Below are positions 1 through 64,000 of a stretch of 64,000 bases of DNA, in pieces (the first letter of the stretch is position 1; the number at the start of each line of letters is the position of its first letter). Both the position numbers and the translations under genes were made by a program. Under the pieces are notes generated by a model. It was not told the origin of the DNA and did not search any database. It worked only from the letters and a program-made list of their open reading frames with translations. The stretch is from Octopus vulgaris (Eukaryota), in NCBI GenBank assembly GCA_951406725.2, contig OX597830.1, positions 41,602,001 through 41,666,000 of the forward strand, written 5' to 3'.

Positions 1-435
1 TCTACTCTAGGCACAAGGCCCAACATTTTGGGGGGAGGAGGCCAGTCAATTAGATCAATCCCAGTATGCAACTGGTGCTTAATTTATCAACCCCGAAAGG
101 AAGAAAGGCAAAGTTGACCTTGGCAGCATTTGAACTCAGAACATAAAGACAGATGAAATACTGCTAAGCATTTCACCCGGCGTGCTAACATTTCTGCCAG
201 CTCACCACTTTTTTAAATATGTAGATATTTTTATATTCTTTTCTACTCTAACCACAAGGCCCAAAATTTTGGGGGAGGGTCCAGTTGATTATATGCAACT
301 GGTACTTAATTTATTGATCCCGAAAGGATGAAAAGCAAAGTCAACCTTGGCGGAATTTGAACTCAGAATGTAGCAACAGGTGAAATACTGCTAAGCATTC
401 CGTCCAGTATGCTGACATTTCTGCCAGCTCACCAC
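1..435 (-). mobile_element. Two tandem copies of tRNA-derived SINE family A (~1-212, ~240-435)
   Basis: Reverse complement of a recurring consensus: GGYGAGCTGGCAGAAA..TTAGCA..GAGTTCAAAT (B-box-like)..GTCGACTTTGCCTTTCATCCTTTCGGGGTCGATAAA..GTACCAG. Many other copies occur in the window (e.g. 37785-37972, 43860-44060). Confidence 0.85.
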
Positions 436-842
436 AGATATACGAAAAGACAGAATAGCCAGGACTGAAACACTTCTGATCATAAGTCTGCTTAACCTCG
501 TTTGGTTTGGGTCTTATCAACAACAACAACGGCATTAGACACTACTGCTGACTCAGTTGACTATAATACACCACCTCTACAACAATGGGCCTTGTGTGTG
601 GTGAATGAAAGAAGTTTTCGGCTGAACACTATATCTTTACCTTTTACTTGTTTCAGTCATTGGACTGCAGCCATGCTGGGGCACCACCTTGAAGTGTTTA
701 GTCAAACAAATCAACTCCGATGCTTATTTTTAAGCTTGATACTTATTCTGTCAATGTAATTTGCTGAACCACTATGTTACAAGGATGTAAACAAACCACC
801 ACTTGTTGTCAGGCAGTTATGGGAGACAATCGCAAAGACAAT

Positions 843-844
<2 letters not shown>

Positions 845-891
<47 letters not shown>

Positions 892-902
892 ACACACACA
901 CA
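845..902. repeat. (CA)n microsatellite, representative of many (CA)n, (TA)n, (GA)n, (AAT)n and (GAT)n tracts
   Basis: Seen directly. Other tracts at e.g. 6053-6100, 18100-18275, 24300-24435, 25780-25893 and 60815-60923. Confidence 0.95.
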
Positions 903-1402
903 CCTTATGACTTGGAGTTCTGTCTCACTGCATGGCATCTTGGGAAAATGAAGTAGATTTGGTAGGCGGAAACTGAAAGAAGCCTGTCGTATGTATATGT
1001 GTGTGTTCGCATGTACCCTTCTCTTGACTTCATAGTTGTAAACAAGCACCACTGTCACACAAGTGACACTATTTCCAGTCATCTATGAAAGACTTGTCCA
1101 GCCTTGGGAAAATGTTACTTTGCTGGGAAGCAGGTGAGGGTTAGCAACAACAAGAGTAGAATATCTACCTCAACAAATTCCATCTGACCCAGGCAATCAT
1201 GGAAAAGTTAAAACAATTATGATGTTCTACTTAATACTAAGTATTCAAATGCAAGGAAAGAGCTAGAACCTGTTCTGTTGGTTTTGCAAACTTTGTAACA
1301 GTAAACAGAGAAGCACACAGTGTCATTTAAGTTCTATTTCCCAAGTTGGTCTGAGAAAAATTGTTTTTAGTAAAATTTTTAACTTATGACAATGACATCA
1401 GT

Positions 1403-1975
1403 GTGAAGGCTCATGGCTTAGTGGTTAGGGTAATTGGCTCACAATTGTAAGGTTGTGAGTTCAGTTCCCAGCAGCACATTGTGTCCTTGAGCAAGACACT
1501 TTATTTCATGTGGTCCCAGTCCACTCAGCTGGCAAAAATGGCTTGTACTTGTAATTCAAAGGGCTGATCTTATTTTTTTATTGCCCACAAGGGGCTAAAC
1601 ATAGAGGGGACAAACAAGGACAGACAAAGGGATTAAGCCGATTACAACGACTCCAGTGCATAACTGGTACTTAATTTATTGACCCCGAAAGGATGAAAGG
1701 CAAAGTCGGCCTCGGCGGAATTTGAACCCAGAATGTAATGGCAGACGAAATACCACTAAGCATTTCGCCCAGCGTGCTAACGTTTCTACCATCTCGACGC
1801 CTTCAAAGGGCTGATCTTGTCACATTCTGTGTCAAGCTGAATCTCCTTGAGAATTATGTTAAAGGTACACTTGTCTGTGGAGTGCTCAGCCACTTGCATG
1901 TTAACTTCACGAGCAGTCTGTTCCATTAATCGGATCAACTGGAAAACCTTCATCTTCATAACCAACGGAGTATCA
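1403..1975 (+). mobile_element. SINE family C (tRNA head + TGTGTCCTTGAGCAAGACACTT core) interrupted by a minus-strand family A SINE (~1572-1801)
   Basis: A-box TGGCTTAGTGG and B-box GAGTTCAGTTC. The insert is flanked by a direct repeat TTCAAAGGGCTGATCTT (1555-1571 and 1802-1818). Other family C copies at ~12070-12340(-), 32430-32755(+) and 40375-40540(+). Confidence 0.85.
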
Positions 1976-2540
1976 GTTAAGTTAATGACATCAGTAGCCC
2001 TGCACTGTCACCTGGCAACCATTAATTATCTGTTTGTTTTATTATGAAAGGACTGTGGAATCTAATTGAGATATATGATGTGTAATTCATATCATTAGAC
2101 CCGTGAAATGATAGAGATGTCCAACTAGTTAATAACTGATTCACTGTAACGACAAAGGTAAAAGGATAAAAACGATATTTGTGTACTTAGACTTCAAATG
2201 CTTCTATTCCATTCATTGAGATGATCCCATTTGTAACCCGTGGAATTTAAATTGGTTATATCCAGCTCTTATATTCTACCTGTTTTGTTAAAACTGGCCA
2301 GATTTGGCTTCTCACACCTACCCTACTATGTCACTGGTAAAATAAACAGCCACTTCATTGAAATCTCAAAGCTATGACATAGTGTATGACTAATTCAAAA
2401 CAATGTGAATAAATAAGCATCAAATTTGGCAGAGTAATCTGAATGCTAAAGGATTACTACCCAAGTGTTGAAGCCTCTCATCCAGTGTGTAAGTTTTGAC
2501 ATGGTATGTTGCACTTGTGAAAACATTATTTCTATTATTT

Positions 2541-3138
2541 ACATTATTTACATTTCACGGATATTTGTCCTCATCTTGTTTGTTGTTAACACGTTTCGGT
2601 TGATATACCCCCCAGCCTTCATCAGGTGTTGTGGTGAAATTTTGAACCTGGGTTCTCATTCCTAAGGTATTTTTTGATATTATTGGCTGTGTGGTTAGGG
2701 AGCTTGCTTCCTGGCTACATGGTTTCGGGTTCAGTCCCACTGCATGGCACTTTGGGTAGGTGTCTTCCACTATAACCCCGAGCCGACCGAAGATTTGTGA
2801 TTGAATTCGGTAGGCAGAAGTTACTGCCGTGTGTGTATGTGTGCGTATAGCTGCTCAGTGCCTCTCCGAAAGAGAGAGAGGGATTATTCTGGTCACTGCT
2901 TGAGCTACTAACCCCAAGATTCTGAGTTCGATTCCAGTCAGTGACCTGAAGGAGGAGGAGGAGGAAGAAGACCAACAACAACAACATCATTGGAAAATAC
3001 CTTAGGAATGAGAACCCAGGTTCAAAATTTCCCCAAGACACCTGATGAAGGTGTTAACATCAAACAAGATGAAGACAAATATCCATCAAATGTAAATAAT
3101 GTACTTAATTCCTCATCTCTTAAATATAGAACTGTACA
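2541..3138 (+). mobile_element. Palindromic tRNA-head/hammerhead-like retroelement, copy 1 (centre disrupted by a family B SINE at ~2684-2850)
   Basis: Inverted arms at ~2541-2670 and ~2905-3138, homologous to 20683-21298. Flanking direct repeat ATTTCTATT(A/T)TTT at 2528-2540 and 3139-3151. Confidence 0.8.
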
Positions 3139-3167
3139 ATTTCTATTTTTTTTTCTTTTTTGTTTAA

Positions 3168-3380
3168 CCCTTTAGCATTCACATTGTTTTGTCAAAAGTA
3201 ATGCTTATTTATTCATATGTCTTTAATTAATCATGTAATATATCTTGTAGCTTTGATGAGGTAGCTGTTAATGCTTAGAATGACATTGTAGGGTAGGTGT
3301 GAGAGGCCACATCTGGCCAGTTTAACTACAAAAGAGGTAGAATATTTGGGCTGGATATGACCAGTTTAAATACTAAAGGG
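3168..3380 (+). mobile_element. piggyBac-type MITE (~215 bp, TTAA target, CCCTTTAG termini)
   Basis: TTAA|CCCTTTAGCATT...AATACTAAAGGG|TTAA. Other copies at ~2237-2452, 6914-7132, 27632-27838, 36454-36679 and 43401-43620. Confidence 0.85.
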
Positions 3381-3436
3381 TTAATTTCATGTTGATCCAC
3401 TATAATAATATTCAATATTTTCTTTCTTTTTTTTAG

Positions 3437-3463
3437 CCAAAGAAAACACATGAAGAATTATAA
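3437..3463 (+). CDS. Putative terminal coding exon (PKKTHEEL*) of an ER-luminal protein whose upstream exons were not found in the window
   Basis: Strong acceptor TTTCTTTCTTTTTTTTAG at 3436, then CCA AAG AAA ACA CAT GAA GAA TTA TAA. HEEL-stop is a KDEL-type retention signal. About 450 bp of SINE-free AT-rich, UTR-like sequence follows. Confidence 0.5.
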   Translation, partial: PKKTHEEL

Positions 3464-4813
3464 CGGACTGAACTAATGAATTTCTTTTAACAATTTCCAA
3501 GGAGAAAAGGGAAATTTACATTACTCAAAAAATATAACGAATTAAGGTTTTAGCTTTGAACTATTTTTTAACAAGGAAGTTTAAAAAAAATTTTTTTGAA
3601 GGGAGTCTGAAAAATTCCCTAGCACTTTTTTAGCAAGTCTTTTCCTTTTTTTTGCTTCAGCTAGGGGATTGTGTATTTATATATATTTATATATTTTCAT
3701 TTCTTTGCTGCTTTATTGGCAAATAGTCATTATGTCATGGGCAAATAGTCATTATGCCGAGGGTCTTATGCTTTGTTGGTGTGGAAAGGAAATATAAAAA
3801 GTCCTTATAGATTTCCCAGAAAATTATTATTTCTAAAGTCATATCATTTCAGATTATTAACCTCATCTTGATACATTTACATCTACACAATATCATCTAG
3901 ATTCGAACTAGGAACCTTTGTTTCTGCAGTTATAGGCACAGGTGTGGCTGTGTGGTAAAAAAGTTTGCTTTCAAACTACATGTGTGGTACTTTGTGCATG
4001 TGTCTTCTGCTATAGCCCCAGGCCAACCAAAGCTCTGTAAGTGTATTTGGTAGATAGAAATTGAAAGAAACCCATCATATTGTGTGTGTGTTTGACATTG
4101 TGTGATAGCTGTAAATGAGTGTCACCATCACACAAGCAGTGTCATTCATTTTCAATATTCCACAAGGACATATCTGGTCTCGGAAAAATATTATTTCACT
4201 TGGAAACACCTGAGGGTTGGTTACAGAAAGGGCATCTGACCATGGAAAAATCTGCCTTAAATAAACTCCCTCTGACTCAACTAAGCATGGAAAAGTGGAC
4301 ATTAAATGATAAGCATGATGATGATGATGGTGATATCTCCTAGGCCACTAATACAGATACAACCTCAATATAGCTGCCTTTACTAAAAGATAAAAAGGAA
4401 TAACCAAAAGTTGTAACATTAATTGTGCTTACTCTATCGGTCTCAAAAGAGACCGACAAAATAAGAACTAGGCTTTAAGAAAAAAAAAAAGTTTTAGGGT
4501 CAATTCATTCAACTAAAAATTCTTCAAGTCAGTGCCCCAGTATGGCCACAGGTAATGAGTGAAACAAGTATAATAAAAAAAACTGTACCTATTATCTGAA
4601 CTCTTAGCTTAGAAATAAAGACATCAGTCTGGAATTGTGTATATTCACTAATGAGGAGGGGATTGACAGAATTGATGGAACATCAGACACGGTTGTGAGG
4701 CTGTGTTTGTTTTGCCTCTTTAAATCCTGAGTTCAATCTCTAGCTAATCTTACTCTGCCTTTTATCTTTCTAGTGTTTATAATATAAAGAACACATCAAG
4801 TATTAATTTAATC

Positions 4814-5075
4814 CAGTGGTTCTCAAAGTGGGCAGTGGAAAGATCAAGTGGGGCAATAGTAGGGTAGCCAAAATGGGGCAATGGATGTAACCCCACACAC
4901 ATAAACACCCCAAAAAATAATGGGTTAATTCGGTTAAGTTTTATTTGTGAACTACTGTTGTTTTAAATTTGCTGCAGAAAATGGTCTACGTTTGTGGTGC
5001 TGATGGGGCGGGGGTCTTGGAATATGGTTTGAGTGTCAATGCGAGCAGCAGCCCAAAAAAGTTTGGGAACCACTG
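4814..5075. mobile_element. hAT (Charlie-like) MITE
   Basis: TIRs CAGTGGTTCTCAAA / TTTGGGAACCACTG. Degenerate 8-bp TSD ATTTAATC / ATTTGACC. Confidence 0.7.
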
Positions 5076-5867
5076 ATTTGACCAACTGCTTTCATTGCTC
5101 TTACATTTCTGGTCTCATGTCTATCTTAGAAACTATAATTGTGTACAGAAGGTAACACTTGTTGATTACGGAAGGTCAAACTGATGAGATTTAAAGAAAA
5201 AAGAAAAAATTAACCGCAAGTGCAGGTATGGCTTTGTGGCTGTTAAGAAGATTACTTTACAACCATGTGGTTGTGGATAAGTCTCAAGACCTGACCAATG
5301 TCCTGTGAGTGAATTTGGTAGATGGAAACTATGTAGAAGCTTGTCATGTTTCTGTGTCTTTCAATTTGTTCCCATTAACAGCATTGTCATTTGACAGTGT
5401 TGGTTTGTTTACATCCCCCCTAACTCAGTTGAGCCACTAATTTATGAGGGGATGTGAAAAAAAAAGGGATTGATGGAATAAATAACAAACATTAAAAATA
5501 AATAACTACTGAGGCAGTGCTCCAGTATGGCTGCAATCCAGTGACTGAAACAAGTAAAAAGAGAGAAGAAAAAGAAAGATGAGATTGTGTGAAAAATGAT
5601 AACTTTATTTCTGATGCTGCATATCAGATTTTTGGACATTTATTTTGATATTTTTGTTTTATAGTTGTTGTCATCTTACTTTTGTATATTTCTGAAAACT
5701 GTCTCGATACTTCAGATGCATAATGAAGGTGCTATATTTTATGAGCATTAATCAAGTTTTAGTATCAGATCATGATGAGATGAAAAAAGAAGATTAATAC
5801 AGGCATACCTTAACTCACATCATTTTCAGTTAGGCTTTTTCATCTTTATCATTTTTTTTTTTTTTTA

Positions 5868-6053
5868 GGCATGGCTGTGTGGTAAGAAGCTTGCTTCCCA
5901 ACCACATGGTTCTGGGTTCAATCCCGCCATGTGGAACCTTGGGCGAGTGTCTTCTACTCATTCAGTCCCACTGTGTGGGACCTTGGGCGAGTGTCTTCTA
6001 TTTGCCATGCTTTGTGAGTGGATTTGGTAGGCAGAAACTGAAAGAAGCCCACC

Positions 6054-6103
<50 letters not shown>

Positions 6104-6365
6104 ACATAGGTGCAGGAGTGGCTGTGTGGTAAGAAGCTTGCTTCTGAACCTCATGGTTCCAGGCACAGTCCCACTGCATAGCACCTTAGGCAAGTATCTT
6201 CTACTATAGCCTCAGGCTGACCAAAGCCTTGTGGGTGGATTTAGTAGATGGAAACTGAAAGAAGCTCGTCATATGTGTGTGTGTCTGTATTTGTCCCCTA
6301 CCACTGTTTAACAATCGGTGTTGATGTGTTTACATCTCTGTAACTTAGCGGTCCAACAAAATAGG
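5868..6365 (+). mobile_element. Two tandem SINE family B copies (CORE-like, GCACCTTGGGCAAGTGTCTT) separated by (TA)n
   Basis: Head GGCTGTGTGGTAAGAAGCTTGCTT..GGGTTCAGTCCC, CORE-like block and internal microsatellite. Other copies at ~3935-4320, 15975-16395(-), 26968-27130(-), 33615-33990, 35470-35890 and 46370-46715. Confidence 0.85.
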
Positions 6366-7316
6366 CATTATTACAAATATAAATTAATTTTGATTAGATA
6401 CAGCATTAACCTTTGAACTGGAAAAGTTGAACTGATTGAACTGGCACCAATATATTGCCAATAATTAGTTTATCAACTTGAAAGAGATGAAGTCTAAATT
6501 AATTTGTATTTACAAAAAAATTAGAATTTTGAACAAATAAGCTCTGAAATAAATTGTAGCAATTCATGTATTATAGAAGCATTACATTCATGAAAATCTC
6601 ATCTTAACTCTTTGGCATTCAAATTCCTGTCAAATGTAATGCTTATTTGTTAACATAAAAAAAAAATTCATTGTGCATTTATTTTATAGCTTTGAGATTT
6701 CAATGATGTACCAACAAAATATGTGCCAGGCTTTACAAAAAGAAATAACAAGTACTGAGATCAGTTCAGTTGACCAAAGATTTCTTCAAGGCAGTGCTCC
6801 TGCATGGCCACAGTTTAATGACTGAAACAAGTAAAAGATAAAAGAATGGTCAAAATAATCTCAATTTGAGTTGATTTATCCAACTTTACATTGGCTTTGG
6901 TGAACATATTTAACCCTTTAATGTTCTGATTATTCTATCAAACATAATGCTTATTGATTCACATTGATTTGAATTAATCATGCATTATCTTATATCTACA
7001 AGATCTTGATGGTGTAATTACCTAATGTAGAATAACATTGTAGGGTAGGTGTGAGAGCCTGGATCTGGTCAGTTTGAACATAAAACAGATTAAATATTTT
7101 GGCCGGATATGGCCGGTTTAAATACTAAAGGGTTAATAACATAAAACATTTCTTTAAAAACACAAAAAAATCAATACTGACATAGAAAACCAAATAAAAT
7201 TCTTTTAGCAAAAGTCAATAAAGTAAAATACCAGCCATATACTGGGTCAATGGTAGTAACACCACTGCCTCTAGGAATTGCTGGTCATATGAGAAACCAT
7301 TATTATTATTGCTGTT

Positions 7317-7980
7317 AAGGCAGTGAGCTGGCAGAATCGTTAGCACGCTGGATGAAATGCTTAACGGTATTTCACCTGCCGCTATGTTCTGGGTTCAAAT
7401 TCTGCCAACATCAACTTCATCCTTTCAGGGGTCGATAAAATAAGTACCAATCAAGTACTGGGGTTGATGTGATTGACTTTCCCCTTCTCCCAAAATTTCA
7501 GGCCTTGTGCATATAATAGAAAGGATTTATTATTAATATTATTATTATTATTATTATTGTTGTTGTTGTTATTAAGGTGGCAAGCTGGCAGAATTGTTAG
7601 CATGCTGGACGAAATGCTTAGTGGTATTTCGCCCATCACTATGTTCTGAGTTCAAATTCCGACAAGGTCGACTTTGCCTTTCACACTTTCAGGGTCGATG
7701 AAATAGGTACCAGTTGAACACCGGGGTTGATGTAATCGACTCATCCCCAGCTGTCCTTGTGATAAAAATTTGAAATTATTATCATCATCATCATCATCAT
7801 CATTATTATTATTATTATTATTGTTACTGTTGTTGTTGTTGTTAAGATGGCGAGTTGGCAGAATTGTTAGCAGGCCTGGCAAAATGCTTAGTAGCATTTC
7901 GCCCATCTTTATGTGCTGATTTCAAATGCTTCCAAGGCTAACTTTGTCTCATCCTTTCGGGGGTCAACAAAATAAGTACT
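7317..7980 (+). mobile_element. Three head-to-tail SINE family A copies separated by (TTA/TTG)n
   Basis: Heads AAGG..GCTGGCAGAAT start at ~7317, ~7574 and ~7845. A similar pair lies at ~15061-15415. Confidence 0.85.
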
Positions 7981-9895
7981 ACTCAAATAACTTAGTTATC
8001 ATTAAGCTAGTGTTAGGAACATAAATTGTGACTAATTTTAATTTTTTTCTTGGAGTTCCCCCACACACATTCTTACCCCACTGTACCATTTGGTGTATCT
8101 AGAAATACCTGAGTGTATTCCTAGCTCCATTCTGCTTACATTATTTATAAAACAACCGGGTTATTAAACTTATTGTATATTTACTTACTCAAGGCGTTAA
8201 ACAAATCATTGGTTTACTTCGGGCTTTCTTCTGTTGAAGGGTAACATGGTAAGCATACATTGGTTACGACTTTTTGGTCAATTTATTGTGTGACAATAAA
8301 ATCCATATTTCTAATTAACCCTTATATCCTCTCAAATATATCCTCTCAAAATATCATTACCTTTGGCAGCAGAAAGAAGTTTTATATACCAATCTATGTT
8401 TTGTGAAGGCATGTCAAGTTTATTGAGGTCACAATTCTTTTTTTTTTTTCTTTTTTTTTTGTGAATATTTAGATGAGAAGATGTGAATGGATTATCGAAA
8501 TAGGACAGGAATGAGTTTTAATCTGACAATGTCTATATATCTTAATGCTTCAAATATTATATTCATAAGAGGTGGGGGTTTGCAAAATTGATAGTTTCAG
8601 TCATCACTCAGGATCCTGTACATTATTTCATGCCAGCAATCATAATATTTGGCCTTTTTGAATAGTTTATATAAGTGAGTATGTGTAGAAGAAAATTTAA
8701 TTTTGTTTTTAATGGTTTAATCAAAGGAGGAAGAATGATGTCTCAGAGATTGCTAAGAGGAAAGGAAAAAGTTATCTTCAAACTAGAAACTGCTCCAGAT
8801 GTCTGCAACAGAAGAGACCCCACTGAAGTCATCCCTGGTGATGATGGCAGTGGTGAAGCTGGTCATTCAAGAACAGGAACAGTCACTCCACCAAATTTTA
8901 TTTATTAAGCATTTGGTCAGCCTGAGATTTGTATTAAGATACATTTACCCAGGGTGTCATGGAGAACTGAGACCAAACCTGAAAGAACATAGTCACAAAT
9001 CAAACTTCTTGTCCACATTGCCAAGTCAGTGGTCATTACCTTTGAAATAAGCTGAAAAAAGACCAACAGATTAATTTTTGTGAGTGTGTGTGTGTGTGAT
9101 GATAATCTGAGGTTTAATAGGAAATCAAGCACAAATTGTCTCATGGTGTCATCCCTGATTGTTGAAATTTGGGAAAAAACCACCAAAAATCATTTCTCAT
9201 AATAGGAAACTTGAAAAAAAAAACACAAAAGAAAAATGCAATTGTTTATGTAGAATAAATATATTTGTCTTCCAATTTGAAGTTCTGATGTTTATTGTCT
9301 TTTGAAACAATTGTATAAAAAAATGTACGTTTATCAGGCCAGGGCTGATATGTAGCATGGTTCATATTCTACCAATAGAAGACCTTCCATCCATGTGAAC
9401 TTCTTATTTTTGCTTTTTTTTTTTTTCATGTTCTTCAGACTGGGAATTAAAATGAATATTCTTGTGTCAATTTTTTTTTAATTTATTGGGTCAGTAAAAT
9501 ATATTGTTTTTTTATCTGAAAACGAATATTTGAGAATTTAGAAAGAAAGAGGGCAATTGTATAATATAATGAGAGGACTTTGTGGAAAATCCTTTTTTTT
9601 TTAAATAAAGTTTATTTTCCAAGGAACACTGGTGTTTTTGTGCTTTTTAGGAATCGGACAAACTTCTTTGAAATTATATTAACACATCAACAGATAGACT
9701 TATTTGCATACATGTCTCTAACCAGCAACTCATTTTGCTTCAAGGTGCAATGAGTATACAACCCTAAAGAATTCAAGTGAGTCATTCTTGTTCACCTTCA
9801 GTGCAAGTTGTCTTGCCTAATCTTAGACATTCAGCATTCTTTAACACTTAGAGATTTTACCTTGCAGTAAATTGGTGTATAAACAAAATACATAC

Positions 9896-10630
9896 ACATA
9901 AGTGCCACACCCTAGCAGTTGAGGGAACCGGTGGAAGAGGTAGACCCAGGAAAACCTGGGACGAGGTGGTGAAGTACGACCTTCGAACTTTTGGTCTCAC
10001 CAATGAAATGACTAGAGACCGAGGCCTTTGGAAGTATGCTGTGTGTAAGAAGACCCGGCAGGACAAGTGAGGCCATGACCGAGACCTTTGGAAGTATGCT
10101 GTACGTAAGAAGACCCGGCAGGACAAGTGGCCGCAGTCCACTTTATACATACCTTTCCTTCTTGGGACACAAAACTCTACTTGTGAAGACCTGTTGAGGC
10201 AAGTGAAAGACAAAAACAAAATCAAAATCGATCAACATCAATGGAAATCATAGCTGTGATACCAGTGCTGGTGGCACATAAGAGAACCATCCGAATGTGG
10301 CCATTGCCAGTGCCGCTCCGACTGCCTCTGTGCCAGTGGCACGTAAAAAGCACCATCCGATCGTGGCCATTGCCAGCCTGGCCTGGCCTCCGTGCCAGTG
10401 GCACATAAAAAGCACCATCCGATCGTGGTCATTGCCAGCCTCGCCTGGCACCTGTGCCGGTGGCACGTAAAAAGCACCCACTACACTCATGGAGGGCATC
10501 CAGCCGTAGAAACATTGCCAGATCAGACTGGGCCTGGTGCAGCCTTCTGGCTTCCCAGACCCCAGTTGAACTGTCCAACCCATCCAGCATGGAAAGTGGA
10601 CGCTAAACGATGATGATGATGATGATGAAT
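9896..10630 (+). mobile_element. 3' end of an RTE-clade LINE: ORF C-terminus, 3'UTR minisatellite and (GAT)n tail
   Basis: Translates ..CHTLAVEGTGGRGRPRKTWDEVVKYDLRTFGLTNEMTRDRGLWKYAV.. (RTE-type GRPRKTW end). UTR has ~60-bp repeats with GTGCC(A/G)GTGGCAC palindromes. Same tail at ~11486-11695(-), 23790-24170, 33050-33530, 48313-48460(-) and 51260-51505. Confidence 0.85.
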
Positions 10631-11837
10631 GCTTGCATTATTAGAATTGCTTTTAATTCAAAATACATTAACATTTGTTTCCTGTTTCAAGTCAGTCGCT
10701 TAAGCTTTGTAGATGGAAATAATTTCATAACAGCTCATTCTGCTGTGCAGTTTATTTTTCACAATGAAAGTCAAGGCTGTATGTTTACACATTATTCTCA
10801 ATTTGTTAGCAGTGCATAAACAAACATTGTGCAACTCAATTGAAAATGTCTATATATTGTGTATTTAATGAGGTGCCACACCTCATGTTAAATACACAAA
10901 TTTAAAGTATTTCAAATAATTTCTATTAGGTTGCTAATGATTTCTAAGAACTTATTTGGTTTGCATGGGAAGAAAAAAACAACTGTCCATTGTGTCTTTT
11001 TTTATTATTTCTGTGACCTCTGGCTAGTTTTATTTTTATTTTCTTCCATATAATAAAGCAACAGGTAGCACCATTTTCTCATATGTATAATTTCAAAGTT
11101 TGCTATTCACTTTTATTAATCCGATGTTTAGAACATAAATCAACATGAAATTTTGGTGGAAGATTCTAATTTAGATCACATGAAGTTTGTATCATTGAGT
11201 CAGGTGCTGTCTCAAGAGTGTTGCCATCAAAAAGGTTAAATGGGCTGAATGAAATTAAATGAGGTACCTGGTTTTCTATGGACAAATAAGAGTTCTATCC
11301 CTTCTTAGAATCAAGTATTTATATCAACTACATTATACAACAGCATATGGGATATTGTTAATCCCCGTTGTTTCATTCATATAGGGAAACATATTGTTGC
11401 TCCATTCATTTAAGAAAATGAAAATATTTTCTTCGACATCAAAGTATTGCATTTCATGAAACTTTCATTTTTTTCTTATTTTTTATCATCATCATCATCA
11501 TTATCGTTTAACGTCCACTTTCCATGCTGGCACAGGTTGGACGGTTTGACTGAGGACTGGCAAGCCAGATGGCTGCACCAAGCTCTAATTTGATCTGGTA
11601 GAGTTTCGACAGCTGAATGCTCTTCCTAATGCCAACCACTCCGAGAGTGTAGTGGGTGCTTTTACATGCCACCGGCATGAGGGCCAGTCAGGTAAAGTGA
11701 AGTAAATCAGACTTTGCCTTGTAATACTACAAAACATTGATTCATTTCAGGTGAAACTTTTGCTCCATTTTTAGTACTGAATTGTTTTGCTTACTAACTG
11801 GAACTCTGTTGGTTAAGGTGATGAGTATTCTTATTTC

Positions 11838-12050
11838 TTTATTGCCTACAGGGGGCTACACACAGAGGGGACAAATGGATTAAGTCGATTATATCGACCC
11901 CAGTGCGTAACTGGTACTTGTTTAATCGATCCCAAAAGCATGAAAGCAAAGTCGACCTTGGCGGAATTTGAACTCAGAACATAGCGGCAGATGAAATACT
12001 GCCAAGCATTTCACCTGGCATGCTAACATTTCTGCCAGCTCGCTGCCTCA
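11838..12050 (-). mobile_element. SINE family A inserted in the tail of a family C SINE
   Basis: Flanking direct repeat TGATGAGTATTCTTATT at ~11819-11835 and ~12051-12067. Confidence 0.8.
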
Positions 12051-14691
12051 TGATGAGTATTCTTATTGATCTGAAATCAATGGAACATGAAATTGACATG
12101 CAAATGGCTGAGCACTCTACAGACAGACATGCCTTTAACATGGTTCTCAGGGAAATTCAGCATAACACACCAAATATGACAAGGCTGGCCCTTTGAAATA
12201 CAAGGACAATTCCTCTTTTTGTCAGCTGAATAGACTGGAGCAATGTGAAATAAAGTGTCTTGCCCAAGGACACAATACACTGCCAAGAATTGAACTCACA
12301 ACCTTACAATCATAAGAAGAATAATCTAACCACTAAGATCTTTTGTTTCTATGCTACATTATATATTCAATAAAGTCAGCAGAGTGGATGAAACCAGGTC
12401 ATTTGACAAATTTGGCCCACAAGCTGTTGTTAGCTGACCCTTGCTCTAAGGGTTTTTTTTTTTATATCTGCCACTCAGAATGGTCACAGGGGAAGACAGA
12501 TTCATCGCTACAGTTATTTTTAAGTCTTTGATACCCCTATTTAAATATTAACTTTAAAAAAAGATTTCAGATGTAAATAGCTTGTTAGTAACAACATCAA
12601 CAGTAAGACTTTAATGCATGAATAGATAAATAAACATAAGTGGTTATATGTGCCAACTAAGCTTATAGTAAGTAAGATGGTGCTGTGATAAATGGTCGCC
12701 TGGAACCCAATCACCGTAGTCTAATATTACATGTGTGTATGTTAAAAATGTGGTGGTGGTAGGCAGGATGTTGAAATGTAACAAAGGGGCATTGAATAAA
12801 TGGAGCTAAAAGAAAAAAGACCAATTAAAAAAGTTTTCAAATAGGCATGAATGACTTTTTACAAGAAGCAGGGCCACATAAGACATGGCTCATCATCAAG
12901 TGGGTTGTACTAGTAAAAAAATTTAAAGGTAAATTTTTGTTAGACATGCTACCCAGAAAGTCCTCAGGGCTGCAGCTTGACCATGACTGTTTCAGAAACA
13001 TTGCTATACTTGGTTGCTTGTTCTGCTAGAAATAGCAACTAAATCTCCAATAAACCAAAGTCTCTGAGAATGAGAGCACACATTTGATACTGTACTTCTA
13101 GCTCACTCTAAAAAGATGGGATGGATGCAGCTGGAATGTCTTTAGATTATGGATCTGCTCTATACAGAGCTTATTTGGAGTTAAATGATGTGAAAATGAA
13201 GAAGCTTTGGAGTGGTTGCTCAACCTGCTAAAAGTTGAATCTCCCTTAAATTACACTCAATTATGTTATATACAGACATGCCACATAAGATAATTAACAC
13301 TGAGATAGTCACAGCTGGAATGTCTTTAATCATAAGTCTGATTGATCTTGGTTAACTTGGAGCTGAACAACAACAATAAAAAAACCTTTCCTGCTCTTAT
13401 AATACCACCTGATACTCAAACCTTAGTTTATTTCTCCTTCACAGCTGACATGGTAAAAACCCAGATTATCCACTACCTTTTTTTTTAAATTCAATATCTT
13501 GATCACCCATTGAGAAGCTTATAAAATCAAAAACAGCACCCATGACTTTTGGTGACATTTTTTCCATGCTCAGAATTGTTGAAAAAATGAATACATTTCC
13601 TACGACTGCTATTAGCCCTCAGGGTACTGCATCCTTTAAAAATTCCATACTTTGTGAAATTTACCAACTCAACTTCTGACATGCATATGCACTCTTGCTG
13701 AATCTCTCTGAGAACTACATTATGGTATGCATGTCTGTGGAGTACTTTTACAAGCTGACTGTTCTGTTGATCAGATAAACAGGAGTCTTATTGTCGTAAG
13801 CAATGGAATGCCATTTCTTAAAAAGAGTGAAAGAAAAGGAAATGTTCCATATCATGAGGCAAAAATGTTGTGTTTAGTATAAGCAGTGAAAACTAAAACA
13901 AAAATAGCTATTCTGTCGTATAGTGAGTTTGCCCTGGACTCACGCTCAGTTTGATAACAACAGCTTGCACATCGGTATTTATCTGGGGGCTTGGCCTCCA
14001 GATCTGTGAGACACACAAATGCCACTGTTAGGACCAGATTAACACCCACAATGACCCTAACTACTAAAAAGATTTTCCTGACCCTATATAGGATCTTATT
14101 TCATTTTCTTCCAACCACTTGAAGTTTTATCTTGCTCCAGTCCACTCAGCTGGCCAAAATGAGTTGTAGGTGTAATCGAAAGAGGCCAGCCTTGCCATAT
14201 TGTGTGTGAAGCTGAATCTCTCTGAGAACTGCATTAATGGTATGCATGTCTGTGGAGTACTCAGCCACTTGCAAGTTAATTTTATCCTTGTGTGGTAATG
14301 AAAAGTGAAAGTGACATCCACTTAACTGCAATGCTGTAGTTATTTGTCTTTAATGTGTCTATGTATCAACTTTTCTTTCAAGCTATGTATCTACTGTCTC
14401 TCTTACTTCCTCTGTGCCTCTCTTCTCTCCCACTTTTAATTTAACAATGTGTGAATGTATCTATGTGTCTACTTTTCTCTCAATATATGCATCAGTTTAC
14501 TCTGAAAATACTGATAAACATTTTACCTCTCCCTTCAACTATAGAAAAGTAACAGTAACATCCACAGCTATTTGCTGAGAGAGGCAGACAGACAGAATAA
14601 CCTTTTTAACTCTTCCTTTGAAGTAAGTGTGACACACATCACAGGTACATACAAAAACAAAAAAAAAACTAAGCATATTAATATTATTGAT

Positions 14692-15052
14692 TATTACCTC
14701 TGACTTAGCAAAGGCGGAGGTATTGTTTTCAGTCATGTTTGTTTGTTTGTCCATGGACAAGATATCTCAAGAACCACTGGATGAATTTGGATGAAACTTT
14801 GGATGTTTGGCCATGTAACTGGCACGAACTGATTAGCTTTTGGGATTGATCCAGGACTTGACAAGGATTCTGGATAATTTTTCCTGTTGTTTTACTTAAT
14901 TTTTCAGAGTGGTTGGTTTCGTTTTTAATATTGTCATTTGTGAGAGCAGTTGAGTTTATTTGAGATATTCTCATTTTAAAAATCTTCTCTGGCTAATCGT
15001 TGAGAGGATGTTGGTGCTGCTCTGGTGGAGGTTTGCGCTCTCTGAGTGCTCA
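14692..15052 (+). mobile_element. Helentron-associated (HINE/DINE-1-like) non-autonomous element, copy 1
   Basis: 5' hairpin TACCTC..GGCGGAGGTA, (GTTT)n, 3' subterminal repeat GGTGGAGGT and terminal stem-loop GCGCTC-TCT-GAGTGC. Homologous copy at 51901-52256. Confidence 0.7.
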
Positions 15053-16163
15053 TTATTATTAAGGCAGCAAGCTGGCATACCAGGGAGAATGCTTAGCGGC
15101 ATTTTGTCCATCTCTACATTCTGAGTTCAACTTTGCCTTCCATCCTTTCATGGTTGATAAAATAAGTTCCAACTTATTTCAAATCCTGCCAAAATTTCCG
15201 ACCTTATGCCTATAATAGAAAGGATTATTATTATTAAGGCGGCAAGCTGGCAGAATCGTTAGCATGCTGGGCAAAATGTTTAGCTTTATTCACCCATCAC
15301 TACATTCTGAGGTCAACTTTGCCTTTCATCCTTTTGGGGTCAATAAATTGTGTACCAGTGAAACACTGAAGTCGATATAATCAACTAGTCTCCTTCCCGA
15401 AAATTTCAGAAAGGATTATTATTATTATTATTATTAACAATTGTATTTCATGAGTCAATGAGAAAACTTCTATGAAGCAGTACAACCAGGTATAAATTGT
15501 TGCAAAATTCCCTCAAATAATACTCTACCAGCTAAGTATGCAAAGGACAGATTGGAGAATGATGTCTAACAAACCACCTAACAAGAAATGACAATCACAG
15601 CTGAAAATTAAAGTTGATTTGGTGCTAAACATCATCATCTAATGCCCATGTTCCTTACTAGCATGGATTGGATAGTTTAAACAGGATCCAATTGGCTCAA
15701 GGGCTGTATTATGCTCTAGCATCTGCTTTTGTATGGTCTCTACAGCTGGATGACCTTCCTAATACCACTACTTTATACAGGGTACTTTTTTATGCCTCAA
15801 GCACTAGAATGGCTTTCATGTGGTTTGCAAGTCCAACAACATTTATGTTGTTTGCCCTTTAAATACCAACCCACACTTAGTTCTTCCTGTTTTGAAGTGA
15901 TCTAAATTCAAACCTTTCATCGAAATTTCATGTTAATTTTATGTTCCAAATCCAACTTAATATCACTCTTTTTTTTACTCTTTTACTTGTTTCAGTCATT
16001 TGACTGTGGCCATGCTGGAGCACCACCTTTAGTCGAGCAATTCGACCCCAGGACTTATTCTATCAGTCTCTTTTGCCGAACTGCTAAGTTACGGGGATAT
16101 AAACACACCAGCATCGGTTGTCAAGCGATGTTTGGGAGACAAACACAGACATATACACACACG

Positions 16164-16204
<41 letters not shown>

Positions 16205-17044
16205 CGGGCTCCTTTCAGTTTCCATCTACCAAATCCACTCACAAGGCTGTGGTCGGCCCAAGTCTATAGTAGAAGACACTTGCCCAAGGTGCCATGCAGT
16301 AGGACTGAACACGGAACCATGTGGTTGGTAAGCAAGCTACTTACCAACCATGTGGTTGGTAAGCAAGCTACTTACCACACAGCCACTTCTATGTCTATAC
16401 TGTCAAAGCTATTTTGATAAATGTTTTTTTTATTTTCAAAATTAACTGAAACAAAGGCAGGGTATTTCAACAGAAATCATCATCATCATTGTTTAATGTC
16501 TGTCTTCCATGCTAGAAATATGGTAACAAAAGAGTTAATGACCCAAAGCTACTACTAATAACTTGATACATTATTAGAAAGTAGAAAGTCACTTAATATA
16601 ACATTTAAAACCCATTCCAATTATTTAATTAAGCACATTTACGAAAATAGCTGTGACCCAAATATACTCGCATATAAATTTCTAATCGTGGCACGTGGCA
16701 CAAAGCCACACATTTTAAGTTGATTTAGTTACCTTTATTGGTAGTTATTCTATGCCTTATGCCCTTCTATTTTATTGAATTATTGCTATTGGGGCACTTA
16801 TTCTATGTTTGACTCTGCAAATCATTCGTTAAACCTTTGACAGAATGAATAACAAATCAATGAGATGTGATTTGATCTTAGAATATAAAACATTATAAGA
16901 ATGACACAAAATACACTTGATTCCACTATACACTGTGTTTATATACATACATCACTATATCGACCAGACTAATGGATGTGTGATACATCACTGGTCACAT
17001 GCATGCACACACACACACACACACACATTAAGAACATTAACAAA

Positions 17045-18187
17045 ATATTGAAACCATATTTGCACTTTATTTTATCACAATTAGCATACATTAATTCAAA
17101 AATATATTTGAAGATATGATAAAGGAATTTTAATCGATAAATGGCAATTTTATTTATTCTTCTGCAACATTATCAAACAATATGGTTTAATTTTTCTGTA
17201 AAGAATCATAGACGAGTTTGTGTATGGAATAAATCAAAAACCATTTTTCATTTAATAGGAATGACAAAAAGACAAAAAATAGTGTTTAAAATACCAAATA
17301 TTACAATTAAAGAATTGTTTAATATTTTCCCTTTTTCTTTCAAGTAAAGATGAAAATTCATGTTGTTACAGAACTTTTTCACAATATTTAGCTGTGTATG
17401 TGAATAGTGTCAATCATCAAATATTTCCAATTCCTCATGGCAAACCAACTTCTAACATTTCTTTTTAACTATTTAAATTCATTAATTGTCAACACAGATG
17501 TCTATTAATCACTAACTTCCTCTTATATTAATGTACAGCATTACGACTATCAACTGGTTTCATTATTTAACAACTAAATTACCTCTCATCGACTCTAGTC
17601 ATTATTTTTCTTTTCTTTCTTTTTTTTTTATTTTCAATAAATTATAAATATTCAATAAAGAACCTCAAAAAGGCCTTTTGTATTAGTATTTGGTTTGCAT
17701 GATTCCTGAGGTTCACCATAGGCAGCAGCTTTAGTCAGAGAGTGATGGGATGAAAATAGCTTGGATGGGGTTGATACGGTTGGTGCTGTGTTTTAAGAGA
17801 AAAGTGTTTAAGTATCAAGCTTAAGAAAGGGAAAACACAGGAGGAGACAAAAGGTGGGCCTACCAAGTGGGCATGGTAGTGAGTTGACTGACAAGTTGTG
17901 AAAAGAAGCACTTGCAGCTGTAGTACTAAATTCAAGGCTGGGTTCAGAAAAATAGGGGTAGGTTTTACACAGTGCACCTGTGAGGCCCATCACTTAAAGT
18001 GCTGGTAGATGTGCATGCATGTAGGATGTGGGCCAATGCATATTAACAAAATAAAACTCATGGGAAATTTTTTAAAATAAAGGTAATAAAAAAAGATTGT
18101 CTTGCACACACACACATATATGCACACACACACATATATACACACACACAAACATATAATCTATACATATAACACATATATACATGC

Positions 18188-18235
<48 letters not shown>

Positions 18236-18380
18236 ATGTGTATGTGTGTGTATATATGTATGTGTGTGTGTGTGTATCAAAAATATACAATGTAAACTAT
18301 AATCAAGATATAAAGAAATTTTTTCATTGAACAATGAAAATCAAAAGAATGATGCATTTTCTATTTCTGTGCCACACTTC
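17045..18380 (-). other. PEPD: Probable PEPD 3'UTR with candidate poly(A) signal
   Basis: SINE-free AT-rich stretch after the stop codon. AATAAA on the minus strand (TTTATT at 17066-17071). The true end is not determinable without RNA data. Confidence 0.4.
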
Positions 18381-18539
18381 TTATTGCTTCCCAACAATAC
18401 ATGGGATTTCTGAAGGCAGAGGAAGTGTTGGTTCTGGTCTACTTCTGAAGAAATTTTCAATTTCCTCCACAGTTCTTGGAACATTGGTCATCATTTCAAC
18501 ACCATCATCAGTCACAATCACATCATCTTCAATTCTCAC
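18381..18539 (-). CDS. PEPD: PEPD exon 16 ([28 protein letters not shown]...CIVGKQ*)
   Basis: Acceptor CCCCAACAG; stop TAA at 18381-18383. Confidence 0.97.
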
Positions 18540-20881
18540 CTGTTGGGGTAAGAAGAACAAGGAAGTGTAATTTATCATCATTGTTTAATGTCTGACATAT
18601 ATTTGGTATTTCATACTGAGAGAGAGAGAGATGCACCAAGCCCCTAAGTTGTTAAGGTATCCTCATGCTTCATGTCTAGCTCCAGATTATCTACAAACCA
18701 GCAGATTTATTATCAAAGGTGATCCTGCTGTGATCATCCTGTCTTTTATGCAGACATAATGTATCTAGGACAAGATTGTTTAAGGTGTCTCTCCTTTCTT
18801 TTTGAGAGAAATTTCAGTTATTTCTAGCAATTCAAGTAACCCCAAGAAGCTCCTTTGTAGACTTATGAGATGGTTGATGAGAACAGCATTAAGTTACTGG
18901 CCAAGATGCCTTTCAAATGGGTCAATGCATATACTCATAAATAGTTACCACAAGACAGGAATAGTTCACTGCTGTGAATAGCAGAAGTGTTATGTAATCA
19001 AAGAGTTTTCCTCTAGGTTGCAGCATTAAGCTTTTGAAATTCTACCATAACTATAGCTCTGCCAAGTTGACTTATTCTAGAAAGACTAAATAAAGATAAA
19101 GTCTTTAGTGGTACCTTAACAATTCCACAACTTAAGGCACTTGTGAAGTGTTAAGTTTCTTTTAATTGACATCCTGCATGTTCATCATTTACAGGTGGAT
19201 AAATATTTTGCCTTGTGTGATGCCAAGAACCAAAGTTGCTTTTCTGAATGATTGTACATAAAGTAATGGATAACATTCTTCTCTGGAATGGTTAGTTGTT
19301 TTAAAAGCAGATTCCAACATTTCACAAAATAACCTTTTCTTAAGTACCAGCAGTTCAAACGGCCATGGATTAATTTTGATCTCATTTTCATTGAACAGAG
19401 AAGAAATAAACAAGTCTCTCTCTCACACACACACAAACAGAATGCTGATCTGTTGTAACTATTCAAAAAACTATATATAAAATTAGGTGCATCAAAGAAA
19501 GTGGCTTGGCTTCATCCAAAACACCAACAGTGGATATTCAGAACTCATGACTATGCCCAACATTTTTTCTACTTAACCGTATCACTTCTTAAACAGACAA
19601 AACATATTTTCCAAATTTTTCTCAATTTTCAAATTTATCTAACTTCTGCTAGCTTAGCAAAAAAATGTCAAAATTATTAGAGATGAAATTTTTTAAAAAT
19701 ATATTTAGATAACATACTCCACCACTGTTACGATATTCATCTATGACAGATGGAACTAGAAACTTAGCTTGGTTTGGATCAGCAAGAGCAGCATCAAGGA
19801 GCTAAAAAGTAGAAAAAATGAGAAACACAACAAATGAATACACAATGCAAGTTAGCAAAATATAGACTAATTAAAAACACAGTGAAAACCATAAAAAGAA
19901 CGTATTAATTTCACCAATCTTGGAAGGTCCTGTAAAAACCATAAGCACATCTCCTTCAGACCAAACCATGATTCCCGGTTCAGTCCCACAGCATGGCACC
20001 TTGGGCAAGTGTCTTCTACTATAGTCTTGGAGTCTTGAACTGATCAAAGCTTTGTGAATGGATTTAGGAGATGGAAACTGAAACGCTGGATTGCATGTTC
20101 ATTTCTCCTTTTGCCATCTGTGATTTGATTTTATCTTCTTTATAAATGAAGATATTTCCTCCATCTGGCTGCTTTACTTTCTACAAAATGGGAAGTTACA
20201 TTGTGGAACTGTTATTTTGACGAGTTGTATTTATTTATCACTCGACAAGATACATCTGCACTGCCCGATGCTCCTGAACCAGTTGTGTGTCCCACCCATG
20301 AGGAATCAATGCTAGATGCGTCGAAACAATTGTCTTCATTAATAATAATTTCTTGTATATTCCATCTTCTGTCTTTCATTTGCCATATATATATATATAT
20401 ATAGACAGATAGACATATATATGATGGGCTTCTTTCATATGTGTGGCTGTGATTATCCCTCCAACACTTGCTTGACAACTGGTGTTGGTATGTTTACATC
20501 CCCATAACTTAGTGGTTCAGCAAAAAAGACCAACAAATAAGTACCAGGCTTTAAAATAAGCACTAAGGTTGATTCATTTGACTAAAAATTCTTCCAGGTG
20601 TTGCCTTAACATGGCCACAGTCCAATTGACCGAAACAAGTAAAAAAAAATAAACAAACAAGAAATAACAAGTGATTTTAAATAATACAGTTCTATATTTA
20701 AGAGATGAGGAATTATGTACATTATTTACATTTGACGGATATTTGTCCTCATCTTGTTTGTTGTTAACACATTTCGGCTGATACACCCTCCAGCCTTCAT
20801 CAGGTGTCTAGGTGAAATTTCAAACCTGGCTTCTCATTCCTAAGGTATTTGCCGGCAGCGGCGCCGTCATCATCATCATCA

Positions 20882-20944
<63 letters not shown>

Positions 20945-23900
20945 TCACTGCCTGGGATCGAACTCAGAATCTTGGGGTTACTAGCCTGTGCTCTTAACCA
21001 CTACACCACATGCCTGTGGGCATATGGCATAGTGGCTAAGGGTGCGGGTTTAACCCAAGGATTCTGAGTTCGATTGTAGGCAGTGACGAGGAGGAGAAGA
21101 AAAGGATGAGGAAGAAGAAGAAGAAGAAGAAGACGATGGCCGCTGCCGCCGCCGCCACCATCATCGAAATATACCTTAGGAATGAGAACCCAGGTTTGAA
21201 ATTTCCACAAGACACCTGATGAAGGCTGGAGGGTACATCAGCTGAAATGTGTTAACAACAAACAAGATGAGGACAGATATCCGTCGAATGTAAATAATGT
21301 GATTTTAAATGTTCCTCCTAAATTGTTTTAAGGTCTACCTTTCTATGACTGCACAGGTTAGAGTTTATTGAAAAGGATTTTGAGGGGCTTGATGCCTTTC
21401 CTGTCACCAACACTCGCCTATTTCCAAACAAGGTAACATTTCCCCATGACCAGACATGTTTTTATGGCAGATTGAAAATGAATGACATTGCTTGTATGAT
21501 GGTGACATTCTCTTAGAATGATCAGATGATGTCAAGACAAGGAGACACAAACATTCACACATACACATACATACATGCATACATACATATGTATACATGT
21601 ATGTACAAACACACTTATACACAATGGGCCTTTTTCGGTTTCCGTTTACCAAATCCACTAGTAAGCTTCTTTCACCTGACAGCTATAGCAAAAGACACTT
21701 GCCAAAAGTGCCATGCAATGGGACTGAAACCAAAACCACATGGTTGTGAATCAAATTCTTTACCACATACCCACACCTGTGCCAGTGTAGTATAGATAAG
21801 TTTATAGGTTCCAAAATTTGGCACAAGGTCAGCAGTTTTGAGGGGAGGATATAAGCTGATTGTTTCAACATCAGTATTTGACTGGCTTTAAGGGTGTCAC
21901 AAAAGGCCAGGTTGAAGGCCCAACCTTCCGAGTTCTTTTACAGGGCTTAGAAAAACTGAAGGGCTGCTGCAATAAGTGCATGAATCTAAGAGGAGAATAT
22001 GTTGAATAAAATCATAATTAACTGATCCTCCTGTATTCCCTTTTACCCAAAGACCTTTTCAGCACTCCCTCATAAGTACTAGGGTTAGTACAGTTGGCTA
22101 AAACCCTCCAAGACAGTGCCCCACCATGGCTGCAGTCAAATGAGTGAAATGAGTCAAAGATAAAAGAATAAAAGTAAAGAAATAAAACCGCATAAATGAA
22201 CAAGATACTACAATTTAAAGGAATCTCATATGTGGATGTTATGAAATTAATGGTGCCATCACTAAAATTATACTCACAACATTGTTAAAATATATTCCTG
22301 GTTCAATTGTCAGAACCATTCGTGGTTGTAGATTACGATTAGTTCGAAGAGAACGCAACCCTGGTTCAGTTGATCTTTCTCCACCCTTGGTTAAAAAAAC
22401 AGTAGCAAACAAATAAGAAACATATTAACAAACATACAAAACAAAACAGAACAAAAAAATCTTTTGGGTCATTCAAATTAAATGAAATATATTATTGTCA
22501 GTTTGTTCACAATGTCTTTTCCATCTTGTCAGCCAAGACCATGAGGTGGGTTGAAAAACCTCTTTTGGATATTATTATAAACTACTGTTTACCTCAGTCA
22601 CAGTTTTAGGTTTGATTAAGAGTGTTTTTATAGCAATACACAAGATTTTATCTTTGTGACATGTGGTTTCAACACCTCCTTGGCCTTCTTTTACAAAGCA
22701 ATAGCTTGTTTTTTGTTTTTTGTAGACTAACACAGTTTACCTATTGAATACAAACAATAAAACTTCCTAGATGAATGACATACAAAAGAAATTTCATCAA
22801 CTTAACACACAAAAAAATGTTGACTCATAAACTTGTTGCAACTACTTGCTTCACAGATTTACTGTTCCTCTGCTTCACTAAACTATAGTTTCACTAAACT
22901 ACCAAGCCTATAACAGTTCCCATCCTTCTGAACCCAAGGTTCACAAATCTCTTTCCTGCTTCCATCATTTTTACTGTCTTAAATGTTTTGCCCAACCTTT
23001 TCCCCTCAGAATTGGAACCTCTGCCTATGTTTTCTTTACAAAAATTTTGCACAAGTTTAAGCAGTACATAAATTGGTTCAATCAATCTGGAGGACCTCCA
23101 ACAGTTATAAGCTCTGCATTCTTCCTTTAATTAAATCCCAAAAAGAAAGTCATCTTTTTAGATCTTGTCCATCTCCAAGTTTGGATAAGCTTTAAAAGGC
23201 ATGGCTTTGTGCCCAGCATTGCAAGCTGACAAAATGCTCATCTATTATACAAGTGAAAATTATTTCCTTGTGGTATTTATTTCCTGGTTGCTAGCTTATG
23301 GCTTCGTAGCACTAATGAAAGAACACAAACTGACAAATTTTCACGCATCAGGCCATAATCCATCGCCCTACACATTCAGCTGTATGTTTAGATTGGATAT
23401 TACCATTTCTAATAACAAATTTACCATTTTTGACTTGCTGCTCAAACATACTTATTAATTAGAAAGGAAAAAAAAGAATATTCCTTTGAAATTAAAAGAT
23501 GAAAAACAATAATTCTATGAATTTATTGGCATTTCATGTCAAATACACAAAAACTGAAAAACAAACTGCTTCAAATTTTGGCACAAGGCCAATAATTTTA
23601 AGGATAGAAGTTTGGTCAATTAGGTCAACCCCAGTACTCAACTGGTACTTTTATTTTATGAACCCTAAAAGGATGAAAGCATAGTTAACCTTGGTTGGAT
23701 TTCATCTCAGAATATAATGAACCAAGAAGAAATCATGCAATTCTGCCATTTTGCTGCCTTTAATTGTTTCAAATTTTGGTACATGACCAAGAGAGACCGT
23801 AATCGTGACCTATGTTAGTGCAGCATAACCAGCCCATTTAAGAGTACCCTTCAATCATTGGGCAATAAACTGTGCTTGCAAAGACCTGTTGAGTCAAGTC

Positions 23901-24372
23901 AAGTCATTGTGGCCAATGCCAGTACCACCTGATGTAAGGAGCACCATTCAAGCATAGTCAATGCCAGTACCACCTGACTGGCCCTCAGACTGGTGACAAG
24001 TAAAAAGCACCCACTACACTCTCGGTGTTAGGAAAGGCATCCAGCTGTAGAAATCCTGCCAGATCAGATTGTAGCCTGGTACAGGCTTCTGGCTTGCCAG
24101 TCCTCAGTCAAACCGTCCAACCCATGCCACCATGGAAAGCGGACATTAAATGACAATGATGATGATGACCAGTAGCTTATTTTATCAACCCTTACCCCTT
24201 CAGGATGAAGATTTAAATGCAAAACACAAAGAGCCAACACAAAAGCCAAGTGCTGTAAAGCCTTTTTCCCCCAACACTCTAACTTGCTTGCCTAATAAAA
24301 ATAACAACAACAACAATAGCAATAATAATGATGATGATGATGATGATAATGATGATAATAATGATGATGATG

Positions 24373-24433
<61 letters not shown>

Positions 24434-24869
24434 TGAAAAGTAAAGTCAACCTAGGTGGAATTTGAACTCAGAACATACTGACGAGTGAAATACTGCTAAG
24501 CATTTTGTTCAGTGTGCTAATGATTCTGCCACCTCGCCACCTTAATAACAACAACAATAATAATATCAAAAGTAACATACTGCATTATAGCCACCAACAT
24601 CATGAGTATCAATTCCCATGAAATGTCCAAGACCATGAGGCATAAATATAGCACCCAGACGAACTTTCATCATTTCTTCAACATCTCCTTGAAGCAAACC
24701 AGCTTTTTTTAGCTCCTCCAATTGAATTCTTTCAGCAAGCTTATGCATATCCACCCAGGAGACACCTATTGAAGAAAGTACAAGTCAAGCATTTAATCAC
24801 TCATACAAATGGAGAGAAATGATTCAATTTGGTATACAGAATGTGTAAAAGGTGGATATTAAATGATGA

Positions 24870-24916
<47 letters not shown>

Positions 24917-25807
24917 TACATACTTACATACATACATGGTGCAATGGGTAAATTGTTGCCATTTTATATTTTTATTTTTAATTTCATGCATGCGTATTGT
25001 TTGTTTTCAATTTTGTGAACTACATAGTATGGTAGGGTCAGTTGGGCACTATCTGTGAGAAAAACAGCACCATAACACAATTCACTCAGCCAGAAATTTG
25101 GAAATGACATGCTGTACTGCTTGGCATTCATGCCAGAAACTCCAATACGAACATTTGAGAGTGTTTGGGTGTCACTCTGAGGACAGTGCATATACTGAGA
25201 ATGATAAAAATTAAACATCCAGTCAACATCATATCTCCATTCATCTTCCCACACAGCCTCAGACTCAACACAAAGGCCTACATCAAGTGCCTGGAGGAGG
25301 TAGTGCTGCCCTAGGCCAAGAGGGTGGCTGCTGGAAGACCCTGTGTCTAGCAACAGGACTCTGCACCATGCCACACAAGCAGGAGAATCTAGTCATGGCT
25401 GTCAGACAATTTCTGTGACATCAACCCTAACATATGGCCACTTAACTCCCCAGACTGCAACCCCCTTGATTATTATGTGTGGGGCACAGTCGAGTGAGAG
25501 ACCAACAAAACTCCTTGTAACACCAAAGATGAACTGAAGACAAGAGTTATGGCAGCGTTCACCAGCTTAAACAAGAAGACCATCCAGAAGAGTTGCAGCA
25601 GATTCCGAAGTCGTCTGAAGGTCATGGTTGAAACCAATGGCAATTTTATTGAATAAATTTACTCTTCAGTAATTCAACATATTCTTATGTAATTTTGGTA
25701 AATGTATCTGTTAAAATAAGATGTCAGTGTTATTTTCATTTTTGTATAATTTAAGCAACGATATATTCACAGTATCCTGTATATGTATATGTATATATGT
25801 ATATGTA

Positions 25808-25895
<88 letters not shown>

Positions 25896-26932
25896 AAAAT
25901 AGTTTGATTCAAACTCCCTGGTACGCTGAGTTTCAAGTGTATCACTAGTCTTTGGAGTCTGTTCATGCGTTTGTACTAGTTTTAGCTTTAAGGGTTTAGG
26001 GTTAGGGTTTTAGGGTCAGGGTTAGGATTGGGGTCCAGTTGAGTTCGATGAAGAGCGATTAAACCAACTTTTGCACGAAAATTCTCGTCAAACAACAAGG
26101 GAACTGGCAGAGAAAATGGAATGCTCCTACACTGCTATAGAGAAGCACCTTCACTCGATGGGAAAGGTTCAGATGTCTGGGGCATGGGTTCCGCATGCTT
26201 TAAGTGACAACAACAAAAATTAACGAGCCACAATCTCCGCTGATTTGCTTGCTCATCACCGCTCAACTTATGGACACAAGCAACAATTTCTTTACCGAAT
26301 TGTTACTGGTGACGAAAAATGGTACCTGTACATCAAATATGAAGCAGCGTAAGGAATGGCTTAGCCCCGGTAAACAAGCAACACCGCACATGAAACAAGA
26401 TCTTCATCTGCGTAAAACGATGTTGTGCATATGGTGGGACTGGGAAGGGATTATCTATTACGAATTGCTCGAATGGAACCAAACAGTCAACACAGAACTC
26501 TATGTTCAACAGATAGAACAACTCAACACAGCTATTCAAGAGAAAAGACCTAATCGTCAGCATGGAGTTCTTCTGCTACATGACAATGCCCACCCTCATA
26601 TCGCCAATATGACCAAGGAAGCCATTCAAACACATGGCTGGAAAGAGCTGCCACACCTACTGTACTCTCCTAATTTGGCACCAATGGATTTCCACCTCTT
26701 TCGATCTCTTTCAAATGCTATGCATGGAGTTTCCGTCAATACTGATGCAGAATTGAGAGCTTGGTTGGATCAGGTGATTTCTACCAACAAGGTATTGAAA
26801 ATCTTGATGAACGTTGGGAAGAAGTTGTAAACAACAAGGGTGAATACATTATGGATTAATTGTTACTTTTTATTAAACCTTTTTAAAAATTTAAATTAAA
26901 AAAAAAACGGTGGGAACTTAGTTGCCAACCTA

Positions 26933-26967
<35 letters not shown>

Positions 26968-29900
26968 TATGATGGGCTTCTTCAGTTTCCTTCTACCAAA
27001 TCCACTCACAAGGCTTTGGTCAGCCTGTGGCTATAGCAGAAGACACTTGTCCAAGGTGCCACGCAGTGGGACTGAACCCAGAACTGTGTGGTTGGGAAGA
27101 AAGCTTCTTACCACACAGCCGCTCCTGTACCTGTGTGTGTGTGTGTGTGTGTGTTTGTGTGTGTATGTGTGTATGCATACATATACCACTTGATAACCTG
27201 CATTTGTTTGTTAATGTCCCACTGCTACTTGACAACTGATGTTGGTTTGCTTACATCCCTGTAAGGCAGTGGTTTGGCAAAAGAGGTTGCTAGAATAAAC
27301 ACCAAACTTGAAAAATAAGTCCTGGGTTCAATTCGATCGAAGGTAGTGCTCCAGCATGGCCACAGTCGAATGACTGAAACAAGATAAAAGATAAATGACC
27401 ATGACCTTATTGATGAAGCCAGCACAACTTACCTGGTTTCATTGCTGCAAAAACACCTTTAGAAGCCTTCAATACTGCTTCGTAGATAATCTTCTGTTTT
27501 TCAGTGAATTTGCCATTTACTGGATAAGAGCAAGTGATATCAGATGCATAACAGCAATATTCTGTTCCCATGTCAAGTAAACTGAAACATAGATATTTAA
27601 ATAGAAAGAAGAATTCTCATAGTTTACTTAACACTTCAGCATTTAAACCAGCCATATCTGACCAAAATATTCTGCCTGTCTTATATTCAAACCAAACAGA
27701 TCCAGCCTCTCACACCTACCCTACTATGTCATTCTAAAAAGCAATCACATCACTGAAATTTTGATTGCACATGATTAATTTGAAACATTATGAATAAATA
27801 AGCATTATATTTGACTGAGTAAGCTGAATGTTAAAGGGTTAAAGCTATGTTGCTCTTTTACAGCACATCATTTATATATGAAATCTGCAGTAGACAGACT
27901 CATGAAAACTTTCTTTTATTTGTGTTTTTGATGTAATTTTCTTTATTGTACACTATGACAGAAAGAGAGAGGGGGGAATGGGAAAGAGAAAGAGGAGGAG
28001 AGTCAGAGAAAAACAGACAGATGGAGGAGGGAAAGTAGAAAGGAGAAAAAATGGGATGGAGTAAGGGAGAGAGAGAGAGAGAGTCAGACAGACAAACAAA
28101 CAAGAGGGAGAGAGAATGGGGGAGTGAGAGAGAAAGAGAGAGAGACAAACAAACAAGGGAAGAGAGAGGGAATGGGGAAGGGAGGGAGAGAGAGAGGGTC
28201 AGAGACAGACAGACAGAGGAGGGAGAGAGGACGGGAGGAAAAAAATGGCATGGGAAAAGGGAGAGAGAGAGAGAGAGAGAGACTGAAACTGAAAGTAGAG
28301 GCTGAAAGTGGAACAGCTTGAATTTTGAATTTTTCAAAATGTGCTGGGTAGCAGTGGTACCCATGTGCTTTCCAGGCCCTCATTGACAGGTGAGATTGAT
28401 GCTGTTAATGCAAAGTCAACCTCAGCAGAATTAGGCTTTCTGGCTGGATTCTCAAGCAAGAAAAACTGTAACTATGGATATTATCTAGCCATATTGTTCT
28501 TGGTCTATCTCTTCGTCTGCTGGTTGGTTCAGCTTGAAGAATCTGTCTTGTGATCTTTCCTTGTGACATTCTAACCACATTTTCATAATATTGGAACTGT
28601 GAATTCTAAATGGCAAGAGGCAGAAACTCAACTTGGAGGGATTCCCTGATCTCCAAGTTATGTTCCTTGTCAAATAATTTTACTCTAAAGACCCTTTGGA
28701 GGAATTCCATTTCAACCATTTGTATTTGGTGATTCTACTTTTTCGGTCATTACCCAACATTCATGACTATAAATAAGGATAGGTACCAAAAAAACCCTTT
28801 TTAAGGTAGCAAATTTGGGTTCTTTTTTTAAACCACTCTCTCTTTTTCTTCTAAGGATTGAATGCTAAAGATGGTATATGATTGTGTGTCAGCACCTATA
28901 ATTTTAGCATCAAATTTAGCTTCCTGCTTCCCAATACTCATGAATACAGCCCTGAGATACTTAAACTTTTGCACCAGCCCACTAGCTTCAGGGAAGCTCC
29001 ACTAACATGCAGAGTGCATGAGAGGACCAATGTCTCAGTCTTCGCAACACTAATTCTTATCCTTGCCTTGCAGCACTTGGCAGTGAACCCATTCAATGCA
29101 TGCTGGAGATTACCTTCTGACAAACCAACTGGCAACATATCATCTGCAAATAACACCTAACACTCACCGACTGTGATATCACTTGCACAATCACTGCACA
29201 TATCAATCCAGTTCATAGAAATTATGAAAAGGACAAGTGACAATATGCACCACAGCCGATGGTCAACACCCACATTGAAAGTTTTTCACATAATAGCACC
29301 ATTTACCTGAACAACATAAACAAGATTGAATCATATCAGTGGGTGTGTTTATTCTAAAATTGTGTATAATGTCAAATATAAATTTACTTTAAAATTTCAG
29401 TTAATTAAAGCCTTGGGCCAACCAAAGCCCTGAGTGGACTTGATTCATGGAAACTGAAAGAACCCGTTGTATGTGTGTGTGTGGGGGGGTTATCTTTCAC
29501 CACCTCTTGGTAACTGGTGTTGATGTGTTTATGTTTGTGTAACTTAACAGTTCAGCAAAAGAGACCAATAGAATAAGTACTGGGGCCAATTCATTCGACT
29601 GAAAGTTCAAGGCAGTGCTCCAGCATGGCCACAGTCTAATGACTGAAACAGATAAATGATAATTAATAACTTTAAAAAATGTTATTGTTTTTGTTTAGAC
29701 CAAGGTCAGCTCTGATTGTACAAACCTATGATTCAAAGGCATTTCAGCCATGACTGTCCAATCTTTTTTTTTTTTGAAAGTATGTCTTGGATTACATTAA
29801 ATCCAGTATGGTTTCTCCTTTCCCAAGATATTTACATCTGAGTTATTAGGTTATTTGGCTGCTATGTTTAGCAGCAGTGGCCATGTAGAGAGGTTCCCTC

Positions 29901-32900
29901 ATTGGCTTCTCCCTACACACATATATGATGGGCTTCTGTACAGCTTCCACCTTCTAAACCCCACTCACAAGGCCTCCATCAGCCGTTGGCTATAATAGAA
30001 AACTTTCTCGAAGTGCCAAACGTCTCACTATACCTGTTAGTTTTCTTAGTTTGCAATGAATAGTGGGAGCAGCTGCTTTGCTTTTTAATTCAAAACAACC
30101 ACTGAACCATAAAGCCCCGTATAATGCATTCATTTGGTGGCACGTCACTCTTTGCATCAATAGCTTATTTAATTTAACATACTGGTTGCAAGAAAAACTA
30201 GTCTGGTATTTTCAACTTGTTAACAAAGTATGTCTCTCTCTGTCTGTGTAGACAAGCTAAAACGGAAACTTGTACATGACAGTTCAACTTGCTAGAAATA
30301 GTAGTGAAATCTCATTCAAATCACATCCCATTATCTTGAAAATAGTACAGACACTTGAAAATTAGTCTGGTATTTACACAGATTAACCATGTCTGTCTGT
30401 CTGGGCAAGCTAACCAGGAAACCCTGTACATGGCTCCTGAAATGGTAGTGGAGTCATCATCATTATTTAACATCTGTTTTCACATATGCCATGAGTTGTA
30501 AGGTTTGACAGGATCAGGCAAACTGCAAGGCCACATCAAGCTCCAATGTCAGTTTTGGCATGCTTTGCTATGTCAATGCACTGGGTGCTCTTTTCATGGC
30601 ACTGGCACTACTGAGGATGCCAGGTAAACTTGCAAGATAGAAAAAGAACAGGGGAAAACGGGAAAAAAAGAGAAAAAGCTTCCATTACTAAAAGGGAAGT
30701 ACTTGAAAGGGGAAGGTGAAAGTGAGTGATTTTATACCAGGTGTTGAAAGGCTAAAGCAGGGGTTCTTGTCCATTTTTTATCTATGGATCCCTTTGATTA
30801 CTATTTCATTCTGTTGGAATCCCATAGTTATACGATGTTTAAAACCTAGTTTTACAGATATTTCTTCCAAATTTCCTATTAATTCATCACACATTAACTT
30901 GTGTTGGTTGAACTATGTAAAGCATTTGAGAATGAAACCTAGCTGTTTGTTGCAATAAATAACCAATACATACATCTAAAGCATAATTTTTCAGGGTCCC
31001 TTAAAATACTATTGTGGATCCCCAATTTAGTATTTTGTTACATGGACCCACAAAAATTTTATATGGGCCCTCAAGGGCCATATGGACTCCAGTTGAGAAC
31101 CACTAGGCTAAAGTATGATAGAGGGACCTTGCTGTAGAGGAGATGCATGACTGAAGGAAATAAGAAGAACGGTAGTGATGGAGTGCTAGAGCAAATTCTC
31201 AAGGAACAAGAGAGTGAACAAAGGAGAGGACACAGTAGGGGATAAGAAAGTGGATACTTTCATGAGAGTGTGAGGAGAGAGTAACAGACGGTTAAAGATA
31301 GAGATAGAGGTGAATGTAGCGAGAGACAAACATGGTTGGAGGAGTGGTTGATGGGAAATACCAGTATGAAGGTTGATCTTGAGCTAGATGACAGCAGCAG
31401 TGAGTACAACAACAACTGTTTGGTTAATGTAAAAAGGGTCTATCAAATTTATCCATTTAACTATTTTCCTATAACCTGCTTAAGTATTATACAATAAACT
31501 ATTTTTAAGAAACTATTTTTAAGGCTGGGTGTGATATGTAGCATGAAAATTTATGTTTTATTTTGTCATTGACAGGCAGACATAAAATCTTTTACACACT
31601 CAGAATAAATAATATTTTCTTTTTTTTATAGTATTACATAGAACAAATATTCTTTTCACAAATATGTGAATGTGTGTACATATGTGTGCATGTATGTATA
31701 GACATACATCATCATCATCAATGATGATGATGATGATAAATTCAACCCGCCCACGCAGCACATAATCTATGCAATTACTGCTTAACAAAACAACACAACT
31801 GGTATTACACATATTTGATACAACAACAGACAGTAGAAACAATAAACAAACATAAGAAATGAAGAAAGAAAAATAATCCCACTACAAAGGAAAACAGTTA
31901 AAGCATAAAAACACAAGAAAAACAACTGTGGACATACCACCTCTGGAATACCAAAGGCAAACCTGGTGATGCAGTAGAAACTAACACAAAACTGATGAAA
32001 ACATGATGATGATGATCTTTACATTACCATATTTTCTGGTAATATAAATTTTCCAGTAATACAAATTCTGCTTACCAAGCATCCCCGTCATTAAGTCTTC
32101 TGGAATTTGGAGCTCCAGCATGTCCATAGTGCAAAATAGCTGCATTTTCTCCACTGAAAGAGGAAAATTGTTTCTCATAATATGAATAACAGAATCTAAT
32201 ATTATTATTATTATTCAGTTGAAATACTATTGTATGCATCAGTACAAAGTCAATTAAATACACTATACACTCCTCTAGAAACCTACATTATTTCACTGTG
32301 TGAGATATTTCAATATTCTAAACCAGTAATTTAACTGAACTAAAGGCTTTATCTACATCTAACATGGTACATAAATGTTGTAAGGGCTGATATTGCTCTA
32401 ACATTCTTCTGATCTGTGCTATGTGTATGGTGTGAAGACACATAGCTTAGTGGTTAGGGTATACCGCTCACAATTATATGGTTGTGAGTTCAATTCCTGG
32501 CAGGGTATGGTGTCCTTGCACAGAACACTTTATTTCACATTGCTCCAGTCCACTCAGCTGGCAAAAATGAGTTGTACTTTATTTCAAAGGGCCAGTCTTG
32601 TTTTATTCTGTGTCACACTGAATCTCCCTGACAACTATGTTAGGAGTACACATATCTGTAGAGTGCTCAACCACTTTCACATTAATTTCATAAGCAGGCT
32701 ATTCCATTGATCAGAGAAACTGGAATGCTCTGCATCAGGACTGATGGAATGCCAATTATGTGTATGAGTGTTAGGCGTGGTCCCAACAATTTTCTGAAGG
32801 GAATACAATTCCAGGAGAAAAGGGCATAATAACATTATTTAGAAGGGCACACTTCTTTTCTTGAGGAGAGGCATATGCCCTTCAGGCACACCCTCTTCGG

Positions 32901-35900
32901 TATATATGGGGTTGCATTGAATAAATAGCTGCCAAATACTTGAGACAGTTTAATTAATTATGACATTCCAAATCTTAATATTAATTTTGTAATAATTTAA
33001 AAGAAATTCTTATGGAAATTATACAATTAATGTACCTATGTCTGATTTTGGATTTGAGCACCACATGACTGGTATCCGTGTTAGTGGAGTGCTAAGAGCA
33101 CTATCCGAGCGTGATCGTTGCCAGGGCAGCTGACTGGCTCCCGTGCCGGTGGCACGTAAAAAGCACCATTCGAGCATGATCATTACCAGCGTTGCCTTAC
33201 TGGCATTTGTGCCGGTGGCACATGAAAAAAAAAAAGATTCAAGCAAGGTTGTTGCCAGTGCTCCTGTGCAGGTGGCACGTAAAAAACACCATTTGAGCAT
33301 GGCCATTGCCAGTACCGCCTAACTGGCCCTCGTGCCGGTGGCATGTAAAAGCATCCACTAAACTCTCAGAGTGGTTGGCATTAGGAAGGGCATCCAGCTG
33401 TAGAAACTCTGCCAGATCAGATTGGAGCCTGGTGCAGCCATCTGGTTTGCCAATCCTCAGTCAAATCATCCAACCCATGCCAGCATGGAAAGCGGACGTT
33501 AAACCATGATGATGATGATGATGATGATGATTATATATTGAAAAACAAAATATTACTGCATTTTGAGAGAATAATATTTCTAATTCTTTCTAAAAAAAAA
33601 AAGTATACATAGACACAGAAGTGGCTGTGTGGTAAGAAGCTTGCTTCCCAACCACATGGTTCTGGGCTCAGTCCCACTGTGCAGCACCTTGGGCAAGTGT
33701 CTCCTACTACAGCTGCAAGCTGACCAAAGCTTTTTGAGTGGATTTGGTAGACAGAAACTGAAAGAAGCCCACTGGACATATATATATATGTGTGTGTGTG
33801 TTTGTACCCCACCCATTACTTGACAACTGATGTTGGTGTGTTTACATCCCTGTAACTAAGCGGTTCAGCAAAAGAGACGGCTAAAGTAAGTACTAGGTTT
33901 ACAAAGAATAAGTCCTGGGGTCGATTTGTTCGACTAAAGGCAGTGCTCTAGCATGGCTGCAGTCAAATGACTGAAACAAGTAAAGGAGTAAACAGTGTGG
34001 TTAAGAAGCTCACTTTCCAACCACATGGTTTTAGGTTCAGTTCCACTGCACGACACCTCGAGCAAGTTTTGTAAACCCTTCTCCTTCTCTGACCAAGCCA
34101 TAAATTTATAATTTTTTCAACACTCATCATTGATATTGTTTACTCCAAACCGACATTCTCTCACCCCTACCTCCTCCTAGACAGTAGAACCAATCCCCAC
34201 AATATCCTGTATCTTCACCATTGTTGCTCCTATTCCGACATATCTAGCCCTCAATATTCGTGCTTTGCCATTGTTAATTCCTGCTCCCATTCTAACATAT
34301 CTAACCTTCAATAATGTGAACCTTAATTGCTGTTATTCCCTCCCACCAAACGTATCCCCCACCCACATCATATCTAACCCCCAATATTGTGTTCCCCATA
34401 GACCCTTGATCATATCTCTTCCACCCACCCCTACTGTATCATCATCTCTTTCTCCTACCCCACCCCATCCAACAGTTAGAATGTAAGAAATCTAAATAAA
34501 GATGATTCTGCACACAACAGTTTCCATGACAACTCAGTAAACTGCAATGCATCCCCTGAGTCTTTAAATACCCCTATTTGGATTTTGCCCCAGACTAAAA
34601 GAAGGGCAACATCAACAACAAACTTCTAAAAAAAAAATAGAAAAAAAATCAGTGATTCAGTGTCATAACTAAGTAGTTAAGAAACTCACTTCCCACCCAT
34701 GAGGTTCCAGGATCAATATCACTTTGTGACATGGTGAGCAAATGTCTTTTGCTGTAGTCTCAGGTTTACAAATGAATTGCTAGCATAATTTGGTACACAG
34801 ACACTGTGTGAAAGCCCATCATTGTGCATGCTTATGTAGGGGTGCCTTCAGCTGATACTTATTTGCAAGTGATGTAAAAATAAGAAACTGAAATACTAGT
34901 AACACACCTTTGTCCATAAGCAAAGCTGAGGTGGGGTGAGGAGGATCAAAGGAGGCAGTTCAACCCAGGTTATGTTTTTATGTGGAGGCAGCACTTTTGG
35001 GCCTACTGTGTAAGTCTGTAATAGGCTTATGGGTCCAGGGAGGGGTGGCAAGCTCACAGGCTGCCCTGAGAACTGAACACACTAGCTATTTCACTATCTT
35101 TCTCTCCTCTCTCTCATTTTCAGAAATGCAGTGAACTGACATTGGGTCCATTGGAAACATGTAAGTAACAATAAAATTTTTTTTCTCAAATTGCATTGTA
35201 AAGTAAAAATGATTTATTTTTCTTTGATAAATAAAAATACACTAGTATCACAAAATTTAGAAAAATAATAAAAATTTACCTTCCACAAATACAGGTGTAA
35301 GACAAATGACGACCACCTCCATAGTAAGAACAAAAATGACGAAATATGCTGCAACAGAAATTAAATATTTTGAGAATTTATTTGTAGAAATTGTCAGGAT
35401 AAAAATTAGCAACTGTATAAAAAATGTCAGGTGGTTCATTCAACAACGATAATCTTTAATTTATAATATAGGCAGGTGTGACTGCGAGGTTAAGAAGTTT
35501 GCTTTCCAACAACATGGTTTAGGGTTCAGTCCCACTGCATGGCACCCTGGGCAGATGTCTTTTATTATAGGCGTGGGTCAATCAAAGCCTTGTGAGTGGA
35601 TCTGGTCAGTGAAAACTGAAACAAACCCATCACATATGTATGTGCATGTGTGTATGTTTTTCTCCTTGCCTTAATATCACGATAGTTGTAAATGAGTGTC
35701 ACTGTCATGCAAGCAGTGTCATCCATTTCCAATATTCTGTGAAAACATGTCTGGTTATGGGGAACTATTACTCTACTTGGAAACAAGTGAGGGTTGGTGG
35801 TAGGAAGGGCGTCCAGCCCTAGAAAATCTGCCACAATAAACTCTGTCTGACCCATGCAAGTATGGAAAAATGGATGTCAAACCAATGATGAATGATAACA

Positions 35901-37737
35901 AATATCCAAAAACTGAATTTGAATTAATGGCTTCACTCCAATCATTCTGTTAGCCTCACCCCTCATACACTACCTTACACTATAACTTATCTATTGCAGT
36001 TGTTCTCTCTCCTATTGGTTTCATTGTTTTGAATGAATAGAGTGCCTTTTCATTCATGAATAGAGTAAAGTAATAAGGTGCCTTTTATCTTGTAGGATTC
36101 ACAAGGCAACCTCAAAAGTGGTAGCATTGTGAAAAGACAGCAGCAGAGACTCCACCAAGTAGGAAGACCCTTTAGTCTTGCTGGGGATATGATGACAATC
36201 ACTCTTGGGTGGGTGTCATGATAAAATACATGCAATACATTCTGGTAGGTGCTAGAAAAGACATTCGGCCATAGAAGCCATGCCGAAACAGAATGTAATG
36301 AGTCAGACATCTCGACTCATCTAAGAAAGTTGTAACTTTGAGTGGGAGCCAACTCAGACCAGAGTGATTTATCCAGTAGCACGTGTGTGGTAAATGGACC
36401 AAAGTAGCTGCTACTGCTGTTGATGATGATGATGGTGGTGGTGGTGGTGATGACCCTTTAGCATTCAGATTACTCTTTTAAATGTATTGCTTATTTATTC
36501 AAATTTTTAAAAAATTAATCATGCATTATCTCATGGATTTGAGCTATTGATGATGTGACTGTTTATTTTTACAATGACATTGTAGAAAGAGTGTGAGAGG
36601 CTGGATCAGGTCAGTTCAGTTTCAACACAAAACAAGTAGAATCTTTGCACTTGATGAACCCAGTTTAAATGCTAAAGGGTTAAGAGTGACATTATAAATG
36701 AAACCGATCTGTCATGAAGTGATCATTGCTGCTAGTGTTATGCTCATTATAGGAGTCGAATAAGCAGAATCATTAATGCAATGGACAAAATGCTTTGAAG
36801 TATTTATTCTAGCTCTTTACACTCTGAGTGTAAGTCTCACCAGGGTCAACTTTGCTTTTCATTCTTCTGGGTGGTCCATAAAAATAAGATTCAAGTCTGA
36901 AGTGGTGAAACAGTTCAAAGGTTTAAAGCACTGAATGAGAGGCCTGCTTTGTGATGTTTGTTCTGGTTCATTACTTTCTGAATGCTCACACAACTGTGGC
37001 AAACTTGACTTTATCTAACTAAAAGTGTGCCATGCAAGCTGACTCAAAGATCCATTCTGACATGGAATCAACAAAGCAGAAGTATATTATATCATATTTT
37101 ATGAGTAAGACATGATACAATATGCATGTAGGTTGAGAAAGAAAATGTAAAAAAAAATATCAAAAGCAAATGTAAAAAGAAGTTAATTCCTGTTTTAAGC
37201 GATGATCACCGATGCTTAAAAACTATCCAGTCATGAAGTTTACAATATATATGAGTAGACAAAATGTGCCTATTTTTGTATTGTTAGTACAAAAAGAACC
37301 CAATAAAACAAAACATAAACACTTGCAATTGATGCATAGAGACAAAGATGGTATGGTTTTCTAAAAAGCATCTCATATCAGAGACACTGGTTAATTTAGT
37401 TTCAATTTTCTGCATAAATAATCAGTTTTGTCCTTAAATTAAATTAAATAGTGAGAAATCAAATTACAGATTTACCCATTCATACATGAACAAATAGACA
37501 ATCAATATGTTTTGCTTAAAGCATAACAAAATCAGAAAGAAAGAAAGAAAGAACTACTACAGTTATGATGATGATGATGATGAATAAACATGAGCTTGCT
37601 AATAATTGTGGTGCTGCTAATGATGATTTATCAGCTAAAAGAGATTTTCTCAGATGTGAAATGGAATTATTTTCAGCTGGTTTCATTGGGATAAGTGAAA
37701 GTAATGTGGTAAATATGTACTTAACATTTCCTTCAAC

Positions 37738-37782
<45 letters not shown>

Positions 37783-39327
37783 CTTTTCTATTATAGGCAC
37801 AAGGCCTGAAATTTTGGGGGAGGGGGTGTTTGACTGGTATTTATTTTATTGACCTCAAAAGGAGGAAAGATAAAGTCACCCATAGTAGAATTTGAACTCA
37901 GAACATAAGGATGGATGAAATGCTTCGAAGCATTTGCCCAGTGTGCTAACAATTCTGCCAGCTCGCCACCTTTATCAATAATAATAATAATAACAAGGCA
38001 GTGGCTCTCATGACTTCTGATCTCAACTGATTGAAAGTGTTATTATGTAGATGTTTTGTCGTGGTGTAAAAGATGGGCTACAACAAGTATTCTACTCAAC
38101 ACCACAGATATGTTTGGCAGATACTTGACCTTAACCAGGTGAGCATGTCCTTTAATAGCTGACAATATGTGCATCTCTCATCTGAACATTAAGAGCTGCA
38201 ACACATGCTGCTAAATATTTTGTCTGACACTCCAACAATTCTACCAGCTTGCCATGAACACATGTATGCATGCATGTGTATGTGTGTGTGTTTTTTTTTG
38301 TGTTTGTGCTTGTTCCCCATCACCACTTGACAACTGGTGTTGGTTTGTTTATGTCTTTGTGACTTAGCAGTTTGGCAAAAAGACTGCAATAAAATGACTA
38401 CCAGGCTTAAAACAAAGCACTGGAGTCAATTTGTTCGACTAAAAAATAAAAATTTCCAGGCGGGTGCCTCAACATGACTGAAGCATGTGACAGATAAAAG
38501 GTTAAGTAAAATAAATACTGCGATTGATATGACTGACTAAGCAGTTGAAGACGGTGCTCCAGCATGGCCACAGTCAAATGACTGAAACCAGTGAAAGAAT
38601 AAAAGATCATTCATAAATTACATAATTATCTTCAGATAATTATACTAGATCAAATTTCATCATCAAATTATAAACAAAGACAAGATTCCTAATTTCAAGA
38701 AAATGTTAGTCACATGATCAATTACCTTAATCCAGTCCTTTGATTGATTAACTCTGATCATAATCATATGAACAACAAATGGAAATTAGCTTAGTTCCCC
38801 TCTGTTTTACTCGTGTTTTGATTTTTCTTTCGTTTAAAGACGATAAAGCCTCAGCGAAATAAAGTCCACAGCATGGTTTCAATTCCAGAGTCTAGTCTCT
38901 TTCATTTATGATAATGCTAAAAGCATGAACAATATTGTTATTCTCATCACCACCCTCATCATCATCACTACCATCACCTCCATGTTCATCATCATTTTAT
39001 ACCACATTTTCCATGCTGGCATGAGTTCGATGGTTCTCACAGTATTTTTCTGCTTATTGTGATCCTACTCCACTTCTCTCTCTCTCTCTCTCTCACACGT
39101 TGTAAATGTATATAATCTACAGGGAATCCCAAAAGAATTAATAACTAAGACTCCAAGAATAAATGAATTTCAAAGGATAAACAAACATTGAATAATGGCA
39201 TTAGAAAGGGCATCCAGCCATAGAAACCATGTCAAAACAGAAGACTGGAGCCTAGTGCAACCCTCTGGCTTGTCAAACCGTCCAACCCATACCAGCATAG
39301 AAAATGGACGTATGATAATGATGATGA

Positions 39328-39362
<35 letters not shown>

Positions 39363-41355
39363 GCAAAAAGACTGTGATAGTCAATAAAATAGAAATAAAA
39401 TTCAAAGTTTTATTCTTTCTGTGCAGCCCAGTACTGGTCCACAGTCTGGTGGTTGGCAACCCCAGCTTTAAATCAATCCTTCCTTTTTCTCCCTTAGTAC
39501 TACACATCTACCAATATGTTCCTTACCCATAACACTTTCTCCCTCATTAACAACTCAAAAAGACTGTTGACCTCATGGCTCTTCCCACACAGATGTTTCT
39601 GTACTCCTTGTCCAGGAGGCAGTCATGAAACACTACGCAGAAGTGGGAGAGGATGAGGCACCTTCCATTTATATTAACAAAATAAGAAAAAGACAAACAA
39701 TAACTTTGAACTAATCATTTATTTTCTTATTATGAAATAGAAACAAAATTATCAAGAAATAATTTTACCTTTCCAGCTGGTACTCGTACATCCCTGGACG
39801 TATCTGTCTCATCACCTGGAAAATTTCATAGAAAAACAGAACAATTACAAAAATATTCAATATCTAAGGTGATTAGAGTTTTATCAAATCTGACAATATG
39901 TGTGTGTGTGTGTATTTATGTATATAAGGTAAATTACGATTAAGATTCAATAGGGTTTAACATACCACTTGCTAAAATCAGAGCCAATGCTCCAAAAACC
40001 ACCATAAAACTCATGATAAAGATACATATGAGCAATGTAGTGAATATTTTAGAAATAGATATTAAGATGTTATTTTCAACTGAAGATCGCAAAGTATGTT
40101 TGTCATGCAAAGCCTGAAACCAATTGGTATTGAAATATACATTACTTACTGATGTATTCAATGCAAAGGTAAACTTATTTCTCATATGTTCATTGCATTG
40201 CTCGTATGCATTTTTACTGTGGGTTTTATGGTGGTTTTTGGAGTATTGGCTATGATTTTAGCAAGTGGCATTTTATACCCTATTGAATCTTAATTTACCT
40301 TATATTGTGCCTGTAATGGTGTGAACTTGCTAGCCACCTTATTATTACTATAAATAACGGTAATTCAATTGCCAGCAACGCATTGTGTCCTTGGACAAGA
40401 CACTTTATTTCATGTTGCTCCAATCCACTCAGCTGGTAAAAGTGAGTAGTACCTGTAATTCAAAGGGGCAGCTTTGTCACATTCTGTGTCATGCTGAATC
40501 TGCATGAGAACTACGTTAAGGGTACATATGTCTGTGGAGTCTACAACTCAAGCTTGATGATGATTGTTTTAATTACAATATGACTGAATTGAGTCAGTGG
40601 GGGCACGGAGAGAACACACTATCAATGATAGGTTACTGTCGTAGTGACTAACTACCATTACTTATGGTGATAGCAATGACAGTTGTAGTGGTAGTGGTGG
40701 TGGTGGTGGTGGGAGCTAGTGGTGACGACTAAGATTACGGTACTTGGACTTACCTCTCTATGAGCAGCACTAGATACTTTATTGGTGTAGCGAAGTAAAT
40801 CCAATTCGTAGTCACTCTTGAAAACACGGCTGAAAGTAAAATAAAAATTACAAAGTTTATTAGACAGTATTTTGATCTTGTTACACAAGAAATCATCATC
40901 ATCCTCAACATTGTCACATCTGTCACTGTCTATGTCATTGCCATCATTGCTCTCAATGTCATTGTCACCGTCATAATTGCCGTCATTGACATTGCCATTG
41001 TTGTCATCATTGCCGTGATTATTGTCGTCATCGTTGCCGTCATTATTGCTATTGTTATCATTGGAGGAGGAGGATTATTTACTGCCTACATACCATTCAG
41101 AAATCTCTGGGTGAAGTAACTCATCATTCACCTTGAATCTGAAAAAAAAAAAAAAAAAAAATCATTCTTTATTCAAAATCGAAGTGGATTTATGTTTTGT
41201 AATTAGCTATGTAGGTTGGATTTTTCTTAAAGAAAGATGAAGTTAAGAATATAAATGAAGTTAATGTAAATTGTAAATATCATTGAACCTGTAACTTATT
41301 GCCTTGCAACTATGACACAACGTCACAGCAAGTGGAGAATAACACATACACACAT

Positions 41356-41406
<51 letters not shown>

Positions 41407-44400
41407 TATACACAATGGGCTTCTTTTAGTTTCCATCTACCAATTCCACTCACATCTCTTTGCTCGGCTTAGAGTTATAGAAGACACTCAGCCAAAGTGT
41501 CACACAGTGGGACTGAACCCAGAACCATGTAATTGGGAAGTAAACTTCTTACCACACAGTCACATCTGCACCTATACGTGTGTGTGTGTCTGTGTATAAA
41601 CATCTTCTCAGAGCTGAGGATTTTTGTTTTTGAAAGTGTTAGTGTTTTGATCTGGTTTTATGGTGTAAACTATTTCTTGAGCATATTCCTTGGGAGAAGC
41701 TCTTCCTCTCACAGATCTTATTAACTTTGAATTGTCATCTTCTGTAACTTTGCTTATTATTATGTAAGGGTGTTGGCCCATATGCAAACTCAATTTTACC
41801 TCCAGAGGGAGGTGGTCCATATTAGTCTGGCATTTATTCTTTGATCTATCCCACATGACAAGAGCTTAAACACCACTGGTATAGCTCACATTGAGGCATA
41901 CAAGTCACTAAACCACCTTAAATAGAAAGACACTTTTTCTTTCACTATCTTTTTTATTAGTTTTTCTGTATTTCCTCCTCTTCATCATCATCAACACTTA
42001 ACTTTCATATACAATGCTGGCATGAGTTGGGCAGCTTGACAGGAGCTGGCAGAGCCAGGAGTTGCACCATATTCCATAATCTGTTTTGGCATGGTTCCTA
42101 TGGCTGGATGCTCTTCCCAATGCCAACCACTTTACAGAACGTACTGGATGCTTTTTACATGACACCATCACCTGTGCTTTTTACACAGCATCATCACCTG
42201 TGCTTTTTACATGGCACCATCATCAGTGCTTTTTATGTGGCACAAGCACCCACACCAATGGTTTTAACAGGACACCTTGGTCTCAAGATCTCAATTCTGT
42301 TGTGGTGTGCGAGTCTTCTTGATTACAGTAACGTGCCCACATATCTCAGTCCTCAGCTCGTACACTACATCGGTAATTGAGAGTGGTGGAGATGTTTCAA
42401 TAAGCCAAATTCCATTCCATACAGAATCAATCAAAAGATGAGCAAATAAGATCACAGAGAGGCTTAAAAGAAATCCAGATGAAATTATGATAAATCCAAT
42501 GTATACAAGATAAACTAGGTAATTAACATGCAACTCATTTTGCTCTGCATAAAATAGTGTTACAGAAAATTATGAATTCTCACAGAATTAGTTGATGGAA
42601 AATAAAACCATAAAACTTACTTATTGATGCCATTGAAGGCTGCAGGGGTGCTTTTATTTCCACTGTCTGTATTAAGGCCATACTGGAATTGATCAAAATT
42701 AGTATCTTAGTGAATATAATTAACTAAAGAAATCTGTCTGAAGCTCATAGGTTCATAAGGTCAATGCTTATTTAAGATGTTTAAGGTAAAGGTAAAAGAC
42801 CTCATCCTAATTGGAATGCCAGTTCATTGCAGGGTTTACCAACGCGAAATGAAGCGACTTGCTCAAGGATACAATGTGTCACCCAGTCTGAGACTCAAGC
42901 TCACAATCTAACAAATTTTTTTATGATTGAGCCACATATTTTCATAATTAACAAATGAAACAAAACAAGAAATGTCTCCCAAGTTTTAAAATGTAAACAT
43001 TAAAACCTATTTATCTTTCCAACCTCTTTCAATTAATCTTTCCTAGTTTACAACTACCAGCAGTATTCAAGGCAACAATTATATGTAATTGCTTTAATTA
43101 CAACGTCCTTTTGTCAATTAGTTCACAATTACAAGCAGTAACTGCAATGGCTACCAATTATAACTATTCTAAATGCATATATGGTTATCAATAAGTTAAC
43201 TCACTCATATCATTTCTGACACAAAACAGCAATAGCTGAAAAAGGGTAAGGATTCAAAGTGGTAGGTTGCTCAACCAGTTTACACTGAAACAAAGGAGAG
43301 GAATTTTCTTAATACTTACCAATGTTAAAAGAAGGGATGGTTTGGTCTTTTCAAAGAAATCAGAAATCTATGAATAAAACAATGAAAAACATCACTTTAA
43401 CCCTTTAGTGTTTAAACCAGCCATATCCGGCCCAAATATTCTATGTTTTATATTCAAACTGGTGATATCTAGCCTCTCACACATAACCTACATTGACATT
43501 CTAAAAATAAACAATCACATCACTGAAACCTCAAAAGCTATAAGATAATGCAGGATTAATTAAAAACAATTTGAGTAAAAAAATATTTACATTTAACTGA
43601 GTAATTTGAACACTAAAGGGTTAAACAATATTTATAATAATTATGGTTTCTAATTTTGGCAAGAGGATGAGTCAGTTAATTATAGTGACCCCAATACTTG
43701 GCTGGTACTTCATTGATTTTCATCTCAAAATATACAAACGACAAGGTTTACTTAAGTAAGATTTGATTTCAGAATGTAAGGAGCTGGAACAAATTTTGCA
43801 AAGCATTTTATCCAATGTTCTAATGATTGCATTACCCTTCTAATAAAGCTTCCTCATTTTTGGCACAATGACAGCAATTTTGAGGGGTTGCAAAGTCAAT
43901 TATATCAACCCCTGTGCTTAGTTGGCATTTATTTTATTGGTCCCAAATGGATAAAAGGCAAAGTTGATTTTGGCAGAATTTGAACTCAGAATGTAAAGAT
44001 GGATGAAATGCCACTAAGCATTTTGTCCGGTTTGCTATTGATTCAGCCAGCTCACCATCTTCACCATCCTTCAAATAATTATAATAATGAGGATTTCTAA
44101 CATAGACACAGGGCACAAATTTTGAAGAGAAGAAGCTATACTTGATTAGGATTGACCCAAATAAATGACTGGTATCGGAAAGATGAAAGTTAAAGATTGA
44201 GCCCAACAAGATTTCAACTCAAAATGCAGAAGTGTGAAATTAAATGCTGTAAGATGTTAAGCTTGTGTTCTACAACAGGGTTTTGTGAAAACTGGGATCT
44301 GCAACAGCTATTCCTAGGTCTGTGAGTGATTTTATAAAAATAAACCTGTGGCATTCTGTGTTTTAGAAAATATACATAGATTATTGTACAGAAACGTTGT

Positions 44401-47400
44401 TTATTGAAAATATGTTTATATTTATTTATTATGATCAATGATCTAATCAGCATAAACAATAAACATTTATAAATAGAGATTATCTTACTTGAGCATAAGG
44501 ACACAATTTTATATGGGACAATTATAACTGAGTGAAATTAATATTTTTCAGTTATATTACTTGGTCTCAATACCTGAGAAATGATGAATTACTGTATTTT
44601 CTGGCATAAAAGTTGAATTTTGCAGACCAAAACTGATAATCAAAAAAGAGGGTAGGACAACTTATACACCAAGACAACTTTGGAGGACCAAATATTCCAC
44701 ACGAAATGCAGCAGAATATGGAAAAATAGCAATGATGTATGAATTGTTATACTGTATACTATGTCCACTCATATGCTCAAAAATACAGCATTTAAAATGA
44801 CTGTTAAAAAATTAGAAATTAAAAAGGAAATATAAATAAAAGGCTATTACATAATACCTCATCAGAGAAGTGGACTTCATCAACATCATATCTTCCCTTA
44901 AATTCTTCTTCACCTTTCAACCTGGTCAGATATACATACATATATTTACATTTTTAAAAATTTCAAATGAAAAACATAATGAAAATATTTCAAAAACAAA
45001 TCTAGAATAGAGTGAAAAATCTGAACGTATAACACTGAGTTTATTTTAATGAATGAGTATCCTAGTTTAAGATTATAATTTTTCCAAATGTGAGGGCACA
45101 TGACCTAGTGGTTAGGGTTTTACAATTACAATAGCAAGATTGTGGATTCAATTCCTGAACTGTGTGGTGCGTTGTGTTCTTAAGAAAACACTTCATCTCA
45201 TGTTGCTCTGTAGTCTCTTTGACACCTGACATGTGGTACACAGTGCACCTGTTCAGGTAAACTTGACTTAATGGAGGAAGTGAGCTAAAATACACCAACA
45301 ATATTTAATCTCATATAAACAAATCATTTATGCTGGTTGTTCAACAACAGGTTGTAGAACCGTCTTTCTCAGACTCCAAGAGACTAGCATCATAATTTTT
45401 CAAAGACTTTAAAATCTTTAATTTCAATATTTATAGATCTACTCTAAGTTTTGATCAGTCCATTCCCCACTTGTCATCAGGCATCATATTTGTGGCTTAG
45501 AGGATGAGAATATCATTATTCCTAGTTCAAATCCAGTCTCTGATTTAGGTACATATCCAAGAATAAAACACAAAGATGGAATAATTATACACAAATCCAA
45601 TGATTAACAGGATATAAGGTGCATTTGTCATCATGGCTGATGCAAGAAAGTGGAGGGGAAGGGTAGTGGAAAAGGTTGAGGGGATGAGGGCAGTGATAAG
45701 AAGTGGAGGATGACAGAGATGACAGGTGGGGGCAATGAGGAGGGATGTGATTTGGACAGAGGAGATAATGAGGAAAGGATTGATGAAGGAAGGGATGACA
45801 AGGGAGATGATGACAAAAGAGAAGATAAAACATAAGATGACAAGGAAGGCATAAACAAGGGAGGGGACGATGCAGGAGAGAATATGAGGACAGAAGATGA
45901 TGAGGGAAAGTAGAAAGAAGGGAAAAGAGGACTATGTGATCCATGTAAGTTCTTAAAATTTCAATCATCCACAATAGAAAATCTGCCTCAACAAATTCCA
46001 TCTGACCAATGCAAGCACAGAAAAGTGGATGTTAAAATGATGATGATAACGATGACAGTATGATAATTGTTTTAAATAGATATTATTGTCTTCAAGTGAT
46101 TGCTATTTAAATAACATAAATAAATATACATGATCTCTTTGAACAGAAAAATGCAAATTAGAAAGCTGCTTACTTTCCCATCCATGTTGAATAGCTTGCA
46201 TCCAGTTTAGGAGGGAAAAGAATTGCCTTGCCTGAATCAATATGTACAGCACCAAAAAAATCAGGTTCTTCAACTCCAAATGTCCAATGAAAATAAGACT
46301 CCTAAAATAAAAGAAAGAAAAAAAAAGTTAATATATAGTCAAAGGAGTGGCTGCATGGTAAGAAGCTATAGGTGCAGGAATGGCTGTATGGAAAGAAGCT
46401 TGCTTCCCAACCGAGTGGTTCTGGGTTCAGTCCCACTGCATGGCACCTTGTGCAAGTGTCTTCTACTATAGCCTCAGGCCAACTAAAGCCATGTGAGTGG
46501 ATTTGGTAGACAGAAACTGAAAGAAGCCTGTCATATACACACACACATATATATGTATTAGTGTATCTGTGTTTGTCCCCCCACTATTGCTTGACAATTG
46601 ATGTTGGTGTGCTTATGTCCTCCGAAACTTAGTGATTCAGCAAAAGACACCAATAGAATAAATACTAGGCTTACAAAGAATAAGTCCTGGGGTCAATTTG
46701 TTCAACTAAAAGGCAGAGAAATGTTTATTACAAAACAATAACTTCAACAAAGAACAAATAAATCCATGAGACGTAGAAGACATGTATGACCATAGGATGT
46801 TGTGAGAGGTTACTGACAAATATCAAAACAAAGTCAACTTAAAACTGCTTTAAGAGTAGAAACTTGCAGATGGAAACTGTGCAGAAGACTGTCGTACACA
46901 AAAATGTGTGTGTATGTGTGCATGTATATGTGTGTATTTGTATGTGTGTATATATGTCTGTATGCATGTATGTATAGTATTAGGAAAAAAAATGTATGCA
47001 TGTATGGCACTAAGAAGGGCAGTCAAGCTGTGGAAATCATACCAAGACAGGTATTGGAGCTTGATGCAGTCCTTGGACATTTTAGATCCTATCAAACCAG
47101 TCAACTCAAGCCAGCATGGAATACGGATGTTAAATGATTATGATAAGGAGGAAGATGAGGATACAGGAGAGATTAAATTTGTAAAGCATGTAGTTTCTGA
47201 TGGATACTTGTCACTGACGACACTCAAAGAAGCAGAAATCTAAATTTAATAATTTCAACACCGCTGCTAGATGCTTTCCATCTGCTACTGCTACACTTCT
47301 GTGCTTTTTAGCACTATATGTCTCAAGATGAATACCATAGTTGTATGTGTTTTCTACAGTATATCCATAAGCAAGATACACAGAATGCTATTTTGAAATA

Positions 47401-48278
47401 ATACTGCTTCCATGGCTAATAACAAATACACACATTCACACACAAAATTCAACGAAAATAAATACATCGGATCTTCTATTAACTTTAAGCAACAATATTT
47501 AGCCCACCTTCATTTTCTTTTGCTAAATGCAAAATATCCATGTCATTAGCTAATTATATACAAGACAGGATCTTGTCCACTTGACCAATAATGGATGATT
47601 AAATCTAATATATATGAGGCAGAAGTTATTGAACCCTAAAAAATAATACTACAGATAAGAAGACTTATATTGGATTATGTGAAGGAGAATTTAAAAATTG
47701 ATATGTTAATCACATAGCCTCCTTCCAACATAAGGACAAAAGAAAAGCTACTAAGTTGGCTAGCTACATATGGAGTTTGAAAGATAATGAAACACCACAT
47801 GGGATTAAGTGGAAAATAATTGAGAAATCCACACCTTATGTTAATGGATCAAATAAATGTAAGCTTTGTTTAGATTCTGTTCAGATCGAAGATACCTAAC
47901 ACTCTACTAAGCTCTAGGTCTGAAATTTTCAACGGTTGCAAGCATATGTATAAATATATTTTGAAGAATTGGAAAATTTCACCTATTCCTGATTAACTTG
48001 ATATCTTTCCAATCTCATAATTTAAGATACAAGGAGGATAACTCTTTTATCTTTTTTACTTTTTATATTTTAGTTTTTGTGTTTTCATTTTCTGTTTTCC
48101 ATTTTTTTAACATTCCACATTTTTCTATATGTTGCCTTCTCAGTTTTATCGTGTTTCTTCTCTTATTCAATTTTTTTAGTTCGTTATGATGTGTGGTTTG
48201 TGCTTCATTAATATGTTTGAAATATTTCTCAACATATGAAACTATTAGTAGCACTTAAAGACATGTATCCTTTAAATA

Positions 48279-48316
<38 letters not shown>

Positions 48317-51300
48317 TCATCATCGTTTAACGTCCGTTTTCCGCGCTAGCACGGGTTGGACGGTTCGACCGGGGTCTGGGGAGCCAGGGGCTGCTCCAGG
48401 CTCCAGTCTGATCTGGCAGTGTTTCTACAGCTGGATGCCCTTCCTAACGCCAACCACTCCGCGTATATATATACACACACACACACACATATGTATATAT
48501 ATCATCATCATCGTTTAATGTTCATCTTCCATGCACGCACGGGTAGGATGGTTGAGAGAGGCTGGCTAGGTAGAAAAACTACCCTAGGTTATTGTGTCTG
48601 TTTTAGCAGGGTTTATATACAAGGTGCATAAGATATTTAAGGACAGATTTATGTTTATAAAAATAACAGATAATAATTTTATCTATCAAAAAATGCTATG
48701 AGAATAAAAATAAACCTTCTTTTCTATAATGTTATTCAATAAAGCCACTTTCAGCTTCAACATCTGCTTCTATATGAGATCTAAATCATCTACATGCCTG
48801 AATCAAGTGGTCCTGGTTCATTTTGGACATTACTCTGACTATGCCGCCTTTCAAATCTTTGGTGTTATGGGCATGTTCATTGACCTCTCTTTCAATGACA
48901 CTCCACATATAATAATCCAATGGATTGAGATCTGGGGAATTAGGAGGCCAAATGTTAGGGGTTATGTGATCATGGAAATTTTCAGCCATCCATTCCTGTG
49001 TTACTAGAGCCATGTGTGATAGTGCAGAGTCTTACTGAAACACATATGGTCTTCCATTGCATAAACTGTCTATCCAGGGCTTAACAATTGTTTCCAGGAC
49101 CTCAGTGTAGGTAGCAGAGTTAACCCTAAGGCCTTGTGGAAAGAAGTAAGGAGGCATCACATGTCCTTCATTGCTGACAAGCCCTAAAATCATGACGGTT
49201 GCAAGAAATTTTGTATGCATAACACTTGAAACTTGAGATGGGTTTGCACATAACCATCTGTCATTTCTTCTGTTACTTTTATGGTCTTGATCGAAGTTTA
49301 TCTCGTTTGAGAAAAACCAAATCAAATTTTCTTCTGCTGGATTTTTCAGTTTGTTTAAAGAGCCTTTTAGATCTGATGTAGTGATTTTCTTTTGCTTTTT
49401 GACAAATTGACCTTTCCTCATCATATACGACTTGTATCTGATGTCTTCGTGGACAACATTTCTGACTGTTCCTTCTGACACCTGGAGATCTTTTGCAATT
49501 GACCTCATGGACTTTCTGGGATTGTAATCAATGGCCTGTTGAACTTGCTGGATAAATTCAGGTATTCTGATGATTTCAGAGCATTTAGAATACTTTTTAT
49601 GCTTTGATACTGGTGATACATTTTCATCTTCAGTCTCTAGCCCCTTACAAACTTTGTAGACAAAAGATCTGGTAACTTTAAAAAATCGAGATATTGCTCA
49701 GTCTTTTTTAACCACAATAACAGCATACCTCTTCATTTCCTGAGTAAGCTGAGGATCTCCCATTACTATTTTCTGAAACAAAGATTATATAGAGTTAGCA
49801 AAAAATGCAGCAATGACCCAAAAAAAGTCATGTCCTCAGATACCTTACACACCCTGTAATATAAGTTTCTTTCAGTTTCCATTTACCAATTACACTCACA
49901 AAAAGACACTTGCCCAAGATGTCATCCAGTGGAACTGAACCAGGAACGTCATGGTTGGGAAGTGGCTTACTTGTACAAAGAGTATTACTGGTTATTAACA
50001 GTAGAGTATTGAATGATACTTTATGACATCTAGTTCGGTGCCTTGCTATTCTGTGTCAAAACATTTCCAATATTGAGTTAATTTTTCATCCCTCTAGAAT
50101 TTGCCATTTGGTTTAATACCAGCACCTGGGCCTTAGATACCATTATGATAGGCTATACTCTGCAGAAAGCATTTGGCCCACACTTTTAGTCTATCAATGA
50201 ATTCCTCTCCATCTTTCACCAGTTATAGGGACCCTAAAAATTGATATGATTCCTGCTCTTTTTCTTCTGGATGATGAAACCAAAACATTTTTCTTTTAAA
50301 ATAAATCAGCAATATATTTGTTTAAAAAGATATCATCTGTACTAAAGGTGAAGGAGAAGAAAAATTATTGAGTCACCTGTCTGAAAAGAGGTTCATGGTC
50401 AGAACAATACCGGGTTTCAGATTCTCCAGCCTGAAGCAACACGTAAGAATTAGCAGGGATTTGCTTGATTTTCCTCAGCCTTTCACATAAATTCTGGCGA
50501 TTTGTTTTGAACAGCTCAGAAGGAACAGAAAATGTGTGGATACCACGGGTGAATGAGGAACTGTAAAAAAGAAAAAAATATAGATTGAATTAAACATTGA
50601 GATGGAAAATCAGGTGATAACTGAGGTGTAACCAAATGCGTAAAGGTACGGAAATATGAAATAAGCAATAAAATCATCTTAATGAATACTTTTTAGCAAA
50701 CTTATATGAGATGCCTTTGCCATGAATTATTTAAAGTTCAACCCATGAAAGCATAGAAAACATGTTAAATGATGATGAGGAGGAGCATGAGTTTGATTCG
50801 TTAATACTTGACATTACTGTTAGTAAAACAAAGCAAAATTTTCTTTGCTAACTTCTTCCATTTTACTTGGAATTAATTTATATATTAAATATTATTATTT
50901 CAAATTATTTTGTGGTTATTTACCACTGGTTGCATTTTTTAAATCACATTTTTATGCTGATTTAAAAAGAAAAACATGTTTGGAATTTAATTTCAACTGA
51001 AGGGTTATAAATAATTTTCCCCCCATATATGATGTACTCTCACATAAAACACACCCCTATTTCACAGGGATATCTTGTGGGAAAAAAAATGTAAGTTTCA
51101 TCATACACTTATTGAAAGATATTTTAAAGTGGTTTTGTAGGAAAAAATCTGATTCTGTGCATGTAAATACAATATTTGGTGGTATACTGGAATATAATAT
51201 GAAATCATAAAAGTAACTTTGCACTACATGGAGGCAATGACAAGTGACTGAGACCTTTGGCAATATGCTATGCTTAAGACTCATTAAGCCAAGTGAATTA

Positions 51301-54300
51301 ATAATCATGGCCGTTGCTGGTGTCATGCCAATGGCACATAAAAAGCAACCACTACATTCTCAGTGGTTGGCATTAGGAAGGGCATCCAGTGGTAGAAACC
51401 ATGCCAAATCAGACTGGAACCTAGTGCAGCTCTCTGGCTTATCAACTTCAGTCAAACCATCTAATCCATGCCAACATGGAAAGCAGGCATTAAATGATGA
51501 TGAATAATGTTATGAGAATACCGTATCTCAACTTTCAGATTAACCATGTGTTTATTCATATTTTAGCCAACAGCATTGCTATGCAGGTTCTGAAATTCAT
51601 ATTTCTGGCAGTGATGTTTTGTGTTACAGTGATTGGCTACCAGGGTAACACACCATCACTATGGCTTTGTTATAATATTCCATTCAGCCATCTTGGAGTA
51701 TTTTTCACTTAGATATTAAAGAAATATTTCTTTAAAGATAACACAATCATTAAAAGATGTGTAACACATATCAGGTGTGGGCTATGTGCACTGGGGAAAG
51801 AGGTATAATGAGATACCATATCTTCACAAAACTGCCAACGTACCATAAATAATTTTTCTTAAGTTTCTGCTAACAGTGATATTTTGGCTTGTTTTCAATA
51901 ATTACCACCGCCTTAGCAAAGACGGAGGTATTGTTTTCAGTTGTGTTTGTTTGTTTATCCATGGACAAAATATCTCAAGAACCACTGGATGGATTTGAAT
52001 GAAACAGGGATGTTTGGCCTCATGACTGGCACAAACTGATTAGATTTTGGTATCAACCTGATACCGGACAAGGATTCTGGATTATTTTTCCAGTTTTTTT
52101 ACTTAATTTTTGAGAGCGATCAAGTTCATTTTTAGTATTCCCGTGTGAGAGTAGTCAAGTTTAATTCAGATATTCTCATTTCAAAAGTCATCTCCGGCTA
52201 ATCGTTGAGAGGATGATGATGTTGCCTTGGTAGAGGTTTCCACTGAGTGCTCTTGTTATTTATTATTATTACTGACAATTATTGTACCTAACAGATTTTC
52301 GTTCATCCGGCTCCCTAGCCTACTACACTCTGTCATCTACGAATTATACAGCACTGCATTACATGCAGGGATATTATTATTATGTTAAAAAGCATCCTAT
52401 ACGCCGGCCAATACAGTACATGGGAAAGTTATCTCCCTGAAATAATAGAACAAAAGACTTCTAGTTTTGATCGGTGAAAAGCCCAACACAAAACTCGTAT
52501 CTTGAACGTATTTGAACAAGGATCATTTCTGGGTGTATGTACACACACACACAAAGTAGACTTTCCTATTTCCCACATTGCTCAGAGGTTAAAGCATCGG
52601 GCTTACAAACGTGAGGTTGAGAGTTCTATTCCCAGGCCGGGCCATGTGTTGTGTAGGTACATGACATTAAGCTATACAACCATATTATACTATAAAGCAT
52701 TTTAAATGATTTTATAAATCAATACTGCATTAGCAGTGCGCTTTTACATTATTTGTCAAAGTTATCTCTACAGATATTCTATAGAAATTATCGCCAGCAG
52801 TGATTTTTGCTACGAAGTTTCGTATACGAGACGTCAGATGTAAACAAACAACGAGATCAAAGATGAGAAAAGGTTAATGGGTGTATATGCCATATTTCGT
52901 GTTTTTCCCCCCTCCGCAGCATCCATCCAAGGCTTTAATCGTCCCAGTTCACTTAGCTGTTGAAATAAGTTGCGAAGTCACTGGTATCAAGCTGTATCAG
53001 CTTTTGCTTTTCGCTTGGACACCATTGGTGGCGTGGAGAGGGGAGGCCGGTATATACAGGCGACTGCTGGTCTTCCCCGAAACAACCTTGCCCAGAGTTG
53101 TGCCTTGGAAAGGAACTTTCTCAGTACAATCCCATAGTCAATGGTGACTGGAGAGGGTCTTTACCCAGTTACAGACGAGGGTTCAGCAGTAGTGATCAAC
53201 GTTTGTGCAGTTTGAAAAGAAGTGTTTTGCTTAAAAACACAACATATTGCTCCGTCCAGGAATCAAAAGCACAATCTCGTGATCACAAGTGCAACACACT
53301 AACCACACACCCTCACAATGCACATGCACTAATCCAGCTAATCCATGCCAGCACTTGCACATACACACAACTACACACACATACACTACGCTCTCACACA
53401 TAAAACCACATACAATCAAGGACTTCCATCATTAGAGGGTTTCACAATTTCTTGCCAAACAACCACAGGTATTATTTGTTTATAGTAATCAAATGCTTGC
53501 ATTGCACATAAGCTTACTGCTTCCATCCAACTGACATTACTTGCACAGGTGCACAAGTGTACTACATGTCAGATTTTGAAATGATCGCATTACAATGTGG
53601 TCCTTAAGAACACAATGCACCACCTGGTCTCGGAATGGAAATCACCAGTGGTGGGCACAGCTAACCAAAAAGTCAGCTTTGTTAACCTGTAATCCGTTAA
53701 CTAAACAATTAACTTCGTAAACACTAAACTGCTAACCAAGTAAAAAAAATTGGTGGAAGCTAACACTAATTGTTAATTTTTGTCATATGAATTTAGTTTT
53801 GGTTTGGTTTTGGGGCTCTAAAACCCCTAAAAACAGACCTAGAGAGCTAAAATTTTCATGTTGTAGCTTAAGTATAGAGCTTTCCAAAAAGGTACATCAT
53901 GCCATGATCAGATGATGATTAAGGTGAATGCAAACAATTAAATGAACAAATGAAATTAAACATTAGTTTTTCAATCAACATACACTTTATTTACTGTACA
54001 AAAAGTATTAGATGAATCAAAAAGGTATAGTATAGCATAGGTATCATGTTAAGATCAGTTGATGGCCAAGGTGTACTACTCTGGCTAGGCCTTCTCCATT
54101 GCCTCGATGTAATGCTGGTTGTTGCACTTCATAGACATCAGTCTCTCAAGGTTACCATCTGACAGGGTAAAATATCTTTGCCTATGGAGAATAGACACTC
54201 AACTGCAGCACTGGATGGTATAATGGTGTTATACTCGGTGAATAGATTGATCAAGACCTACTCATCCAAAAAGCAACTTCAGTCAGGACCTCCTTTGAGA

Positions 54301-57300
54301 CAGCCTCCAGCCTGGTCTTCACCAAGTTCTGTGCTTAGGACACTCCTGCTCTCCTGGTTGCTGAAGAAATCATCTTCCACATCCTCATTGCTGGCAGTGC
54401 TGCTTCCCTCCTCACTGGTCTCCATAAGGGCTGTCTCTACAACAGTCTCCATGGTGTTCATTACACTGCTAACCTGGTTGTTATTATACTGCTCCAGCCA
54501 GAACAGGAAAAACTTGGGGTGGAAGGCAGCGATCAGCTGGCAATCCAGGTCTTCTAGGAGGAGCCCAAACCTTTCCGTGATGCCTGCCAGTATTGTCTAC
54601 CATAGGACTGCAGTACAGATGTTTGAACTTGGCCTCCTTCAACTTCATAATGGTAGCCACTACAGTTGGCAGAAGGCTCCCGAGACAGGCCTGGTCCTCA
54701 CACTGGATTTTACCCAAGGCCTTGGCAACATTATACATCACCTGGGTGTACTCCGTCAGGAAGCCAACATCAGAGTCAGTGAAGGTCTGCAGCTTCAGCA
54801 GAGTAATCACTCTGTGGACAGCTCCACTATTCTTCACCAGCAGGTAGTCGAAGACAACACAGTCATAGAGTTCCATCTGGTACTTTTGGGGACCACCAGC
54901 TTCCTCTTCAGTGCATCCAGAATGCTGTCTGCCACCACCGTGCTGCGGTTCTGCAGATTCCGCAGCCGTTGTGCCTTGGACATGGTCTTCCTGTAGGCTC
55001 ACTTGAACAAAGTGCTGTCAAGAGCCTTCATGTGCACTGGCAGGCCACTGGATCCATCAAAGATGGCATCAACAATGATATACTCTACTTTGTCCACATC
55101 CCCAGCCTCGGGATCCACGTGCAGGTCTACATCCTTGACATCCTCCACATCTGGATTGGCAGCAGCTTCTGGAATGTCTGGCAAGAGTTCATCTTCTGTA
55201 CCAAACTGCATAAATGCCTTGACAAAGTTATTGTTGTTGTCTGTCGTGGTCCTGGTCACCTTGTCTTGCAGATGGAACTTGTAATGGGTGTCCACCATGG
55301 CCTGGGCGAGAGCATCAAAGGTATGATGTGCTCTGAACTGAGAGCAGGCCAGGACAGGTGTTGTCTCGTGCGGGTCTGGGGGTCCAGCCAGTGTGCTGTC
55401 ATCCCCAGGTTAGACTTGTTGTGGGCTGACCAACAGTCTACGGTGGTCGCCACCAAGGGGACATCCTTGTGCAATTTGTAATTTTTAAGAAGTTAAATTG
55501 TAAAGAGAGATAAGTTGTAAAGTTAAAAACTTAAAATTATATCTATCTATCTATGGGAACTAACGAACAAATATTGACTGGTGTACTTTCTTTGCCCATG
55601 GCTGCAACGACTAGCTACTGGCATTGATACCAGAAGATTGCCTGTGTTTTCCACGGGAAGAGCCGACCTCGAAATTAGTCTCAGACTTGTCACGATTCGT
55701 TCGTTAGTTTCCGTGTGCGTAACAGCATGTGTCGTCAGCTATAAACACATGAAATATTATATAAGGTTGTCCCAAAAGTTCGTAAAAACTTTGCGAAAAT
55801 TTGAATTTTTATGCAATTTTTAATTGTTTGTTTGGGTTTATATTGTTATAGTCAATTTTCCCAAGTGTTTACGAACTTTTGGGACAACCTAATAACTAAT
55901 AATACGAATTTTTCGACGTCGATCTAGTTTTCCTTTTGAAATTTTACGGATTTTACATAAACAAATGAAGCAGGTAAGAACGAACCCTAGTCGCATACGC
56001 ATACAGGCACAAAAAATGCATGCATGCATACATAAATAAATCGCACATTATAAATATGCAAGGCTTTTCTCAAGTTTAAAATGCGACGTTATTTTTGTTA
56101 TCTGACAACACGTGCTATCACGAACACGGAAACGAATGAATCTAGTCAAGTCTGAAACTTATTCTGATTGATTGTCCAATTTGCTATTATACATTTTATT
56201 ACATTAATTTGAAAAAATATTATTTAATAAATAATTTTTAAAAATTAAGAAAAGAAGTATGCCATAGTAATAATTGAATAAGCTTGTATAATTTTAATTA
56301 ATAAATACCTTGCAAGATACTCCTGCCGTTTACGGCTGGCCAAGATCATCCTGCCCAGGGTGTAGCAGGACATCGAAGTCTTGTTGGGGTTCAGCGTCTT
56401 AATCAAGTCGACAAAGGTGGGAGACTCCACTACATGCAGCGGTAGCATGTTGTCAACAAACAGGTCTACAATCCTTCTGTCCACCATAGACTGATGGACG
56501 CCACCAGTGTCAGCAGTTTGGGCAAATGCCTCGTTAATGCTGGACTGGCGTGCTTTCTTTACACATGGCTGCGACGACTGGTTACTAGCACTGCTACCAG
56601 AAGATTGCCTGTGCTTCCCACGGGAAGAGCCGGCCTTGATCCTTTCCTCAAACTGGATGGCATACGCTGGGTGTTTCCTCTTGGCATGTGACTTCAAGTT
56701 GTAGAGGCTCGTCACTTGTCCCTTGATGGTGATCTCCTTGGGCCGGCACATGACGCATCGGAAGAATAGGATTTTGGCGTTCCTCTTATCCCTTGAAGTA
56801 AGGACAAAGTAGTCTTCCAGGTGGGACCACGGGTTCTGAGATTCCAGGCTCTCAGTCTGAGTGATCTCTGCCTTAACCACAGTCATTGCAGACTCCTCAG
56901 ACCGAACATAAACGTCTTCACCTTCCATAACGACAAGCGTTAGCTAGGTAATCCAAACAACTTACATCGCTGTCACTAAGACTTTCTCTAACGTGACAAT
57001 GTTGTGAGAAAAGCTGCTGAGTCGACCAAACACGTCTTGTCACGTGTAAACGTAATCAGCCAATAGCGTGCCTGACTGACTCTTCGAGACACGCCCACAA
57101 CAGACAGGAACAAACGTATGAATTTTGTTAGCAGTGTCAAATTTAGCGGAAGCAAACTGGTCCGCTAACGGTTTTTAAAGTAAGATTTGCGGAACCGTGC
57201 CCATCATTGGAAATCACGGTCTCGCGGTCGTGAGTGCAAGTTATATATAAGTGGTAGTGAACTGTGACGCGCAATGGAATGGAACCCAGAACCGAGTGGG

Positions 57301-57811
57301 TGCAAAGCAAACTTCTTAACCACTCAATCTCGGCAGCCCGAGCTTAATTTCAAATTCATTCAACTGTTTATTTTTGCGTTTTTTGGTCAGTGTAGGCCTT
57401 GACTTTCAGGGGAAACAACTCTCACTACTATTTTTATAAGAGAAGAGATTTAGAAATCTCCGGATGATTTTAACTCAACTTGATATCTGAAAAAATATTC
57501 AAATATTTAAATCTGTATTAAGTCTCTATCGGTTTCATCTCCGATCGTGATCGAATATGCTTTTCGTGGATACGTATATAGTACTGGACAGGATTCGAAC
57601 TAAGAATCTTTATTTCTAAACTACGTCAATGACCTCGTCGATGAAAAATATTATTACCTCAGTTTAAAAATACGTATTTCTAGTTCAGATCCAGTTCGGA
57701 TCTAAAGCTGAAGTTACTCTATAATCGCATTAACAGCTCATCACAGACATTAATTATATTAGAATTACAGTTAAGAAAGATAAAATTGATTCACCTTATA
57801 AAAGCTGCCAT
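18381..57811 (-). CDS. PEPD: Xaa-Pro dipeptidase (prolidase, peptidase M24B); 16 coding exons, 500 aa
   Basis: Exons join in frame (17+184+128+64+48+62+45+76+47+69+78+149+185+108+84+159 = 1503 nt) and all introns are GT-AG. Motifs [57 protein letters not shown] and VRIEDDV are present, giving the D, D, H, E, E metal ligands. Confidence 0.98.
19718..19801 (-). CDS. PEPD: PEPD exon 15 ([28 protein letters not shown])
   Basis: TTTTTAG acceptor, GTATGT donor, 84 nt. Confidence 0.95.
20683..21298 (-). mobile_element. Palindromic tRNA-head/hammerhead-like retroelement, copy 2 (intact; in PEPD intron 14)
   Basis: Inverted arms meet at ~21016. Each arm = tRNA-like head (A-box TGGTGTAGTGG / TGGCATAGTGG, B-box GAGTTCGAT) + trinucleotide tract + tail with CTGATGA..GAAA. 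Perfect 12-bp flanking repeat GTGATTTTAAAT at 20671-20682 and 21299-21310. Confidence 0.88.
22278..22385 (-). CDS. PEPD: PEPD exon 14 ([36 protein letters not shown])
   Basis: TTTTTTAACCAAG acceptor, GTGAGT donor, 108 nt. Confidence 0.96.
24581..24765 (-). CDS. PEPD: PEPD exon 13 ([12 protein letters not shown]...[20 protein letters not shown])
   Basis: CAATAG acceptor, GTATGT donor, 185 nt. Confidence 0.98.
24935..25779 (+). mobile_element. Internally deleted Tc1/mariner (maT, DD37D-type) transposon relic
   Basis: Broken frames give [47 protein letters not shown]. Diverged TIRs CATGGTGCAATGGGTAAATTGTTGC / reverse complement CAGGATACTGTGAATATATCGTTGC, TA-flanked. Confidence 0.8.
25984..26032 (+). 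repeat. Degenerate (TTAGGG)n tract
   Basis: TTTAAGGGTTTAGGGTTAGGGTTTTAGGGTCAGGGTTAGGATTGGGG. Confidence 0.75.
26033..26933 (+). pseudogene. 5'-truncated mariner (DD34D-type) transposase relic with right TIR
   Basis: [23 protein letters not shown] and [13 protein letters not shown] motifs across frameshifts. Right TIR (reverse complement TTAGGTTGGCAACTAAGTTCCCACC) followed by TA. Confidence 0.92.
27433..27581 (-). CDS. PEPD: PEPD exon 12 ([42 protein letters not shown])
   Basis: TTTCAG acceptor, GTAAGT donor, 149 nt. Confidence 0.98.
27955..28300. repeat. GA-rich low-complexity tract
   Basis: GAGA/GACA/GGGA runs. Similar purine-rich tracts at ~31130-31400 and ~45630-45930. Confidence 0.85.
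28800..29330 (-). pseudogene. Degraded LINE (RTE-like) reverse transcriptase fragment
   Basis: Minus frame ..[49 protein letters not shown] (RT FADD motif) with stops. Confidence 0.75.
30758..31105. mobile_element. hAT (Charlie-like) MITE
   Basis: Termini CAGGGGTTCT / AGAACCACTA. Perfect 8-bp TSD GGCTAAAG at 30750-30757 and 31106-31113. Confidence 0.85.
32076..32153 (-). CDS. PEPD: PEPD exon 11 ([27 protein letters not shown])
   Basis: CTTTCAG acceptor, GTAAG donor, 78 nt. Confidence 0.98.
35280..35348 (-). CDS. PEPD: PEPD exon 10 ([24 protein letters not shown])
   Basis: TGTTGCAG acceptor, GTAAAT donor, 69 nt. Confidence 0.97.
39769..39815 (-). CDS. PEPD: PEPD exon 9 ([16 protein letters not shown])
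   Basis: TTCCAG acceptor, GTAAAA donor, 47 nt. Confidence 0.97.
39923..40304. mobile_element. Fold-back MITE with ~140-bp terminal inverted repeats
   Basis: TAAGGTAAATT..AAGATTCAATAGGG..CCACTTGCTAAAATC..CCAAAAACCACCATAAAAC is mirrored at ~40170-40304; AT-dinucleotide flanks. Confidence 0.85.
40754..40829 (-). CDS. PEPD: PEPD exon 8 ([26 protein letters not shown])
   Basis: TTTCAG acceptor, GTAAGT donor, 76 nt. Confidence 0.98.
41094..41138 (-). CDS. PEPD: PEPD exon 7 ([16 protein letters not shown])
   Basis: Poly-T-CAG acceptor, GTATGT donor, 45 nt. Confidence 0.97.
42621..42682 (-). CDS. PEPD: PEPD exon 6 ([21 protein letters not shown])
   Basis: TTCCAG acceptor, GTAAGT donor, 62 nt. Confidence 0.97.
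43320..43367 (-). CDS. PEPD: PEPD exon 5 ([16 protein letters not shown])
   Basis: TTCATAG acceptor, GTAAGT donor, 48 nt. Confidence 0.96.
44858..44921 (-). CDS. PEPD: PEPD exon 4 ([22 protein letters not shown])
   Basis: GACCAG acceptor, GTATTA donor, 64 nt. Confidence 0.95.
46174..46301 (-). CDS. PEPD: PEPD exon 3 ([43 protein letters not shown])
   Basis: TTTTAG acceptor, GTAAGC donor, 128 nt. Confidence 0.98.
47571..47996 (+). pseudogene. Penelope-like element GIY-YIG endonuclease relic
   Basis: Broken plus frames [76 protein letters not shown], matching the C-terminal GIY-YIG pattern of PLEs. Too fragmented to appear in the ORF track. Confidence 0.85.
48620..49856 (-). mobile_element. 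Near full-length but inactivated maT (DD37D-type Tc1/mariner) transposon
   Basis: TIRs CAAGGTGCATAAGATATTTAAGGACA / reverse complement CAGGGTGTGTAAGGTATCTGAGGACA, TA-flanked. ORF from ATG 49763 has frameshifts and stops; motifs [14 protein letters not shown] (FSDE mutated), YVFQ*DSA and [14 protein letters not shown]. Confidence 0.92.
50377..50560 (-). CDS. PEPD: PEPD exon 2 ([43 protein letters not shown])
   Basis: TTTTTTACAG acceptor, GTGACT donor, 184 nt. Confidence 0.98.
51901..52256 (+). mobile_element. Helentron-associated (HINE-like) element, copy 2
   Basis: Colinear with 14692-15052, with the same termini and (GTTT)n. Confidence 0.7.
54085..55480 (-). pseudogene. hAT transposase exon 2 (DDE and dimerisation domains), frameshifted
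   Basis: [37 protein letters not shown] and [18 protein letters not shown]. Poly(A) signal on the minus strand at ~53986-53991. Confidence 0.9.
55678..56158. mobile_element. PIF/Harbinger-type (Tourist-like) MITE inside the hAT intron
   Basis: ~60-bp imperfect TIRs GTCTCAGACTTG.. / ..CAAGTCTGAAAC. TTA TSD at 55675-55677 and 56159-56161. Confidence 0.7.
55762..55892. mobile_element. 131-bp mariner-type MITE nested in the Harbinger-type MITE
   Basis: TIRs TAAGGTTGTCCCAAAAGTTCGTAAA / TTTACGAACTTTTGGGACAACCTAA; TA TSD. Confidence 0.9.
56309..56928 (-). CDS. hAT transposase exon 1: BED zinc finger + DNA-binding domain (open frame; runs to 56245 if unspliced)
   Basis: [17 protein letters not shown] (BED finger) and [20 protein letters not shown]. 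Candidate donor AAG|GTATTT at 56309/56308. Confidence 0.85.
57041..57098 (-). promoter_or_regulatory. Candidate hAT transposase promoter motifs
   Basis: E-box CACGTG (57041-57046), CCAAT (57060-57064) and GC-box-like ACGCCCAC (57091-57098), ~110-170 bp upstream of the ATG. Motif match only. Confidence 0.35.
57795..57811 (-). CDS. PEPD: PEPD exon 1, coding part (MAAFIS)
   Basis: AAAATGG Kozak context and AG|GTGAAT donor. 17 nt, phase compatible with exon 2. An in-frame upstream ATG at 57820 would add MLK. Confidence 0.85.
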
Positions 57812-58063
57812 TTTCAGCATCGGACGAAACCAAAAGCGTGAATGTTTTATATTACAAAAGCACCGCGTAAAACGGTGCTGTGTCCGTGGCGTGTGCCTAA
57901 CAATAATATCTCTGATCAACCTCTCAATATACGATGGATGACCAAAGAGTGTTTAGATACAAAGGCCATTCAATATTTAGCATTAGAGCATCGAATGTAA
58001 ATCCGATGAAACTGCGACGGTCTGCAGTGGCAGAATCAGAACTTACGTCGAATCTTTTCCATC

Positions 58064-58392
58064 TCAAGCACGAAATAACTTCTAAAATACAAAATTTTGT
58101 CAAAAACGTTAAGAGTAAATCCCGTTCTATGTGACACATTCAACCAGTATCCGAAGTTTCAAAGTGTTTAGTTAAAAAAAAAATTAATTTAAAAAATCTG
58201 TGCTTGAAATGGAAAAGATCAAAGATCCCATAATCTCTATAATAAACATGGGATCTTTGACCGGCAGATTTAAAAAATAACTTCTTTGTAACTAAACAGT
58301 TTTAAACTTCGTATACTAGTGTCACATAAAACATCTTTTTCTCTTGGCGTTCTTGAGAAAATTCTGTAGTTTGTAAGCTATTTCTTGTTTAA
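58064..58392. repeat. Imperfect inverted repeat (two outward-facing MITE ends) upstream of the PEPD start
   Basis: Core TCAAAGATCCCAT (58219-58231) / ATGGGATCTTTGA (58248-58260); arms align for ~150 bp. Confidence 0.75.
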
Positions 58393-59199
58393 TTTCTCGT
58401 ATTTCGGCAATTTCAACCAATATGATATTGAATGGAATAATTCCCCCTTTGAACTTTTTTTGACTACCTGTGTGTGTGTGTGCGCGCGCGCTCGTGCGGT
58501 AGAAATCTACGGATGCACAGACGCTCAAAACGGAGAAAATAAAACGAATATGCACGACTTGTTCCGAAACACCTCCGCCGAGTGGGGAACGTTTCTCAAA
58601 AATAACCCCCAATTGTTTTCCCCCAAAATTCCTACGTCCTCGGAATCTACATAGTTTGAGGTATGTTTGTAGAGAATTTCATTTAAAATATCCATTTTCT
58701 TGAAAGTTAAGACGAATTGAAATGGTGAATTTGCTGAAATTCCCCACTCCACCCCCTCCTAAAACACTTTCCCACCAAAAGTTTGTATATTCGAAATCTA
58801 CATGATATAACACATATTCGTAGAAAATTTCATTAAAAAATTTCCATTTTTCTGAAAGTTATGATCATCCAAAGTCGGGAGGAGGGGGCAGAAATCTGTA
58901 GTTATGCCGACTTTTATTTATCGAGTCCAACCACTTGAAGTTTTCGAATTTTCACCAGATTATATATTTAAAATGTTATTCTTGTGTAGTTTTGCATGCT
59001 GATGAGGAGAAAAAAAAGTTACAAGCATTCGTTCGATTGCTGATGTCATGGAGATCAACATACACAATGACGTCGAAAGCGCTACGTGGTCTCTCGACTT
59101 ACTAGAAATAGCAGCCAAATCTTCCTTCAACAACGTTTTTTTTTTATTGCCCACAGGGGGCCAGACATAGAGGGGCGGTACAAATGAGGGCGGGATCGA

Positions 59200-60390
59200 T
59201 GGTTTTTACACAGAGGTGAGAAATTAGAAATTTATATAATCGAATGATGGACAAATAATAAGCAAAACAAATACCTAAACAAAGAAATGGGGAGGGGGTT
59301 GCTCGACCCCGCAAGCCCCGTGCCACCACTGTAACCTTTAGTATAGCCTTATGGATACCCTATGTGGGTTCATTCGTTCGCAACAAACTCGCCACAGCCT
59401 TCCATCTTTTTCCATATACATCAGGTGACGGGCATTTTCTCTCCACCCTTATTTTCCTCTTAAGGTGGTAGATGAAGTGATGGACCTATCCAAGGCTGAA
59501 GATGAATGTGCCTGTCACGATTCCTTTCACGCGGGTCTTCCATACCGCTTCTTTCGCTATAGCGACCACAGCGAGAAAACAAGCCTTGTCTTCATTGTTA
59601 AAAGAGGCAGAAGGAACAATATTTACAATCGACTCGCAAGACAATTGTACTCTTCCCTGCCGTGACAGCAGATGTTCAACATAAACCCACATCACAGAAA
59701 TTTGGGGGGCGTTGTACAACTGCGTGCAGAACGGTTTCCATGCTTTGCGAGTTTATCGCGAACTGGTAAGGCTCCTCGGTAACACTGCCAGGCCAGGGAT
59801 TCCTGGGAAGTTATCCAAGGATCCTGGCCCGAATGTCCTTAAGAACAGACTGGCTAGTTGATACTCATCGAAGCCTAGAGTTTCCCTCAGTACGTCGTCA
59901 CACTGAGCCTCTACCAACCCTCTACAGATTAACACCAGCACGATTTTCACTAAGAAAATTTTAAAAAGAACTCGGATTTTTTGCGGGGAATCAAGTACCC
60001 TGACCTCCTAATATGCTGCAAATCCCATATTTTGGTTCGGAATTGGTCCGGAGGGGGTCCCCCCACCCCCGGAATTTTTCACACAAAAAAAAAAATCAAG
60101 CTCCCTCACCCTTCCGAACCCAAATATGGGATTTGCAGCATATTAGGAGAGGTCAGGGTACTTCATTCCACGCAAAAAATCCGAGTTTTTTTTTTTTTTT
60201 CTTAGTGAAAATCGTGCGGGTGTTAATCTGTAATTTTACCTTCTACCAACCCCCTATAGAAAGACGAGGTGGAACCCCCGTCACTGGCGTTGCCCGAGTG
60301 ACAGAGAAGCTTGAGTGCCTCACGACACTCTGCTTGCCAACCACCCAACCTTTCTGCAGCCTCACTCTTTGCGCTGATTTGTATATTATA
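59200..60390 (-). pseudogene. 3' fragment of a Tx1/L1-like LINE interrupted by a fold-back MITE
   Basis: Broken minus frames ..ECREALKLL..FYRGLVE|AQCDDVLRETLG..LDNF..LAWQCYRGALPVRDKL..WVYVEHLL..VAIAKEAVWKTR.. (zf-RVT/C-terminal pattern); GC-rich. Confidence 0.75.
59925..60230. mobile_element. Fold-back MITE with ~118-bp TIRs
   Basis: TA|CAGATTAACACC..GGTTCGGAA (59925-60042) mirrored by TTCCGAACC..GGTGTTAATCTG|TA (60112-60230). Confidence 0.9.
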
Positions 60391-60526
60391 GCTAAATAAT
60401 GCTATTTGCCGGCGAACTACCTATGTTACTACTGTTGATACCATCAATTTTAAACTGGTCGTGTGCATACGTGCATATATATGTTTGTATACGTTCGTGT
60501 ATGTAATTTATGTGCAATCTGAGTCT

Positions 60527-60585
60527 ATTCCACTGATGAAGGCAAAGCATTCTTTATGCAGAGTCAGAAATCCGGGATCTGGAAT
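60527..60585 (+). ncRNA. Type I hammerhead ribozyme motif (minimal stem III)
   Basis: Stem I ATTCCA/TGGAAT; core CTGATGA (60533-60539); stem II GGC..GCAT/ATGC..GTC; GAAA (60567-60570); stem III ATCC-G-GGAT; predicted cleavage after AUC (C60579). Confidence 0.7.
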
Positions 60586-60810
60586 CATCCAGTAATTGTT
60601 TTGCTAGTTTATTTTGTCTCTTTGTCTCCTCTCCTGGTGCTGTATGAACATTTGATGTGGTTTTAGAGTCAAGTTTTGGCTGCTATTTCCAGCGTGGTGA
60701 TATCTCTTAGATACCCTAAATTATAATTTTAATAATAATTATTACCTTTGAAGGTTTTTATTCACATGCTGGCCATCTGATAAGATCGATATTTAAATAA
60801 CGATCTTATC

Positions 60811-60864
<54 letters not shown>

Positions 60865-60867
60865 CAT

Positions 60868-60924
<57 letters not shown>

Positions 60925-61364
60925 ATTGAAAACTTACTGTGAACAAGGCTGCATGGCGTTCGATTATAAAGAAATATAAAATACATCAAGTACAGGACAT
61001 CACCAATGAGTAAAAAATACGCAAACACATAATGAGAGATGAGAGACAAGTACAGGACAGAATAGCAAAAGAAGTCTAACCCCTCCTCGGTTGTTGACTG
61101 TTAATTACTCCCTATTTTGAGCCCTCAACGTCAAGATAGGAAACCTTCATAAAACAGAAATTTTAAAAATATGAAATTGGTGGAGAGTTAGAGCTTCGAA
61201 CGAATAGGCAACAACAGAGAGTAGAAGTGTCCTGTTCTCATTGTATATATTTTGATATTTTATCTCTTGTGTGTTTATGTATTTTTCACTCGTTGGTGAT
61301 GTCTTGTACTTGACGTATTCTACACACACACACACACACACACATGTATATATATATATATATA

Positions 61365-61518
61365 CTTTATTTTAAGCAGCAGAAAATTCAACAAAATCTG
61401 TTACTCTGAGTTTCTCGTTGCCGTTCATCAGACAGTTTTTGCAAAAACTGTCTGATGAACGGCAACGAGAAACTCAGAGTAACAGATTTTGTTGAATTTA
61501 CTGCTGCTTAAAATAAAG
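61365..61518. repeat. 154-bp spacerless palindrome made of two inverted minimal hammerhead motifs
   Basis: 77-bp arms, one mismatch, centre TTTTTG|CAAAAA at 61441/61442. Each strand reads CTGT-CTGATGA-ACGGCAACGA-GAAA-CTCAGAG-TA-ACAG. Confidence 0.9.
61448..61485 (+). ncRNA. Minimal type I hammerhead ribozyme motif (mirror copy on the minus strand at 61398-61435)
   Basis: Stem I CTGT/ACAG; CTGATGA; stem II CG-GCAA-CG; GAAA; stem III ACTC-A-GAGT; predicted cleavage after GUA (A61481). Confidence 0.65.
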
Positions 61519-61587
61519 CATATTACTCTACCACTGGTATTTGAGTACTCTTTTTTCCACCTTGTTTCACATTTATGTGTTTACTCC

Positions 61588-61629
<42 letters not shown>

Positions 61630-61630
<1 letters not shown>

Positions 61631-62024
61631 TAACAGTATCGCCCGGCGTTGCTCGGGTTTGTTTCAACCCTTTAGAATTGGAATTTTTGAAAATTAAAAA
61701 TTTTGCATTATGTAGCTTGTTATTCTCCTTAAGTGAACATTTTTCTGGTTGAAATACACCGAAAAATGGCAACACAGCAATAAAAAAATTGTAAAAAATA
61801 GGGATTTTCATAGAAAAAAAAAGCACCTTTTTGATGTAAATAATTTTTGGTGTTAACATGGTCCGATTTGAATTTTTTCTTCTACGGAAGGAAGAGCAAG
61901 CCTTCTTCTATCATACTCTCAATTTTGGTCAACTTGCGCCGCAGGGTCTCGGAGGAGATAGTGTTAGTTAAAGGCTACCAAACCTGCCATACACAGACAT
62001 CTTCAGCTTTATATGTTTATATAT
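61630..62024 (-). mobile_element. Non-autonomous Helitron-like element
   Basis: Minus-strand 3' end has hairpin CCCGAGCAACGCCGGG followed by ..CTGTTAG|T (CTAG-like terminus); inserted in (TA)n. Confidence 0.65.
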
Positions 62025-62025
62025 A

Positions 62026-62271
62026 CAGGTATAGAATCCTTTATCTGGAGATCTAAAATTCGAAAATCCCTCAAAACCAAACGTTTTTTTGTGAAGAGTG
62101 AATCGCGTCATAACAGGGATCGTTTGGTGCGCAAACAGCTGACTACCAGACGTCTGTTTTCATGTCCAGTTTACAATCTGGGGCAGCTGACTTTTGTCCT
62201 GAAATCCGAAAAAGTCCGAAATTCAGAACACAACTGTTCCAAAGTGGTCCGGATAAAGGATTGTGTGCCTA
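62026..62271. mobile_element. pogo/Tigger-type MITE
   Basis: TIRs CAGGTATAGAATCCTTTATCTGG / reverse complement TAGGCACACAATCCTTTATCCGG. Confidence 0.6.
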
Positions 62272-62299
62272 TGTATGTATGTACGTATGTAGCTATATA

Positions 62300-63498
62300 T
62301 AGTAGTGGTCAAAATTAGGGCGGACGTCGGAGATAGGTAGCTCCAAGTAGGAATTTCTCCGTTTTGACAGAGAATTTTCAGATTTTTTTCACGGTCCCCT
62401 TGATCTTTTTAACGTACAAAAATAAAATTTTTTGAGAAATTTTTTTCTAACACTATCATCCCCTGTGAGAGTGAGAAAGAAACAAGGAAGGTGGTCATAG
62501 GATATGCTAGAAACAATAGCCAAATCTCTCTTTAATTACACCTTTTCGTCTGAACATATTTAATTTTTTTCTTTTTTACTAAAAATGCGTCTCATAGTTT
62601 TTAAGTGCATAGGGCCCCCCAAAAAATCATCGTGCTTACAAAATCAACCAAAATTGGTCCGGGAAGGAGGGGTGAAAAAAAAAACATTTTTCGAAAATTT
62701 TACTTTGTATGTGTCAAAGATGATCCAGATCATTTCCAAGGGCACCGTGAAAAATAAAAAGAAATCTGAAAAATTCCCGTCAAAACTAGAACGAGCTCGT
62801 TGGCAAAGACTAACCTCACTTTTCGGTTCTTCATACAGATGACAGGTTTAATGGCGGGGGGGGGGACTGGGTATAAAGTCCTATTTCTTTCAAACGACGA
62901 ACCACAGTCTTCCAAGACACATTGATTCTGTAATCACGATTTACTAGGCGAGAAATTCCTGCAGCAGTATCGAGGCGGTCTCTCAACGACAGCGTCTGGA
63001 TCACACAATCTTGCCGAACACTTGTTTTCCGTGGTCTCCCTTGTTTTTCTAATAACACAAAAAAAGTTTGTTTCTTCATAAAGCATTGAGTATTCTTGAA
63101 ACAACACTCTTTGATCTGTTAATGTCTCTGGCGATAGCAGAAACTGCAATTCTTTCTTTTTTCAATGTGACTACTCGCTTCCTGAGGCTTTCATCAACTT
63201 TACGTCGGCTTTCCATGGTTGTTAATTAACTTTCGCACTGTTAGATCAACTTTATTTACATAGGTCGGAGTGTTGCCAGATTTTACTTTTTGAAGTTTAC
63301 GCTCTACGTTCTCTCATTTTATCCATCTTCTATTTTTCACATAAACATTTTCTGTATTATAAATTATTCCTACAAAAATTATTGTAAATAATGAGCATAC
63401 TGTAAAGTATATACACCAAAAATTTTATTCGGAAAAATGAAGTAGAGAAGTAAATCTCTTTAATTTTTATTTTCGTTCTCTAATTTTGGCCACAATTA
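62300..63498 (-). mobile_element. Tc1-like transposon relic (N-terminal DNA-binding region kept, catalytic region replaced)
   Basis: TIRs TAGTAGTGGTCAAAATTAG / reverse complement TAATTGTGGCCAAAATTAG. ORF from ATG 63216 with GRPRKTSVRQD..VSWKTVVRRLKEIGL..KPVI..NRKVRLVFA, broken near 62790. Confidence 0.8.
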
Positions 63499-64000
63499 TA
63501 TATATGTATGCATTTCGAGACGTACATTCCTGAAAAAACCGGTGCTTTCAAACGAATTCTTTATGTAATAGATTCAACGACTCAGTGCTTGCGATATAAA
63601 ATGAATTTTTTAAAAAAGTAAATATGTTAGGCTGTAAATACAATCGATAAAGAAATTTAAATATGAAAAGCTACTTTTCAAACTACTAGAATATTTTTCT
63701 CAAGAGGAAGTAAGTCGTAGTAGAAAAGGGGTGGTTCACAATTTAAAACGCATAAGAAAGAGTTGAAGCTCAACTCAAATTTGGTTGATGTAAACATTAA
63801 CCCCAAATTTAATTTAAAACAACTATATCTTCGCATCTTTCGATAAATTTCCTCCGTGGCAACGGGAAAATTATAATTGAACTGGAGTACTGCATGATCA
63901 TTTATTCTTCCACCTTGCAACTCAACCCAAGATAACGAGTTGCAGTTGTCTCAACTAAAAGAGATCCCTGTCGTAAATCGTCAGAATACCAAAGGAATTC

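Follow-up and report, generated by a model that had tools for sequence, protein, structure and literature searches.

An inverted repeat with tRNA-like heads in Octopus vulgaris is an insertion of a coding Penelope-type retrotransposon

What kind of element inserts as a palindrome with two tRNA-like heads facing one another? The question arises from a 616-bp unit (20683-21298) that is its own inverted repeat, located in the window analysed here, a 64,000-nucleotide stretch of Octopus vulgaris contig OX597830.1 (positions 41,602,001 to 41,666,000). Its outer arms (20719-20848 and 21171-21300; 130 nt) are 93% complementary and its heads 77% alike, in agreement with a sequence-only reading that had described a self-inverted, head-to-head unit. 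That reading had also pointed to a perfect flanking duplication and an extension of about 35 nt on one arm. The former is a 12-bp direct repeat (20671-20682 and 21299-21310), about 2 nt of which match element sequence too at each inner edge, and the latter measures about 38 nt and is confined to the left arm (20683-20720, minus strand). The junction (21011-21022) coincides with a 5-bp inverted repeat built into the element around tRNA +1, the putative snap-back site. From there the left arm, on the minus strand, comprises a tRNA-like head (20941-21015) with boxes A (20998-21008) and B (20955-20963) that match the search pattern, a trinucleotide tract (20850-20940) that is (AAT)n in the family and partly drifted here, and the 5' end of an open reading frame up to an inner end site (20721-20837; ATG at 20837), with premature stops and a minimal type I hammerhead (20766-20808). 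The right arm, on the plus strand, repeats this order with a head (21018-21088) in which box A (21025-21035) is matched and box B is degenerate, a tract drifted to GAG/GAA/GCC repeats (21089-21165), and the ORF 5' end to the inner end site without a tail (21182-21298; ATG at 21182), including a hammerhead (21211-21253). A second inverted insertion of the same family (2534-3136) is interrupted by a different repeat.

The family is not a chance assembly, since one 23-mer taken from the hammerhead occurs in exact form 5,415 times in the genome and its reversed control never does, and flanking repeats of at least 10 nt are shared in 19 of 55 inverted units as against 0.6% of mismatched pairs. Tail matches number 5,009, as against 90 that run on into the ORF. 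The order within a 2.5-kb tandem unit is stop codon, spacer of about 33 nt, tRNA-like head with A/B boxes, (AAT)n, ATG, hammerhead, tail and RT/GIY-YIG ORF, the head starting 30-41 nt past the stop codon in 25 of 30 loci. The apparent tail is the beginning of the ORF and encodes an N-terminus homologous to that of an 847-aa relative (E 6e-36). One locus (L359) is a full tandem copy, and the partial tandem that forms pseudo-LTRs (pLTRs) is found in it and in L137. Each arm in the window, with its head, microsatellite, hammerhead and tail, is the pLTR of an ORF-bearing Penelope-like element (PLE), and the palindrome consists of two 5'-truncated pLTR copies of this abundant coding retrotransposon placed head to head. 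An autonomous PLE with the same tail, which the sequence-only reading had proposed to look for, thus exists, and its suggestion that Penelope machinery is involved holds. Its picture of a separate, non-autonomous SINE with a PLE-type tail does not, the arm being the PLE's own pLTR and short arms having the same variants and age as ORF-linked ones.

The class of the element was set by motifs and domain layout, and on this basis it is of the Penelope/Poseidon type. A 569-aa frame (L093) contains ADKGNA and DVDD, the latter YVDD in other copies, and matches RVT_1 (E 2.7e-6). The GIY-YIG region is C-terminal, with CxC between motifs (a CVYSIPCSCGRLYKGET-type motif in family copies). The family's own endonuclease domain gave no direct Pfam match; the region aligns with that of P0069 (Pfam GIY-YIG, E 1.6e-5), and the R, E and H residues do not vary. 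Inspection of the RT-EN linker found no CxxC, unlike in Neptune and Nematis, from which a zinc-finger linker criterion separates Penelope/Poseidon (PMC8557442).

Inversion is the prevalent state of the family. Among 89 unselected loci 56 are inverted; of these, 53 have the tail on a single arm and none has it on both. Same-strand tandems are rare. Target duplications are variable (10-14 bp) and AT-rich, much as the sequence-only reading expected of Penelope-like insertions; the mostly solitary arms or fixed short duplications that it held to speak against it are not what the loci show. The two arms of a unit share more non-CpG variants than expected (29 versus 6.5). Exact fold-back junctions occur at about 425 places, an estimate from 559 strand matches of which the first 100 listed fall at 76 places, compared with 532 for read-through, and snap-back stubs are present in 20 of 21 junction loci. 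The proposed fold-back dimer survives as far as the fold-back junction is concerned, but the symmetric double head is a minority product, with two near-full heads in only 6 of 89 loci and in 1 of 21 with an exact junction. Inversion, a one-sided tail and 10-14-bp duplications are known PLE traits; the inverted, 5'-truncated copy with a one-sided tail of 30-40 bp has been described (PMC8557442). What appears to be new is the tRNA-like A/B-box segment inside a PLE pLTR, an arrangement of which we found no report for PLEs.

The intact family hammerhead reads GAAACGTT-GTGTT, as predicted from the window, exactly in 41 of 162 sites and in 92 of 162 when CpG-decayed forms are included. It is of the minimal, dimer type. 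All the features of minimal PLE hammerheads (core boxes, an extra nucleotide before helix II, G10.1-C11.1, palindromic 15.2-16.2 and NUH; PMC4209133) are kept in 45 of 220 family arms and in neither window arm. The latter retain the core boxes, stem I and a stem II of 5 bp, but the absence of 3 nt deprives both of helix III and the cleavage triplet, just as had been read from the window. The dimer fold is predicted at -20.7 kcal/mol and is not the ground state (-29.2). The family hammerhead would cleave only as a dimer, and the window copy is predicted to be inactive. We considered whether the 3-nt deletion, which 45 of 220 arms carry, was left by cleavage in vivo. It is unlinked to other variants and discordant between arms (in both arms of 3 units, in one of 12), but it is commoner where the local repeat has been lengthened by CpG decay (p 0.046), and 5' ends form no sharp peak at its site, so DNA slippage is likelier.

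ARAGORN and Rfam called neither a tRNA nor a hammerhead in the window or in well-preserved copies. A well-preserved family head matches a profile of the host's own tRNAs (E 5e-5), and 48 of 105 heads match an A/B-box pattern, here a relaxed version of one that had missed the family's own heads. The host set, from an Rfam tRNA search, comprised 35 distinct tRNAs of few isotypes, within which Arg(TCG) scored best (z 8.4) and Thr(AGT), the resemblance originally suggested, reached at most z 7.4, which does not confirm an origin from tRNA-Thr. A pattern search for a host tRNA-Thr gene returned 0 matches, and a phage-collection search a single weak tRNA match (E 0.05). Box A is conserved no better than its surroundings (4.7% substitutions versus 4.4% in neighbouring sequence; box B, 3.0%), and dead copies would not be expected to show selection. 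The same pLTR slot holds A/B boxes in an unrelated intact PLE, L285, the sole slot match with both pattern versions (1 of 20 families, shuffle p 0.0014); two TTTT runs lie near the start of its ORF, and the T-arm is the only part of it to match the tRNA profile (E 1.5). Several relatives instead have CCAAT and TATA there, in a comparison that covered relatives 30-48% identical, the closest proteins (P0001-P0003) being 55-68% identical.

The 5' ends of copies bear on where the RNA begins. They lie at +5 to -9 of the tRNA-like head in 40 of the 54 arms that reach it; some units contribute both arms to this count, and a few of the alignments run on through the palindrome. Their density is 0.49 per 10 nt at the head edge, about 20-fold above the 0-0.03 seen upstream. 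From this accumulation, mostly with snap-back stubs, we infer an RNA start at the 5' edge of the head. The element's built-in hairpin sits at the tRNA 5' end too, and a structural stop there is possible. Among the commonest bases of 2,655 columns (about 2.6 kb) TTTT is absent; so is GGGG (0 versus 3.9 expected), and TTTT is also missing from 4 of 34 related ORFs, in three of which no A/B boxes were found. RNA-seq depth, from RNA possibly of another species, mirrors the genomic truncation profile equally on both strands, with no start pile-up in the pLTR or read-end pile-up at the hammerhead, and among indexed sequencing runs matching the element none listed was recorded as RNA. Judged from sequence, the tRNA-like segment is likely to act as the element's promoter, and Pol III would probably drive its transcription.

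Our preferred model, which we hold to be probable, is that the window unit is one PLE insertion of two 5'-truncated pLTRs, head to head, in which the tRNA-like segment likely sets the start of the RNA. Pol III would probably begin transcription about 6 nt ahead of tRNA +1. The element's protein would nick both strands of AT-rich DNA, and reverse transcription would begin at two internal sites of the RNA, both a short way into the ORF, giving one arm with a tail and one without; nicking and internal initiation have been demonstrated in vitro for the anole element PAc (PMC11167929). When initiated in the 5' pLTR, the cDNA would reach the RNA end after about 290 nt, fold back on the built-in 5-bp inverted repeat, extend a stub of 12-35 nt and be joined by microhomology to a second cDNA. 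Two full-length cDNAs would yield the double-headed palindrome of the window. A bolder version seems doubtful to us: that this is an autonomous coding retrotransposon whose whole 2.5 kb is transcribed by RNA polymerase III, starting at a tRNA promoter that it captured, with no terminator in the sense strand and with translation independent of a cap, that the design arose at least twice in PLEs (this family and L285), and that run-off pLTR copies give PLEs a direct route to a SINE-like family of thousands.

The same insertion could also carry the tRNA segment as a mere passenger that the pLTR took up from an old SINE or tRNA, with Pol II transcription from elsewhere and the ends piling up through stalling or snap-back at the small hairpin or through later deletion between long inverted arms. 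The coincidence of hairpin and tRNA +1, the RNA-seq with no visible start (given its possible origin in another species), the T-run depletion beyond the family and the promoter of Drosophila Penelope, internal, TATA-less and LINE-like when tested (PMC2377424), would all suit such a history. We nevertheless think it unlikely: the RNA hairpin is weak (-5.4 kcal/mol, as against -8.1 for hammerhead stem II, where truncations are rarest), snap-back requires cDNA that has passed the whole hairpin, solo copies and head-to-tail joins, which have no fold-back, also end at -2 to -7, and the family has A/B boxes in the slot where several relatives have CCAAT and TATA.

A separate tRNA-SINE lineage that multiplies from short copies, with the PLE protein mobilising it in trans, is in our estimation decidedly unlikely, although it would explain the hard 5' boundary at the head and the presence of ORF or spacer sequence in only 16 of 89 loci, and has a precedent in the Pol III- and hammerhead-bearing Sm-alpha. 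An internally deleted form, pLTR-230 nt-pLTR, is even common to two loci (L371 and L372). Yet a search among the arms revealed no subfamily of short copies: no variant tells short arms from ORF-linked ones, and the two sets have diverged to a similar degree (4.5%, n=74, versus 5.3%, n=46). Moreover, the whole arm belongs to the autonomous element and the double-headed form is rare. Short copies end at about +115 or +155, and since PAc requires RNA to ORF +172 (PMC11167929) they are unlikely to serve as templates. Descent from a DNA transposon, as a MITE or another derivative bounded by long inverted repeats, would account for the overall shape and flanking duplication, but is refuted by the RT/GIY-YIG ORF linkage and by duplications varying between 10 and 14 nt; a one-sided tail and variable inner truncation also speak against it.

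The family shares with PAc of Anolis and D. virilis Penelope a single ORF with RT, DKG motif and C-terminal GIY-YIG, tandem pLTRs, a hammerhead at the ORF start, an early-ORF tail and inverted, 5'-truncated copies with a one-sided 30-40-bp tail (PMC11167929 and PMC8557442), but differs in having within the pLTR a tRNA-like A/B-box segment and (AAT)n, which mark the 5' end of most copies. A tRNA-derived Pol III promoter followed by a hammerhead is also found in the SINE-like Sm-alpha and Sj-alpha of Schistosoma (PMC6765202 and PMC2770079); as described there, these are non-coding head-to-tail repeats with no ORF, whereas here the module serves a coding PLE as its pLTR, and its insertions are inverted and have a PLE tail. 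Cassandra, Helenus and Ajax (TRIMp3) likewise have a small-RNA-derived Pol III promoter within a terminal repeat, but are non-coding LTR elements with PBS, PPT and 4-5-bp duplications (PMC10886601), unlike the present PLE, which has an RT/EN ORF of its own. Animal non-LTR retrozymes have a type I hammerhead and are PLE-related (PMC7229834; bioRxiv 10.64898/2026.07.22.740005); they form head-to-tail tandems and circular RNAs, whereas the window unit has hammerheads on opposite strands. We rejected identity with them on the inverted unit and the rarity of same-strand tandems among the 89 loci.

To our knowledge, very few PLEs have had their promoters tested, and little is understood of how PLEs transpose. 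A putative tRNA-derived start site in a pLTR makes several questions testable: whether Pol III can drive a coding retrotransposon, how Pol III and hammerhead elements such as Sm-alpha originated, and how the inverted junctions of PLEs form. The thousands of copies in this family preserve a well-defined, putative end of the RNA, together with the stubs of snap-back and a tail on one side.

The main text of a 2026 octopus repeat annotation makes no mention of the terms hammerhead, chimer- or palindrom-. Annotation pipelines would call this PLE end a tRNA-SINE or MITE. Ohshima and Okada reportedly described the tRNA-derived octopus repeats OK, OR1 and OR2 in 1994, the OR elements being said to be tRNA-Arg-related, and the 2015 octopus genome paper is said to have named a 'Twin' SINE. 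One or other of these may be the same repeat under a SINE label. Arg is also the best head match here.

The window unit was as the sequence-only reading had described it: a 616-bp inverted repeat (20683-21298) bounded by 12-bp duplications (20671-20682 and 21299-21310), with an extension on one arm only. In the genome (2.8 Gb, 227 contigs), a 23-mer from the hammerhead occurred 5,415 times without mismatch and its control 0 times; since copies differ by 4-5%, this suggests a family of roughly ten thousand arms. Of the first 30 unselected loci, 1 had part of a coding sequence immediately before the head. Its peptide, used as a query, yielded 150 scored matches, and in 25 of 30 fetched loci (counting the seed locus) the head started 30-41 nt past the stop codon. 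Of 7,999 scored candidates, 2,923 were related to the protein with E values no higher than 1e-20. In one locus (L184) the head, (AAT)n, ATG, hammerhead and extension were continuous with an ORF whose N-terminus was 39% identical over 198 aa to an 847-aa relative; another (L359) held the whole tandem, its unit 2,499 bp long and its ORF broken. The arm is thus the end of a Penelope-like element (PLE), and of 5,009 matches to a 24-mer from its tail only 90 continued into the ORF. The layout is the same as that of PAc, whose hammerhead and ORF start overlap and whose tail is flanked by two sites of internal RT initiation (PMC11167929).

From the first 100 matches on contig C1 we drew 89 distinct loci, with the hammerhead 23-mer as the sole criterion. 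The arrangement was inverted in 56; of these, 53 had the tail on exactly one arm, 3 had no tail and 0 had two. A flanking repeat of at least 10 nt was present in 19 of 55 scorable inverted units, compared with 0.6% of mismatched pairs. An inverted copy and a one-sided tail are described PLE features (PMC8557442; PMC4209133), and the palindromic form of the window unit is ordinary PLE behaviour. ORF or spacer sequence was present in 16 of the 89 loci, and 6 had two near-full heads without an ORF. Across 55 pairs, 29 non-CpG variants were common to both arms of one unit (6.5 expected); the two arms therefore came from a single source or were homogenised later. The earlier proposal of a separate tRNA-derived SINE, moved by a PLE as a fold-back dimer, is not needed, because short arms had no private variants and were as diverged as ORF-linked arms. 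Short arms could be products of internal RT initiation within the 5' pLTR (pseudo-LTR).

The arm has a sharp 5' boundary. Counting from tRNA +1, 40 of 54 arms that reached +5 stopped by -9. Paired arms, and alignments that continue across the palindrome, raise this count to some extent. Of the 14 arms that went beyond -9, 1 ended within 24 nt and none of the other 13 did so over a further 100 nt. A 5-bp inverted repeat spanning -7 to +5 is built into the element. The exact fold-back junction gave 559 strand matches (~425 places), against 532 for read-through, and the second head was reduced to a 12-35-nt stub at 20 of 21 junction loci. Copies standing alone and those joined head to tail likewise ended at -2 to -7. 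Most simply, the RNA would begin at about -6, and the cDNA would run off there and then snap back. Internally deleted head-to-tail forms (L371 and L372; also L112 and L373) join the early ORF to the head at -6 or -5; L371 and L372 have an identical junction and may represent a non-autonomous mini-element.

The intact hammerhead predicted by the sequence-only reading was indeed the commonest form in the family, GAAACGTTGTGTT. It has the traits given for minimal PLE hammerheads in PMC4209133, where these are poorly active and work only as dimers. All hammerhead features were retained in 45 of 220 arms, and the dimer fold is predicted to be feasible, yet above the minimum-energy state. The window arms, on opposite strands, each lack 3 nt and are predicted to form a single long hairpin (-348 kcal/mol); this copy is expected to be inactive. 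The 3-nt deletion at the cleavage site (20766-20771 and 21248-21253) recurs in 45 of 220 arms, and 2-, 5- and 8-nt deletions also occur family-wide. The 3-nt deletion arose separately in each arm, probably through slippage.

The segment from stop codon to hammerhead was tRNA-like by profile (E 5e-5), and 48 of 105 heads contained both A and B boxes; ARAGORN and Rfam made no tRNA call on it. Its best match, within a limited tRNA set, was Arg rather than the Thr first suggested. Evidence for Pol III transcription of the PLE from this segment is indirect. TTTT did not occur in the majority bases of 2,655 columns, for which composition predicts 6.0 windows and dinucleotide frequencies predict 3.2; GGGG was likewise absent. 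The TTT ratio was 0.45, lower than in all 34 related families (0.62-2.42), of which 4 also lacked TTTT, in a comparison that sets majority columns against single copies. Among 20 related families with a downstream region, only L285 had an A/B-box pair, and 7 of the other 19 had a TATA-like motif with CCAAT/ATTGG. L285 is an intact tandem PLE (2,791-bp unit, 855-aa ORF, 38% identity) whose A/B boxes, followed by CCA and (AAT)n, likewise lie between stop codon and hammerhead (1478-1700 and 4269-4522; shuffle p 0.0014). Its tRNA likeness was weak by profile (E 1.5), and it contained two early TTTT runs; it may have captured a tRNA independently, seemingly one with a long variable arm. In three raw RNA runs (~6% of each), depth ranged from hundreds to more than 2,000 over the pLTR and the 3' end of the ORF, was below 40 past the tail and was the same on both strands; read starts did not pile up, and 333-401 reads per run contained the fold-back junction. 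This signal fits read-through of genomic copies and has no bearing on the promoter.

In the literature searched, largely at the level of hit lists, we found no PLE described as having a promoter of tRNA origin in its pLTR; PMC13282606, PMC8967140, PMC3531059 and PMC2377424 were also consulted. Repbase, Dfam or earlier octopus SINE and genome papers may already list the repeat as a SINE or a Penelope. The closest systems found were Sm-alpha (PMC6765202, PMC2770079), Cassandra and Helenus (PMC10886601) and retrozymes (PMC7229834; bioRxiv 10.64898/2026.07.22.740005). Its sharply bounded, tRNA-headed pLTR makes the family a new variant worth testing, with L285 a possible second instance.

Named relatives of one protein cluster (P0006), at ~53% identity, came from a barnacle, which might reflect horizontal transfer among marine animals. 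A further locus, L099 (611-1192, 194-aa frame), may belong to a different Penelope-like lineage. The window holds a second insertion of the PLE family (2534-3136), into which another, tRNA-SINE-like repeat is set at ~2685-2890. On either side of the unit is a copy of a further abundant repeat family, the two being inverted relative to each other (19979-20024 and 21683-21728; 87% complementary over 46 nt). Within the unit, (AAT)n is replaced by G/C-richer triplets that differ between the arms (20850-20940 and 21089-21165), a turnover that exceeds what flanking divergence suggests and is seen in other copies too.
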